62,525 bases of DNA. Origin: Trichodelitschia bisporula. Its lineage: Eukaryota. This document shows positions 1 through 62,525 of the stretch, one piece after another. The stretch's first letter is position 1. Every line of letters begins with the position of its first letter. The notes under the pieces are model-generated. The model ran no database searches, was not told where the DNA came from, and worked only from the letters and a program-made list of their open reading frames with translations. The position numbers and the translations under genes are program-made. The stretch lies in assembly GCA_010356995.1 (NCBI GenBank), contig ML996711.1, positions 124,001-186,525 on the forward strand. Reading direction: 5' to 3'.

Positions 1-1172
1 AAGGAAGCGTCTGAAACGATGATGGACGATGCGATGACGGAGTGCGCGTCTGCGTGTGCGTCTGCGTGTTCGCCGGTGTGTTCGTGAGTTGGGTACGTTG
101 ATGGAGTCGACACTGACGACGAGAGTTTCGATTGGAGAGAGGAAGGAGAAGAGGTCGCGGGTGGCGAGAGTAGCACAAGTGGTGGTTAGGAGCCGATGCG
201 CAAGTCCTTTTGTTAGGCTGAGAAGGGCCTGATGGAGAGTTGAAGGGGTGAGAAAGGGGGGGGCGTTCTTTTGGATTGTTACTAGTTGGTACTGTAAGGC
301 GAACAACGGGAAGACGAGTGGTAAGAGTTGTTAGGGGATGATGGAGATGCGAAAAGAGAAGAGGAGAAGTTGGTAGGGTTTAGATGGTGGTTGAGAGCTG
401 GAATGGGGAGTTGGAATGGGGAGGATTGGCGATGGGAATGGGATGAGAAGAGAGTTGAGAGGCACTTGGACGACAAGTGGGCTGGGATGTTCGTATGTGT
501 AGTTTGGAGGGGGTGGGGGAGGATTGGGGGAGGATTGGGGGAGAGAGTGGAGAGACTCTGGCGGGTGGGAGAGGATGGGGGACAATGCGAGAGGAAGATA
601 CAGAGAGGGAAGAGGCGCGAGAGGGTGAGAGAGACTTGGAGACTCGGGTGTGATCATGGACAACTGCAGGCAAGCACTTCTGCACATTGTTCTGCAGCTT
701 TTACTGCATCGTCAACCCGAGCACTTTGTTGGGTCAACAGCCAGGCTGTTGGCCTGCTGCTATAGATACTTAGATAAGGTACCTACGGATGTACTGTGTG
801 TGTAGTTCTAGCTGTTGGTAGACGTTGGTTCGTGATAATACAATGCTTTACTGCCTACTGGAAGCTTTGCGCAGATGAACTTTGTCGAGTCATCGCAATA
901 GCCCCAAAGCAATCGTCCGCAAACCAGATCTGCGGAGAAGCATGGTTGAAGAATTGCGAGAACTCGGCAACCAGCTTGTCCAACCCTCGCATATCGCCAG
1001 TGGTGATACTTCCATGTACTTTCTTGATGCCCAATATGCTCCGCTCCTGTTGCGCGCTCGACCGTTCGAAAGTCAGCTTGTCACGGAGCATGCGCACTGT
1101 CAGCCAGCGACTCGACCGCCCAGCTACGCCTCAATCCTCTCACTCCACACCAAAAGAACAAGAACCAGCTTG

Positions 1173-1175
<3 letters not shown>

Positions 1176-1206
<31 letters not shown>
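1176..1206. repeat. (CT)n microsatellite
   Basis: Run of ctctct... read directly. Confidence 0.95.
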
Positions 1207-1212
<6 letters not shown>

Positions 1213-1305
1213 CGCTTCTTCGTTCCTCACAGGAAGCCGAAAGCCTCGTGGCAATAATGAATCGTCGTCGATGTAAAAAGAGCGCGTCACACACACCACC
1301 TCCAC

Positions 1306-1379
1306 TGCACGCACATCACGAACTTCCCACCTCCACCTCCAATGCACGCACATCACGAACTTCCCACCTCCACCTCCAA
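1306..1379. repeat. Perfect 37-bp direct tandem duplication
   Basis: tgcacgcacatcacgaacttcccacctccacctccaa occurs at 1306-1342 and 1343-1379. Confidence 0.95.
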
Positions 1380-2613
1380 CACCCCACACTATCAAGCTCT
1401 GGCCCCAAGCGGGTCAGCGCCAAAAGACAAGATGCAAGATGCAAAAAAAATCATGTCCATCACGCACACAAATCAATTTGCCAATGCCATTTGGATTTCC
1501 ATTAAACACTGCAGTGCGCAACCGCGAAGATAGGCGCGCAAACTGAAGAGGCACAGCTCGCCGCCGGCAAATCAGCTCGTCTTTCTTCCTCTCTTGCACG
1601 TCATTGGTCAACTGGAAGTGTGGTCGCCGTCGCTCAACGCGTCTCTTCCCACACCCTCCACCATCCGTGAGCGGCAAAAATACAGAGAGAGAAAAAGCCC
1701 GCCGTCGCCCTGGCTGCACACCCCCCACACTCCCCACCATTGCAGAGTGCCGAACATGCCCAGCTTGCCCTCCAAGCACACGCAGCACCCCCAGCCTAGC
1801 AATATCCCATCAGCGCAATTTCGCACAAATTGTCGTCGAACGCCATGAGCTGTTCGCCAAAGCGCCAAAAATCTTGGACACGCAAGCCCCCCTCATCATC
1901 ACGCGCCGCGTAGCCAACCCCGGAGTCCGACCGGAAAAGCCACAAACAAAAGAATGCTGGTGCCCTCCGATCGTCGCCGCGTCCCGCATGCGGCGTGGCG
2001 GAACGGCCGGCCCCTCGTGGCGTGCGTTCCCTGCTTGCCCAAACAAAAGGCTGTGGCTGCCAGGGAAGACGATGTGCGAATGCCTCGAAGCTTCTAGAAA
2101 AAAAACGGTCCACGAACCGAGCTTACCATTGTCACGAAATCTAAAGTTGTGTATTCGCGATATATTCAGCCATGGATCGGCAAAAAACCTGGGCGCCTAT
2201 GGTTGAAGTGACGTGAAGCTGTTTGTGATCTAGGCCGGCAGGCACCGTGCGGACAGGATGTCGGGTAGGGCCGAGGACGAGAACTTTCTTTGTTGAGGGC
2301 AGTCGTGGGCCAAGCGGTTGAGGGTGGGTTGTGACGCGAAGAGGTGTCGTATGAAGCGAGGTGCGATGATGTCAGTGTTAGGATCCGAGAGGTCGCGAGG
2401 AAAAGAAACAACGGGGTATAATGCAAAAGAAGCGACGAGCGGGGTTTACTGCGTCCCAAAAAGGCTGCGCGAAAGCGTCGGATAGCAAGCTCTTACTGCC
2501 TTGGTCAACCCTGGCAAAGGCGCAAGAGCTGTGGAAGGGTGTTGGGTAGCCCACAGGACCAGACGTCGAGCCGAGCCGCAGTCTCCAGCCCCATGGGCAG
2601 ACGTATGTTAGTA

Positions 2614-4164
2614 TCAGATCTGTCCTTTGATATCAATTTTTTTGAAGGCGGCGTCGCGGGCACTCTTGATGACTGCCATGCCCTTAGCGGGGTCGAGCGC
2701 ACACTCTTCGAGAAAGGCGCCGGCTTTATCGACCCCAATTGCGACCATAAACTCATAGGCCTCTTGAGACGAGTCAAAGCCAAGCTGGTTAACAATGAAG
2801 TTCAATGGAACGCTGGTTTTGTATCTATAATTGTCAGCGGCAGCGTGGAGTGGGAGAGAGCAGACTTACGCTTTGCAGATGTTAGCCAGCGCGGCCAGGC
2901 GCTCGCGACCAACGAACATGTCCATCAAGTACGCGCCCATGTTGGGAACATTGAGGTACAGCTGGAAGAAGGCGTAATAATTGCCCAGGGCGAGCGCCGA
3001 ACGAGTGGCGAGTGCATGAAGGACGGCCGGTTCCTTCCTCTCTTCGGCAGTGATTTCGGCCAACACATCGTTGAGACCGGTGCGATTGCACGTGTGGATC
3101 AGGTAGAGGATTCGGTAGGCGAGGAATTCGGCAGGGTGGCCACCAAGACCCAGGGAGTAGAGTGCTCGCAGCTGGGTCTGGCACTGGTTATACTCACCCA
3201 TATCGCCCTTTTCCAAGGCAATGCGCGCGTGAAGCTCATACACGTCAACGGTAAAGCGGTTTTTGATATGCTGGACTGTCAAGTCCTGACGCAGGGATTT
3301 GAACTGGTCGCATATGTACGTGTAGTTGCCCTCAGCCTTCCACCTGCGTTTCAGCAGCTCCAATGTCTGTTCCAAGACCTCCTGCGGGCGCACGTCCTCG
3401 GGTTTGGGGGCAGACGTGAGGCGGAAGTAGTTCTTCTCTAGGGAGCGGCAGGTGCCAGCGACCGGACCACGCATGACCTGGTTGTCGTTGGAATTTGCGC
3501 CGCTGGTGTTGTTGTAGTCCGGAGTGACAACCCCGAAGCGCTCGATCCGCTTGGCAATGTGGTCCGGAAACTTGTCGGCGTGGTACTTACTCTTTTCCTT
3601 TTTGGAGCGCTTATCCATTCTGTTTGCCTGGGATGGACTAGCGTAGGTGATGCGATCCTCGAAGTTGTTGTTCTTGGCCTTGCGCCCAAGGGGCGACTGC
3701 GAGTCGTTGGGATCGTCGAACTTGCGCTTCTTGAAGGACGGCGGAGTGCGCGCTGGGTCTTCGACTTGGTCAGTAAATTGGGGGTTCCACATAGCACGCT
3801 CCTGCTGGATCATCTGCTGCGGCAGAGGAAGGGTTGCCCAGTCGACCTCGTGAAGCCGATCAGCTTCGGCAGCTTCGGTGATGACCTGCTTGAGCTTTTT
3901 CTCCAGGTCAGAGTATTCGATTCCGTGGATTTTCGCCTCAGGTGCAAACGATCGTTGAACGTAATCGCGAACGGGTGGCGGCCACACGACTTTGCGGGGA
4001 GGTGGTGCTTCAGTGTTGGTGGAGGTCTGTGTTGCTGTTCGTGAGGGTGTGGATGTGGAAATGTGAGGCGGAGGCCGGGAGAAGGTGGTGCGGGGATCAA
4101 CGGAAGAGTAGGCAGGCGCCATGTTTGACTGACTCTGATGCCAAGAGGCAACGGGTATGGACAT
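2614..4164 (-). CDS. THP3: SAC3/GANP-family protein, THP3/LENG8-like (2 exons)
   Basis: Motifs GTCRSLEKNYFRLTSAPKPEDVRP, YICDQFKSLRQDLTVQHIKN and VYELHARIALEKGDMGEYNQCQTQL. Intron 2869-2825 (GTAAGT...CTGAC...TAG) joins ICKA|YKTSVPLNF; TGA at 2616-2614. Start ATG is 4164 or 4122. Confidence 0.88.
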
Positions 4165-4762
4165 CTTACAGTGATCAAAGAAAATCAAAGAAAATCAAGA
4201 CGCGATGGTGGAGGGGTGAAGGTGAGATGAATGAGAGAGAGAGTAGGTGGGTGGTGAATGAAAAGCGGGTGGTTGAGAAAGCGAGGCGAGCGAGCGAGGG
4301 AGAGAACCTGGGGCCACGACACTCGCCAAGGCCAAGCCGGCTACGGAAGAACGGCAGCAGGGCTCCGGGTGAGGGATGCAGACCGCCCACTAAGGCTGTG
4401 TTTCTCAAACCTTAAAAACGCCAAATTTGGAAAATGTGGTTGTGTTCGTTTGCGCGTTATCAAATATAACCTTTTGGGCAAACTTAGAAATAACCCCTGT
4501 CATCATAAATACAATCCCTGTCATATTGCAGATCGCCGCCGTTTTAGGCTAGTAGTCTTAAATATAACACTCCGTAGGCTCCTAGAAAAGAAATGTCGCA
4601 TCGTTGCACTAGAATGCTGTAACCGTACCGAGACAATATTTTACTGAGTACCGCTAAACGTTACCTCGTTATAGCGGTTTACCTTAAACGCTTATTAAGG
4701 TATATATATTACATTTCTACGTCTCCAGTACGGCTTTATACTCTTAAAATGTCGATAACGCC

Positions 4763-5028
4763 TGTCATGGTAGGATACCATCTATCCCATGTCAAATCGC
4801 CACATCCCCTATGTGGGTCACGTGACTCGGTAAGCTTGATACTGATCCTGCAATTCCAGGCTGGCTGGACTTGCAGGGTGAGGGCTTGGCGCTGGCTTGT
4901 GCACTAGCACCCCCAGCTCCCCCACACTCCACATTCACACGCGAAACCCTTACATAGTTCTTCAAGCTTTCAATGAATGTTATTCCACAAACAATGCTGT
5001 GCAACTAGTGATTTGTGCGCCCCTGACA
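4763..5028. mobile_element. Probable solo LTR remnant in an AT-rich, TpA-rich segment
   Basis: TGTCA...TGACA termini. Shares motifs (ggtaggat, actgatc, ctagc..cccccacactcc) with the TSD-flanked solo LTR at 17324-17563. No TSD match here. Confidence 0.5.
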
Positions 5029-5780
5029 GAGCGGTATTAACTACGGAATGCTTTACCGAGCCTAATAGAAGTATATAGATAGAAGCCTGAGGCAATAATC
5101 TAGACCTCCGCAAGTTCGTTGTTTTAGTATTAGAGATTATTTAGTACTAGGAGGGATCTTAGTTTTACCAATTATCCTACTTTTCAAGTTTGAGAACACA
5201 GCCTAATTTATCTGCCTCTTTTTCCGGGTTTTTAAGGAGCTACTCTAGCGTACATCCATAGAGAAGGTAGATTTCATATGCATTGTGTTTCGCATCCAGA
5301 AGAAGATATCGTAGTCAGAATGGAGAAGTGAATTTGGAACGGTGAAGTCGTTGCTTTGTGAACTTTTTTGGTGTCGAAATGTGTGACTTGCACTGTCGAA
5401 GAAATTGTTGCCGTCTGTCCTGCCCTTGACACGCCTGACAAAGCTAGGCAGAAAAGGTTCCAAGGCGTGGAAGGGACATCGAAGGGCCACTCGGAAACTC
5501 TTTGCCGTCCTTCTCCGCAAAGACCCTCAGACAGAGCGGCCATAACCTTTGCATATGTCTTTGGCCTTTCAGGCACCAAGGTGTGAAGCTTTTCATCCTT
5601 AACCTTCAGGCATTATTTGAGGCCCGAAGTCACGAGACTTTAGACCTCAAGAGTGGAAGTCACGTGTGGAAATGATGTGCCAACTGCTCTTCCAAAGGCC
5701 GACGACATCACCGTCGCACTCCTGACTATTTCGATATCCCAACACGACGTACGACTGTGTGCTCATGCCCCGATGTCTGG

Positions 5781-7467
5781 ATGTTGCTTCGCCGCCTCGA
5801 CCTTACAACTGCCCTCCGCCCTTCACTCCTGCCGGATGAGACTCTGCTCTTTGTTCAGAACGCCGTCGGGTTGTACGAGGGGTAGGTCTTTCCGAGAGTT
5901 GTCGAACCCGAACTAACAAGCCAGGAAATTCAAAATTCCCCAGTACCAGAATGGCCACGCCTATCTGACTTCCCACCGTGCGTGCTACGTAGACAATGCT
6001 GAGCCACGAAAGCATTCCGTTGCTATCGACCTCAAGGAAGTCAACCGTCCCGAGTTCTACGTACGCTCCCGTATCCTGCCCTACGTGGACAGTCACCGCT
6101 AAACTAAGCAGGCCGGATTTCTGAAGTCTTCGCCCAAGGTGACACTCTACGCAAAGCCAGCTAGGTTCGGTGCTCGCAGTGACAGCTTCCACCCCCCATC
6201 TTCAAACGCCACTTGGGTGTGCCCGATCTGTTCATTCTCCAACCCCGTACCGTCCAACTTTGATCCCGCAACCGCGAGCTCGCATACGCAGATTCCTCCG
6301 TGCCTCGCCTGTGGAATCAAACCACCCGTGCACCATGTCGTCAAGGCTGCCCTCCGGCAAGCCCCTGCTGCAGAATCGCAGAGCACGGACAGAGTCAAGT
6401 GTCCGCGATGTACCTTTGCCAACCACCCAACCATGCTGTCCTGCGAGATGTGCGAAGCATCGCTCGTGACGGCCGTCGATCGCCGCCTTATCGAAGCCGG
6501 CCGCGCCGAGTCACCTGGGCCGGAGCTCAAGGAGCTCTCTCTGAACGAGGTCGAGTCGGTCAAGTTCTCCTTTCGTGACGGTGGCGGAGGTGTGTTTTAT
6601 GAGCGGCTGAAGAGCGCCCTGGTCCAGCGGAAGTGGCTACTACAAAGTGCACCCCCAGTTCCGAAGCCGACGCCCCCCCCCGGAGTGCCGGATGACTCGA
6701 ACCGCATGGTCGGCATCGCTCGGCTCGAGCGGCACGGTCAGGAGGTGCGACAGAACAACCAGCTCATTATCGGCAACGCGTTTGAAGATCTTGAGGCGCT
6801 CATGACGTCCGCAAAAGAGGTCATTGCGCTCGCCGAATCATTTTCCTCGCGTGCGCGAGGCGGCGAAACGGACGCGCTCCTCCAGTCAGCGTCTGCGCTC
6901 GGCCTGACGACCACGAAAGACGTGCTTAACTCGGACTCCCTCTACATATCAGAATTGTCGCGCACTCTCGCCGAGTTCTTGACAGATGACGCCAAAGGCG
7001 TCCTCAGGCGCGAGGGCGGCATCATGCCGCTGGTTGACCTCTGGGCCGTTTTCAACAGCGCCCGTAACGGCATCGAGCTCGTCTCTCCGAGTGACTTTCA
7101 ACGCGCTGTCGAGATGTGGGACAAGCTAAAACTGCCCGTACGCCTGCGCCGCTTCCGGAGCGGGCTTGCTGTGGTTCAAGGCCGCGACCGCACCGATGAT
7201 AAGACCATTGCCAGTCTGCTTTCCTGGCTGCAAACCCTGCACCGTGAGGCGCCACCCGAAGAGGCATCTTGGGACTGGCGGCTCTACGGTCGGGGCGTTA
7301 CTGCACAAGAGGTAGCGCGCAAGTTTGGATGGAGCGTCGGCGTTGCCAGTGAGGAGCTCGAAATGGCCGAGGAGAGGGGAGTACTCTGCCGAGAGCACGG
7401 TCTAGACGGCCTGCGGTTCTGGGAGAATTGGCTGGTTGAAAGTAAACAAGGATTAGGTCTCACATAA
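5781..7467 (+). CDS. VPS36: ESCRT-II subunit Vps36 (GLUE domain with NZF zinc fingers, winged-helix C-terminus; 3 exons)
   Basis: MLLRRLDLTTALRPSLLPDETLLFVQNAVGLYEG|KFKIPQYQNGHAYLTSHRACYVD...|AGFLKSSPK; NZF motifs WVCPICSFSN and CPRCTFANHP...CEMC. Introns 5882-5924 and 6061-6111. Confidence 0.93.
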
Positions 7468-7590
7468 CCCTCAAGGATTACTGTATTGCCCCGCATCCGA
7501 CGCGGGGCAGACGCCGCGGGCCTTATGGCAGTTTGCATATAATCTAGACTCGTTTCCGGCCTAACTTCCCCATTTCCCCCCGCCACAATC

Positions 7591-8752
7591 ATGGAGCTCA
7601 CCAACGTCCCTGAGAGTATGCTTGCATGCCAGATCGTCGAGGTATACCCACCAGTTTCTACAGATTCCGCTGAACAGTGCAGTATGGCAAGCCGTACGAG
7701 GTCCACCGCGTACCCACGCCCCGCACTCTCGCCGATCACGACATCCTAATCAAAGTTGCTGTAGCTTCCTACTGCCATTCCGATACCGTTGCGGCAAGCG
7801 GTGTCTTCACTACCAAACTTCCAATTATCGCCTCTCACGAAGGCACTGGTACCGTTGTCGCCGTTGGCCCAGCTGTCACGAACTTCAAGCCCGGTGACCG
7901 CACCATTGCGGCCCTCCAGCGCGACCGCTGCGGCAGGTGTGGCGAATGTACGTCTCCCCACGACGTGGCGCAGTTCTGCCGCGGGGCCAAAGGGTCGATC
8001 GGCATTACCATCGACGGCGCTTTCGCCGAGTACCTGATCGGTGACTCGCGCACTGCAGTCCATGTCCCCGATGCTGTGTCCTTCCAGCTCGCCGCCCCAT
8101 TGTCCTGCGCTGGCATCACCATCTTCCGTGGCGTGCTGCAGACGGGCCTAAAGAGCGGACAGTGGCTCGCGATCGTCGGATCTGGCGGCGGGCTGGGCCA
8201 CATCGGCGTGCAGTTCGCGAAAGCGTCTGGGCTTAAGGTTGTGGGGATTGAGGCTCGCGAGGAGGCGCTCGCGCTGTCGAAGGAGGTTGGCGCGGATCTC
8301 GTCCTTGATGCTCGCGAGGGCGATGCCGCGCTTGTGCAGAAGATCGCCGAGGCTACGGGATACGGCGGGGTTGATGCCTCGATTAATGTGTCCAATGCAA
8401 AATCGGCGGTTACCACGGCATGTGCGGTTGTGCGGACGCATGGGACTATGGTGCAGATTGCGGTTGAGGTGTGTGCCCTCGCATTGTGGAAGGATTTGAC
8501 TGACGTTTGCAGCCGCCGGTTCTTGAGATCCCGGCTCGTGAGCTGTGGGGCCGCGATCTTCGCCTCAGAGGCTCGCTGGTTTGCTCCGTGAATGAGGCGA
8601 ATCAGATGATGGAGTTGGTTGCGAAAGGGGGTATCAATGTCAAGTCTAATGTGTTCCATGGCTTAGAGGAGATTCCCAAGCTGGTGCATTTAGTCCACAG
8701 CGGAAAGATGCAAGGCAAGGCGATTGTTGTTGTTGATGAGAGCCAAGTTTGA
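7591..8752 (+). CDS. Zinc-dependent medium-chain alcohol dehydrogenase (3 exons)
   Basis: YCHSD and SHEGTG catalytic Zn motifs, CGRCGEC...C structural Zn, GSGGGLGHIGVQFA Rossmann motif. Introns 7642-7682 and 8470-8512. Confidence 0.92.
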
Positions 8753-9625
8753 GAGCTTAACGACGTGAAATTTCAGCGGAACATAGCAATGAATGAAGAG
8801 TTCGGGCTTCCTGGTGATTTCTTTGAAATTGACTTTGGACCTGCTGCCACATACGTCCTAAACCGATCATCCAGCGTCCATCATGAAGATTAGAAATTCT
8901 CAACCCTTTCATAGTGCTGCATGAGGTAATGATATTGCTGGAAGCAGCCCGTAGTCTACAGAAAAACTATCATGTCGATAGGACAACGGAAAGCAAGTTC
9001 ATATTTACCCACAACGACTCGACAGCCATTCGACAGTCGATAGACAACTGTCCCACGACCCTGATAAAACCTGTCTCAAAGTCGATGGACGATCGAGTCC
9101 AAGCTGTCACAAGATCGTCGGCAACGTAAGTTCGCTTTTAGTCCCAACTCCTTTAGCAGTTTCGCTGCGCATTCCAAGCCAAATTTGACACCACGCGATT
9201 CAGTGGTAGATCAGTGGTAAAGTCAAGCAGGCAAGAAAAACAAAGAGCGAGACTAGCTGAGCGATCAATAGATGCGAACTCTCAGATGCTGGGATATATA
9301 CTTTGGATGCACGTTCAAATCGGCGACCGCTGGCACTTGCACAACCGTGGTTCTAGAGCATTGTCCAATAAGATTCCCGGCATGATTGCACCAGAAAATA
9401 TAGATTAATTCGGCACCGCTCGCTCATCTCAGCTGTTGTCTTCTTTTCCTATATCTGGTGTTGTAACAGGCCAAGTTCATACGTACCGGCTCCACCATAA
9501 CCACTTTTAATATTATCCCATCGTTAAAAGTAAGTTAACCGCTATTCATTCGGTAGAGAAATACAGATCCCTGATTGGCACACCAATTATGAGGAAGCCA
9601 GTGGTGAAAGGGATTATGAAGAATA

Positions 9626-10096
9626 TATCCTTGTACGGCCCAGGTACTCGTCGTTTATTTCTCCGCTATTGTTGACCAGTCAAAGAACTAGGATTTATCA
9701 CAGAAACAGGGAACTCTTTACAGAACTAAATTTCAGCTCTTTTATTGGTCCATAATAGCGGAAAAGTGGGCGACGAGTTATCAGGCCTAGGGGCTTCAGG
9801 TGATCAGCCAGCTCCGGGTTGGGTGCTTCAGGCATCAAGGTCAGACGGTCTGGACTTTGCACCTCCCCTGCAGAGCGGACCCGCGGGACGGCTTCCCGAT
9901 TAGGCTTAGCGCACCTGCACATCGGGGACTTGGCGCCCACACACACAAATCCCCTCCACGCAGATAGCTTGCCTCCATAACTCTGCAACCACACATCTCA
10001 CTGATCGTTCTCCACTGCTGCTTCTATACGTAATCTCCACTCGCATCTAGGTACGATACGAGTACCTGGGCATGTACCTGGGCCGTACAAGGGATA
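9626..10096. mobile_element. Foldback MITE copy 1, interrupted by a solo LTR
   Basis: Left end ta-tccttgtacggcccaggtactcgtcg; right end cgagtacctgggcatgtacctgggccgtacaaggga-ta; internal long imperfect inverted repeat at 9647-9777. Confidence 0.8.
9779..10058. mobile_element. Solo LTR-like insertion (280 bp) with 5-bp TSD CGAGT inside the MITE right arm
   Basis: CGAGT at 9774-9778 and 10059-10063. Ends TATCA...CGATA resemble a decayed TG...CA. Removing the insert restores the family right arm. Confidence 0.7.
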
Positions 10097-11070
10097 AATG
10101 CATAAAATCAGTCGGCAGAAATGGCTGAACAGTATGACTACGCTTAAGCAGTTGATATATTTCCTTGATTTGATGCGAGTTGATAATCTCTCATAAGCTC
10201 ATTGCGTATGGCAGTTATTTTAACCACGTGGGTGTCTCAAGTTTTCTAAGGCGTGCGTCCAGTAGCTCCTGAAAAATATTGAGGAGACTAAGTTTCCCTC
10301 TTAAAGCTCAAGCTCGGCATCACACAATTCAGCGATGCTTCGGAAGTAAGATCAAAGTCTTGAGATCAACCAAGAAACCGATGGATTCGCCCAACACAAT
10401 CCTAAAATGCCCACCTTATGCGCCCTCCAATCAGGGTGTGCTGACAATTGCACAACCATTATGCTTTCTTTTTAAAAAGTATAAAATTAAAATGCATGCG
10501 CACTCGCCCACTTCATATTCTGATTTATTACTGGATGCCTTTGGTTGGGTCTGGCTGGCATGCTGTGTACCTCAAGCTTATCATTTGAAAGTGCGTGTTT
10601 TAAATGTGTACCGATAGCCCAGGGAAATGGGCCAATTCCATGGCCTCGGGACTAACTCCTAGTAAAGTGATGCACTTACCAGGCGACTTGGGTTGTGTAA
10701 GTTCGGGGCAAATGCAGTACTTATAATGGAACAATCTTGAAAGGCCGCATAGAAATCTTTGATAGTCCCGCAAGCGGCATCTCAGCGGTTTGGCTGGCGG
10801 CCAGCTATGTTGAGGGGTACTACCTCGTGCCTGCAACGCTAAATCAGTTCTATACCCAGATATCTGAAACCCCTCCAAATGTCAAAGTGACTGTAACAGT
10901 CTGCATAAATTGTTCTGGGGATTTAACATGGCCTTCGAATTGAAAGGATGTACTCCGGACTCAAGAACATGAGGGATCTCGGACTGGGTACGCGTACATG
11001 ATTGTCTGGGCAGGTGTGCTGCCCTGAGTTAATGAGACAAGAGGAGGCTGGATTTCGTGGCTCTGGCTAT

Positions 11071-11262
11071 TATCCCTTGCACGGCCCAGCACTGGCCCAG
11101 GTGCTCGTCGCCCACGTTCCCGCTCTTATGGACGAGTCACAGAGGTAGTATCTGTTGCAGAGAGAAGAAAACCTAAAAGATTCTTTTAGGTTCACACTTG
11201 GTCCATGATAGCTGGTACGTGGGCGCCGAGTACGTGGGTCAGTACTTGGGCTGTAAGGGATA
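11071..11262. mobile_element. Foldback MITE copy 2
   Basis: TA-TCCCTTGCACGGCCCAGCACTGGCCCAGGTGCTCGTCGCCCACG ... CGTGGGCGCCGAGTACGTGGGTCAGTACTTGGGCTGTAAGGGA-TA; TA flanks on both sides. Confidence 0.85.
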
Positions 11263-14200
11263 TGGGCCAAGTTTGAAAGGTTTATTGTGTGTTCGTAGTT
11301 TGCCCATCGGGAACTAGTAAATGTATATAGAATTCAAGATGCACTCTGCCTGTTCGCTTCAATCTGTTACTACAGTAATCTGCGCAACCCGTCTTCTAGC
11401 GTATATACCCATGACGATCTGTTATGCATGCGCCTGAAAACTAGATAGTCGGACCCATCAAATCCATGCAATCTTTGCCTTGAAATGGTAATAGGCCGAC
11501 CTTATGCACCCCACTAATTCTTCGTAAGAAAACCGTTCTGTGCACTCTGCCGTGAGACATAATTGTAAAAAGAAGGGTGCTTTATTTGTTCGTTGTACTC
11601 AAACCGTGCTTCCGCACCAGTGGTCCATCATAAAAAGATCCTGACTCATCTGCCTGGTGTCTAACCGCATAATCCTTACAGACGCTTTAGCTAAAGACCC
11701 AACTGCTCTTCTTCCAAAAGCTTTAGCCATACGCTGGGCTTTTCTTAGCCCCTGGATTTCAATAGTAAATCTGAGCGTTCAGTTGGCTAGGATGCCTGCG
11801 TGCATTGCAACGAGGCGGAACGGTGTTGTACCTGACTTTCCCATTATATGTTAAGACGAGAGAGATACTGATTGATGTGAGATAGCCGGTGAGTACAAGG
11901 CACGCGCTGTTATCGGCTAGATGCGGGGCGTGATTGATAAAGTCCTCATTTGCTGGAGTTGTAGAATAAGATCTGGGGATATGTATGATGCTTGTTCATG
12001 GAGATTACTCTTAACTAGCCAGATAGAAATTTTGGCTACCTTATTGAGCCTTACACACGAGGCGAGGAACTCAAGAGCCGGAGTGTGCAGCTGTCAGTTT
12101 CCTAATTAGCTCCTTCAAAACGGCAGCAGGGCCATTAACTGCCGAAATGAGCGCATCCATAAGTACAAGCCTTGTGGCAAGACTCCTGCCATGTTCGAGG
12201 CCCTTCGGGATTTCAATCTGTAAGAAGGCCATTGTGCGCACATCTCAAAAAGCTTTGCTTATGTGGGTCCTACTGGAGGTATCAGAGACCTATCTATGGC
12301 ATTCCGTTGTGTTGTTATTCTAATACCCCGAGAGGATAGAAAAAGAAATATCACCCAGAGGCTGCTTTTTTGTGCTGATCAAAACGTCCGCAATGACTGC
12401 ACAACCGCAACGAGCCATAGATAAATGCGCCAGCTTCGCGTACAGATATGTTTAGCTATCATTACTACAGTTAAGAAGTTTATCGAATTCACCGTGCCGT
12501 GGCTAGCGGATATTCTTTCGGTAAGCGTAATGCACATAACGCCTTTAGTCACATAACGCGGGTGTGTGCGGACAGCAATGGCGAATTGAATCTGCCTCGA
12601 CGAGACAAGGAACAATCTATCTGGCCTACTGCGCCAATGAGGAAATTCGTCACTGAAGTGGCGAAATTCTTTTTCCGCACTGGATGTAATAGAGCTGCAT
12701 CCAGGGCCTAGCACAGTGTCAATAATCATGGCAGAAGAGGCTTAACCTCGCAAGACTGCAGCTTAACGAACCCCCCTTTCTCAACGAAGTGGTGGACCTG
12801 GTAGAAGGGGACGAATCTGATCGGCTAGTGATCAATCTTTATCTACTTTTCACGAGGGATTGATGGTTCGGCTTGCAGTTTGCTGACTCTGTCGACAAAT
12901 GTCTGCAGCAATCCGACTGAGTATACCAAGGCATAAAACTGTACCCATGCCCTTTACCGGGCCAAGCTCCCGTTGAATATTCCCATAACCGGTAGATGAT
13001 GAAGGCCGCCTCCGTCATATTTTCGCCCGCTATGGAGAGGCTGGTTTTGCAAAGAAGGCAATGTCTTTGGCCTTATGTTTGCATACTGAATGGATCCTCC
13101 CTCTAGACAGTTGTTCCACATTCATCGTCAGAATAACCAGCGCGGTAGCAATTTCAAATTCGCCCCAGTTTACAGAGTGCTTGACCATTTGGTAGCGCTA
13201 AAGCTGGGATGGCTTGTACATCAGACTTTGAAAAATTCGAACTATATATACCTTAGAAACGTCAAATATATACCGGGGATACACATGTCCAGAACCGGCT
13301 ACCAATGAAGTGGAAGCCAAGACCAACCAATAGCTTCTTTACCTATGATTTCGGGTAGGCTGAGAGCTGAATATGGAAATTGAGTACAAGTGCGTTACGC
13401 CAAAAAGGGGTGCATGCAATTCACTTATGCGACTATTAAAGGCTGTAATATTACCCCAGTTACCCTGAAGAGCATCGATAGTGACATCCACTCTGAGAAA
13501 TGTAAGGAACGCTCAGAAAATTGGAAAGGAATGGAAAGAACGACATTCAATTGGTCCGTAGGAATCTGAAGAAAAATACCACAGGGCGATTGTGGACATG
13601 ATGGCTATGGCTTGCACAGCTGGGGGACTCAAGCTGTGGTTCAAAAGGGGCTTGGGCTGGCCATGACGCAAATGTTAACGTAAATTAGCGGACCAATCAA
13701 GCGAGCAGAGCTTGTTGCAAAACGGACCTGTAATTAAATTGTTCTCTCCAGTTGGTGCACCAATTAGCATGAATTCCAGCTAAAGTGCATTAAATATTTG
13801 ACGTCAACCTTTGAGTTATTGCGCATTCACGTGCATGATAGCTTTTTTTGGCTTGTAACAGACTCCATGAGAGAGTTATTTGAAAGTTTTATTTCTCTAG
13901 GGCACACCCAAAAAAGCTACTTATTATGTACAAAAGGCCAAGACAGAATCGCATCACTGTATTTAGGAGCTTCTCCCGCATCGTTCAATTACTCAGCTTT
14001 TCAGCCGAATAAATCAATTTGCTGCCGGAATGGCTTCCGACAGGACGAAAAAGACCGAAGGCCTGCCCAATAGCAGAAGCTCTAGTAACAACCCTTCCAG
14101 TTTATGATTTGGAAGACTCCCGGGCTTTGAGTCATTGCCTGGCATTGCTTGCGTTCTAGTGTTTGCATTGCCTAAAATCCACAATGCCCATGTGCATCAT

Positions 14201-15927
14201 TATATATACTAAGTTATGGCGCCGCCCATCTAAAATTTTCTTTTGGAGGTGGTGTTCTCCTCTATTGCATACCGGGAGGCCTTTCCAGCAAGACAACACC
14301 TTGATCACCACTGCTGTGAATAAAGATAATTTCAACTTCCATCAGCTTTTCAGCTGGAACATCTTGGGTGTACGCGTAAAAAGGCTTAGCTGCTACTGTA
14401 AGCCTATATGTCCGCCTCTAAATTCCATAAAATTCTTTACAAGCAGGGCAGCTTAGAACTCTTTTATTTAATGTGCGCAGCTGCCTCTACCTCATAACTG
14501 ACCCACATGTCTCTCCGGACTGCAAGGACATATATCCGAAATGTCCCGTTTAAGTATTTAGACCATACCATCAGCTCTTCACGGAACAGTAGACAAATAC
14601 ATAAAAGAAATGGTGTATAGTATGCGATATTGAGGTGAACAGCTCGGCCCGGCAAACCATTGCAAGAATACATAATCATGGGTTATGCCCACGTGTCGTA
14701 GGTTTGCAGTGGAAATTGTCGAAGAGCATTCAAGTTTGAGCAAAGATTGATGGCGTACTGGCCCACTTAGCGCATTAAATATTCCAAAAGTCAAGACCTC
14801 GGCACTATCGTTGCATCCACGCATTCAAAATTTGGACAGCAAATTGAGGGACAGGTTACTAGAACCTCCTCCATTTGACGAGAACCTGGTCTTGTATTGA
14901 GCCTGATGACTGGCTGGTATTGCCCCCTAAGACCTTCTTTTGATTGGGTGCCCAGGGCGTGCGTACGTAGAGTAATAGCTTTCTTGGGCTTCTGAAAACG
15001 GATATATGCTCCTAGCAACAAATGGCGGTTTTTACAGACTTAAGGTTATGCTCCAGGCAGTGGTAGGGCAAAGCCGACCTTGTTACATATTCTGTTAGCA
15101 ACTGGGACCATGGCAGTTGCGAGTGGCTTACTCTGTTGAGTGTCAAGTTCTTTCGTCAAGCATATTATTAGTAAATCAATCCACACCCCTCTCTACCGCA
15201 TGGAATTGCGCGCTCAAAACAAGTTTAACAAATTAGGCATGACACAATTCCAAGGACTGCTTGGGAGTTACATTAGCTCCTTTCCACCCAGCCCGTACAA
15301 AATATTGTAGTTCAACAGTGAAGTTCCCCGCAAATGTATTGAGCCATGTTTGTCTTTTAGTCGTTTGGGCCCTGAAAGAAATTTCAATAAGTCAGGTCAG
15401 CACAATTGACAGGCGGGCATTTTCTTGAGCCTCTTGTATCTCATTGCGCTGGAATGAGGTGAATCCAAGTTTGCATGCCAGGAGGTTGCCTGAGTCATTT
15501 TCGAATCTGTTTTCAGTGGGGACGCAATAAATATAGAGACAGTTATTGGAAGTGGAAGGGCCTAATATGGGTGATTTAGTGCAGCTACCAAAATCTCCAG
15601 TGCCAATTGAGACAATGCACGGGCACTGTGACAACGTTAGAAATCCGCGCCCATAATGTCAGTCCTCTCAGGCCTGGCACATATATTGAGATTTCCATGT
15701 AGAATTAAAGGGACGTTAAGAGCATACCAAATGTGTGTTTTACATCTCACGTGTGTGGGAAATAAATGCCCTAAGCTGGCACAGCAGTCAAAAAAGAGGG
15801 AGGCTGAAAGAAAGCTGATAGCTACACTTCTGGTACTTTTGAGTACACAAGCTACCGTCGCCTTTTTAAGATCTAATGCTGGCTGTTACAGATCTGGTAG
15901 GTATGGCTGGGACCTATCAGTACCAAG

Positions 15928-16095
15928 TACTGCGGGCGTCCTCGCAGACGTCTTCGCTGGTGTCCTAGCTAGGATCCTCAATACTTGCGGACCAATCAAA
16001 GGGAATAATACTTTTAACAAAAGCTTTTTGGAAAGAAAGCATGCTCTTTGAATGGTCTTCTAGTTACGAGGACGCCAGCTAGGACGCCCGCAGCA
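15928..16095. mobile_element. Second foldback MITE type (same architecture, different TIR)
   Basis: TIR CTGCGGGCGTCCT (15930) / AGGACGCCCGCAG (ends 16093), ~12-bp subrepeats, inner stem gaccaatcaaag...ctttgaatggtc. Confidence 0.65.
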
Positions 16096-17323
16096 TAAAG
16101 GAAAAGGATCCTAGGCCCGGTGCTCTAAGTTCAGAAAAGAGGAGGTTGTAAGTTCAAAGACGTTCCCATCCTCTCAAATTCCGATGTTGGTACGTAAGCT
16201 GAGAAAGACCTCCAGCTAGAGCAGAGGCAAATCACCAGAGAACCTTCGATAACCCAGCTCCTATATATTTCTGGGTTTTCAATGCCCTGTAGGACGCATT
16301 GGGGGCACACCCCAAGTGCTCGAGGTAAACATCTCACATAGAGACTTTCAAATTCTGGCATCACTTAGAGAACTTAAAAGCACCCCCCACAAGATCATAT
16401 CTAATATAGGCATCGCAGTACGCACACCGTTACATTTGCTCCACATGGAAGCGCATTTCAAATAACACAAGCTCATTAGACTCAGTACTTTAACCATGAT
16501 ACTAAGAAAATTTTAAAATTTGCACTTTCTTAACACTTGTTCCACTAGTTCCCGTGCTTCTGACGAAAGAATATCAAACTTGTTGTTTATTCAAAATGGT
16601 CCAATGTTTTAGATCGTCTAGAGATGGACGCGTCCCTGAAATCTTTACAACTGTACCAGTAGCAAAAGATACTGCTAAACTGTAAATTTAACTTGGCCGC
16701 ATGCAATGGAGCCAATAGTTGACTAAAAATCATTTAATTTAAGCTCATTTCTACCCATTTACATCGCTGGGGAGATATGTGGGTGTAAATTGGATCCAAG
16801 CTTTTGAAGGCAATTTGTGGTATATCTACTAATTAACTTGATTAGGGGTACGCTGGTGCTTTGCCCCTCAAGCATAAATATCGTTGGTTCAAAGGTACTG
16901 TAGCAGCTTTATGTGCTTTCAGCTATCTTCTGCAGCCTCATATCGTCGGATCTAGCCTTAGTGCGGGAGTACTACGGCCATTACACCGGGACGCGACGGC
17001 GGCTATGCTCTATTAGTGACAGTAGGGAATATGGGGGCTGGTGACCTAAAGGAACGACCGTCTATAAGACGTAGTACCTAGAAAGAATTCGGCCAGTATG
17101 CGCTACCGGCTCATACATAGCTACTATTGGCCAAGAGGCATTTTACGCTTTCTTAATGCCGGTTCATTAGCTTGCCGCAGTATCAGTAGTTTTTTGTTTA
17201 GTAAAACATTTTGAATGCCTCGATAAACGCATCACATTTAGTCCATCGGCAATGATAGTCCAGCGCTTGAAGGTTACCGTACCTAGCTAGGGCCTTTTAA
17301 GAGCAAAACTGGACGGCATAAAG

Positions 17324-17563
17324 TGTCATGGCTCATGGTCGGTAGGATGCCTGAGGCCACGACTGATCGTCAGGGTCGCTTGCGCCACCACTGTGGCTGT
17401 GGCTGTGTGGCTAGTGCGGGCTAGCGCCTCGCTTAGCCCCCACACTCCCACACCGTGATTGTGTTTGGCTTTGCCATCCTCTTCCTCTCTTTCCTCTGCA
17501 TCTGATATTTACAATCATCCATCTGCATCCAGAGCTTCGTGCACACTTGCAGTGACCGTGACA
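17324..17563. mobile_element. Solo LTR (240 bp) with 5-bp TSD TAAAG
   Basis: TGTCATGG...CCGTGACA termini; TAAAG at 17319-17323 and 17564-17568. Confidence 0.85.
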
Positions 17564-17891
17564 TAAAGTATATCATCTAACTTAGGTACGGCTCCACTCA
17601 GTGATCTCAAGCACTTGCATAAAACACCCAAAATTCATGCTACACATCTTCCATGCACAGCCTGACAGCTTGAATGATAAAAAGACAGGACTTTGAAAAA
17701 TGTCTCATGAAATACTAGTAGCTCGCTTACATCCAGCATACGTGCTTTGCAGTTAAACAAAAATTTCTCCTGTACCTCGGGCCAATTAAAATACCGCTCT
17801 GCTCCCGGGCGAACATTTCGACCCTTCAGTTGCCTTGATGCACCCTTGGGAAAGTTGGTATCTCACTGCAAAGTGCGGACACTCGCCCTAG

Positions 17892-18077
17892 TATCCCTTG
17901 TACGACCTAGGTACTCGTCGCTTACGTCCCAGCTATCATGGGCCAATTCAAGGGCTAGAATCTAGTTCTGTAAAGGTTCTCTGCTTCTGCAACGAATCCT
18001 ACCTCTTTGAGTGATCCAGGATAGCGGGTGCATAGGCGACGAGCACCTCGGTCTGTCCCTGGGCCGTACATGGGACA
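17892..18077. mobile_element. Foldback MITE copy 3
   Basis: TA-TCCCTTGTACGACCTAGGTACTCGTCG ... GGCGACGAGCACCTCGGTCTGTCCCTGGGCCGTACATGGGA-CA. Confidence 0.8.
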
Positions 18078-18592
18078 AGTATTCTGACTGGTGAGAGGAA
18101 ATGAATTTACATATGCGGTAACTATCATAGAGCTTATGTGCGTTTATATGCTTCGCAGCTTCGATGCAACTTGGCTCTTAGAGGACTTTTTTTTACCCAC
18201 CCCTCCTGGTCAATGCTAAAGACAAGATCAAACCTTTAAAGTTCACGTGCCAGTTACGATGCATTCAAGCGAACGTAGGGGATTCCAAATGGATTTACAT
18301 CACTGTGCGCAACAATAAGATGAGTAGTTGAGACATTATTTGCTCGACACACTCATGATAGAAAAGTGCCTTTGGATTCCCAAAATCAGCGTGTACCGCA
18401 ATGCCAGGAACCTTCATTATTGATCGGTCCTTATTCCTCAATGAAATTAGAATTTGAATCTTTGATTAGCTAGCTATGGGCGTGTATGGCACATGTGCAC
18501 GGCGGGCTTTGGAGTGCGCGCGGAATATTCCCTGTTCCTGTGTTAGGCTTGAAAGAAGTCACACCAATCCTAAAGGCTCATCTACTTTACGC

Positions 18593-18791
18593 TATCCCTT
18601 GTACGGCCCAGGTACTGGCCTAGGTACACGCCCAGGTACCTGCCCAGGCACAAATCTCTGTCATTAACCAATTAAAGAGCTAGAATTTGTTACAGAAACT
18701 GATAGTTCCTAACAGAACTAGACTCTAGCTCTTTAATTAGTTAATGACAGCGATTTGGGCCTGGGCAAGTACCAGGGCCGTACAAGGGATT
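18593..18791. mobile_element. Foldback MITE copy 4 (best-preserved arms)
   Basis: TA-TCCCTTGTACGGCCCAGGTAC followed by ~12-bp subrepeats GCCYAGGTAC; inner stem ctgtcattaaccaattaaagagctaga / tctagctctttaattagttaatgacag; ends GGGCCGTACAAGGGAT. Confidence 0.88.
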
Positions 18792-19561
18792 TCGGAGCAT
18801 GGACTAAATCATGGTCGGACTAGTTTTCGTCACCATGCTACCCCGAATCCTGGAACTTTTCTTCATCATATATCATTTGACACGCACTCTTCCCGTTCAT
18901 TGAGCTGCGGATAAGCGGATAATGATCATATCGCTTAAGGTTGGGATGTACTCAAGGAATGCGCCAAGCCTGCCGCTCTAAGCAGCAGGACTTAGGAGCC
19001 CCTTCCGAAGTTCATCACATAAAAGGGGACTGAATATCCTTTTTGCTCCTTAATGTGTATCGGTAGGCACTGAGTTTGTGGACTGGCGAGGTAGCAAGTC
19101 GGAGAATTCTGACAGCTGGCGACTTTCAAGGTGGGATGATCTGTCAAACAACCATTTCATGGTGGATCGGTAGGCAAGCTGCTTGCAGGATGGCAAACGT
19201 AACTTAGCAGAAGTAACAGCACACGTAAAAGCCAATTGGAGAGACGTAGATGCAGAACCGTTACCTAGCGACTTGAAGAATCCATGACCGAGCGCGAAAT
19301 AAGGGCATAGGCCCTATCGAGATCTGGAAGTCAGAGCGAGTCACGATTGGAGCACTGTCTCAAAAACCAGCATCACAGGAATTAAAATTGAGCTTGATCT
19401 CGCTGAAAACGCCTAAACTCAAACAGAGCCACAGATCCACCCACGCCCGGTACCCCGGGGCACCCAACCTCAACGCCCGACTCCCAACTCCCCACCATCA
19501 TGGCCACCACGAGCTTCAGCCATCAATCATGATCTCGTCAAAAAACACCCTCAACGCAGCT

Positions 19562-21053
19562 CTACTCCTCGAATTTCCTGGACATACAGTCCACAACCTT
19601 GGTGTAGAACTTAGCGGCGCTGCTGCGCGGGAACGCTATCTCCTCGGTCAGGTAGTCAGGCAAGATATCAAGCAAGTCCTGATCATTCATCGCGTCAAAT
19701 AGTGGCGTGTACGCAAACTCTGCATCCTCATAGCTCGTCGGACCAGGCGTGCCTGCCACGGCGGACGTCTGGTGCGAAACCGTAAGGTAGAAGCGAAGCG
19801 CTGAGCGGTTAGCTGGTGCCAGTAAGCAGCGGAGGCAAAAGACTCACTCCCGTTCCGCCCCGTCTGAATGCAGTCGTATGTGTCCTCGTCCGCTTCGCGC
19901 TGAATACCCCGGATCATCAGACCTGTGAGGTCACTGTACAGGTCCTCCTTGAGCTTCAGGAGTTTCACCTCCTCACTCTTCGCTGCTACCGCTGTAGCGA
20001 CAGCCTGGTTCGCGCGCACTTTGACTGCGCTGCCTGGCATCTTGGCTGGTGGCTCGGAGGCGGCACGAGCGGTCGACAGCTTCGCGGTGAGTGCCCGAAT
20101 TTCGTTACGGGAGTCTTGTAGCGATGCGGAAAGGGCCTTGGACTCCGCTGTCAGCCGCGCATTCTCAGCTTCTTGGGCAGCAAGCTTAGCACGAAGCGTC
20201 TTGACCTCTGTATTGGTCTTGCTCTGCGCGGCGAGCTCCCGCTTCAGGGCGGCAATGACCTCGTCTTGGTCTACCCGAGTCAGCAGTGTACGAAAGGAGG
20301 TACAGTGAGCCTACCCTTGGCCTTTTGCTCGGTCGCCTTGCGCAGCTTCTCAAAGTTGCTCTGTGCCTCCACCACGCTTGCTTCACGTAGTGCCTTGTAT
20401 TTGCCCTCCAGCGCCTCGTACTTCTTCGTCATGTCGCCGAGGCGCCGGCGCAAGCCTGGGTCGCGCTCGCTGTCCGATGCGCTACCCTGTCGTCGATGTC
20501 GAATCTGCGCCAGTGGATCCGGTTGCCGGGAAGCGGAGCGGGCGCGGGCAAGCACGGGACGCGGCGGTGGCAGCGGTGCGACAATGGATTCTTCTTCTAC
20601 CCTCAGCAAGTCCCTCTCCTCGACATCCATTGCCTCAGGCTCCGGCTCCGGATCGCGCTCGACGGTCGGCGCGCGTTTTCGCGCAGGCGCAGCTCTTATT
20701 TTCGCTTTCGGAGGCGAGGCATCATCGACGGGCTCCTTTCCTTTGCGCCCGCGCTTTGGCTTCGGCTCCTCCTTTTCCTCTTCCTCCTCCTCACGCTCGG
20801 CAAGCGCTTTCCGAGCCTTTCCTTTAGGCGGTGCCTTCGCGGCAGGCTTCTTCGCGACGCGGTTTTGTGCGGCGGTGACCTTGGCCTTGGTTGCCGTGGA
20901 GCGCTTCGCGCCGGGTTTGCGGTTCTCGGACTGCGAGTCGGGAGTCAGGACCATTTCGGCGTCGGAGCGGACAAATTCGTCTTCGGAGCCGGAGTCAACC
21001 ATTTTAGAGAGCGAAACTGCCTGCTTAAGCAGCTTGGGATGTTTGGGCGGCAT
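19562..21053 (-). CDS. PCS1: Monopolin subunit Csm1/Pcs1-like chromosome segregation protein (3 exons)
   Basis: Basic low-complexity N-terminus, coiled coil, C-terminal KLKEDLYSDLTGLMIRG...YDCIQTGRNG|TLRFYL...LPDYLTEEIAFPRSSAAKFY. Introns 20314-20271 and 19847-19801. Confidence 0.85.
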
Positions 21054-21288
21054 TGCGATTGCGATTGCACGCGAGGCTTAGGTTCTTGGGTGGTGGGAGT
21101 TTTGCGATGGTGCTGGGGGAGGTGTAAACAAAGACGCGCACGGGCTGCGGGCGGCTCGTCGCGTCTCGGCGGCATTGATGTGGGGGTTAGGGTCACATGA
21201 CACGTGCACATAAGACGACATGACGACGTAGACTCGATACTGTAGAGGCTCATTCTACAGTTGCCAGTGTGAAATCATCTCTGACCGC

Positions 21289-22146
21289 CTACTCGTCTCC
21301 TTCTATAATATTCCGTTCTTTCGTGCGTTGCTGGAGCATGCACTTCGCCCAGAAGAATTGAATGGCCTCCAGGTACACCCTCCGATTGCCACGCATATGC
21401 GATACGTGTTTGGTACCCACGAAGCACATCTGCTCAACGTCCCACCCAGCAGCACGCGCCGCCACTGCATGCTCCTCGACATCACTGACTTCCACCAGCG
21501 TGTCGCCGTCCGAGTAGATGTACAGACGCGTCATGTCCAGCGAGACCAGGGTCGTGTCGTTGAGGCTGCTCCGAATCGATTCGATCATGTCCTTCATACC
21601 GAAGAGATGAGCCATCCAAGCGCAGAAGATGAGCATGTAAGCGAGGATAAGACTGAGAGGACCGAAGACGGCACCCTTTGGCATGACCTGCACGATCGCG
21701 TCGCGGGTGCTGGCGAGGCGTGCTTTGCCCGGGCTGCTGTCGAGAACCATGGTGATGGCAGAGAAGGGAGCATGCGTGTGCATACGCAGAGCTTTTGCGA
21801 TTATGCAGAAGTTGCGTGCGCCGCCGTTGGAGAAGGCGTGGACGAGGATGCGAGAGTCATTGCGAAAGGCCTGCAGGATCGTGACCGCAGCCTCGAGGCG
21901 GTGGCGCTGGTTGCTCTCGGTCCGGAGGAAGATGTCACGAGCCGGGCAAGTGACCAGGAGGATCGGGGTGTTTGGAAATATCATGTCGTATGCCGATGTG
22001 TACTTTGCAATGTAGCGCGATGAGGCCCCCATCCAGGTGAGAAGGAGTATCAAAGTAGGCGCCTTGGTGGGGATGCCAGGGCGCAGTGGCGGCTTGTCGC
22101 AGTAATAGACGGACGGGGCCACCTTCTGAAACCCCGGAACCGGCAT
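21289..22146 (-). CDS. DUF829/TMEM53-family protein (PaxU-like)
   Basis: LILLLTWMGA..YIAKY, ILVHAFSNGG, MVLDSSPG, RLYIYSDGDTLV and HVSHMR motifs; intronless; likely start MPVPGF at 22146. Confidence 0.85.
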   Translation of the reverse strand: MPVPGFQKVAPSVYYCDKPPLRPGIPTKAPTLILLLTWMGASSRYIAKYTSAYDMIFPNTPILLVTCPARDIFLRTESNQRHRLEAAVTILQAFRNDSRILVHAFSNGGARNFCIIAKALRMHTHAPFSAITMVLDSSPGKARLASTRDAIVQVMPKGAVFGPLSLILAYMLIFCAWMAHLFGMKDMIESIRSSLNDTTLVSLDMTRLYIYSDGDTLVEVSDVEEHAVAARAAGWDVEQMCFVGTKHVSHMRGNRRVYLEAIQFFWAKCMLQQRTKERNIIEGDE

Positions 22147-23779
22147 GATGAGGATGGCTTTGCAAAATTGGTAGTGTGGATAGTTGGATGGTGTTGCATT
22201 TATAGCGTTGGAGTTGGCTGTTTGAATGGAGCGTACCTGCATCGGCATTCATTCACGTGGCAATTTGCTGCCTCGGTGATATGGTCTGTGCGCTCAGCCT
22301 TATCGATCGCGTTTGAAAGGAGCGGGGTGATTGTTTGCCAGTGCTAACAAATGCTGGGCAACTGCGACCCTCCACCGTGTACTAGCACCTACTCAGTCAT
22401 TCCATGCATATAGCACTGGTCTGCATAATGATGGCACGAATTCCGCCCCTTAAAGTCCTTACAGCTTACACATACCCGGAGAAGATAAGGGGCCTTCATG
22501 CCTCCCAATGTAACCACTAGGTCATCCTGTCTCGGTTGGTATGGTCCGACACTCAATTACCCGTTCTTGGTAATACAGACTGTGTGGTACTGTACTTATT
22601 CATCAAACTCGTAAAACTAAAGCCGTCCGGCTGTCCTTTCCTGAATGATTATTTCTGCAGCACTGTCGTGGCCAAACCGGAGTGCCTTATCTACCAATCA
22701 AAGGCTATATTGAAGTAGGTTGGTCTGGTCATATATTATTCAAGTACATTAACCAAGATCGCCAGTCAGTGAAACCTCATTTTATATTTCGGCTCTGGCC
22801 TGGCGGTGTTCCCGCAGGCCGTCTGTATCCCTAAATATGCCGGCAAAGAGTGGCCGTCGGTTCAAGAGCAAAGGTAAAAAGGCCATCGGAAATCGTCCAT
22901 ACCAGTGAGTCTAAACTTAGCCAGGTATACGCCCATACTGCCTTGTTGCGAGGGGAATCCAGACGCAACTGGCGAGAACCACAGAGCCGAAAGCCCTTCC
23001 CTAGTCTGCAGCACAGCTTTAGGCAAGGACCGGACTCGAAGAGGGGACGGCAGAATTCAGGTGAGGTTGGACCAGGTCAGAGCATACTGAAAGAGGAGAA
23101 GCAAAGACTTCAGTGTTGACGCGAGCTGGCCGTAAAGGGATGTCTCGTCGAAAAGGCTGAAGAATGTCAAGTCGTGAGAAATGGGTTGCTGCCTTTCACG
23201 TTAAGCCAGTTCCAGGGCGTGTTGATAGAAGGAAGAACTATGGAGATTAGAAGAAGCGAAAACATAAGATTGAAACTCCGGGCAGCGGTTGAGGAGCAGC
23301 TAGAAGCTTCATGCTCCAGAGCATCGTTGGCTTCACGGCACTATTCTCGGCAGAGGTCAGCCTCATAGCTTTTCCAGCAAGCCTTAAAAAATAGAATTCG
23401 ACCTATGCCAGACGGCACATGGTAATCCAGAACCAAAGACGAGAGAGATGTGAGCAAGGCGACGCAATAATGATGTTGACATGCACTTCCGACATTGGTT
23501 GCCAAAAATTCCTGCCTAAGGCAGTCGTTTGGTGCCTCGCCTTAGCCCACCGCTAAGATTAGATAAGATGGGATTCCATCACCGTCTATGACACCAGCGG
23601 AGATTATCAAGCACCTCCACCCTGTAGCTCTACAATCCTCAATTCTGCGCGGCCAGCCATACCGCAACCCAAACCTCCCCGTATACCTCAATCCGGATTG
23701 CCTCCAGCTGCTATCCGGTTCTCTCGCCCCGCTCTGCTTCCGCCCGTCTCCCCCGTCAACTTCTTTCGCTATTCCAGCT

Positions 23780-26700
23780 ATGGTATTCAGGTCGCCACTG
23801 TTGAGAGCTTCGGTCTCGCGAACCGCCTACAGCTTGATCCGTCATTCCCCTTCATCACCCCTATTACTGCGCGCCTCCGCCAGATGCAGATATGAGCGCC
23901 ATCCTTGTCCGTCGCTTCGAGCCACCCCCGCCATCTCATCACGCACTTTTTCGTCCTCAACCGCGCGATGGAAGGAAAAGCCAAACAAAGACTCCAAGCC
24001 AGACACCGAAGAGGCCGAGTCAAAACCGGAAAAAGAACCGGAGCTCTCCGAACCTGCTGTTTCTACAAAGACTAAGAATCCCGATCCGATACCGCCACCT
24101 CGGTCCGGCGATGCGAAAGGCGGGGCTGCCGCGGCGGGCGGTGGCGGTAGCGAAGGCAGCTCTGGCGAGAGTGGTAGCGGAGGCAAGAAGCGCAAGTCTG
24201 CGGACCGGTCGCTCTCTAAACCCGTTGTGCCTGAGGTCTACCCGCAGGTCATGGCCATCCCGATAGCCAAGCGCCCGTTATTCCCCGGCTTCTACAAGGC
24301 AATCACGATTCGTAACCCGGAGGTCACACAGGCCATCTACGAGGCCATCAAGCGCGGGCAACCGTACATCGGGGCGTTCCTGTTGCGCGACGAGGCTGCG
24401 GACAAGGACGTCATTGAGAGCATGGACGACGTCTACGAGGTCGGCACCTTCTGCCAGATCACCAGCGCGTTTCCCGTGCAAGGCGAGGAGCCTAGCATGA
24501 CCGCCGTGCTTTACCCCCATCGCCGCATCCGCATGACGTCCCTGATTCCACCTAATCAAAAGGAGGGCGAAGCCGCGGCCAAAGCCGAGGTTGTCATTGA
24601 GGACGCGCTGCAGAGCAAACCGGAGAAGGAGGTCGAAGATAAGGGCGACGTAGTTGCCAGCTTCGAGGAGGCTGAAGCAAAGGACGCCGAACCTAAGCAG
24701 GCGCAGTACGAGCCAACGTCCTTCCTCAAAAAGTACAATGTCAGCCTTGTGAACGTGGAGAATCTGGCGGAGGAACCACACGACAAGAAGAGCCCGACTG
24801 TCCGTGCTCTCACAAGTGAGATTGTCAATGTATTCAAGGACATTGTGCACATCAACCACATCTTCCGCGACCAGGTCTCTACTTTCGCCATGAGCCAGAA
24901 TCCCGGCAACGTCGGCGAAGACCCAGCTAAGCTGGCCGACTTCGCGGCAGCGACATCTTCCGGAGAGCCACAGGAACTGCAGGATGCACTGGAGGCGCTC
25001 AACATGGAGGACCGCCTGCACAAGGCACTCCTCGTACTGAAGAAGGAGCTCATGAACGCGCAATTGCAATCCAAAATCTCCAAAGACGTCGAGTCCAAAA
25101 TCCAAAAGCGCCAGCGAGAGTACTGGCTGATGGAGCAGATGAAGGGCATCCGGCGCGAGCTGGGCATCGAATCTGATGGCAAGGACAAGCTAATTGAGAC
25201 ATTCAAAGAAAAGGCAAACAACCTTGCCATGCCGGAGGCCGTCAAGAAAGTCTTTGACGAAGAGCTCAACAAGCTCGCCCACATTGAGCCCGCGGCGTCG
25301 GAGTTCAACGTCACGCGCAACTATCTCGACTGGCTAACGCAGATTCCGTGGGGCCAGCGCAGCGCCGAGAATTTCGGCATCAAACACGCCATGGGCGTCC
25401 TGGACGAGGACCACTACGGCCTCAAGGACGTCAAGGACCGCATTCTCGAGTTCATCGCCGTCGGCAAGCTACGTGGTACGGTCGAGGGCAAGATTTTGTG
25501 CATGGTTGGGCCGCCGGGTGTCGGCAAGACCAGCATCGGCAAGTCGATTGCGCGCGCACTCAACCGCCAGTACTACCGCTTCAGCGTCGGTGGCCTGACA
25601 GACGTGGCGGAGATCAAGGGTCACCGGCGGACATACGTTGGAGCGCTGCCTGGCCGCATCATCCAGGCTCTGAAAAAGTGCCAGACGGAAAATCCGCTCA
25701 TCCTGATCGATGAGGTTGACAAGATTGGCCGCGGCCACCAGGGCGACCCCTCGTCGGCACTTCTCGAGCTGCTCGATCCTGAGCAGAACAACTCGTTCCT
25801 CGATCATTACCTGGACGTCCCGGTTGATCTGTCCAAGGTGCTTTTTGTGTGCACGGCCAACATGACGGACACTATTCCCCGCCCGCTTCTCGATCGCATG
25901 GAGATGCTCGAGCTGTCAGGCTATGTGGCCGACGAGAAGATGGCCATTGCCGAGCGCTACCTAGCTCCTGCGGCCAAGGAGCTCAGCGGCCTAAAGGATG
26001 CCGACGTGATGCTTGAAAAGGACGCCATCACCGAGCTGATCAACAAATACTGCCGCGAGTCCGGCGTGCGGAACCTCAAGAAGCAGATTGAGAAGGTGTA
26101 CCGCAAGGCCGCACTTAAGATCATCCAGGACATCGGTGAAGAGGCACTCCCAGAGGAAGAGGCGCTTACGGTAGAGGGCAAGGCGGCGGCGGAGGAGTCC
26201 TCCAAGGACACGACCGACGTCAAGACGACGCCCGAAACTATTGCCAAAGAGACAACGCAGACGCCCCGCGTCGCGCTCAAGGTCCCCGGCAGTGTGCACG
26301 TGCAGATCACCAAGGACAACCTCAAAGACTACGTTGGGCCGCCCATCTTCACGTCAGACCGCCTCTACGACACGACACCTCCGGGTGTAGCCATGGGCCT
26401 GGCGTGGACGCAGATGGGTGGTGCGGCCCTCTACGTCGAGTCGATCCTGGAGAATGCGCTCAACTACTCCTCCCGGCCCGGCCTAGAGCGCACTGGCAAC
26501 CTCAAGGCGGTGATGAAGGAGTCGACGCAGATTGCGTACAGCTTCTCCAAGGGCGTGCTTGCGCGCAGCTTCCCTGGGAATAAATTCTTTGAGCACGCTC
26601 GCATCCATTTGCATTGCCCGGAGGGCGCCGTCCAGAAGGATGGGCCCAGTGCAGGCATCACGATGGCTACATCACTGCTCAGCTTGGCGCTCGACCGCAA

Positions 26701-27101
26701 GCTCGACCCCACGATTGCGATGACTGGCGAGCTGACCGTTACGGGCAAGGTGCTACGGATTGGAGGATTGAGGGAGAAGACGGTTGCGGCGCGGCGCGCT
26801 GGTGCTCGGACGATCATCTTCCCGCGGGATAACGAGAGTGATTGGATGGAACTCCCCGAGGTGAGTGAATTCGAGGCGTAGTGATCGGAGCTATGGGATA
26901 TGAGCTGACACGCCGCAGAACATCAAAGAGGGCATCGGCGGGAAGCCGGTGGATTGGTACGACGAGGTTTTTTCAATAGTGTTTCCTGACGTGGACGCCG
27001 AGCACGCCAACAGCCTTTGGAAAGAAACCCTAAAGAAGCCGGCCAAGGAGATCAGGGAAAAGGAGGAGGTCGATGAGGCCGAGGACTGGCGCTCGAGCTA
27101 G
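23780..27101 (+). CDS. PIM1: Mitochondrial Lon protease (2 exons)
   Basis: Arg/Ser-rich presequence, Lon N domain (PIAKRPLFPGFYK), Walker A GPPGVGKTS, Walker B LILIDEVDK, catalytic KDGPSAG and GGLREK. Intron 26861-26918; TAG at 27099-27101. Confidence 0.96.
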
Positions 27102-28220
27102 TCTGGCCCCGATTTGTTTGTACAGCATTTGACAGCGTTACGGGTGGGATTTGCATCGCATGCACTCCTATAGAGCAGGCGTTCGATCTTCGAAGGGCCG
27201 GGGTGTGGGTTTGGATGCGGCGCGACCGCTTGTGTACATGGTAGTACATAGTACTGGACTCCACTCTGTAGAATACACGAATACATGCACGATGCAATCT
27301 CTCATCCCGAGCCAGTCGGCTGTCTCGGAGAGTATGGCGGGAGGGCGAGGGTCATGCGGCGTGGGTAGACGACCCGTGGTCCCGATTTATCACTACACTG
27401 TGCGGCTCGGCAGGGACGATATTAATGGTGGACTGCATCGAGGCGAGGGTCTGGGATACAATGGCAGCTGGTGTGCTTTTGATGGTAGGATGGTTAGAGG
27501 TTGCAACATAGTCGTACTTGATGCGGCAACGAGTGCGAATTGTCTTGGGTCTCGGCCGACAAGGCCGACATCACCAACACCACGGATACATCCCCTCCGC
27601 CTCGCCATCTCATTTCACCACCTCAACCTCACAATCACAACTTCGCCGCTCCCCACAAAGAAAAAAAATCCTCCGCATCATGTGTTGCCCTCCCCCCATC
27701 CCCCCCCCGCACTGTCCCCCAGTATTAACAGCACCTTCGCGCCCAGACCCCGCGACCCCCGCCGTCTCAGAAACCCACACCCGTGCCCAATCTACAACGC
27801 ACACGGGGCCTCAATATAGGCAAATTGCCCCATTCTCTCCCCATCCCCAATTTCCCACAGAGCCCGCCAAGCCGAGATGAGATCCCCCATTGCGTAAGGC
27901 GCCCGTCCCCGCCGCGCCGCGTCGACGCAATGCCAGATTACCGCCCGCAATGTATTCTCAACAAGCACCTGGGTGCATGGCTGCGCAAGGCCATGGGCGC
28001 CAATGGGGCATTGTGAGGGAAGCAGGTACGCCGGGCGGGGGGATCTCTATATTCTAGATCCCGGATTCAATGGCATATGTATAGTCGCGGCGCCCGCGCA
28101 CCCGTCGCCGACGCACGTGTGTTCATCTTCTCTTTCCTGGCCTTTGTGCGTCCGCTCTTTTTACCGCATGTTCTCGTCGCGCGCTTCGTGTGATCCTGCG
28201 CCGACGCCCGTGTGTACGCC

Positions 28221-30197
28221 ATGAGGCCCATTTTCGCGCTCCTGGCGGCCGCGCCGTGGGCGAGTGCCGCGCCCTCATTCATTCGGCGGGCCGACGCGGC
28301 GGCGCTGAACGTCACGGTTTCTGAGGCTACGGACGCAGCCGATACGGCGGAGGGGTTCCAGGGTGCGGCGATGCCTGAGTCGGCGAATAATTACGACTGG
28401 GCGGAGTTCGAGGCGGCGGCGGAGGCGGACAGTTTGCTCGACACGCCGAGGGGGGAGGAATTGCGTGCGAGGAGAGAGGCGGTCAAGAGTGCCTTTAGTT
28501 ACTCCTGGGCGGGGTACAGGCGGTATGCGTGGAATCATGACGAGTTGTTACCCGTTACGAATCGGCATGGGGACTCGAGGTACGAACTGCGAGCGGATGG
28601 GGCTGGGCGAGGCTGACAAGTGCAGGAACGGGTGGGGCGCCAGCGCGATCGATGCGCTCAGCACGGCGATTATTATGGATTTGCCGGATGTGGTGGATCA
28701 GATTCTGGAGTTTGTGCCGAGTATTGATTTTACAACGACGAGGACTAGTGATCCGGTTAGCTTGTTTGAGACCACGATTCGGTACCTCGGTGGCTTGATT
28801 TCGGGGTACGATCTGCTCCGCCCGGGGACGGGGCCGCGCGATCCCCCCGGCCCGCGCGCGCGGATGACGAAGAAGGTACGCAATTCCCCGACCCTCACGG
28901 CCCCGCTAACCCGCAGACCGCGCTCGTGAACAAGCTCCTCACGCAAGCAATATCCCTCGCCGACGCCCTGAGCTTCGCCTTCGACCCCTCCATCACACCC
29001 AGCGGCATCCCCTTCAACGACCTCGACTTCAAAGGTAAAAAGCCCTTCGAGTCCGACGGACGCAAGCAAGAGCGCAACACACTCGCCACAGTCGGGACAC
29101 TGGTGCTCGAATGGACGCGACTATCGGATCTAGTCGGGGACCCAAAGTACGCGAACCTGGCGCAGCGGGCGCAGGACTTCCTCCTGCGGCCGAAGAGCAG
29201 CTTTGCGCGCAACATGCCGTGCAAGGCGGCGAAGCCGAGCTGCGAGGTGTGGGATGGGTTGGTGGCGAGTGAGGTGTTTATTGCGAATGGGACGTTTGCG
29301 CCGGTGGGCGGGAGCTGGATGGGTGGTGCGGACAGCTTTTATGAGTATTTGATCAAGATGTATGTGTACGACAGCCGCAGCTTCAAGTTCTACGCCGATA
29401 GGTGGGTGGCGGCGGCGGAGTCGACGCGCAAGTTCTTGTCTAGCAAGCCGGTGACGAGGCCGGATTTGACGTTTTTGGCGGCGTGGGCGCCGGACGGCCG
29501 GCTCATCAAGCATAGCCAGCATCTGGCGTGCTTTGCCGGCGGGAACTTCATCCTTGGGGGCCAGGTGCTGAAGAACGACGACTACATCAAGTACGGCCTG
29601 GAACTGGTCAATGGATGCCGGCAGACGTACGAGGCGACGAACACGAAGATCGGCCCGGACTACTTCGTGTGGGATGAGACCAACGTACCAGCGGACCAGG
29701 CGGACTTTTTCAAGAAGAACGGCTTCTACTTCCGGGGGAATAAGGCCTACCTTCTGCGGCCGGAGGTCATCGAGAGTTACTACTACGCGTACCGGGTGAC
29801 ACGCGAGCAGAAGTACCAGGACTGGGCGTGGGATGCGTTTATACATATCCGCAACGCAACGCTGGCGGAGAGCGGGTACACGGCGATCCAGGACGTTATG
29901 GATGCGGGCATGCTGGACACCAGTGCAAAAAATAAGGATTACCGGTACCATCCGTCGCGGTCGTTCAACGAGCAGGAGAGCTTCTGGTTTGCAGAAGTGC
30001 TGAAGTACAGCTACTTGATCCAGTCGGACGTGAGTCGCTTCCCTCCCCTGGAAGGCGAGAACTAATCCAGTCAGGGTGACGATGCCTTCCAGATTCCACG
30101 CGGCCACGGCAACATCTACAACGCCGGGCGGCGGAAAAACTTTTGGGTGTTCAACACGGAGGCGCATCCAGTGCGGGTGCGGGGCCCACCGGTGTAG
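28221..30197 (+). CDS. Secreted GH47 class I alpha-1,2-mannosidase (4 exons)
   Basis: Signal peptide, [74 protein letters not shown]. Introns 28580-28625, 28876-28916, 30030-30074. Confidence 0.95.
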
Positions 30198-30345
30198 AGT
30201 GCTTAGAAAAGAGTGCGTTTTCGCTTCGATGTCGATATTGATCTGCTCGCTTGCATGAACGTCCGTACAGAGGATAGACGCGGGTGGTTTTTGCTGGCCA
30301 ACTCCAGCGATGGGGACATGAGGCGCCTGTTGGCGCACGGCACGG

Positions 30346-30391
30346 TCGTACTGTGCTAGTTAATCATACTGTGCTAGTTAATCGTACTGTG
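30346..30391. repeat. 18-bp tandem repeat (~2.5 copies) between convergent 3' ends
   Basis: tcgtactgtgctagttaa / tcatactgtgctagttaa / tcgtactgtg. Confidence 0.85.
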
Positions 30392-30564
30392 TTCGTGGCA
30401 TATGGCCCACTTCGGGTAGCCACTCAAGCATAAGGGAAAACTGAGTGCAAGACGTGAACATAAAATCGCGACTCACGGACCGGATGAGCTGCAAGATTCG
30501 GTGAACCTGATGGCATTAGCCTATCCCGATTTGCAAACTTCTGTGCTTATACCAGTCAGGATGT

Positions 30565-31788
30565 CTACAAACGTTCCACATGCAGCACCTTGCGATCGCG
30601 TCCGACCACAAGTCTCATTTGTGATACCCCACTCCCGTCGGGCCTATGCCAGAGACCCCCCTTCCGCAGGCCATCGGTATACATGACGTAAGCCGGCCAA
30701 TCTATGGGGTATTAGTTCATGAAATGGAGCTCCCGACATGACAACCGAGATATGGGAGTCAAAGAACCTACAGGCATCAACAAACGATTTGGTTTCCGGG
30801 AGACTCATGCCCTTCCCCGTCTCTTCGCGCATCTTGGCCTCAGCCTGCCAGCGCCACTCATACACCCAGCGCAGATTCTCGGCATCGATATGGATCAAGA
30901 TGTCGAGCATCCTGTCTCTGTCAGTATTCCTAGAGTTACCACGCTCTCTCCATACGGGCGATTTCCCGCCCAAGGCTTCGAATGATCAATGAGGCACTCG
31001 AGACTCACTGGAAGATTGCCGTGTACGTCTTTAGCGCGGAATTAACCAGACGGGGTGCATCTTCCGATGCCTTTTGAAACCCCGTGGTCGCGAGGGCTTG
31101 CATTACCTCCTCCACCCTGGACTGGAACTCGTCATCGTTGAGTGGATGAAACCCCACACACCACCCCTCAAAGATGACCACATCAACTGTGGACTTGGCT
31201 TCACGATTCACGGTTCGCCACTGATCATCCGGAACCCTGTCCCCGTCGCCGTTGTAAGCAGACTTGTCGTACTTGGGTAGATCCACTGGCTGGCGGTTGG
31301 ATAGGCTCCGGAACACTTCCTCCATAAGCTCCATATCATGTGTGCCGGGATTACCGCGGACGGCGAAGAGTGGATTGCCCGAGTTTGAGCGTAGCCTAAA
31401 CTGCTCCTCGTGTGTGAGGTAGAAGTCATCAATGGAGAGGGCTACAGTGTTCAAGCCCCGCGCATTGAGGTCCGAGACGAGGTTTCGGACCTTGGATGGC
31501 GATGTTAGTAAGGATGGCGAGTGGCGAGTTTCGGAGCAGCAGGAAAGATACAAGTGATAAAAGTGCATGCCACGAAGGCCATAATATGGTGGAAGAAAAA
31601 TGTTATTCTTAGCATACCAGAGTTGTCTTCCCCACGCCTTGGATTCCGTTGATGCCAACGAAGAATACGGGGATAGAGGTGCCTGAAGGCTTGTGCTTGA
31701 GAAAGGAGTTGTATTGCTCTAGTATGAAGGGGATGCAGTGCTGAGCTTTCTCATCTGATATGTCAGCCACTTTAGTGAGGTGTGTCAT
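30565..31788 (-). CDS. TDA10: P-loop kinase, TDA10 / D-glycerate 3-kinase family (4 exons)
   Basis: GINGIQGVGKTTL, LSIDDFYLTH, RGNPGTHD, PKYDKSAYNGDGDR, VIFEGWCVGF, WVYEWRWQAE. Introns 31617-31491, 31008-30912, 30771-30702; ends RLVVGRDRKVLHVERL*. Confidence 0.88.
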
Positions 31789-32378
31789 TTTCGGGGGGGT
31801 TGACTGGATGGTGGCAGAACGGTGTGAAGGTGATATAGAGTGAGGGGTGTGAGGCTGTTCAGGTGCTACTGCGGGTCGTCGCCATGTCCTACGATGCTCG
31901 GTCTTCCACCTTATTGGGCCATGAACCCGGACGTTTTTCCGTCCCGATCCACGGCCGATGAGCCGATTCAATGGCCGCGCGGGCCGAGTGTTTGCTGACA
32001 GATGTCGGTTAGCAAGCATGCTGCAAGTTGCAAGACAATACGGCGACATATGAGAATGGCCCGACCCAACGAAGGACGGCCTGCAGACATCAGTATTCAG
32101 AGAGTGTCATGACTCGAAAATAATTGACTGTTGCGATTAAGGTTAGATGGGAGCGGAGTATCGTTAATTCTTTCGAGCCCCCCAAGTCTTCTAAGCGGCG
32201 CTTACGAGGAGGACACTCCGCTGTACATATAACTGCCTGTCCTGGGCTTTGAAGCTCTTGAGAAAGCCTACTCGCGATGGAAACGTGTCGAACTCCGCGA
32301 AGGGGCCCGAGATGGCAAGGGCTTCCTTCCATTTGCTAACCGCGTTCAGCCGGGGAGGTGGGACGGGCAGATGCAGAA

Positions 32379-32779
32379 CCGAGGCGAACCACTTCTCCAC
32401 ATGTAGTCGTCTAGCTCTCGCATTGAGGCATTGAAGAGAGTCCAGATGCATCTAATATGAGGGATCAGTTTTCAAGTGCTCCTCTCCACATTATTCCTAT
32501 ATCAAGCACGTGCATCGCCCTTCACATGCCACACGCTCTTCTCTCCCGTGCCTCTCCACATGGCGCTAATCCTCAAGAATCCCCGTGGCTTGTGGGGAAT
32601 GTGGCTGAATGCAATCCGCCCTTACCCGCGGCTAAACCTGATGCAGGTCGATAGCGAATCAACAGGGCGTATCACAGGGCAACAGGCAATGCGGGTCAAT
32701 CACAAGGTACGGGAGTTCGCCTCTCCGTATGCCAAGCAAAATGCAGGCCCTCCCCCACCAGCCCCGGCTTCAACCTCGG
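32379..32779. promoter_or_regulatory. Two CCGAGG/CCTCGG FarA/FarB (CTF1)-type fatty-acid response motifs upstream of FOX2
   Basis: CCGAGG at 32379-32384 and CCTCGG at 32774-32779. The motif is established for beta-oxidation genes in filamentous fungi, but a 6-mer can occur by chance. Confidence 0.55.
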
Positions 32780-33034
32780 TCCATCACGGCAACACTTCAC
32801 AGGCCGACTTGTCCCTCGTCCCTCGTCAAACTGAAAAGCCCTCTCTCACTCTCTCCCTCACTCTGTTCTCGGCAGACTCCCGGCATTAATCCACAGCCGG
32901 CTTCGTATCAACGGCAGATGCTAGACTAGCCTTCCTGACACCTTTATACTCTTCTCCTCTCCTTCCGTCTGCACACCCCGTACCACACGTTCCATCCCAC
33001 CACCCCTCAACCCTCACCCTACCTCCCCTCTACC

Positions 33035-33063
33035 CACACACACGCACACACGCACACACGCAC

Positions 33064-33106
<43 letters not shown>
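33035..33106. repeat. (CA)n compound microsatellite abutting the FOX2 start codon
   Basis: cacacacgcaca...cacaca immediately followed by ATG at 33107. Confidence 0.95.
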
Positions 33107-33108
<2 letters not shown>

Positions 33109-36104
33109 GGTTTCCGACCTGCGCTTCGACGGCCAAACCGTCGTCGTCACCGGCGCCGGCGGCGGCCTCGGCCGCGCATACGCCCTCTTCTTCGGTGCGC
33201 GCGGCGCAAACGTCGTGGTCAACGACCTGGGCGGCAGCTTCAAGGGCGAGGGCGCCTCCTCCAAGGCTGCTGACGTCGTGGTCGAGGAGATCCGCAAGGC
33301 CGGCGGCAAGGCGACGGCCAACTACGACAGCGTCGAGTTCGGCGAGAAGATCATCGAGACGGCGGTGCAGACGTACGGCCGCATCGATGTGCTCATCAAC
33401 AATGCGGGCATTCTCCGCGACGTCAGCTTCAAGAATATGAAGGATGCGGATTGGGATCTTATTATGAAGGTGCATGTCAATGGCGCGTATAAGTGTGCGA
33501 GGGCTGCGTGGCCGCATTTCCGCAAGCAGAAGTACGGCCGTGTCATCAACACTGCGTCGGCGGCTGGGCTGTTTGGCAGCTTTGGGCAGACCAATTACTC
33601 TGGTACGTTCTGCTATTCTCTTCGGCGACGAAGCTAACTCTGTCTCTCAGCGGCCAAGCTGGCACAGGTCGGCTTCACCGAGACCCTTGCCAAGGAGGGC
33701 ATCAAGTACAACATCATCGCCAACGTCATCGCGCCCATTGCCGCCAGCCGCATGACCGAGACCGTGATGCCGCCCGACGTCCTCGAGAACCTGCGGCCGG
33801 ACTGGGTGGTGCCGCTAGTCGCCGTGCTGGTGCACCCCTCCAACAAGACGGAGACGGGCTCCATCTTCGAGGTCGGTGGCGGACACATCGCGAAGTTGCG
33901 GTGGGAGCGCGCCAAGGGCGCCCTGCTCAAGGCCGACGACTCCTTCACCCCTACCTCCATCCTGCAGAAGTGGAGCGATGTCAACGACTTCTCCAAGCCG
34001 GAGTACCCCTCCGGTCCGGCTAACTTCATGGAGCTGCTCGAGGGCTCCATTAAGCTCCCGCGCAATGCGCCCTCGGAGCCGCTGGACTTCAAGGGCAAGG
34101 TCGTGCTCGTCACGGGTGCCGGTGGCGGGTAAGTCTCTTCTCGTATTTTCTGTAATATGTTGCTAACGATGCAGCCTCGGCCGTGCCTACGCCCTCCTCT
34201 TCGCCAAATACGGCGCCAAAGTCGTCGTCAACGACCTCGTCAACCCCGACACCGTAGTCGGCGAGATCCGCGCGGCAGGCGGCGAAGCCGTGCCCAACAA
34301 GGCCAACGTCACCGACGGCGAAGCCGTCGTCAAAGCCGCAATCGACGCCTGGGGCCGCATCGACGTCATCGTCAACAACGCCGGCATCCTGCGCGACAAG
34401 GCGTTCAACAACATGGCCGACGCGCAGTGGGACCAGGTCATCGACGTGCACCTCCGCGGCACGTACAAGGTCACCAAGGCCGCGTGGCCGTACATGCTGA
34501 AGCAGAAGTACGGCCGCATTGTGAATACCACCAGCACGAGCGGCATTTATGGCAACTTCGGACAGGCGAATTATGCGGCTGCTAAGTGTGGCATTTTGGG
34601 CTTCAGTCGCGCGCTTGCGCGTGAGGGCCAAAAGTATAATATCTTTGTGAATACGATTGCGCCGAATGCGGGGACGAATATGACCCGCACTATCATGCCC
34701 GAGGAGATGGTTCAGGCGTTCAAGCCGGATTATGTTGCGCCGCTCGTTGTCCTGCTGTCGAGCGACAAGTGCCCCGACCCCACTGGCGGTCTGTTCGAGG
34801 TGGGCAGCGGGTGGCAGGCGCGCACGCGCTGGCAGCGGACTGGGGGCCATGGTTTCCCCGTCGATGTCCGGCTTACGCCGGAGGCGGTGCTGCAGCAGTG
34901 GGACCGGATCGTGACGTTTGATTCGCGGGCGGATAACCCGAGTGATGGGCAGGACGGGTTGAAGAGCATTTTGTCGAACTTTTCGAATCGGAGTGGGAAG
35001 AAAGGTAAATTGTGATTCTTTCCTTTAGGGTTGTGAGGGGGTGATTTGTACGATTTGGATGCTATAAAAGAGGTTTTTGGTTTTTGGTCTTTGGTAGATG
35101 ATGAATGATAACATTTCCCCCTTGTAGATGCGAAGCCCAAGCCCGCGGGCAAAATCGACCAGACCGTCCTCGACAACATCGCGAAGGCCAAGAGCGCGAA
35201 GGCCGAAGGCACGGAATTCGTCTACACGGAGCGCGATGTGATTCTCTACAGTACATTCCCCACCCCCCCCCCCCCCCCTACCTAACCCATCCCTTCTCTA
35301 ACCCGAGCAACAGACCTCGGCGTCGGCGCCAAACGCACCGACCTCCCCCTCGTGTACGAAAACGACGATAACTTCCAAGTCCTCCCCTCGTTCGGCGTCA
35401 TCCCGCCGTTCAACGCCGTGCCGCCGTTCAGTTTCGCGGATATCTTGCCTAACTTCTCGCCTATGATGCTGCTCCATGGAGAACAGTTCCTTGAGATTCG
35501 CCAACATCCGATTCCCACTGATGCTACCCTTGTGTCGTACCCTAAGTTGCTGGAGGTGGTGGATAAGGGCTCGGCCGGCATTGCGGTCACCGCGAGCACG
35601 ACGGTGGACAAGGCGACAGGCAAGGAGGTTTTCTACAACGAGAGCACGGTGTTCGTGCGTGGCTCCGGCGGCTTCGGCGGCCCGAGGGCTATGCCCGACC
35701 GCGGCGCCGCCACCGCCGCCAACACCCCGCCCAAGCGCGCCCCCGACGCCGTGACCGAGGAAAAAACCACCGAGGAGCAAGCCGCTCTCTACCGCCTCAG
35801 CGGGGACCGGAACCCGCTGCACATCGACCCGTCCTTTGCGGCGGTGGGCGGGTTCAAAGAGCCCATTCTGCACGGGCTGTGTTTCTTCGGTATTGCGGTT
35901 AAGCATGTTGTTAAGAAGTATGGGCAGATCAAGAACGTGAAGGTGCGGTTTGCGGGGCCGGTGATGCCGGGGCAGACGCTGAGGACGGAGATGTGGAAGG
36001 AGGGGGGGAAGGTTGTGTTTCAAGTTAAGGTTGTGGAGACGGGGAAGATGTGTATTGCTGGTGGAGGGGCGGAATTGTTGGGGGGGGCGAAGGGGAAGTT
36101 GTAG
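33107..36104 (+). CDS. FOX2: Peroxisomal multifunctional beta-oxidation enzyme (two SDR dehydrogenase domains plus hydratase 2; 5 exons)
   Basis: TGAGGGLG twice, NNAGILRD twice, YSAAK/YAAAK, hydratase motif [14 protein letters not shown]...PILHGLC, C-terminal AKGKL*. Introns 33603-33650, 34129-34174, 35005-35127, 35251-35313. Confidence 0.97.
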
Positions 36105-36214
36105 GTTCTTCTTTGGGCTTTTTGTGGGGTTGTAGGATAGGTATTTTGGTCACTTTTTGCATACAGATGATTCAGCAAGGTTTGTTCTGAAATTGGATTG
36201 CAGTGCTGGTGTTG

Positions 36215-37195
36215 CAGAACGGTTCCTTCGCGCCCTCCCACTTTCAACCCCGATATCCTCACTTTCCAAACCTGATGACGTCTTCTCCATCGCACCTCCG
36301 AGCGCTCCCAAGCTCTTTCTCTACCACCACCACAGCGTCTCACAAGGAAAATACCCACCCTTCCGCCCCAGGCAGCCTCTGGTTTCAACCACAAGGCATT
36401 TGAGGGATAGGATTATATGAACCTGTAGCCCAAGGGCCAGACGAAAAAGTCGTAAGCGCCCCCCTACCCGGCCGCCGCTTTTGCTGATCCATACGAACTG
36501 TAAACTGGGCGGGGGTACTCACTACGTTTTTCGTCTGATCCTTGACTCTTGCCGACCCTTATTATCCTGTTCCTCAAACGCTTTGTGGGTGTGACCGGAG
36601 GTATCGCCGTGGGTGTTGGGGATGAGGGTGGGCGGATGGTGGGAGTGCGGAGACGGGTGATGATGGCCTAAGTGCTGAGCGGGAAAGTGATGAGCGCCCT
36701 CCCACGGATGGTCTCTGCTTCTTAGTTAGCCAAAATCTTAGTCAAAGCTGGGTACAGGACAACCTTCTGAGGCGTTCATCATCTTTCCGCCCAGCCCTTG
36801 GATGGTTTGGTGGGGAGCGGATCGGGTGGGAGGTTTAGTACGAGGTAGATGCGTGGAGAGTAGTGTATGGTGCTGGCGAGAATGGCTGTGGTAGCAGTAA
36901 GGAAAGAGCTGAGAAGGCTCGGAGGAGCGAGGGAGAAGACGTGAAGCGGGGCGAGAGGGGCGGGTAAGGAGAGGGTAGATATAGGCGAATGAGTTCGGGT
37001 CGGAACCGCGGGGAAGGAGGCGGCTGGGCCCAAGTATGCTGGTGCTAGACTTAACGGCTGGCGTACGTCGTACAGCAGCATGGCTGTGCTATGTGATAGG
37101 CGTATTGCGTAGGACGGTTCCAAGTAGGTCGTACATTGTGCATACTTTGATGTGCAATCGACTACCACTTCAGACCGTAGGGATAAGAGCCATCC
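36215..37195. ncRNA. Candidate large structured non-coding RNA or foldback element (family unassigned)
   Basis: Nested imperfect inverted repeats: 36278-36336/36885-36942, 36376-36464/36511-36601, 36679-36701/36769-36790, and a hairpin at ~37080-37195. No convincing ORF. Confidence 0.5.
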
Positions 37196-37818
37196 AGGGG
37201 ACGGCGCATCTGTCTACTGGGCATGAGTCTTCTTTGGCTGCATAGGAGGAAAACAGGCGGACAAGGCGTGGAAATAAGCAAGCTAGTTGACTTGATGCGA
37301 ATAAATTGCAAGCCGTAGGAAGCATTTCGACGATACTACGGAGCGTAGCTTGGTGTTGCTAATGCCACAGTGAGGTGGGGGGTGTGCAACCACTTTTTCC
37401 CATGGTTTCCTTGAGAAGTGACGTCAACGATTGGGTGCAGCATCCAGTCCGACTGCAGTAGAGCCAGGAACGGGTGCCATGGTCGAAGCTCGACAACCAC
37501 CATATTATTATTCGCGGCCTCAACATCAGCAGGCCCCCGCCTTAGCTCTATACGTAGTACTTCTCTTTGCCTCTAAGGACGCGCATAGCCAACAATGCCT
37601 GCAGCTGCATCTCTATCTGCTCCTCGGTCTTTCCCTCGCTAAAGGCAGAAAAAGCCCAACGCCTCCCGTCGGCGCCACCGAGCAGCCAGCCAGCACACTC
37701 GAGTGAGGCTGAGCACGCTGCACCGTCTTGCCACTACAACACAACGCAATACAATGCCCTTCGGCCTCGAAACCATCATTCCAACGCGTATCGGCGGTCT
37801 CGTCCAACCCACCTCCTA

Positions 37819-39137
37819 ATGTCCCGTCACAATGACGACCCACCCGATTCCCTCGCAACCCTTGCGAAAGACGCACAGAACGTCATTTCCGCGCTCCGAG
37901 CCTCGCACAACCACATTTCCTGGCTACGGGATGCGCTCCGCCGCTCCCAACGGGATATATCAAGGGTGCTGGGGGCGTTGGAAGTGGAGCGGGGAAAGAG
38001 GCGTCCCGGACTGAGGAACAGGTCGCTAAGAGAGGCAGTGGAGACGGTGCTCGATGTCTGTGAGCGGCTGGATACATTTTTGTATGCGGAGGAAGGGAAG
38101 GGGAGTGGGGGTTGGTGGGATGGACTCTGGCGGAGGTTGAGGAGAAGAGGCCTGAGGAAGGAGCTTTTCAGGGCACGGGACGGGTTAGATGCCGCGGTTA
38201 TTGAAGCGCGCCTGTACGGATTCTCGTTGCTCGTAACACAACTTTGCTAACGCATTGCAGCCCACGCAAAACTCACCACTCCCGCAACCCATCTCAACCT
38301 CCTGCAGCGCGACCTACCGGCCCTCAACACCCGCAGCCTTCACGAACTACCCTCCCTTACACGCCCTCCGTCTCCGACCTCTCTCCCCCGGACGTGCATT
38401 CGTACGTCGAAAGCCTCAACTCCTCCGTCGCACAAGTGGCCCTCGACTCCCTTCCCCAACATCGCCGTGAACATCTCTTGCGCCTCCAGGCCGGCGCACC
38501 GCGAAGTAATCTGCGTGATTCTTCGGCGCCGTCGCGGCTCGAAAGTCATAATAGCGCCCCGGCCGGCTCGGCACTCAGCTCGCGGCAGGACTCGTTCTCG
38601 GGCTCGGTGACCGGGTCCGTGCTCTCGGGGCCCGACCGCTCTGCCCCGCACCGTCCTCGACGCCCAGAACCGCGGCTTCGGTCCGTGTCCGACGGACCGC
38701 GCAGCATTGCGGCGCATCAGGCAAGGCGAAATGAGCTGGGATCCATTCATGAGGACCATGGGCCGCCGCCGGCGGTGTATACGCACTCGAAGCCGTCGCT
38801 TGTGGATGTGGGGAGTTTGGCGGGGCTGGTGGAGCGGGATCGGGGGTTTAGATATGGATATCCGGCTGAGGAGGGGGTGACAAGGCTGAGTAGGAGTGGG
38901 TTTGATGGGAGTGGGGTTTGGAGTGGGTATTCTACTGTTACGGGGGTGACGGCGCAGACGTCGGTGTATGCGGAGCGGGAGGAAAGGAGGGGAGCGCCTG
39001 GAGGGAGGAGGGAGAGTCATGATTATGCGGAGAGAGGAGGGAGGCATAGGCGGTATGGGGAGTTGGAGAGGGAGGAGGAGGGAGGGAGGCGGAATGGGGA
39101 GGAGGAGAGGCGGAGGAGGAGAGTGCCTCGACGGTGA
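37819..39137 (+). CDS. Hypothetical protein: ~130-aa helical N-terminal domain plus Ser/Pro/Arg-rich disordered tail (2 exons)
   Basis: ATG at 37819; intron 38214-38260 (GTACGG...CTAAC...CAG) joins the two ORFs in frame. Confidence 0.65.
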
Positions 39138-40466
39138 TTTATGTGGCTTTTTTTTGCTTTTATCTAGACATATACCCTTCGGCTTGCAAGGCGCAGGGGC
39201 GCAATGATACAGGCTGCACTTTTCTCATCATGAAGTTCTCTTCAGTGGTTGAGGGATCCACGTGACTGCGTGGTGATGGGTGACGGCTGTTCCTCGCTCC
39301 TTCTTCGCCCTCTTTTCCCACCTCTCTGCTGCTTTTCCATCCTCAACATCACCATATCATGTCTCTTTGACAACTAGTGCTCAGCAGTGCCGTTGCAGGC
39401 CGTGAAATCCTGCTACCTTGGCTTCATATCGCCGACTCTGAAGCGTGGGGTCCCATTCCGGCTTTGGCGATCGTTCCTCTGCGCACTCCGTCAGCAATCT
39501 TCCCGTTCTGCATGAAGCACTACAAAGCATCTCTACGGACGATCGGAAGGAAGCTTTGCCAACGACATATCTGCAGCAGAGAAGTGCCGTCCAGCGATGT
39601 AACCAAGCTCTAACCCGCAATATCAGTGATAGCTTCCTACGTCCTGCTATTATTCCTACCCCAGTCTTAATGCCCAATATTAGCCGTCTCTCTCTCGTGT
39701 CGGCGACATCAATATCCATGAACCTTAACCGCCATTCCAATATGACCGGAAATGACTCGCATGCGGCGCAGCGCTTCCCCACATTCTGCTGGGTTCTGGT
39801 CGGCCGGAGAATTGCCATGTCATCGATTCCGGCAGATGTGCTCTAATGATCGGCTTTGCTTGATCAAATCCCAATGTGCCGCGGCCAAATCTGCGTGTAT
39901 TTGGGTGTGTGGAAGCAACAGGACCAAGACTTCGTGATGCGGAGCTTGGGCCTCGCAACGGCTCCCTCAGTTGAGATACCGGGGCGAACTTGATGGCTAA
40001 TATCGCAGCATGTTCCTCTAGGACGTGTGCATCTCGCCTCCACAATCTCGTCCCAGGGGGAATAGATGCCAACTCCACCTGATTCTACTAACAAAGTCCG
40101 GTAGCCTATAGACCGGGCCTGTGGCAGCAAGTCGACCGAATTTTGGGTTCAAGCCAGCTAAGTAGGATCGGTAGGGCTCGCACTGGCGAGTCTCTCGCAC
40201 CCAACATCTTTTTTTATCCGGCGGTACGCACTCTATCATAAACGACCCACGACCCTCATCCACAATATACGCCGCGAAAAAAGCCACCTGTGCGCGCCGC
40301 AGATCCACATCCGCCACTCCATCTCTTGCGGCGCGGACGTGCACGCTGTTGTTATTCTATAATGCTTCCTGGAGTGCGACGTTGGCTCCGCATCCTCCGC
40401 CTTGCGCGACCTACCATTTGAACGCGCTGTGTCACCAGCGGTATTCGTTGAACCAGATCCACAACG

Positions 40467-41538
40467 ATGCTTCTCTCCTTCATCCTCCAGCTCACGGCAC
40501 TCCTCGCCCTCGGCAATGCGCAGAGCGCACCGGGCAACGGTACGAAGCCCGCGCCGGCGGCGGGCGGGCTGGTATGGGGCAAGGCCACATCCAGTGCGTG
40601 TCCGGACTGCCAGGCCTATGACGTCTGCCGCGAGCAGCGGGGAAATTACCCAATGGTACGTCCACTGCGCCATTGCTGGGTGCCCTGCTAACCACCGCAG
40701 AACCAGCTCAGCCTGTGCGCGTGCATGAACCGCGAGGAGCAGAAGTGCTACGAAGAGGGAAAATGTCGCGCCGTGCCGATCAAGAAGGTAACTCCGCCGT
40801 CCTCCGCCGTCCTCCGGCCATGCTAACCGCCAGCGATGCTGCGATGGCTGCGTCCTAGGTCAAGGCTCGTCAGGACTCCTCAAGCCCCGCCAGGCACACA
40901 ACGCGCACGACGACCGGCCTACGCGCCCGAAGACCCCGGCTCCGAAACGGGCGACGTGTGGCAGTCGCGGCTTGCCGAATTGCCGCGCTGGTGAGCGCTG
41001 TATTCGTCTTCCCGGCGCGACGTGTGGCCCGGAGGCGGATTGCGGGGGGTACTGCGTTGCTGAGTGGAGGGGACATATTCTGACGAGCGATGCGGGGCTG
41101 GACGCGGAGCAGGACCAGCCGAAGGTGGATACGACCATCGTGGCCCGCGTCGCGGATCCATCCACCTCCATCGCCCGGCCCGCAGCCCAGGCCTGCTCGG
41201 CGACCCAGGCGTGTCCCGACGGAGGCGTGTGCACCGGCGGCACGTGCATGGGCAAGGCGTGCTTCATGCGCTCGCAGAAGGCGGAGGACCACTGCCCCGA
41301 TGGGCAGGTGTGCGTTCAGAGCTCGAAGAAGATGCTGGAAAACGGGCAGCCGCTTGTGCTGACGGATGTCCGGGGTCGGTGTGCGATGGCGAGTATGAAA
41401 TGTGGGACGAAGAAGCCTGGCGCGCCTGGACCGTGTAAGCAGGGCTGGTTTTGTGCGAGGCCGAATGGGGATCCGACGTTTCCGTGTCATTCGGAGGGGG
41501 ATAAGACTTGTGATGGACTTTGTATGATTTTTGGGTAG
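40467..41538 (+). CDS. Secreted cysteine-rich protein (3 exons)
   Basis: Signal peptide MLLSFILQLTALLALGNA. Introns 40656-40700 and 40788-40833 keep the frame. Several Cys modules, e.g. CGSRGLPNCRAGERC...CGPEADCGGYC. Confidence 0.8.
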
Positions 41539-42012
41539 GGTGTTGAGGAGATTTGGTACTTGTAGGACGATGGGAGCGGAGAGGGGGCTGGGTGCTGGGT
41601 TCCTGGCGACTGCAAGGCTATATGCCTTGCACATTACATTCTACTGAACATTTCTTTGCCGATTCCCGAGAGCTTATGTGTCTGAATACTCTCCATACGG
41701 ATGTAAACGCACCTCCATCCATAAGAGGCAACTCACAATCCCAATGTAAACTCCGACGGCCGCCCGCCTCGCTTAACCCCTTTCGGGGCAAGCGGCGACG
41801 TCATCCGGCGCCCAGCCACGCAGGGTCCAGTCCGCGCAGCCGAGTCCGGCCTCCGGGGGGAGGGGGTTCAGCAGCACGAAAAAAGAAAGGCGTAACGAGC
41901 ACATCGCCGTCACCGCTTTTACACGCCCCTTCTCAAAGAACAGACGATACCACGCCCAGCAATACGCGCACTCATCCTTATTCTACGATTTTTATCACAC
42001 AGCGAGCACTCA

Positions 42013-42725
42013 ATGCCCCCTTCAAAAGCGCCGCGCGTCTCGGGCGTGGGCTCCTCAGCCGCAGGCACAACTACAGGACACCAAGCGAGTGAGCCGGAGG
42101 ATTCACCGGCGCCTGTTTCGGGGAAGAAGGGAGTGAAGGAGGGCGCGAAGGGACGGAGGGCGGGTGCTGCGGGTGCTGGAGGGAGTGGGTTGAGGGAGGC
42201 GGTGCTTTCGAGTACGATTGGAGAGGGACGGGGGGGAGCGGGGGTAAGTCTTACTTTCTGAGAGAGAGAGAGAGAGAGAGAGTGCGTGTGTGTGTGCGTG
42301 TGGGTTGAGAATATGAGGCTAATGTGTGGGTGTTGTGTAGTTGGATTTCTCGACCGCGACGCCCGCCCTCCTTCACAAGTACCGCGCTGCGCATAAGCTT
42401 CCCGCACCGAGCGCGTATACGAATCCGCTTGGACATGCGATTTTGGGGATGGGGATTGGGCGGTTTTCGCCGACGGTTGCGGGGAGGGGGAGGGGGAAAC
42501 GGAGGGTGCCGAGGGAGGAGTTGGCGCAGGTGGTTAGGAAGCATGTGCGTGATGCGGCGGTGTCTGAGAATGAGGCTGTTGTGCAGATGTGTTATGTTGC
42601 GAGGTTTAAAGGTGAGTGGTCCTTGGGGAAGAGCGGCGGGCAGATGATACCTGCTGGTGCGAACAGTGCTGATGAGAGCAGATAAAGCGTTTCGACTCAA
42701 ATTTCCCGCCGGGAAGGGGAAGTAG
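42013..42725 (+). CDS. SAP30: SAP30 Sin3-binding domain protein (Rpd3L HDAC subunit; 3 exons)
   Basis: LDFS...LLHKYRAAHKL...GIGRFSPT...REELAQVVRKH...VSENEAVV...K|DKAFRLKF. Introns 42244-42340 and 42612-42681. Confidence 0.8.
42260..42301. repeat. (GA)n/(GT)n microsatellite in SAP30 intron 1
   Basis: gagaga... followed by gtgtgt. Confidence 0.9.
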
Positions 42726-44032
42726 CCTTTCGAGGGACACACGGCGTGGATGGGCACTCAACGCGAATGGACACAACGTCATGGAAGGAAGGATGGCGTG
42801 CTTCATACTCGACGGCATTCATTGGCGTTTATCGGATATCTCCTGCGGCGGAGCTGGACATGGGCACCGCGGGAGGGGAGGAGTAATGGGATATGGGTGT
42901 ACGTATTTTTGGATGTGGATACCACTCGGCTTCGGCGACACGGGGTTGTATGTACGGTTTTTGGCTTCGGGATTTGGAGATGGATACTTGTGCATTGCAC
43001 GGGGCGTAATGGATCTTTTCTTTCCACAGTCAATGTGCAAGCTTGCATGTGGGGCTGGGACGGGTGGAGGACTTATACTATGCTTCGGACGGGTGGGGCT
43101 GCGGCCGATAGGACCCTGATGGCGACTATCTTCGACGGGCACTTTAGCCATCTGGAGAGCCCGATGGACCTGAGGTGTCCATCTGTCATTATAACCATCT
43201 GTATTGGAATCCAACTTCATAGATGAGAACATAAACGCTGTGATATCCAGTAGGCACGGATAGCAGAACGGAGGCAGCACTTCCAGAACCGTCCCCTCTC
43301 TGGTGTCCGCATAGCAAATCTTGATACGACAATGACGCTTCGAATACGTCGCGTGAAAGCTCTAGTTCTAGACCTCTACATTTAGCCCCCCCAATACAGA
43401 CTGCATATCCTCATTGTCACTACACTCTTCAGCCCAACCACTCAAGTCTCCAACCCGCAATATGCACCCATCTCATTATCTCCGCGTCCCACCTCCACCC
43501 ACCTACAGTACTCGATCACTCACCACAGTCCTCGATGGCGCACATTCCTGCCCCTCTCTTCGCAAGGCTATCCCACACTAACCAACCAATCGCACACCTC
43601 GACCCAATGCAGGGTCCAATGCGGGGAGAGCCGCGATAGACGCGCGCCTACAGCGTCTGCCCCACATATAACGTGCACAATGCGGCCACTGTTCTCGGCC
43701 GTTTCAAACCGGATGTTTCGCAAACACCAAACAGGCCCGAAACGCCGCTACGCACGCAGACCCCGCATAGTTCGTGGAACTAGCCGGCTGTACGGTGCGA
43801 ATCGGACACTACGTTGCGGACGCCGAGGAGGTGGATTGGTGCGTCTGGGCCGAAGAGGTCTCAAGATAATGGTCGAGACCCCGGGATGGACACCTCCTCT
43901 TCTTCTTTCTCCCACTCCCGCCGTCCGATGCGGCGCTTCCGGCCGAGAGCGCGACTGCGATAGACGACCCGACACCCATCCCGTGCCGAGCGTGACGGGT
44001 GAAGGGGCCATGTGATCCCCAGAAGGGGGGGA

Positions 44033-44038
44033 TATAAA
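44033..44038 (+). promoter_or_regulatory. TATA box for the small secreted peptide gene
   Basis: TATAAA 110 bp upstream of the ATG at 44143, followed by a C/A-rich leader and a CAACATG start context. Confidence 0.6.
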
Positions 44039-44142
44039 CCATTGAACTCGCCATGGAAGGGACGGCACACTTCATCTACAAGCAAAACCCGCACTCTCCA
44101 CTCTCAAACAGCATACCTCACCTTCTTTCCTACTAAGTCAAC

Positions 44143-44409
44143 ATGCACGTCACACGCACCCTTCTGACCCTCATCCTGGCCACCCTCGGCACCACCAGCC
44201 CCCTCGCACGACCCGACGACGGACCCAGCAGCCACACCCACCCACCGCGGCATGAGCCGACGCCGACGGCTGTGCTCGCATTAGTGCCGCGCCGGGCGCA
44301 AGACATGCCGACTATGAGCCATCCGCCGGGACATACGGGTCCGATGCCGCGTAGGCAGGTGTCGAGTACTGTGGCTCATCCGCCGGGGCATACGGGGATG
44401 CCTATGTGA
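44143..44409 (+). CDS. Small secreted Kex2-processed repeat peptide precursor (KEP-like), 88 aa
   Basis: Hydrophobic signal peptide, two PRR dibasic sites, repeated HPPGHTG cores plus a degenerate HPPRH, TATA box and good start context. Confidence 0.75.
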   Translation: MHVTRTLLTLILATLGTTSPLARPDDGPSSHTHPPRHEPTPTAVLALVPRRAQDMPTMSHPPGHTGPMPRRQVSSTVAHPPGHTGMPM

Positions 44410-45365
44410 GGTGTTAGAGGGTAGGTGATCTGAGTTTGGTGGGGGCGAGGCTGACTAGCTGCAGGGTTTGATGTGATGGCGGATGTTGAGGGATGGGCGG
44501 TGGGCGAGGGCGGATGGCGGGGTGGGATGGAGGGGAAGTGGGAACTGATGTACGGATGTACAAAGGAGCCAGTCTGATGTGTATACTTGAGTTGAATAGC
44601 ATTTACTGTGTTGATGCCTTGTTTGCGGTGGTACTTTCATGATCCATTGCCATGCGGTTAGGCTGCACAAGGCCAAGCCGCTTGGACATTGGCCCAGCCG
44701 AGGACAATTGCTTGTGTCTGATGCTCATGCAGAGTTAGCAGGATGACGGTGCTCTCACTATAGACGGAAACAAGGCGTTGAGTGGCTCAAAGAAGGACGA
44801 AAGATTGAGCTACGTGCTACACTTGCATCAGTCGTAGGTTTATACATGAAGAGCGTGACAGCCAGCTGAATTGATTGAAGGAAACTCTCCCTCTAGAAGT
44901 ATTTAGTTGGGAGTCTGCACTGCAGTATTTTGACGTTGTCCGGTCGGCCTGAACTCTGAAGAGGGCGTTGTACATTCGCACATTCTCTCAATCATCATCC
45001 GGTGCTCCCTAAGTCAGCTCCTTGGACGGAAGAGTTTGAGCGAAGAAGAGTAACGCCATGAAAAGCTAGAACATAAGTATTTAGCATTTCAAAGAGCTGT
45101 GTCACACCTTATCGGAAACGCGGCAGAATCAATTGACGATGGTCAGAGTTGAGGTGTTGAAGTCAAGGTAGAATGTTCCAGCTCACTCCGGAACATTGAT
45201 AATCCGAGGCTTGGACATTTTTTCAAGCATCAGCTAGGATATGCGGCAGCATCGAGGCTTGCCCGCATCTGTGAACTGCCATTCTCCCGAATTCAAGGAC
45301 GATACTTTCCCTCCAACCCTCTATCGAATGTCAATCTATTCTCTACTCCCGAATTGCCCTCCAGT

Positions 45366-46981
45366 ATGAGTCTCGCAATCCCCAGCCTTCCCCTCATGGT
45401 CGCGCTTCCTCTCCGCCTCGCCGCCGTTACCAGATGCCGCCACTCTGACAACTTTTCCGCGCAATCCGCTCCATCGCAGCGCAGGAGAATAACAACAAAC
45501 ACAAGATGGAGGAGTGAGCCGGAGAGGCAGCACCGTTCTCCTCTCCGAAGTCGAGTAAGTTTTACCCCGCACTCTCCCGTTCATAATCCTAACAGCTCTA
45601 GTCCTTCCACTCCACCGCTCCCACCCGCGCCCCTCAGCAAGATCCCTATAAAGTCCTCGGCGTCGGTAAAGATGCCTCAGCTTCCGACATAAAACGTGCC
45701 TACTACGGCCTCGCCAAAAAGTACCACCCAGACACGAACAAAGACCCCGGCGCAAAGGATAAGTTCACCGAGGCCCAGACCGCATACGAGCTGCTCTCCG
45801 ACCCCGAGAAGAAGAAAATGTACGACCAGTACGGCGCCGCGGGCTTCGATCCCTCAGCCGGCGCCGGCGGCTTCCACCCCGGTGCGAACCCCTTCGCTGG
45901 CGGGGCAAACCCTTTCGCTGGGTTCGGCGGGCAGGCGGGGGGCTTCGGGGGTGGCTTCAACTTCGAGGACTTGTTCGGCGCGTTTGCAGGCGCTCAACAA
46001 CAGACAGGGCGGGGGAAGCGGGGCAGGCGGGGTGGCTTCGCGGAGGAGGTCTACGTCGGCGACAACATCGAGGTGCAGACGAACATCAGCTTCATGGAGG
46101 CGGCTAAGGGCGTGCGCAAGGACATCAATATCACGCCGCTGGTGCTGTGTCATACGTGCGAGGGTACTGGCTTGAAGAAGGGCGTCAAGCGGACTAAGTG
46201 CTCCAAGTGCGACGGCACGGGCACGCAGGTGCACTTTATGCAGGCTGGCTTCCAGATGGCGAGTACGTGTGGCGCGTGCGGTGGAGCCGGCATGTCGGTT
46301 CCGCGAGGCGGTGAGTGCGGCACGTGCTCGGGTGACGGCGTGGTGCGGCAGCGCAAGACGGTTACAGTGGACATTCCCGGCGGGGTGGAAGACGGCATGC
46401 GTTTGCGGGTCAGCGGCGAGGGCGACATGGCGCCGCTGGGCCAGGCGGGCGAAAATGCGCGGGGACAAAAGGGCGACCTTTACGTGTTCATTCGGGTTGC
46501 GCCCGACCCCAAGTTTGCGCGCAATGGCTCGGATATCCTGTACACGGCTTCCATTCCGTTCACTACGGCTGTGCTGGGCGGCGAGATGGAGGTGCCGACG
46601 CTGGATGGGAATATCAAGGTGCGTGTGCCGACGGGGACGGGGACGGGCGACAAGGTTACGCTCAGCGGCATGGGCATGACGAAGCTGAATCACCGGCGGG
46701 GAGCCAAGGGCGACTTGAAGGTGGAGTTCAAGGTGCAGATGCCGAAGTATCTGAGTGCGAATCAGCGGACGATTATGGAGATGATGGCGGAGGAGATGGG
46801 CGACAAGACGGCGAAACGCATCATGAACTTTGGGGCGCGAAATGAGGCGGACAAGAGCGGTGACCACAAGGGCGAGGGATTTCTGAAGCACATGTGGCAT
46901 AACCTGACGGGACAGCACGATAACGGCGAGGCCACGAAGGACGATTCGAAGAAGGGCGATGACGACAAGACGAAGAAGTAG
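45366..46981 (+). CDS. MDJ1: Mitochondrial DnaJ/Hsp40 co-chaperone (2 exons)
   Basis: Presequence ending R|SFHST, J-domain with HPD, G/F-rich region, four CxxCxGxG repeats. Intron 45555-45601. Confidence 0.93.
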
Positions 46982-47879
46982 AGCGCTGTATCATATTGTG
47001 GCATTGCTTGTGTGTTCCTGCATGGCGGGCGTTGGAGATATGGCATAGACACTGGCGGGCGACATCCCTACTCTTGAAGACGAGATGATGTATATACTCT
47101 GAAAACTGTACTTTGTATCCGAAGAGATCTTTCACATGAATGATCAGCCTCAAGTGGTACGTACTCGTAGTACTTGGAAATGCACAGCCCGCTTGATGAG
47201 AGGCGAAACCGGGCTTGACGGGCGCTTAAGGAGAGCCACTGGCCGTTTCTGCGACCAGCCAAGTCCCGTGTCTTGGCCCACGAGTCCAACGGCCCGCTGC
47301 GCTTCCCCCACCACTACTGAACCACTTGCCTAACATGCCTGACCACCAACCAACACCAACATCACCACAGCATTCGTAGCCTCAAGCTTGCACGAACAAC
47401 ACGGCAGTTGTCCGAGTAACTTGTGGTTGTCTGCTCTCGTCTCATCTCTCATCCGCTACGAGCACTACCCGCCTCGTTCACCAGCTACCCGCTCAGCTCG
47501 AACGGCGCCGTCACCCCGCCGCTCTCAACTCGCGCAGCAAACCAGCCATTATCACCCCTCCAGCTCGCTCCATCTAACCTTCTCAACACTATACTCGGCG
47601 CCTACAAAGCTCAGGCCTATCCTTGCCCCGTCACCACCTTCTCTCGCCCCTCTCTCCCACCCATACACCCCAGTTGCTCCAATAGACAACCCCCAAACAC
47701 CCTTGGCCTGAGCAACCCCGGACGGCCGCAACTAAGCGACCGTTCCGTGAACCTCGCGGCCTGCGGCCGGCATCCGATTCCCACGAGCAAGACGAGGCAG
47801 CAGCATCTTCGTCGTGCAGCTTCCATCGCAGCAACTCCCGTAGTCACCGCGCACCGCTGCGTGCCCCTCTCCCGCCATC

Positions 47880-50800
47880 ATGCTCTCACAAACTCCCATG
47901 CTGTCTAGTCCGCTGAAGCAGACAAACGAGATTGACTGGATTACCCCGCTCAAGGGCTACATTCGCGATGTCTACGGCGACGATCCCGAGCGCTACTCCG
48001 AGGAGTGCGCTATGCTGAACCGTCTGCGCCAGGACATGCGTGGTGCGGGCAAGGACAGTGCCTCGGGACGGGACTTGCTGTACCGGTACTACGGCCAGCT
48101 GGAACTGCTGGACCTACGGTTTCCGGTGGACGAGAACCATATCAAGATCAGCTTTACCTGGTGAGTTCCAACTGTTCAAAGGTGGAGTTTGCGGCCGCTG
48201 ACCGAGCAAGGTTTGATGCCTTCACCCACAAGCCCACGTCACAGTTCTCGCTCGCCTACGAGAAGGCATCGATAATATTCAACATCTCAGCCGTGCTGTC
48301 ATGCCACGCCGCGCATCAAAACCGCCACGAGGACACGGGTCTCAAGACGGCATACCACTCCTTCCAGGCGGCCGCCGGCATGTTCACCTACATCAATGAA
48401 AACTTCCTGCATGCGCCGTCGGCCGATTTGAGCAGAGAGACGGTCAAGACTCTGATCCAACTGATGCTGGCACAAGGCCAGGAGGTGTTTCTGGAAAAGC
48501 AAATTGCCGACAACAAGAAGGTTGGACTGCTCGCTAAGCTCGCCAGTCAGGCTGCGTTTCTCTACAGCCAGGCGCTCGAGGGCGTGCAAGAGAATGTGAC
48601 CAAGGCCATCTTTGAGCGTGTGTGGCTGCTGGTCACGCAGATAAAGGCGAACCACCTGGCGTCGGTCGCACAGTACTACCAGGCACTAGCCGACAACGAC
48701 GCCAACGCACACGGCGTGGCGATTTGTCGGCTGCAGGTTGCCGAAGCGCACGCCCGTGAAGCTCACCGTGTGTCGAGCTCGTTCCCCGCGACGGTGCCGG
48801 CAAACTCAAATCTGACGTCTGAAACGGGCGTCATTCTCAGCGACATCACCCGCAGACAGCTCGCCGCTGTCCAAGAAAAGTTTGCCGAGTTCTCAAAAGA
48901 CAACGACTTCATCTACCATCAGCCGGTGCCCAACGAGGCGTCTCTCGCCCCCATCCCGAAGTTGCCAGCTGCAAAGGCGATGCCTGTGAGCGAGCTGTAC
49001 CAAGGCCAGGACATTCAGCGCATTATCGGCCCCGACATTTTCCAACGAATCGTGCCAATGGCCGTGACGGAGTCGGCGTCGCTTTATGATGAGGAGAAGG
49101 CGAAGCTGGTGCGCGCCGAGGCTGAGCGCGTCGAGGTCGCCAATGACGAAATGGCCGCCAGCCTAGACATTTTACGTCTCCCTGGCTCGCTGGATATTCT
49201 CAAGGGCGCCAAGGACTGGGACATGTCTGGCGTCGACCCTGAATTTCTTACGTGGTGCGAGGAACTGGCCGGGCATGCGCCATTCCCGGCCGCTTTTGAC
49301 GAGCTGGGCAAGGACAAGGCCGTAGTGTTGAGTCTACTGGATCAGAGTGCGCAGAATCTTGACACGGAGGAGTCGGTGTGCGAGAAGATGCGCAGTAAAT
49401 ACGGCGACGACTGGACACAGCAGCCGAGCGCGCGGTTGACGGTCACGCTGCGCAACGACATCAAGAGCTACCGGGCGGCCATTGAGGAAGCGAGCACAAG
49501 TGACGCGCAGCTGTACAGCACGTACCGCCAGTACGAGGCCGACTTTGACGAGATGCGCAGTGCGGGCGAAACAGACGAAGCAGATGTGCTCTACCAGCGT
49601 GCGCTGATCAAGGCGGGTGCTGCGAGGGGCAAGGGCCGCGGGATCGGTAGTCCGGCGGGTGAGGGGAACCTGCTGGATGACGATTTTGACTCGGGTCCGA
49701 CGGTTGCGGCGCAGATTGAGAATATCGAGGAGCTTATGAAGAAGCTGCGGCTGGTGCGGAAGGAGCGGGAGCAAGTGCTGCGGGATTTGAAGGAAATGGT
49801 ATGTATTATGGTATGTTCGATGAGCTGTTGCTAACCATTGCAGGCGCACAACGACGATATCTCCAACGTCCTTATTCTCAACAAAAAGTCGATAGCCAAC
49901 CAAGATAGCCAGATCTTCCAGGCCGAGCTGGTGAAGTTCTCGCAGCACCAGAAGCGCATCCAAAAGGCCAACCTTACACAGCAATCTCTGATCAAAGAGC
50001 TGACTCGCAGCTACAATGCGCTGCTGCAGGACAAGCGCGTGCGCGTCGAACAGAACAAGTATGAAGCCTTCTCGCGGCAACGCAGCTCCGTCCTTCAGCG
50101 CTACCGCAAAGTCTACCAAGCCTTCAACGATCTCGTTACGGGCCTGATGCGCGCACAAGGCTTCTACTCAGAGATGAAAGAGACCGTCGAATCCCTCCAC
50201 AAAAACGTCGAAACCTTCGTCAACAACCGCCGCTCCGAAGGCGGCCAACTCCTCGCCTCCATCGAAGCCGCCCGCTCCTACGCCGCCCCCTCCGGCGGCC
50301 TCGTAGACTGGGAGCGCGAGCGCCTGCAACAGATCATGGATAGAATGTCCATCGAGCCTGAACGCCCCGGCTCCACTTCCTCCCCCATCAAAAGCTCCTC
50401 GCAGGCCCCCCTCCCCCAAGCTCCCCCCGTCGCCTCACGCCCTGCTTACACGGTTAATTCACCGCCAACCCAGTATTCCTCCCCCCAATCCACAACTCCC
50501 TACTCCGCCTCCTCAGACCCGCAATCTTACCTCTCCCGCGCCGCGAACGGCGCTTCCCCGCCCCCGCAACACCAGGGCCAGCGCGACTACGCCTACAACC
50601 CGGGCACGTACCGCGCCTCCCCGCCTCCCGTCCCGCAGGACCAGTACGCTTTCCGCGGACATCAGCACTCGGGCAGCACGGGCGCGGTCCCAGCACAGTA
50701 CGGCCAGCGCGGGACGCCGCAGCCCGCCCAGCGGTCTTCGGGTGGGAGTATCGGGTATGCGTCGCACACGCCGCAGCCGCAGACGCAGCAGGGATATGGA

Positions 50801-51010
50801 CAGATGCCGCCTGGTTGGCAGCCGCCGCCGCCGCCGCCGGGCCCGCCGCCGGGTGGTCCTGGGCAGGGGAATTTTGCGCTCCAGGGAGGCGTGTATCCGT
50901 CTGGTCCGGGGGGGTATTCGAGGCAGCCGCAGCAAAGGAGGGGGCAGGGGAGTGCGGGGGGGAGTGCGGGGGATCCGTGGGAGGGGTTGAAGGGGTGGGC
51001 GGAGAGGTGA
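47880..51010 (+). CDS. BRO1: ESCRT-associated Bro1 (Bro1 domain, V domain, Pro-rich tail; 3 exons)
   Basis: RQDMRGAGKDSASGRDLLYRYYGQLELLDLRFPV, SLAYEKASIIFN, KDNDFIYHQ. Introns 48161-48210 and 49799-49843. Confidence 0.95.
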
Positions 51011-51411
51011 CTGGGTTTGGAACTAGTTTTTTTGGTGTGGGTTTTTGCATTGGGGTCTGAGATGTGGATGATGCTTGGGGAGTATGGTGTTGGTGGTGGG
51101 GGCTTGTGCATAGTCATAGTAGGCGGCTTGAGGAAGTGGATTGGTGGATGTTGATGATTAGACATTGTTATGTGTCGAATATGGATTCAAAGCGGTTTGT
51201 GGGAGGGTGTTGTCGTTAGAATAGGCCCGCGAGGCTGGAGCCGGAGAATTTCCGCCCCCGGCCTAAAAAATGTGCCCCACTTCAACTCTGCAGTTCGCGA
51301 ACGTCAACTTTACAACCTCCACCGCAAACGATGCCGCCCACGACCGACGATCCGCCCGTCTCGCACTCAACCTCATCCTCCACCTCCCACCCCACCGCTA
51401 CAGAATCCACA

Positions 51412-52853
51412 ATGCCCCGCCCGCCCCCCGCCCTAACCTTCACTCTCCACGCCCGCTGCAGCACCACCCGCGCCCGCGCCTCCACCCTCCTTCTCCCCCA
51501 CGGGCCGGTGCAGTTACCGATCTTCATGCCGGTAGCAACGCAAGCTTCCCTCAAAGGGCTCACGTATGCGCAGCTCAGGGACGCGGGATGCAGGTTGTGT
51601 TTGAATAATACGTACCATTTGGGGTTGAAGCCGGGGAAGGAGGTGCTTGATGCGGTCGGGGGGGCGCATCGGTTGCAGGGGTGGGGGGGGAATCTTTTGA
51701 CTGGTACGTTAGGAAAGTGAGAAGGGGGAGGAATGGAGACTGATGAGGGGCAGATAGTGGTGGGTGCGTTATGAGATCCTCGATGGCGTTTGGGAGAGGC
51801 TAAGCGGATAGGTTCCAGATGGTCAGCCTGCTGAAGCTGGCCAAGGTTACCGAGGAGGGCGTGCGCTTCCTCAGCCCGCACGACGGGGAGCCGATGTACC
51901 TCTCCCCTCCCCTCCCATCACCTAACTAACCCCCCTAGGCTCCTAACCCCCGAGCACTCCATCGCCCTACAGAACAGCATCGGCAGCGACATAATGATGC
52001 AGCTCGACGACGTCATCGCGACCACATCCCCGGACCTGGAGCGCATGCGTGAGGCCATGCACCGCTCCGTCCGCTGGCTCGACCGGTGTATCGCCGCACA
52101 CCGGCGCCCGGAGAACCAGAACCTGTTTTGTATTATCCAGGGCGGGTTGGATTTAGAGTTGAGGAGGGAGTGTGTGGAGGAGATGGTGAAGAGGGATACG
52201 CCGGGGATTGCGATTGGGGGGTTGAGTGGAGGGGAGGCGAAGGATGCGTTTTGTCGTGTGGTTAAGGAGTGCACGGGGTTGTTGCCGGAGGGGAAGCCGA
52301 GATATGTTATGGGTGTGGTGGGTTACTCTTGGGCCGGGAGGGGGGGGGGCTGGCTGATGTTTTTTAGGGGTATCCCGAGGACTTGGTCGTTGCCGTTGCG
52401 CTCGGCGCTGATATGTTCGACTGTGTGTGGCCGACCCGGACGGCACGGTTCGGCAACGCCGTCGTCCCGACGGGCACGCTGAACTTACGGAACGCGGCTT
52501 TTGCGACGGATTTCGGGCCTATTGACACCGAGTGCCGCTGCGAGGTTTGCCGGCCGGTCTCGGAAGGCGGATTGGGGATTACGAGGGCGTATTTGCATCA
52601 TTTGGCGGGGAAGGAGACGGCGGGGGCGCACCTCTTGACGGTACATAATGTGAGTTATTTGCTGGCACTGATGGGGAGGGTAAGGGAGGCGATACTGGAG
52701 GATAGGTTTCCTGAGTTTTTGAAGGGGTGGTTTGAGAGGAGATTTCCTGATGGTGCGCCTGGGTGGGCGGTGGAGGCGCTGGCTGGGGTGGGTGTGAGTA
52801 TTCGGGGGGGGGAGGAGGAGGGGAAGGGGGATGTTGAGATGGCGGAGGGGTAG
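51412..52853 (+). CDS. QTRT1: Queuine tRNA-ribosyltransferase catalytic subunit (5 exons, one of 10 nt)
   Basis: [74 protein letters not shown]. Introns 51704-51753, 51764-51811, 51896-51938, 52318-52367. Confidence 0.95.
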
Positions 52854-53849
52854 CAGTTGCGCGGGAGAGGGGACGGGAAGAGCGGAAGAAGCTCCTCTGA
52901 GAGTTCGTCTGCTGCGAGAGTGAGCTTGAGGGTGTACGATGGTGCTGACCATGGCGGGTGGTTGTCAAGACTGCTCCCGCTACCAGGCCTTGAGGGGGAT
53001 CAATGCGTTGAGGCGAGAAGCCATCACGTTGTAAAAGCCAGCACACGGAATGTCGTGTCATCGGTTGTCGAGTAGTTTGTGATTTGTTCTTCAAAGGCCG
53101 CTGTTGAGCCGAAGTTCTGCGGATACTCGTATCGCTGCTCCCGCAGAAGGTCGGTTAACAGCGGTCTTCGAGGAGCAAACCACGAACGGCTTGGTAGTTG
53201 ATGGGCTTGACAGGCATGATGGCAATCACGATTGAGGCTGCTGGGCGAGCGGAGCGGTATGCAGCTTGCTAGTGCCCAAGGGGAGGGGTTCTCGCCTTCT
53301 CACTCAATAGCAAAGAGATGAAGTTGACCTGGAGTGCTTCATATAGCTCCTCCACTCAGGTTACCAGGCACAGAAGTCTCGACAGTTCCCTTCCCCTGAA
53401 TAGCATTCCCAATTGGATTGAAGCAACACGATCGACTTGATAGCATCAATCGGGATTCTCCCAATTCTCCCGATTCTCCCCGTTCTCGAACCTAAGTTAT
53501 CTCAAGCAGCCATTTTTTTCGCCGTACATGATTACATTTTCACCAGTGTCAAGCACATACGGCCACAGGTCAGAGACTGCATCTACGTCCGCGTTCCCAA
53601 TTTGGTAAAACTCTGAATTTCGACTAGCGTCATACATCTTTTGTCATCAGGTGGCGAATATTGTCCAATTAAAGTTACCATTATTAAGCGCGCGACTACG
53701 GAAGGGAACTGTCGATTCTGCTTTTCAACTTTTCCAACTCCAGGACGACGAATATTGATGGCGGTGGCATACGACAACCTCGCCACATCTTTGCGCGATC
53801 AACAGTGGCATCGGCAAGCAGAAGCCGACTGTGACTCACAATTTGTAAT

Positions 53850-54960
53850 AAGTGGCAAAAGGGAACAGGCTGGAAGATTCCAGAGGACAATCACTTGGAC
53901 ATACAAACACAGTCTCTCTCGTTGCTAGAAAATCAATCAAGTCAATCCTTTCTCACACAAGTCATTTGGTACCTTCCAACAACAGGATCTTCCAGTGGTC
54001 GGGCGTCCCCCCCTCGGGATCCTCGGGGACTCGCTGGATTTCGATAGTCGGGACCTTCGGGCTGTCATCCGCGTGGCCCCCATCGTCCGACGAATCGGGA
54101 TCCTAGGAGGAGGACGAGTGAGGCTCCAGGTCTAAATGGACAGTAGGTGGGGTGTGTCCCTTCGTCGCAGAGGCGGTCGTATTCTGCGGTGGGTTGACTT
54201 CCGGCTCGGGCTGCGGCCTACGGGTCGACGACCTCGTAGTCCTCGCCTTCGAGGCTTCGGCAGCGGATTGTTTGACCATGTTGGCTGGAGCGGTGAAGTG
54301 GTTGTGAGGAACGAAGCAGCAGACTTGGGGATCTGACAGACGAAGCGGTGTGGAGGGTGGTTCGGTTGCGGGTTCTCCTAGCGAGAGATACCGCCTTCGG
54401 GGGATGATTGCATTTGAAATCTGGGCGCGGGGCGGATACGATCCGACGCGTGCGTTTATCTATTTTTTGCAGCAGCGGAATGCCGGGTCGGAGCGACTCG
54501 CGGCGATCATCCGGGCTCCCGTTCCTTCTCCGGGCTGGAGAGGAAGGTGGGGGCATTCAGCAGCAGATACGGTACGGCTGTAACCCACGTGCGGTGCGAG
54601 GGAGTTGCGGCAGCCTCGGTTTTCCCGTGAGGGTTCTGCGGGGCAACTGCGGGAGGTTGATTTTGGCCGGCGGTTGCGCCACTGCCGTGGGATCCCAGGG
54701 GTTTGCACCGTTCTGAGAGTTCCCGGGATGGAATTTGTCGATGACCATGGCATCATGTAACTCGGCTATTCCATCTCCGGGACCTCCGGTGATGGCGCTC
54801 GATGGGGGATGGAGGTTCTCGTGATGAGAGTCCATTGTTGTTGTTATGGCCAGCGGCTTGGCGCGGCGGATGGAAATGGGGATTTCAGTTGCTCGCCGAG
54901 GGTCCATCAGGACTCCTGGGCGAACAGCGATAGCAATCAACGTGTCAGGGGATCGCACGG
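53850..54960 (-). pseudogene. Degenerate coding-like region (Pro/Ser-rich, interrupted by stops)
   Basis: Collinear ORF fragments 54557-54958 and 54218-54556 in the same frame separated by a stop, then further stop-interrupted coding-like sequence. No family recognised. Confidence 0.35.
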
Positions 54961-55136
54961 CATGAAGAACTCACGGCAATGGGGCGAGCCATAACCAAGT
55001 TGATTGCTATAGAGAGGGAAGAAAACTGGTGAGGGCGAGCCTACGTAGCACTCCTGAGAGCTTTCTTTCAGAAGCTATTGAACCTCTTTCACATCCCAAA
55101 GTGGGTGCAACCTGCGTTCAGCTTCACCCCGTGACA

Positions 55137-55525
55137 ACCCCTACCCAAAAGTTGACCTAATATGGCTAGTGCTGTGGTTAGACAGTACACTAAATACATC
55201 AGGCAAAGAGCTTCACGTGACTTACCGCCCTCAGCCAAAGTAAACTACGCCGCGTTGGGTAACTACCATATAAATCTTCGTCGTCAAACACCACCAACGT
55301 GTCAATCCACCGTCGAAGATCTCACTCCACCACTTCCATCCACCGTTTCCCCATCGCCATGTCGGTGGAGGAGCTGTAGGGAGTTTCAGCTTCCCATTCA
55401 GCTGGGAAGGAAGTCAGCTACCCTGAAATCTGAATTCTGCCGTCACGTGAAGCTCTTGCCTGATGTATTTAGTGTGCTGTCTAACCACAGCACTAGCTAT
55501 ATTGGGTCAACTTTTGGGTAGGGGT
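55137..55525. mobile_element. Non-autonomous TIR element (~390 bp, ~85-bp TIRs)
   Basis: acccctacccaaaagttgacc...gagcttcacgtgac (55137-55221) is near-perfectly inverted at 55442-55525. No TSD resolved. Confidence 0.85.
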
Positions 55526-55667
55526 GCAGATTAAATTTTTTGGGGTGCAGATTTAGTAGCAGCCCAAAAGAAAACAAAGTACCCCGCACTCGAGTTCGTC
55601 ATTAACCAATGAACCAGTTCTAGTGGGGTCACCGATTTTCTCGAAGTCCGGGAGGTCGGGTGCACCA

Positions 55668-56018
55668 CCAGCAGCCAACTGCTGCGTGAGACCTGGAGCC
55701 ATTGATTCGAGGGTTGCAGCCATCCGCTGTCCGAGACTCATGGCTGTTGGGTGCTCCACTTCCTCGGAAAACCCGAGACGGGCAGACAGCTGCCCGAGCC
55801 AGCAGCCAACTGCTGCGTGAGACCTGGAGCCATTGATTCGAGGGTTGCAGCCATCCGCTGTCCGAGATTCGTGGCTGTTGGGTGATTCACTTCCTCGGAA
55901 AAACCGAGACGGGCGGACAGCTGCCCGAGACCAGCAGCCAACCGCTGCGTGAGACCTGGAGCTATTGATTTGAGGGTTGTAGCCAACCGCTGTCCGAGAT
56001 TCGTAGCTGTTGGGTGCT
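55668..56018. repeat. 131/132-bp tandem repeat, ~2.7 copies, truncated by an LTR
   Basis: Units start at 55668, 55799 and 55931 (ccagcagccaac[t/c]gctgcgtgagacctggagc...). Confidence 0.92.
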
Positions 56019-56022
56019 TTAA

Positions 56023-56289
56023 TGTTAGACGGATTCCCATTTGTTACAGCCTTCTGATATTGTAAGTTCCTGTATCACTTCGCGCCCGGTATCTTTGTAG
56101 CCGGTATCCGTTAGCGCTCGGGATTGCTTACCTCCGTTGTCTTGTTTCATCGTATCTTTGGCTCAACGCCACTCCTGTTTCATATTTCCTATATAGTACA
56201 AGTTGCCCACATGGTACACTCGACAGTTCAGTCTACGTCAATCAACAGAAACCTTTGTTTCATCTGTTCTCAGCTTCTACAGTCCAACA
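56023..56289. mobile_element. Solo LTR (267 bp) truncating the copia RT on its left
   Basis: TGTTAGAC...GTCCAACA inverted termini and an internal TATATA. Flanks tttaa/ataag do not match. Confidence 0.75.
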
Positions 56290-57552
56290 ATAAGCTATAA
56301 GGCCCTCTTTGCTATCGCTGCTACGCTCGACTTGGAACTGGAATAGATAGACGTTAAAACGGTATTCCTCTACGGTACCGTAGAAGAGGAGATCTACGTC
56401 GAACAACCGCCTGAGTTCTATAACGGGTCGAACCGTGTCTGTAAGCTCCTAAAGGCCCTCTACGGACTCAAGCAGTCCCCGAGGATTTGGTATCACACTT
56501 TGGCCCTGTTTCTCAAAGAACACGGGTTTACTCCCCTTTCCTCTGACCTAGGCATCTTCGTAAAGGACAACGTATACATTGCCGTATACGTCGACGACCT
56601 GTTAATCGCCGGTGCCAACCCCGAAGATATCGGAAAGCTGAAGGAGGCCCTGAGCAGCCGCTTTGAGATATCGGACCTTGGACCCTGCTCATACTACCTG
56701 GGCATGTCTGTTAGGAGGGACAGGAGCAAGCGCGCCATCTATCTTTCCTAGTACGGCTACCTGGAAAAGGTCCTGAAGGACTTTAGGATATGGGAGTCAA
56801 AACCAGTCCTGACGCCGATGCAAGAGAAGATAGAACCGGCACCGGAAGCCTTTCAGTCTACAGAGGTGGCAAAAACCTGGTACGCCAAAGCCATCGGCTC
56901 GCTGATATACGCCATGCTCGGTACCAGACCCGACATCGCCTTTGCCGTGTCCGCGTGCAGCCGGTACGCGTCGAACCCAACCGAGGCATACATCAAGGCT
57001 GTAAAGCGGATCATGCGATACCTTAGAGGCACTATCGACCTGGCTCTCGTGTATAAGGGAAGCCTCAAACCCCTTATCGGCTACACCGACAGCGACTAGG
57101 CCGGGGACTTGGGGACTCGGCGTTTAACGGGAGGCTACGTCTTCAACATCGGAAGCGGAGCAATCAGCTGGTCTTCGAAGCGACAAGCCACCGTTGCGCT
57201 CTCATCCTGTGAAGCTGAGTATATAGGGCAAACTCAGGCGACGAAGGAAGCAATCTGGCTCCAGGCACTTCTCCGCGAGCTCCAAGCAAGGGAGGACCTC
57301 ACCACCACGGTCATCTACGGCGACAACCAAGGAGCGATCGCCCTGGCCAAGAACCCGCAGTTTCACCCGAGAACAAAGCACATTGGCATTCAGCACCACT
57401 ACGTCAGGGAGAAGCAGGCATCTGGAGAGATTGACCTCCAGTACATCCCGACGGAGAAGCAGGTTGCTGATGGCCTCACAAAAGCCTTGCCAAAGGATCG
57501 CTTTGAACGGTTCAGGGAGGCATTGGGTCTTGAATGGGTTCGCACCAGGTGA
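56290..57552 (+). mobile_element. Ty1/copia pol fragment (RT plus RNase H), pseudogenised
   Basis: [72 protein letters not shown]. In-frame TAGs at 56344, 56749 and 57097. Confidence 0.95.
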
Positions 57553-57743
57553 TGGGGAGAAGAGAAGCATGGGGATAGATCTGTCTACCGCCCCTCTTTG
57601 CGTAAGTCCAGGCACTCTTTCCCTCACAGAGGGTTTTAATGAGGCTTGGCCGACTGTCCATGTGGGAGTACCAAACATGTGGGAGCTTCGTGTCTTTGTG
57701 AGGATACCGCTCACCTTTCCACTGGGCTTCGTCTGAGTGGGAG

Positions 57744-57918
57744 TGTTGGAATGTGGTGGCTGTGTTCAGCCTCACCCAGTTTCAGCCACAGGGCTCGAGT
57801 ATAAGTATACTCGGGGTCCCCACCTCTTTGACAATCAAGCAACTTGTTCATGGACAGACCTTCGGTCCAACATTATAATGCAGTGATGTTTCCATTGATT
57901 ACGTATCACCTTTTAATA
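57744..57918 (+). mobile_element. 3' LTR of the copia element
   Basis: Follows a purine tract gagtgggag; TGTTGG...ttttaata (decayed TTTCAACA); near-identical inverted copy at 60375-60548. Confidence 0.88.
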
Positions 57919-60374
57919 GTCGCACCAAAGCGAGAGCTTTCGCTGTCAGCATCCGAGACATCGAAAAGGCGTTGGAAGTGAAGAAGTACTCAGACCCACG
58001 GGAGAAGCTTCCCAAGGAATACCACGATTAGCTTAATGTTTTCGATCGCAAAAGAGCCGAGATGCTCCCACCACTTCGGAGGCCACACGTGGACCACAAG
58101 ATCGAGTTGGAAAAGGACGAGAACGGCAAAGAAAAGGCGCCCCCTTGGGGTCCTATGTTTCCGATGGGCCGAGACCAGCTCCTCGTTCTTCGCAAGACCC
58201 TCACTGAGTACATGGACAAGAACCAGATTCGCGTAAGCTAGTCCCCCGCCGGTGCCCCAGTCCTTTTCGCTCGCAAGCCCGGAGGCGGCCTGCGCTTCTG
58301 CGTCGATTACCGCGCCCTCAATGCCATTACCCGCAAGGATAGATATCCACTCCCATTGATTAGGGAGACACTCAACGCAGTCAGAAAGGCCAAATGGTTC
58401 ACGACATCATCGCGGCGTTCAACAAAATACGTATCATGCCTGGGGAAGAATGGAAGACGGCTTTCCGTACCAGGTTCGGACTGTTTGAGTGGTTGGTTAT
58501 GCCCTTTGGACTTGCCAACGCTCCCAGTTCTTTCCAGCGCTATATCAATTCAGTTCTTCGCGAGTTCCTCGACGACTTTGTCTCCGCTTACGTTGACGAC
58601 ATTCTCATATACACCGACGGCAGCCTGGAAGAGCACGAGGAGCATGTGAAGAAGGTTTTGGCCAAGCTGCAAGACGCCGGACTTCAGGTTGATATCGATA
58701 AATGCGAGTTCTCCACGAAGAAAACGAAGTATCTGGGTTTTGTCATCGAAGTCGGCAAAGGGATCAGTATGGATCCCGAGAAGGTGCGCGCGATCCGCGA
58801 GTGGGAAGTACCAACCTCGGTCAAGGGTGTCCGAGCCTTCCTCGGCTTCGCCAACTTTTACCGCACCTTCATCAAAGCCTTTTCCGACATCGCCTGGCCG
58901 CTGACCCAACTTACAACAAAAGAAGCTGCCCGCAAACCTTTCCAGATGACACCCACCGCACGAGCCGCATTCGAGAAACTCAAAGACCTATTCTGTAACG
59001 GTCCTGTATTGGCGCAGTTTGACCCAGACCGAGAAACCGTCCTCGAAGCCGACGCATCTGGTTGGGCCATTGGTGGCGTCCTCTCGCAGTATGATGAGGA
59101 TGGCAAGCTCCGTCCTACAGCATTCTACTCTAAGAAGCTGAATGCAGCGGAATCCAACTACGAAGTGTACGACAAGGAGATGTTGGCGATTATCCGGTGC
59201 CTTCAGCAGTGGGACGGGGAACTTCGAAGTGTTGAGAGATTCCGCATCATCACCGACCACAAGAACTTGGAGTATTTCATGACGATGAAGAAGCTGACCG
59301 AACGGCACATGCGCTGGTCCCAAATCCTTAACGGCCACAAATTCACGTTGACCTATCGCCCCGGCTCCCAGGCAGTCATCCCCGACGCCCTCTCCCGCAG
59401 AGAACAAGACCGTCCAGCTGGTACCGAAGACGAGAGGTTGAAAGAACGGTATTTGCAGCTCATTAAACCCGAAATGCTGGAACCTCCTGCCATAAACGTT
59501 AGTCCTGCGCACCCCCGCGTCGTGATAAGGGCAACCCGCAGTCGCCCCGATGGCATCCCCACAACAGCTATACCCGCATCGATGCCCGCACCCGAAGCCA
59601 CGCCTCAAATGCCCGATATTTACGACGTTGCGCAATCGCCGCTGAGAGCTTTGTGGGATCAGGCCGTGCCGGAGGATGAGGAGTACGCCGGTGTGAAGAA
59701 GGCAGTGCTTGAAGAAGCGAGTCGTTTACCCAAAGAACTCGGCCTCCAAGTCAGCATCGGCGATTGTTCAGTCGACCCCCATGGCCGCTTACTCTTCAGG
59801 AAGCGTTTCTGGGTTCCCGACAGTGAGCCCTTGCGGACAGGCCTGATACAGTACCACCACGACTCTTTATTGGCTGGACACCCCGGCCGCGAAGCACTAG
59901 CGAACCTCCTCAGACGGAGACTTTGGTGGCTATAACTCGATCGCCAAGTCAGGCAGTTTTGCAAAGCGTGCGCGTCGTGCGGAAGGAACAGAACGTAGAA
60001 CGATCGCCATCAAGGTCTCCTGCAGCCTCTACCAGTGCCCGAGCAATTCTGGAAGGAAATCTCAATCGACTTCATTACCGAGCTCCCCATAAGCCGCGGT
60101 TGCACGTTCATCATAGTGATCACGGACCGCCTCGGTAAGGGCGTTATGCTGGAAGCGATGAAAGAGATAAAAGCCCCATACGTATCGTGCAAATTCATCA
60201 ACCGCTTTGTGCGCCGCCACGGACTTCCGACAGCCATCGTCTCGGACCGCGGACCACAATTTGTCGGCGATTTTTGGACTCACGTCTGCCAAAGGCTAAA
60301 GATAACGCAGCGCCTGTTAACGGCATACCACCCAGAGACCGACGGAGCGACGGAGCGGGCTAATCAGAAACTCG
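57919..60374 (+). mobile_element. Ty3/gypsy pol fragment (RT, RNase H, partial integrase), pseudogenised
   Basis: [101 protein letters not shown]. Stops and a frameshift near 58400. Confidence 0.95.
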
Positions 60375-60548
60375 TGTTGAAAGGTGATGTGTAATGAATG
60401 GAAACATTACTGCATTATAGGTTGGACCGAAGGTTTGTCCATGAACAAGTTGCTTGATTGTCAAAGAGGTGGGAACTCCGAGTCCACTTGCACCCGAGCC
60501 CTGTGGCTGAAACTGGGTGAGGCTGAACACAGCCACCGCATTCCAACA
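60375..60548 (-). mobile_element. Solo copia LTR in inverted orientation, truncating the gypsy integrase
   Basis: Reverse complement reads TGTTGGAATG...CACCTTTCAACA, matching 57744-57918. Confidence 0.9.
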
Positions 60549-60807
60549 GCTTCTGCCTGCCGACACCACAGTTAACCGCGCAATGATGTGGCGAGGTTGT
60601 CGTATGCCACCGCTATTAGGCCTAACAGTAACTAAGTCAAGTTCACACTTCACTTTAACACAAACAAACCGAGGACCGAGAATAGAATTCAAAGGCTGAA
60701 GTAGAAGGTCATTCTCCCAATATTATCCCCCAGACACTATTCGCCCAGCGCTTCTCCTCTCGACCAATTTTCAGCGGAAATACAGATTTGATCGCAACGA
60801 TAACAGC

Positions 60808-62468
60808 TCAGAAAAGCTCTCCGTCCCAATAACTTTCGGATACACAGCTTGCCTCAATCCTCCCAACCCCAACCCTTTTATATGACTGCTCCCGGGGCAT
60901 TCCTTCCACAAGCAAAATGTAAAACCAACGACCGCGTTCCCTCGCAATAATAACACATTTCAGGGAAGTAATGTTGGTTGGGGCGATGGTATCAAACCAC
61001 AAAATCCCCGCATCTTTCGAGTTCGCATCTAAAATGGCATGATCCCTTCCCAGTTGCTCAGATGTGCAGTTTCGAAGCTCTCGGACTCGGACGGACAGCA
61101 CTCCTTGCCGCTCATGAAGAAATTCCAAGGCCGCATCATTCGGAACCTCCAGAGACTCAGCTTCGAGAAAAATGATTCGGGAATATGTCATCCAAGACCA
61201 CGACGGGAACTGCCGGTCGTCCATAACACCTTGGCTGTCATCGGCCTCGGGGCAATGTCGCCACATAAGGAGCCGAAATCGGAAGCATTCGAAGATGCCG
61301 TATCTATGCTCAGTTTTGAAGACATGTTTCATTCGGTCCATCAAGCTCAAAATCGCCACGGTCCTGTCCGATTCGTTGGTGAGTTGAGACTTCGCATATA
61401 CCTCAAAAAGGCGTTGAACAAAGTCAACGGTGCGTGTGTAACCTGACTTGTTTAGTCGTTCAGGAAACCTTGGGTCGAGAAGAAAATATTGCCTGAGAGG
61501 GCGACTGCAATGAATCAGTCAAGCTATCGAAGAGAAAAAATCACACCAGACGTAATCAAATCGAGCCTTACCTTTGAAGTTTGACAAGGTTTTCACAGCG
61601 TACGCCGTCGCCACACTCAAAGTACGTGTAGTGTGCAGTAAAATGAAGAGTTCGGCGAGATAAAACTCTTTCTTGCAGTACCCAGGCTCTTTTTTGAAGT
61701 GGGGAGGCATCCACATCGTGCTCGAAAGTTTGAGGAGGAACTGGGCCACGACAAATATACCGCGGTTTGCCAAAGGTGGTTCTGCCTTTGTCATAACGAA
61801 TATGACGCGGCGCAAGGAATCCTTCCTCCCAGTTCATAGCCGAGCTAGCGGCGAGGGTACAATAAGCCGAATTGAAGACCCGTGCCATAAGCGGAGCTTC
61901 ATCTTCCCAGTCTTTGCTATCTTCGCCCGAAATCGATTGGATAATGCAGAGAGCATCGATCCAAAGATATTGCATTCCAAGTTCCCGCGTAACTTGGACA
62001 GCATCCCGAAAAGTTTTCGGCAAGTCACTTTCGAGGAATCCTGCTTTCCGGCATTCGTAATTTTCTGCGGTAGTGCAGAATTTCTTTTTGTCATCGTCCG
62101 TTGGGCCACCCCAGCGATGAGAAAGTGCAAGATAGCCGCCTGTACCTGTAAGCCTGCTTTCTTTTGATTCCGTCTCCCAGAGCTCCAACTTGGAATCCGG
62201 AGGACCGACGAAGACGACCCTAGTAGGCCAGGAACGTTCCACCGAGTCGCATTGGCGCTTATTGTCACATGTTTGGAGCCATTGGCGCAGTAGTACAAAG
62301 TACAAGGGATTCTGAGACGTTGATACATGAGAAGACGTCGTTGAAAGTTGGTGAGCGTTAAAGAATTCAGCCGCAAATTTATGGTCCTTACGGGGCGTCC
62401 AGATCTTCTAGTCGTATAGTCAGTCACCATAACTTGACAGAGGTTAAAAGCAACACTTGACTTACATC
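60808..62468 (-). CDS. HET-domain (heterokaryon incompatibility) protein, 5' end outside the window
   Basis: WPTRVV, YLALSHRWG, LPKTFRDAVQVTRELGMQYLWIDALCIIQ, DWEDEAPLMARVFNSAYCTLAA, PLQKRAWVLQERVLSRR, FPSWSW. Introns 61571-61505 and 62465-62408. Confidence 0.92.
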
Positions 62469-62525
62469 CTACACCGATATACGGCCACGGTCAGCAATCA
62501 TCGCATCTCGTCCATGTCAGGTAGG

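What the first reader, a model, noticed from the sequence alone, without database searches (positions are those of the whole stretch)
34990..35130. FOX2 intron 3 hides a second KGKL* C-terminus: possible dehydrogenase-only peroxisomal isoform
Seen: intron 35005-35127 lies in the linker between the second dehydrogenase domain and the hydratase. Reading into it gives AAG AAA G|GT AAA TTG TGA = K-K-G-K-L-stop, the same last four residues as the full-length enzyme (A-K-G-K-L-stop, ending 36104), with different codons. The intron has a weak donor (GTAAAT), lacks a canonical CTRAC branch point (best candidate GATAAC), is 2-3 times longer than the gene's other introns, and is T/G-rich like the real 3' UTR (both contain ttctt..ttt.ggg, ttttggtc and agatgat). 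Established: xKL tails act as PTS1 signals, and fungi are known to create cryptic PTS1 by alternative splicing or readthrough (PGK, GAPDH). Inference: intron retention or intronic polyadenylation makes a separately imported dehydrogenase-only protein, altering the dehydrogenase:hydratase ratio from one gene. I am not aware of this being described for FOX2.
Basis: partly seen in the sequence, partly recalled or inferred. Interest (0 to 1): 0.8.

Follow-up and report, generated by a model that had tools for sequence, protein, structure and literature searches.

The report
Hidden peroxisome tag in FOX2 intron
An intron in the middle of this fungus's fatty-acid-breakdown gene FOX2 hides a second peroxisome address tag and a stop codon, so unspliced messages should yield a shorter, dehydrogenase-only enzyme, and the same hidden tag is kept in many related fungi.

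Summary
FOX2 (33107-36104, + strand, 905 aa) has a 123-nt third intron (35005-35127). Reading from exon 3 into it gives K-K-G-K-L-stop, the same last four residues as the full-length enzyme.

- Spliced cDNA-type contigs from one sample confirm all four introns. One of the two runs also holds a contig running from exon 3 for 69 nt into intron 3; in that run introns 1, 2 and 4 are only joined across.
- ORFs called on contigs of related fungi read into the orthologous intron. 46 of 47 stop within 10 residues. 20 of 47 end in [SG]KL and 11 in x[KR]V. At two other introns of the same gene, 1 of 77 tails looks like a PTS1.
- Agaricomycetes carry a stand-alone dehydrogenase-only protein of about 600 aa that ends at the same aligned position, 113 of 120 in [AS][KR]L.

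Not shown: the 3' end of the short RNA, the protein itself, its import, and any effect on enzyme ratios. The proposed likeness of the intron to the 3' UTR does not exceed what base composition gives. Seven full-text searches found no FOX2 short isoform in print. I rate it a new variant of cryptic PTS1 made by alternative RNA processing.

The parts
33107..36104 (+). FOX2/MFE2 gene, ATG to TAG. Five exons: 33107-33602, 33651-34128, 34175-35004, 35128-35250, 35314-36104. 905 aa, made of two SDR dehydrogenase domains plus a hydratase-2 (MaoC) domain.
   Evidence: Translation. Contigs join across all four introns. The exon-3 translation is 100% identical (98% of it covered) to the 905-aa protein P0121, which carries Pfam PF00106, PF13561, PF08659, PF22622 and PF01575.
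34175..35004 (+). Exon 3: second dehydrogenase domain and the start of the linker. It ends ...SNRSGKK plus the first base of a split codon.
35005..35127 (+). Intron 3, phase 1, 123 nt. Donor GTAAAT, no CTRAY branch motif, T/G-rich.
   Evidence: It is spliced out in contigs of both runs (joint 35002/35126 with cut +2).
35004..35015 (+). Hidden C-terminus: G|GT AAA TTG TGA, reading Gly-Lys-Leu-stop. With the exon's Lys-Lys the tail is ...SGKKGKL*, and the short protein is 604 aa.
   Evidence: The same architecture is seen in relatives.
34975..35073 (+). Stretch covered by the cDNA-run contig that continues from exon 3 (30 nt) into intron 3 (69 nt).
   Evidence: run X1, record 3: 99 nt, depth 153.9, no other letters.
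35107..35112 (+). GATAAC, the best branch-point candidate, with its A 15 nt before the acceptor AG.
   Evidence: Read from the sequence. Its use as the branch point is inferred.
35047..35069 (+). TGTA (35047) and TATAAAA (35063-35069): possible cleavage and polyadenylation signals inside the intron, just upstream of where the X1 contig stops.
   Evidence: Motif scan. Function is inferred only; no poly(A) junction was seen.
36093..36104 (+). Canonical C-terminus of the full-length enzyme: GGG AAG TTG TAG, Gly-Lys-Leu-stop, preceded by Lys.
   Evidence: -GKL is the C-terminus of 23 of 112 full-length orthologues.

Best explanation
Intron 3 of FOX2 lies exactly in the linker between the two dehydrogenase domains and the hydratase domain. 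It carries a selected, in-frame Gly-Lys-Leu-stop. Most pre-mRNA is spliced and gives the 905-aa trifunctional enzyme ending -KGKL. A share of transcripts is not spliced at this long intron, which has a weak donor and no consensus branch site, and probably ends by cleavage and polyadenylation inside it. These transcripts encode a 604-aa protein with both dehydrogenase domains, no hydratase, and its own -KGKL tail. Pex5 would recognise that tail as it recognises the tail of the full-length enzyme, so the short protein enters peroxisomes independently. One gene would then supply extra (3R)-hydroxyacyl-CoA dehydrogenase without hydratase, which Agaricomycetes achieve with a separate gene. Shown: the sequence, splicing of all four introns, a transcript form entering intron 3, conservation of a short PTS1-like read-through tail, and the stand-alone analogue. 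Inferred: polyadenylation in the intron, translation, import, and any effect on enzyme ratios.
For: (a): contigs of runs X1 and X2 (one sample, one study) join across all four introns, so they come from spliced RNA. X1 record 3 (34975-35073, depth 153.9, no mismatch) continues from exon 3 into intron 3. The spliced branch (record 4) has depth 186.3, and the exon 1-3 contig, with introns 1 and 2 removed, has 382.8. Introns 1, 2 and 4 are only joined across, which argues against genomic DNA, general pre-mRNA, or an unspliced antisense RNA as the source. (b): of 240 listed homologues, 47 end at reference residues 598-609, meaning they read into the orthologous intron. 46 of 47 have at most 10 residues after the last aligned one (median 3). 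At two other introns of the same gene the medians are 13 (n=50) and 12 (n=27). The end tripeptides are SKL 12, GKL 8, x[KR]V 11, other ..L 8 and other 8. Canon-like [SAGC][KRH][LMI] ends number 20 of 47 against 1 of 77 in the controls (Fisher p = 2.6e-9). By single linkage at 90% identity there are 33 clusters, 14 of them with a canon-like end. (c): in matched pairs the tail is intron-encoded. Macrophomina phaseolina P0205 reads ..RSKPAG|DSAGSG when spliced, and P0017 (100% identical) reads ..RSKPAG|GKSKL*. Venturia effusa P0127 reads ..GGQS|ATPAP and P0039 (96%) reads ..GGQS|KL*. Tothia fuscella P0122 reads ..KSKG|SKPAAS and P0023 (94%) reads ..KSKG|KL*. (d): -GKL is a native FOX2 C-terminus in 23 of 112 full-length orthologues, and position -4 is Lys in 60 of 112, as in the hidden tail. 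(e): the 120 best Agaricomycete relatives of locus L005 are mostly about 600 aa (range 502-645) with dehydrogenase domains only. 113 of 120 end in [AS][KR]L (AKL 103), at the same aligned position as the ascomycete tails. PMC10158824 (passages read) reports that the Coprinopsis cinerea orthologue lacks MaoC, which sits in a separate downstream gene. (f): complete dehydrogenase-only ORFs of 589-607 aa from ascomycete-like organisms lie on contigs of 1840-2172 nt (6 contigs) plus 3182 and 4075 nt. Full-length ORFs lie on mRNA-sized contigs of about 2.85-3.1 kb.
Against: The RNA evidence rests on one 99-nt contig in one of two runs of a single sample. It has only 30 letters on the exon side, one short of the tool's own criterion of 31 for bridging. 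The runs are not on record as RNA. No poly(A) junction, protein or localisation data exist. G at position -3 is outside the classical [SAC] consensus (recalled). 16 of 47 tails are not PTS1-like or only weakly so, including the closest relatives found (P0005 and P0012, 89% identical, -GSL). The 11 K-V-stop tails of Leotiomycete- and Sordariomycete-like sequences are at best weak signals: SKV is validated in plants only (PMC3427985, Table A1). 27 of the 240 ORFs run through the linker without a break and end in read-through of intron 4, and three metagenome loci (L001, L002, L004) have no intron there. The isoform therefore cannot be universal or essential. Yeast Fox2p is reported to be importable without its PTS1 (as cited in PMC9133605), so a PTS1 may not be strictly needed. 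Gly-Lys or Ser-Lys follows from a phase-1 [GA]|GTAAG donor by itself.
Confidence: 0.65

Rival explanations
1. Down-tuning device with a harmless by-product. Failure to splice, or premature termination in, the weak intron 3 serves mainly to limit the output of full-length FOX2. The short stop and PTS1-like tail are kept only so that the truncated by-product is short-tailed and goes to the peroxisome instead of acting on CoA esters or binding partners in the cytosol. On this view the short protein has no separate catalytic role.
For: The intron has a weak donor, no CTRAY and unusual length. A large share of reads enters the intron in X1, but no such branch survives in the X2 contigs. Several lineages have non-PTS1 tails or no intron at all, as expected if the short protein itself is dispensable.
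Against: Agaricomycetes keep a stand-alone protein of the same extent with a strongly conserved PTS1, 113 of 120, so a dehydrogenase-only enzyme is useful by itself. The tails mimic the native FOX2 C-terminus up to position -4.
Confidence: 0.15
2. Coincidence plus splice-site constraint. [GS]-Lys comes from the phase-1 donor, Leu or Val plus stop arose by chance and persists through shared ancestry, the X1 contig is unspliced pre-mRNA, and any retained-intron mRNA is degraded without yielding protein.
For: The donor consensus explains two of the three tag residues. The sequences are related, so the counts are not independent. There is one contig in one run. The likeness of the intron to the 3' UTR is not significant.
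Against: Early stops occur in 46 of 47 tails against medians of 12-13 residues at the control introns, and PTS1-like ends in 20 of 47 against 1 of 77. Different solutions exist: GKL, SKL, and an intron-encoded GKSKL in Macrophomina. These proteins are only 72-89% identical, a divergence at which neutral intron sequence should be scrambled (inference). In X1 introns 1, 2 and 4 are only joined across, while the intron-3 contig has depth 153.9.
Confidence: 0.1
3. Evolutionary relic. The stop and PTS1 are left over from an ancestral separate dehydrogenase gene, as in Agaricomycetes. The intron arose to splice over the old gene end when the genes fused, and there is no present function.
For: The intron sits exactly where the Agaricomycete protein ends.
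Against: Fused FOX2/MFE-2 is the widespread form. It is seen in Mucoromycota (P0170, 1024 aa), and in yeasts and animals from recall, so the Agaricomycete split is more likely derived. An unused relic would not keep a stop and a PTS1 across lineages this divergent.
Confidence: 0.05

Closest known systems
[quoted passage not shown] I recall this paper and saw it only as a reference entry. Stiebler et al. 2014, PMC4207609, was seen in the search listing only.
   Same: A peroxisomal tripeptide that is invisible in the standard gene model becomes the C-terminus through alternative RNA processing, and it is conserved among fungi.
   Different: In those cases a cytosolic enzyme gains a PTS1 and becomes dually localised, with its domain content unchanged. 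Here an enzyme that is already peroxisomal is truncated between domains, and the hidden PTS1 replaces the one that is lost, so the result is a change in domain composition and not in compartment.
[quoted passage not shown]
   Same: Whether an intron near the 3' end is retained or spliced decides which C-terminus is made and whether it carries a PTS. Intronic polyadenylation is proposed there too.
   Different: The MDH event affects only the extreme C-terminus of a single-domain enzyme. Here about 300 residues, a whole catalytic domain, are dropped.
Stand-alone dehydrogenase-only FOX2 orthologues of Agaricomycetes (P0241-P0360). [quoted passage not shown]
   Same: The protein has the same extent: two SDR domains ending 8-11 residues after the N-F-x-N-[KR] motif, with a PTS1 at that point.
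   Different: In Agaricomycetes this is an annotated separate gene product. Here it would be a minor isoform of a fused gene. Whether the Agaricomycete loci are truly two transcription units was not tested.
Schizosaccharomyces pombe Aco2, a fused aconitase and ribosomal-protein gene with a truncated mRNA made by internal polyadenylation (bioRxiv 10.1101/2019.12.16.879015; only the start of the abstract was seen, in the listing).
   Same: A fusion gene yields a full-length product and an N-terminal-domain-only product from a polyadenylation site at the domain junction.
   Different: Different proteins and compartments, and no hidden targeting signal is involved.
Mammalian MFE-2 (HSD17B4), which is cleaved inside peroxisomes into dehydrogenase and hydratase-SCP2 parts (recalled, not checked here).
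   Same: The dehydrogenase unit of MFE-2 also exists apart from the hydratase within the peroxisome.
   Different: In mammals the separation is post-translational and follows import through a single PTS1. Here it would happen at the RNA level, with a second PTS1.

Membership tests
Fungal FOX2 / multifunctional enzyme type 2 | Two N-terminal SDR dehydrogenase domains followed by a hydratase-2 (MaoC/hot-dog) domain | tested here: met
   P0121, a 905-aa NCBI protein 100% identical to the window's exon-3 translation, carries PF00106, PF13561, PF08659, PF22622 and PF01575. It is 74-86% identical to named FOX2 orthologues.
Fungal FOX2 / multifunctional enzyme type 2 | C-terminal PTS1 | tested here: met
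   The protein ends -AKGKL. 73 of 112 full-length orthologues end in SKL, AKL or GKL.
Cryptic PTS1 by alternative RNA processing | An alternative transcript that places the hidden tripeptide at the C-terminus exists | tested here: met
   The X1 contig 34975-35073 continues from exon 3 through the GKL-stop codons. This is one of two runs from one sample, with 30 exon letters, one short of the tool's criterion for bridging.
Cryptic PTS1 by alternative RNA processing | The hidden tripeptide fits a PTS1 used by the organism | tested here: met
   The hidden tail KGKL equals the last four residues of the organism's own FOX2. -GKL is the native end of 23 of 112 orthologues. G at -3 lies outside the classical consensus (recalled).
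Cryptic PTS1 by alternative RNA processing | Conservation of the hidden signal in orthologues | tested here: met
   20 of 47 read-through tails end in [SG]KL and 11 of 47 in x[KR]V, against 1 of 77 at control introns. 16 of 47 are weak or not PTS1-like.
Cryptic PTS1 by alternative RNA processing | Peroxisomal localisation of the isoform that depends on the tripeptide and on Pex5 | not testable with these tools
   This needs GFP-tail fusions and pex5 mutants.
Intronic polyadenylation isoform | A mapped cleavage and poly(A) site inside the intron | tested here: inconclusive
   No loose ends or poly(A) letters were reported (table 7). Contigs cannot show RNA ends. TGTA and TATAAAA motifs lie at 35047 and 35063.
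Retained-intron isoform | A transcript spanning the whole intron from exon 3 to exon 4 | tested here: inconclusive
   No listed contig spans 35005-35127. Contigs drop rare forms, and 34 records were not shown.

The most novel reading that the evidence does not exclude
The intron-borne PTS1-plus-stop is an old, regulated domain-uncoupling switch present across much of Pezizomycotina. Competition between splicing and polyadenylation at the linker intron would set the peroxisomal ratio of (3R)-hydroxyacyl-CoA dehydrogenase to hydratase-2 according to carbon source. The split of FOX2 into two genes in Agaricomycetes would then have arisen by fixing this short isoform, which would be a documented route from alternative isoform to gene fission.
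Probability: 0.25. Interest if true: 0.8.

Novelty: new variant of a known kind. Interest (0 to 1): 0.68.

Why it matters
FOX2 is the central enzyme of fungal peroxisomal beta-oxidation. It is needed for growth on lipids, for virulence in several plant pathogens, and for engineered fatty-acid pathways. It has been treated as a single trifunctional polypeptide.

A conserved second product with dehydrogenase activity only would change several things.
- Knock-outs, tagging experiments and proteomics would need re-reading. C-terminal tags miss the short form, and N-terminal tags see both.
- Flux through the hydratase and dehydrogenase steps would have to be modelled differently.
- Truncated gene models that stop in this intron would need a second look. 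One example is the 461-aa Colletotrichum tofieldiae entry.

The finding also widens the concept of cryptic PTS1. Until now it meant dual localisation of cytosolic enzymes; here it would preserve targeting while a domain is shed. Finally, it gives a concrete, testable intermediate for the FOX2 gene split seen in mushrooms.

Tried and rejected
- Whole genome: none is held for this window, so paralogues and genome-wide intron statistics could not be examined.
- Sequencing runs: no RNA holder is listed. The two holders are only guessed to be RNA. Their spliced contigs show a cDNA origin.
- Cover in intron 3: X2 has no contig there, and X1 has none over 35074-35125. Because contigs drop rare forms and cannot show ends, I do not use this to argue either for a 3' end at 35073 or for absence of the isoform in X2. 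The depths (382.8 upstream, 153.9 intron branch, 186.3 spliced branch) fit a truncated RNA, but they are one figure per contig and only a hint.
- Likeness of intron 3 to the 3' UTR: rejected as more than composition.
- Metagenome scan for orthologous DNA: 595 relatives were confirmed and 80 kept, nearly all bacterial-grade at 43-55% identity. Only L001-L004 and L048 were close at 70-77%. L001, L002 and L004 have no intron in the linker, L003 stops short of it, and L048 is unclear.
- Splice phases and donors in other species: inferred from protein pairs only.
- The listing of cluster members: gave no names that say whether the short-form contigs are cDNA.
- Identity of short forms: no short-form protein is more than 92.5% identical to any other listed protein over about 600 residues, so splicing of their upstream introns could not be proved.
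- Earlier scan notes: nothing on FOX2.
Full report
**What is in the sequence**

The + strand of 33107-36104 encodes a five-exon FOX2 (multifunctional beta-oxidation enzyme type 2) gene of 905 aa. Its exon-3 translation is 100% identical, over 98% of its length, to a 905-aa NCBI protein, P0121, named for Trichodelitschia bisporula. That protein carries the Pfam domains of two SDR dehydrogenases and a MaoC hydratase.

The introns measure 48, 46, 123 and 63 nt. Intron 3 (35005-35127) lies in the linker after the second dehydrogenase domain and is phase 1. The reading frame continues as AAG AAA G|GT AAA TTG TGA, giving ...[14 protein letters not shown] and a 604-aa product. The full-length protein ends ...GGAKGKL-stop with different codons.

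Intron 3 has donor GTAAAT and is the only intron of the gene without a CTRAY branch motif; its best candidate is GATAAC at 35107-35112. Intron 4's donor, GTACAT, also deviates at +5.

One supporting detail is not more than chance. Intron 3 and the 3' flank share base composition (T 0.41, G about 0.28). Their best local alignment, score 21, is reached by 193 of 1000 dinucleotide shuffles and by 36 of 1944 other window segments. The five shared 7-mers are reached by 21% of shuffles.

**RNA evidence in the same organism**

Neither is on record as RNA. When laid on 32900-36400, contigs of both runs join exon to exon across all four GT..AG introns, so they derive from spliced RNA and confirm the gene model.

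In X2 one 2783-nt contig spans all junctions and ends at 36141. In X1 the assembly graph forks at the end of exon 3.
- The exon 1-3 contig, with introns 1 and 2 removed, has depth 382.8.
- One branch is the spliced contig into exons 4-5, depth 186.3.
- The other branch is a 99-nt contig, 34975-35073, depth 153.9, with no mismatch. It runs through the GKL-stop codons for 69 nt into the intron.

In the same run introns 1, 2 and 4 are only joined across. That argues against genomic DNA or general pre-mRNA. It also argues against an unspliced antisense RNA, which could not account for the spliced upstream contig.

Limits of this evidence:
- It is one contig, one run and one sample.
- The contig has 30 letters on the exon side, one short of the tool's criterion for bridging.
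- Contigs cannot show RNA ends, so retention and intronic polyadenylation cannot be told apart.
- The three depths fit a truncated RNA, but I treat that only as a hint.

**Conservation**

No fungal genomes are held here, so I used a side effect of the protein collection. ORFs called on contigs of related fungi run from exon 3 into the orthologous intron, so their C-termini are the read-through tails.

I took the 120 best hits of near length and the 120 best longer hits to the exon-3 translation. All 240 were placed by where their last BLASTP segment ends on P0121:

| Where the protein ends | Number of proteins |
|---|---|
| Linker, residues 598-609 (intron 3 read-through) | 47 |
| Intron after ...ANYAAA (residues 461-473) | 50 |
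| Intron 4 read-through, after ...VILYS | 27 |
| True C-terminus | 110 |
| Elsewhere | 6 |

The intron-3 tails are very short: median 3 residues after the last aligned one, and 46 of 47 have at most 10. At the two control introns the medians are 13 and 12.

The final tripeptides of the 47 intron-3 tails are:

| Tripeptide class | Count | Members |
|---|---|---|
| SKL | 12 | |
| GKL | 8 | |
| x[KR]V | 11 | SKV 7, NKV 2, QKV 1, RKV 1 |
| Other ending in L | 8 | GNL 2, GSL 2, GAL 2, AGL 1, LFL 1 |
| Other | 8 | |

Canon-like [SAGC][KRH][LMI] ends number 20 of 47, against 1 of 50 and 0 of 27 at the control introns (Fisher p = 2.6e-9). The sequences are related, so this is not a true probability. 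At 90% single linkage the 47 form 33 clusters. Of these, 14 have a canon-like end, 9 have x[KR]V, 5 have another ..L end and 5 have other ends.

**The tail is intron-encoded, and there is more than one solution**

Pairing read-through ORFs with the nearest spliced full-length protein gives:

| Species (spliced protein) | Spliced linker | Read-through ORF (identity) | Read-through tail |
|---|---|---|---|
| Macrophomina phaseolina P0205 | ..RSKPAG\|DSAGSG | P0017 (100%) | ..RSKPAG\|GKSKL* |
| Venturia effusa P0127 | ..GGQS\|ATPAP | P0039 (96%) | ..GGQS\|KL* |
| Tothia fuscella P0122 | ..KSKG\|SKPAAS | P0023 (94%) | ..KSKG\|KL* |
| Rutstroemia sp. P0140 | ..GGASK\|KSEKK | P0046 (94%) | ..GDASK\|V* |

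A phase-1 [GA]|GTAAG donor yields Gly-Lys or Ser-Lys by itself (inference). What selection must add is the Leu codon and the stop. In Macrophomina five intronic codons are needed.

The tails resemble native FOX2 ends beyond the tripeptide. Of 112 full-length orthologues, 26 end in SKL, 24 in AKL and 23 in GKL, and position -4 is Lys in 60. Position -4 is also Lys in 21 of the 47 tails, and the window's own hidden tail has it too.

The K-V-stop tails of the Leotiomycete- and Sordariomycete-like sequences are weaker candidates. SKV is listed among experimentally validated plant PTS1 tripeptides (PMC3427985, Table A1) and is a predicted PTS1 of human ISOC1 (PMC3583843). I found nothing on fungi.

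**Counter-evidence from the same data**

- 16 of 47 tails are weak or not PTS1-like, including the closest relatives found (P0005 and P0012, 89% identical, -GSL).
- 27 ORFs run through the linker without a break and end in read-through of intron 4, and three metagenome loci have no intron there. The device is therefore widespread but not universal.

**A natural stand-alone counterpart**

One metagenome locus, L005, encodes a second dehydrogenase domain ending ...ESVKAKL-stop. Its 120 best relatives are Agaricomycete proteins, mostly of about 600 aa (range 502-645), that start at the normal N-terminus and carry dehydrogenase domains only. 113 of 120 end in [AS][KR]L, with AKL in 103. In an alignment they stop at the same position as the ascomycete read-through tails.

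PMC10158824 (passages read) notes that the Coprinopsis cinerea FOX2 orthologue lacks the MaoC domain, which lies in a separate downstream gene. A two-domain dehydrogenase with its own PTS1 is therefore a viable peroxisomal enzyme in nature.

Complete dehydrogenase-only ORFs of 589-607 aa from ascomycete-like organisms also occur, on contigs of 1840, 1855, 1908, 1982, 2164 and 2172 nt, plus 3182 and 4075 nt. Full-length ORFs sit on mRNA-sized contigs of about 2.85-3.1 kb. This fits short mRNAs of about 2 kb, but I could not prove that these contigs are cDNA.

**Most likely mechanism**

Splicing of a deliberately poor intron competes with RNA 3'-end formation inside it. The short mRNA encodes both dehydrogenase domains and ends in -KGKL. 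Pex5 imports it as it imports the full-length enzyme. The cell thus gains dehydrogenase without hydratase from one gene. I put this at 0.65.

Rivals:
- A down-tuning device whose by-product is merely made harmless (0.15).
- Coincidence with no protein made (0.10).
- A relic of gene fusion (0.05).

**What is known**

Seven full-text searches and term searches within a review of dually targeted peroxisomal proteins (PMC9549241, no mention of Fox2 or Mfe2) gave no report of a FOX2 short isoform or of an intron-encoded PTS1 in FOX2. Subscription-only papers and book chapters are not covered by these searches.

The closest described mechanisms are:
- cryptic PTS1 by alternative splicing or read-through (Freitag et al. 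2012, recalled);
- MDH intron retention, likely coupled with intronic polyadenylation, in Lipomyces starkeyi (PMC7491326).

Both switch the compartment of an otherwise unchanged enzyme. Here the hidden PTS1 keeps the compartment while a catalytic domain is shed.

**Verdict**

The feature is real, it is conserved, and it is a new variant of a known kind.

Noticed in passing
window 33027-33106: A long (CA)n / (CACACG)n microsatellite runs right up to the FOX2 start codon, inside the transcribed leader. The read-laying tool skipped it as a repeat, and contigs break there.
   Followed up: no
window 35263-35279: A run of about 17 C in intron 4, which is 57% C overall, in contrast to the T/G-rich intron 3.
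   Followed up: no
P0241-P0360; locus L005:128-1258: Agaricomycete FOX2 orthologues are annotated as dehydrogenase-only proteins of about 600 aa, and 113 of 120 end in [AS][KR]L. Several lie on contigs of 1.9-2.05 kb, the size of an mRNA. Whether the hydratase gene downstream is ever co-transcribed is unknown.
   Followed up: partly
P0001, P0026, P0036, P0046, P0053, P0145, P0159, P0218, P0232: In Leotiomycete- and Sordariomycete-like sequences the read-through adds just Val and a stop after an exon-final Lys. This implies a phase-0 donor of the unusual form GTN followed at once by a stop codon, which is inferred because no DNA was seen.
   Followed up: partly
P0002: An NCBI gene model of Colletotrichum tofieldiae (461 aa, named peroxisomal hydratase-dehydrogenase-epimerase) ends in ...NKSNKV in the linker. 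It is therefore an annotated model that stops in this intron.
   Followed up: no
L001:1463-2419, L002:790-2592, L004:2156-3931: Fungal metagenome contigs whose FOX2 has no intron in the linker. L002 and L004 read on without a break to the true C-termini, -ARL and -PKL. The linker intron is thus present in some lineages and absent in others.
   Followed up: partly
window 36080-36141: The X1 contig for exons 4-5 stops inside a G8 run (36080-36087), before the stop codon. The X2 contig runs on to 36141, 37 nt past the stop. Both this end and the end of the X1 intron contig lie just before a T-rich ...TTTTGGTC motif.
   Followed up: no
window 36185-36400: Separate contigs of lower depth (38-100) cover the region downstream of FOX2. 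They probably belong to a neighbouring transcript.
   Followed up: no
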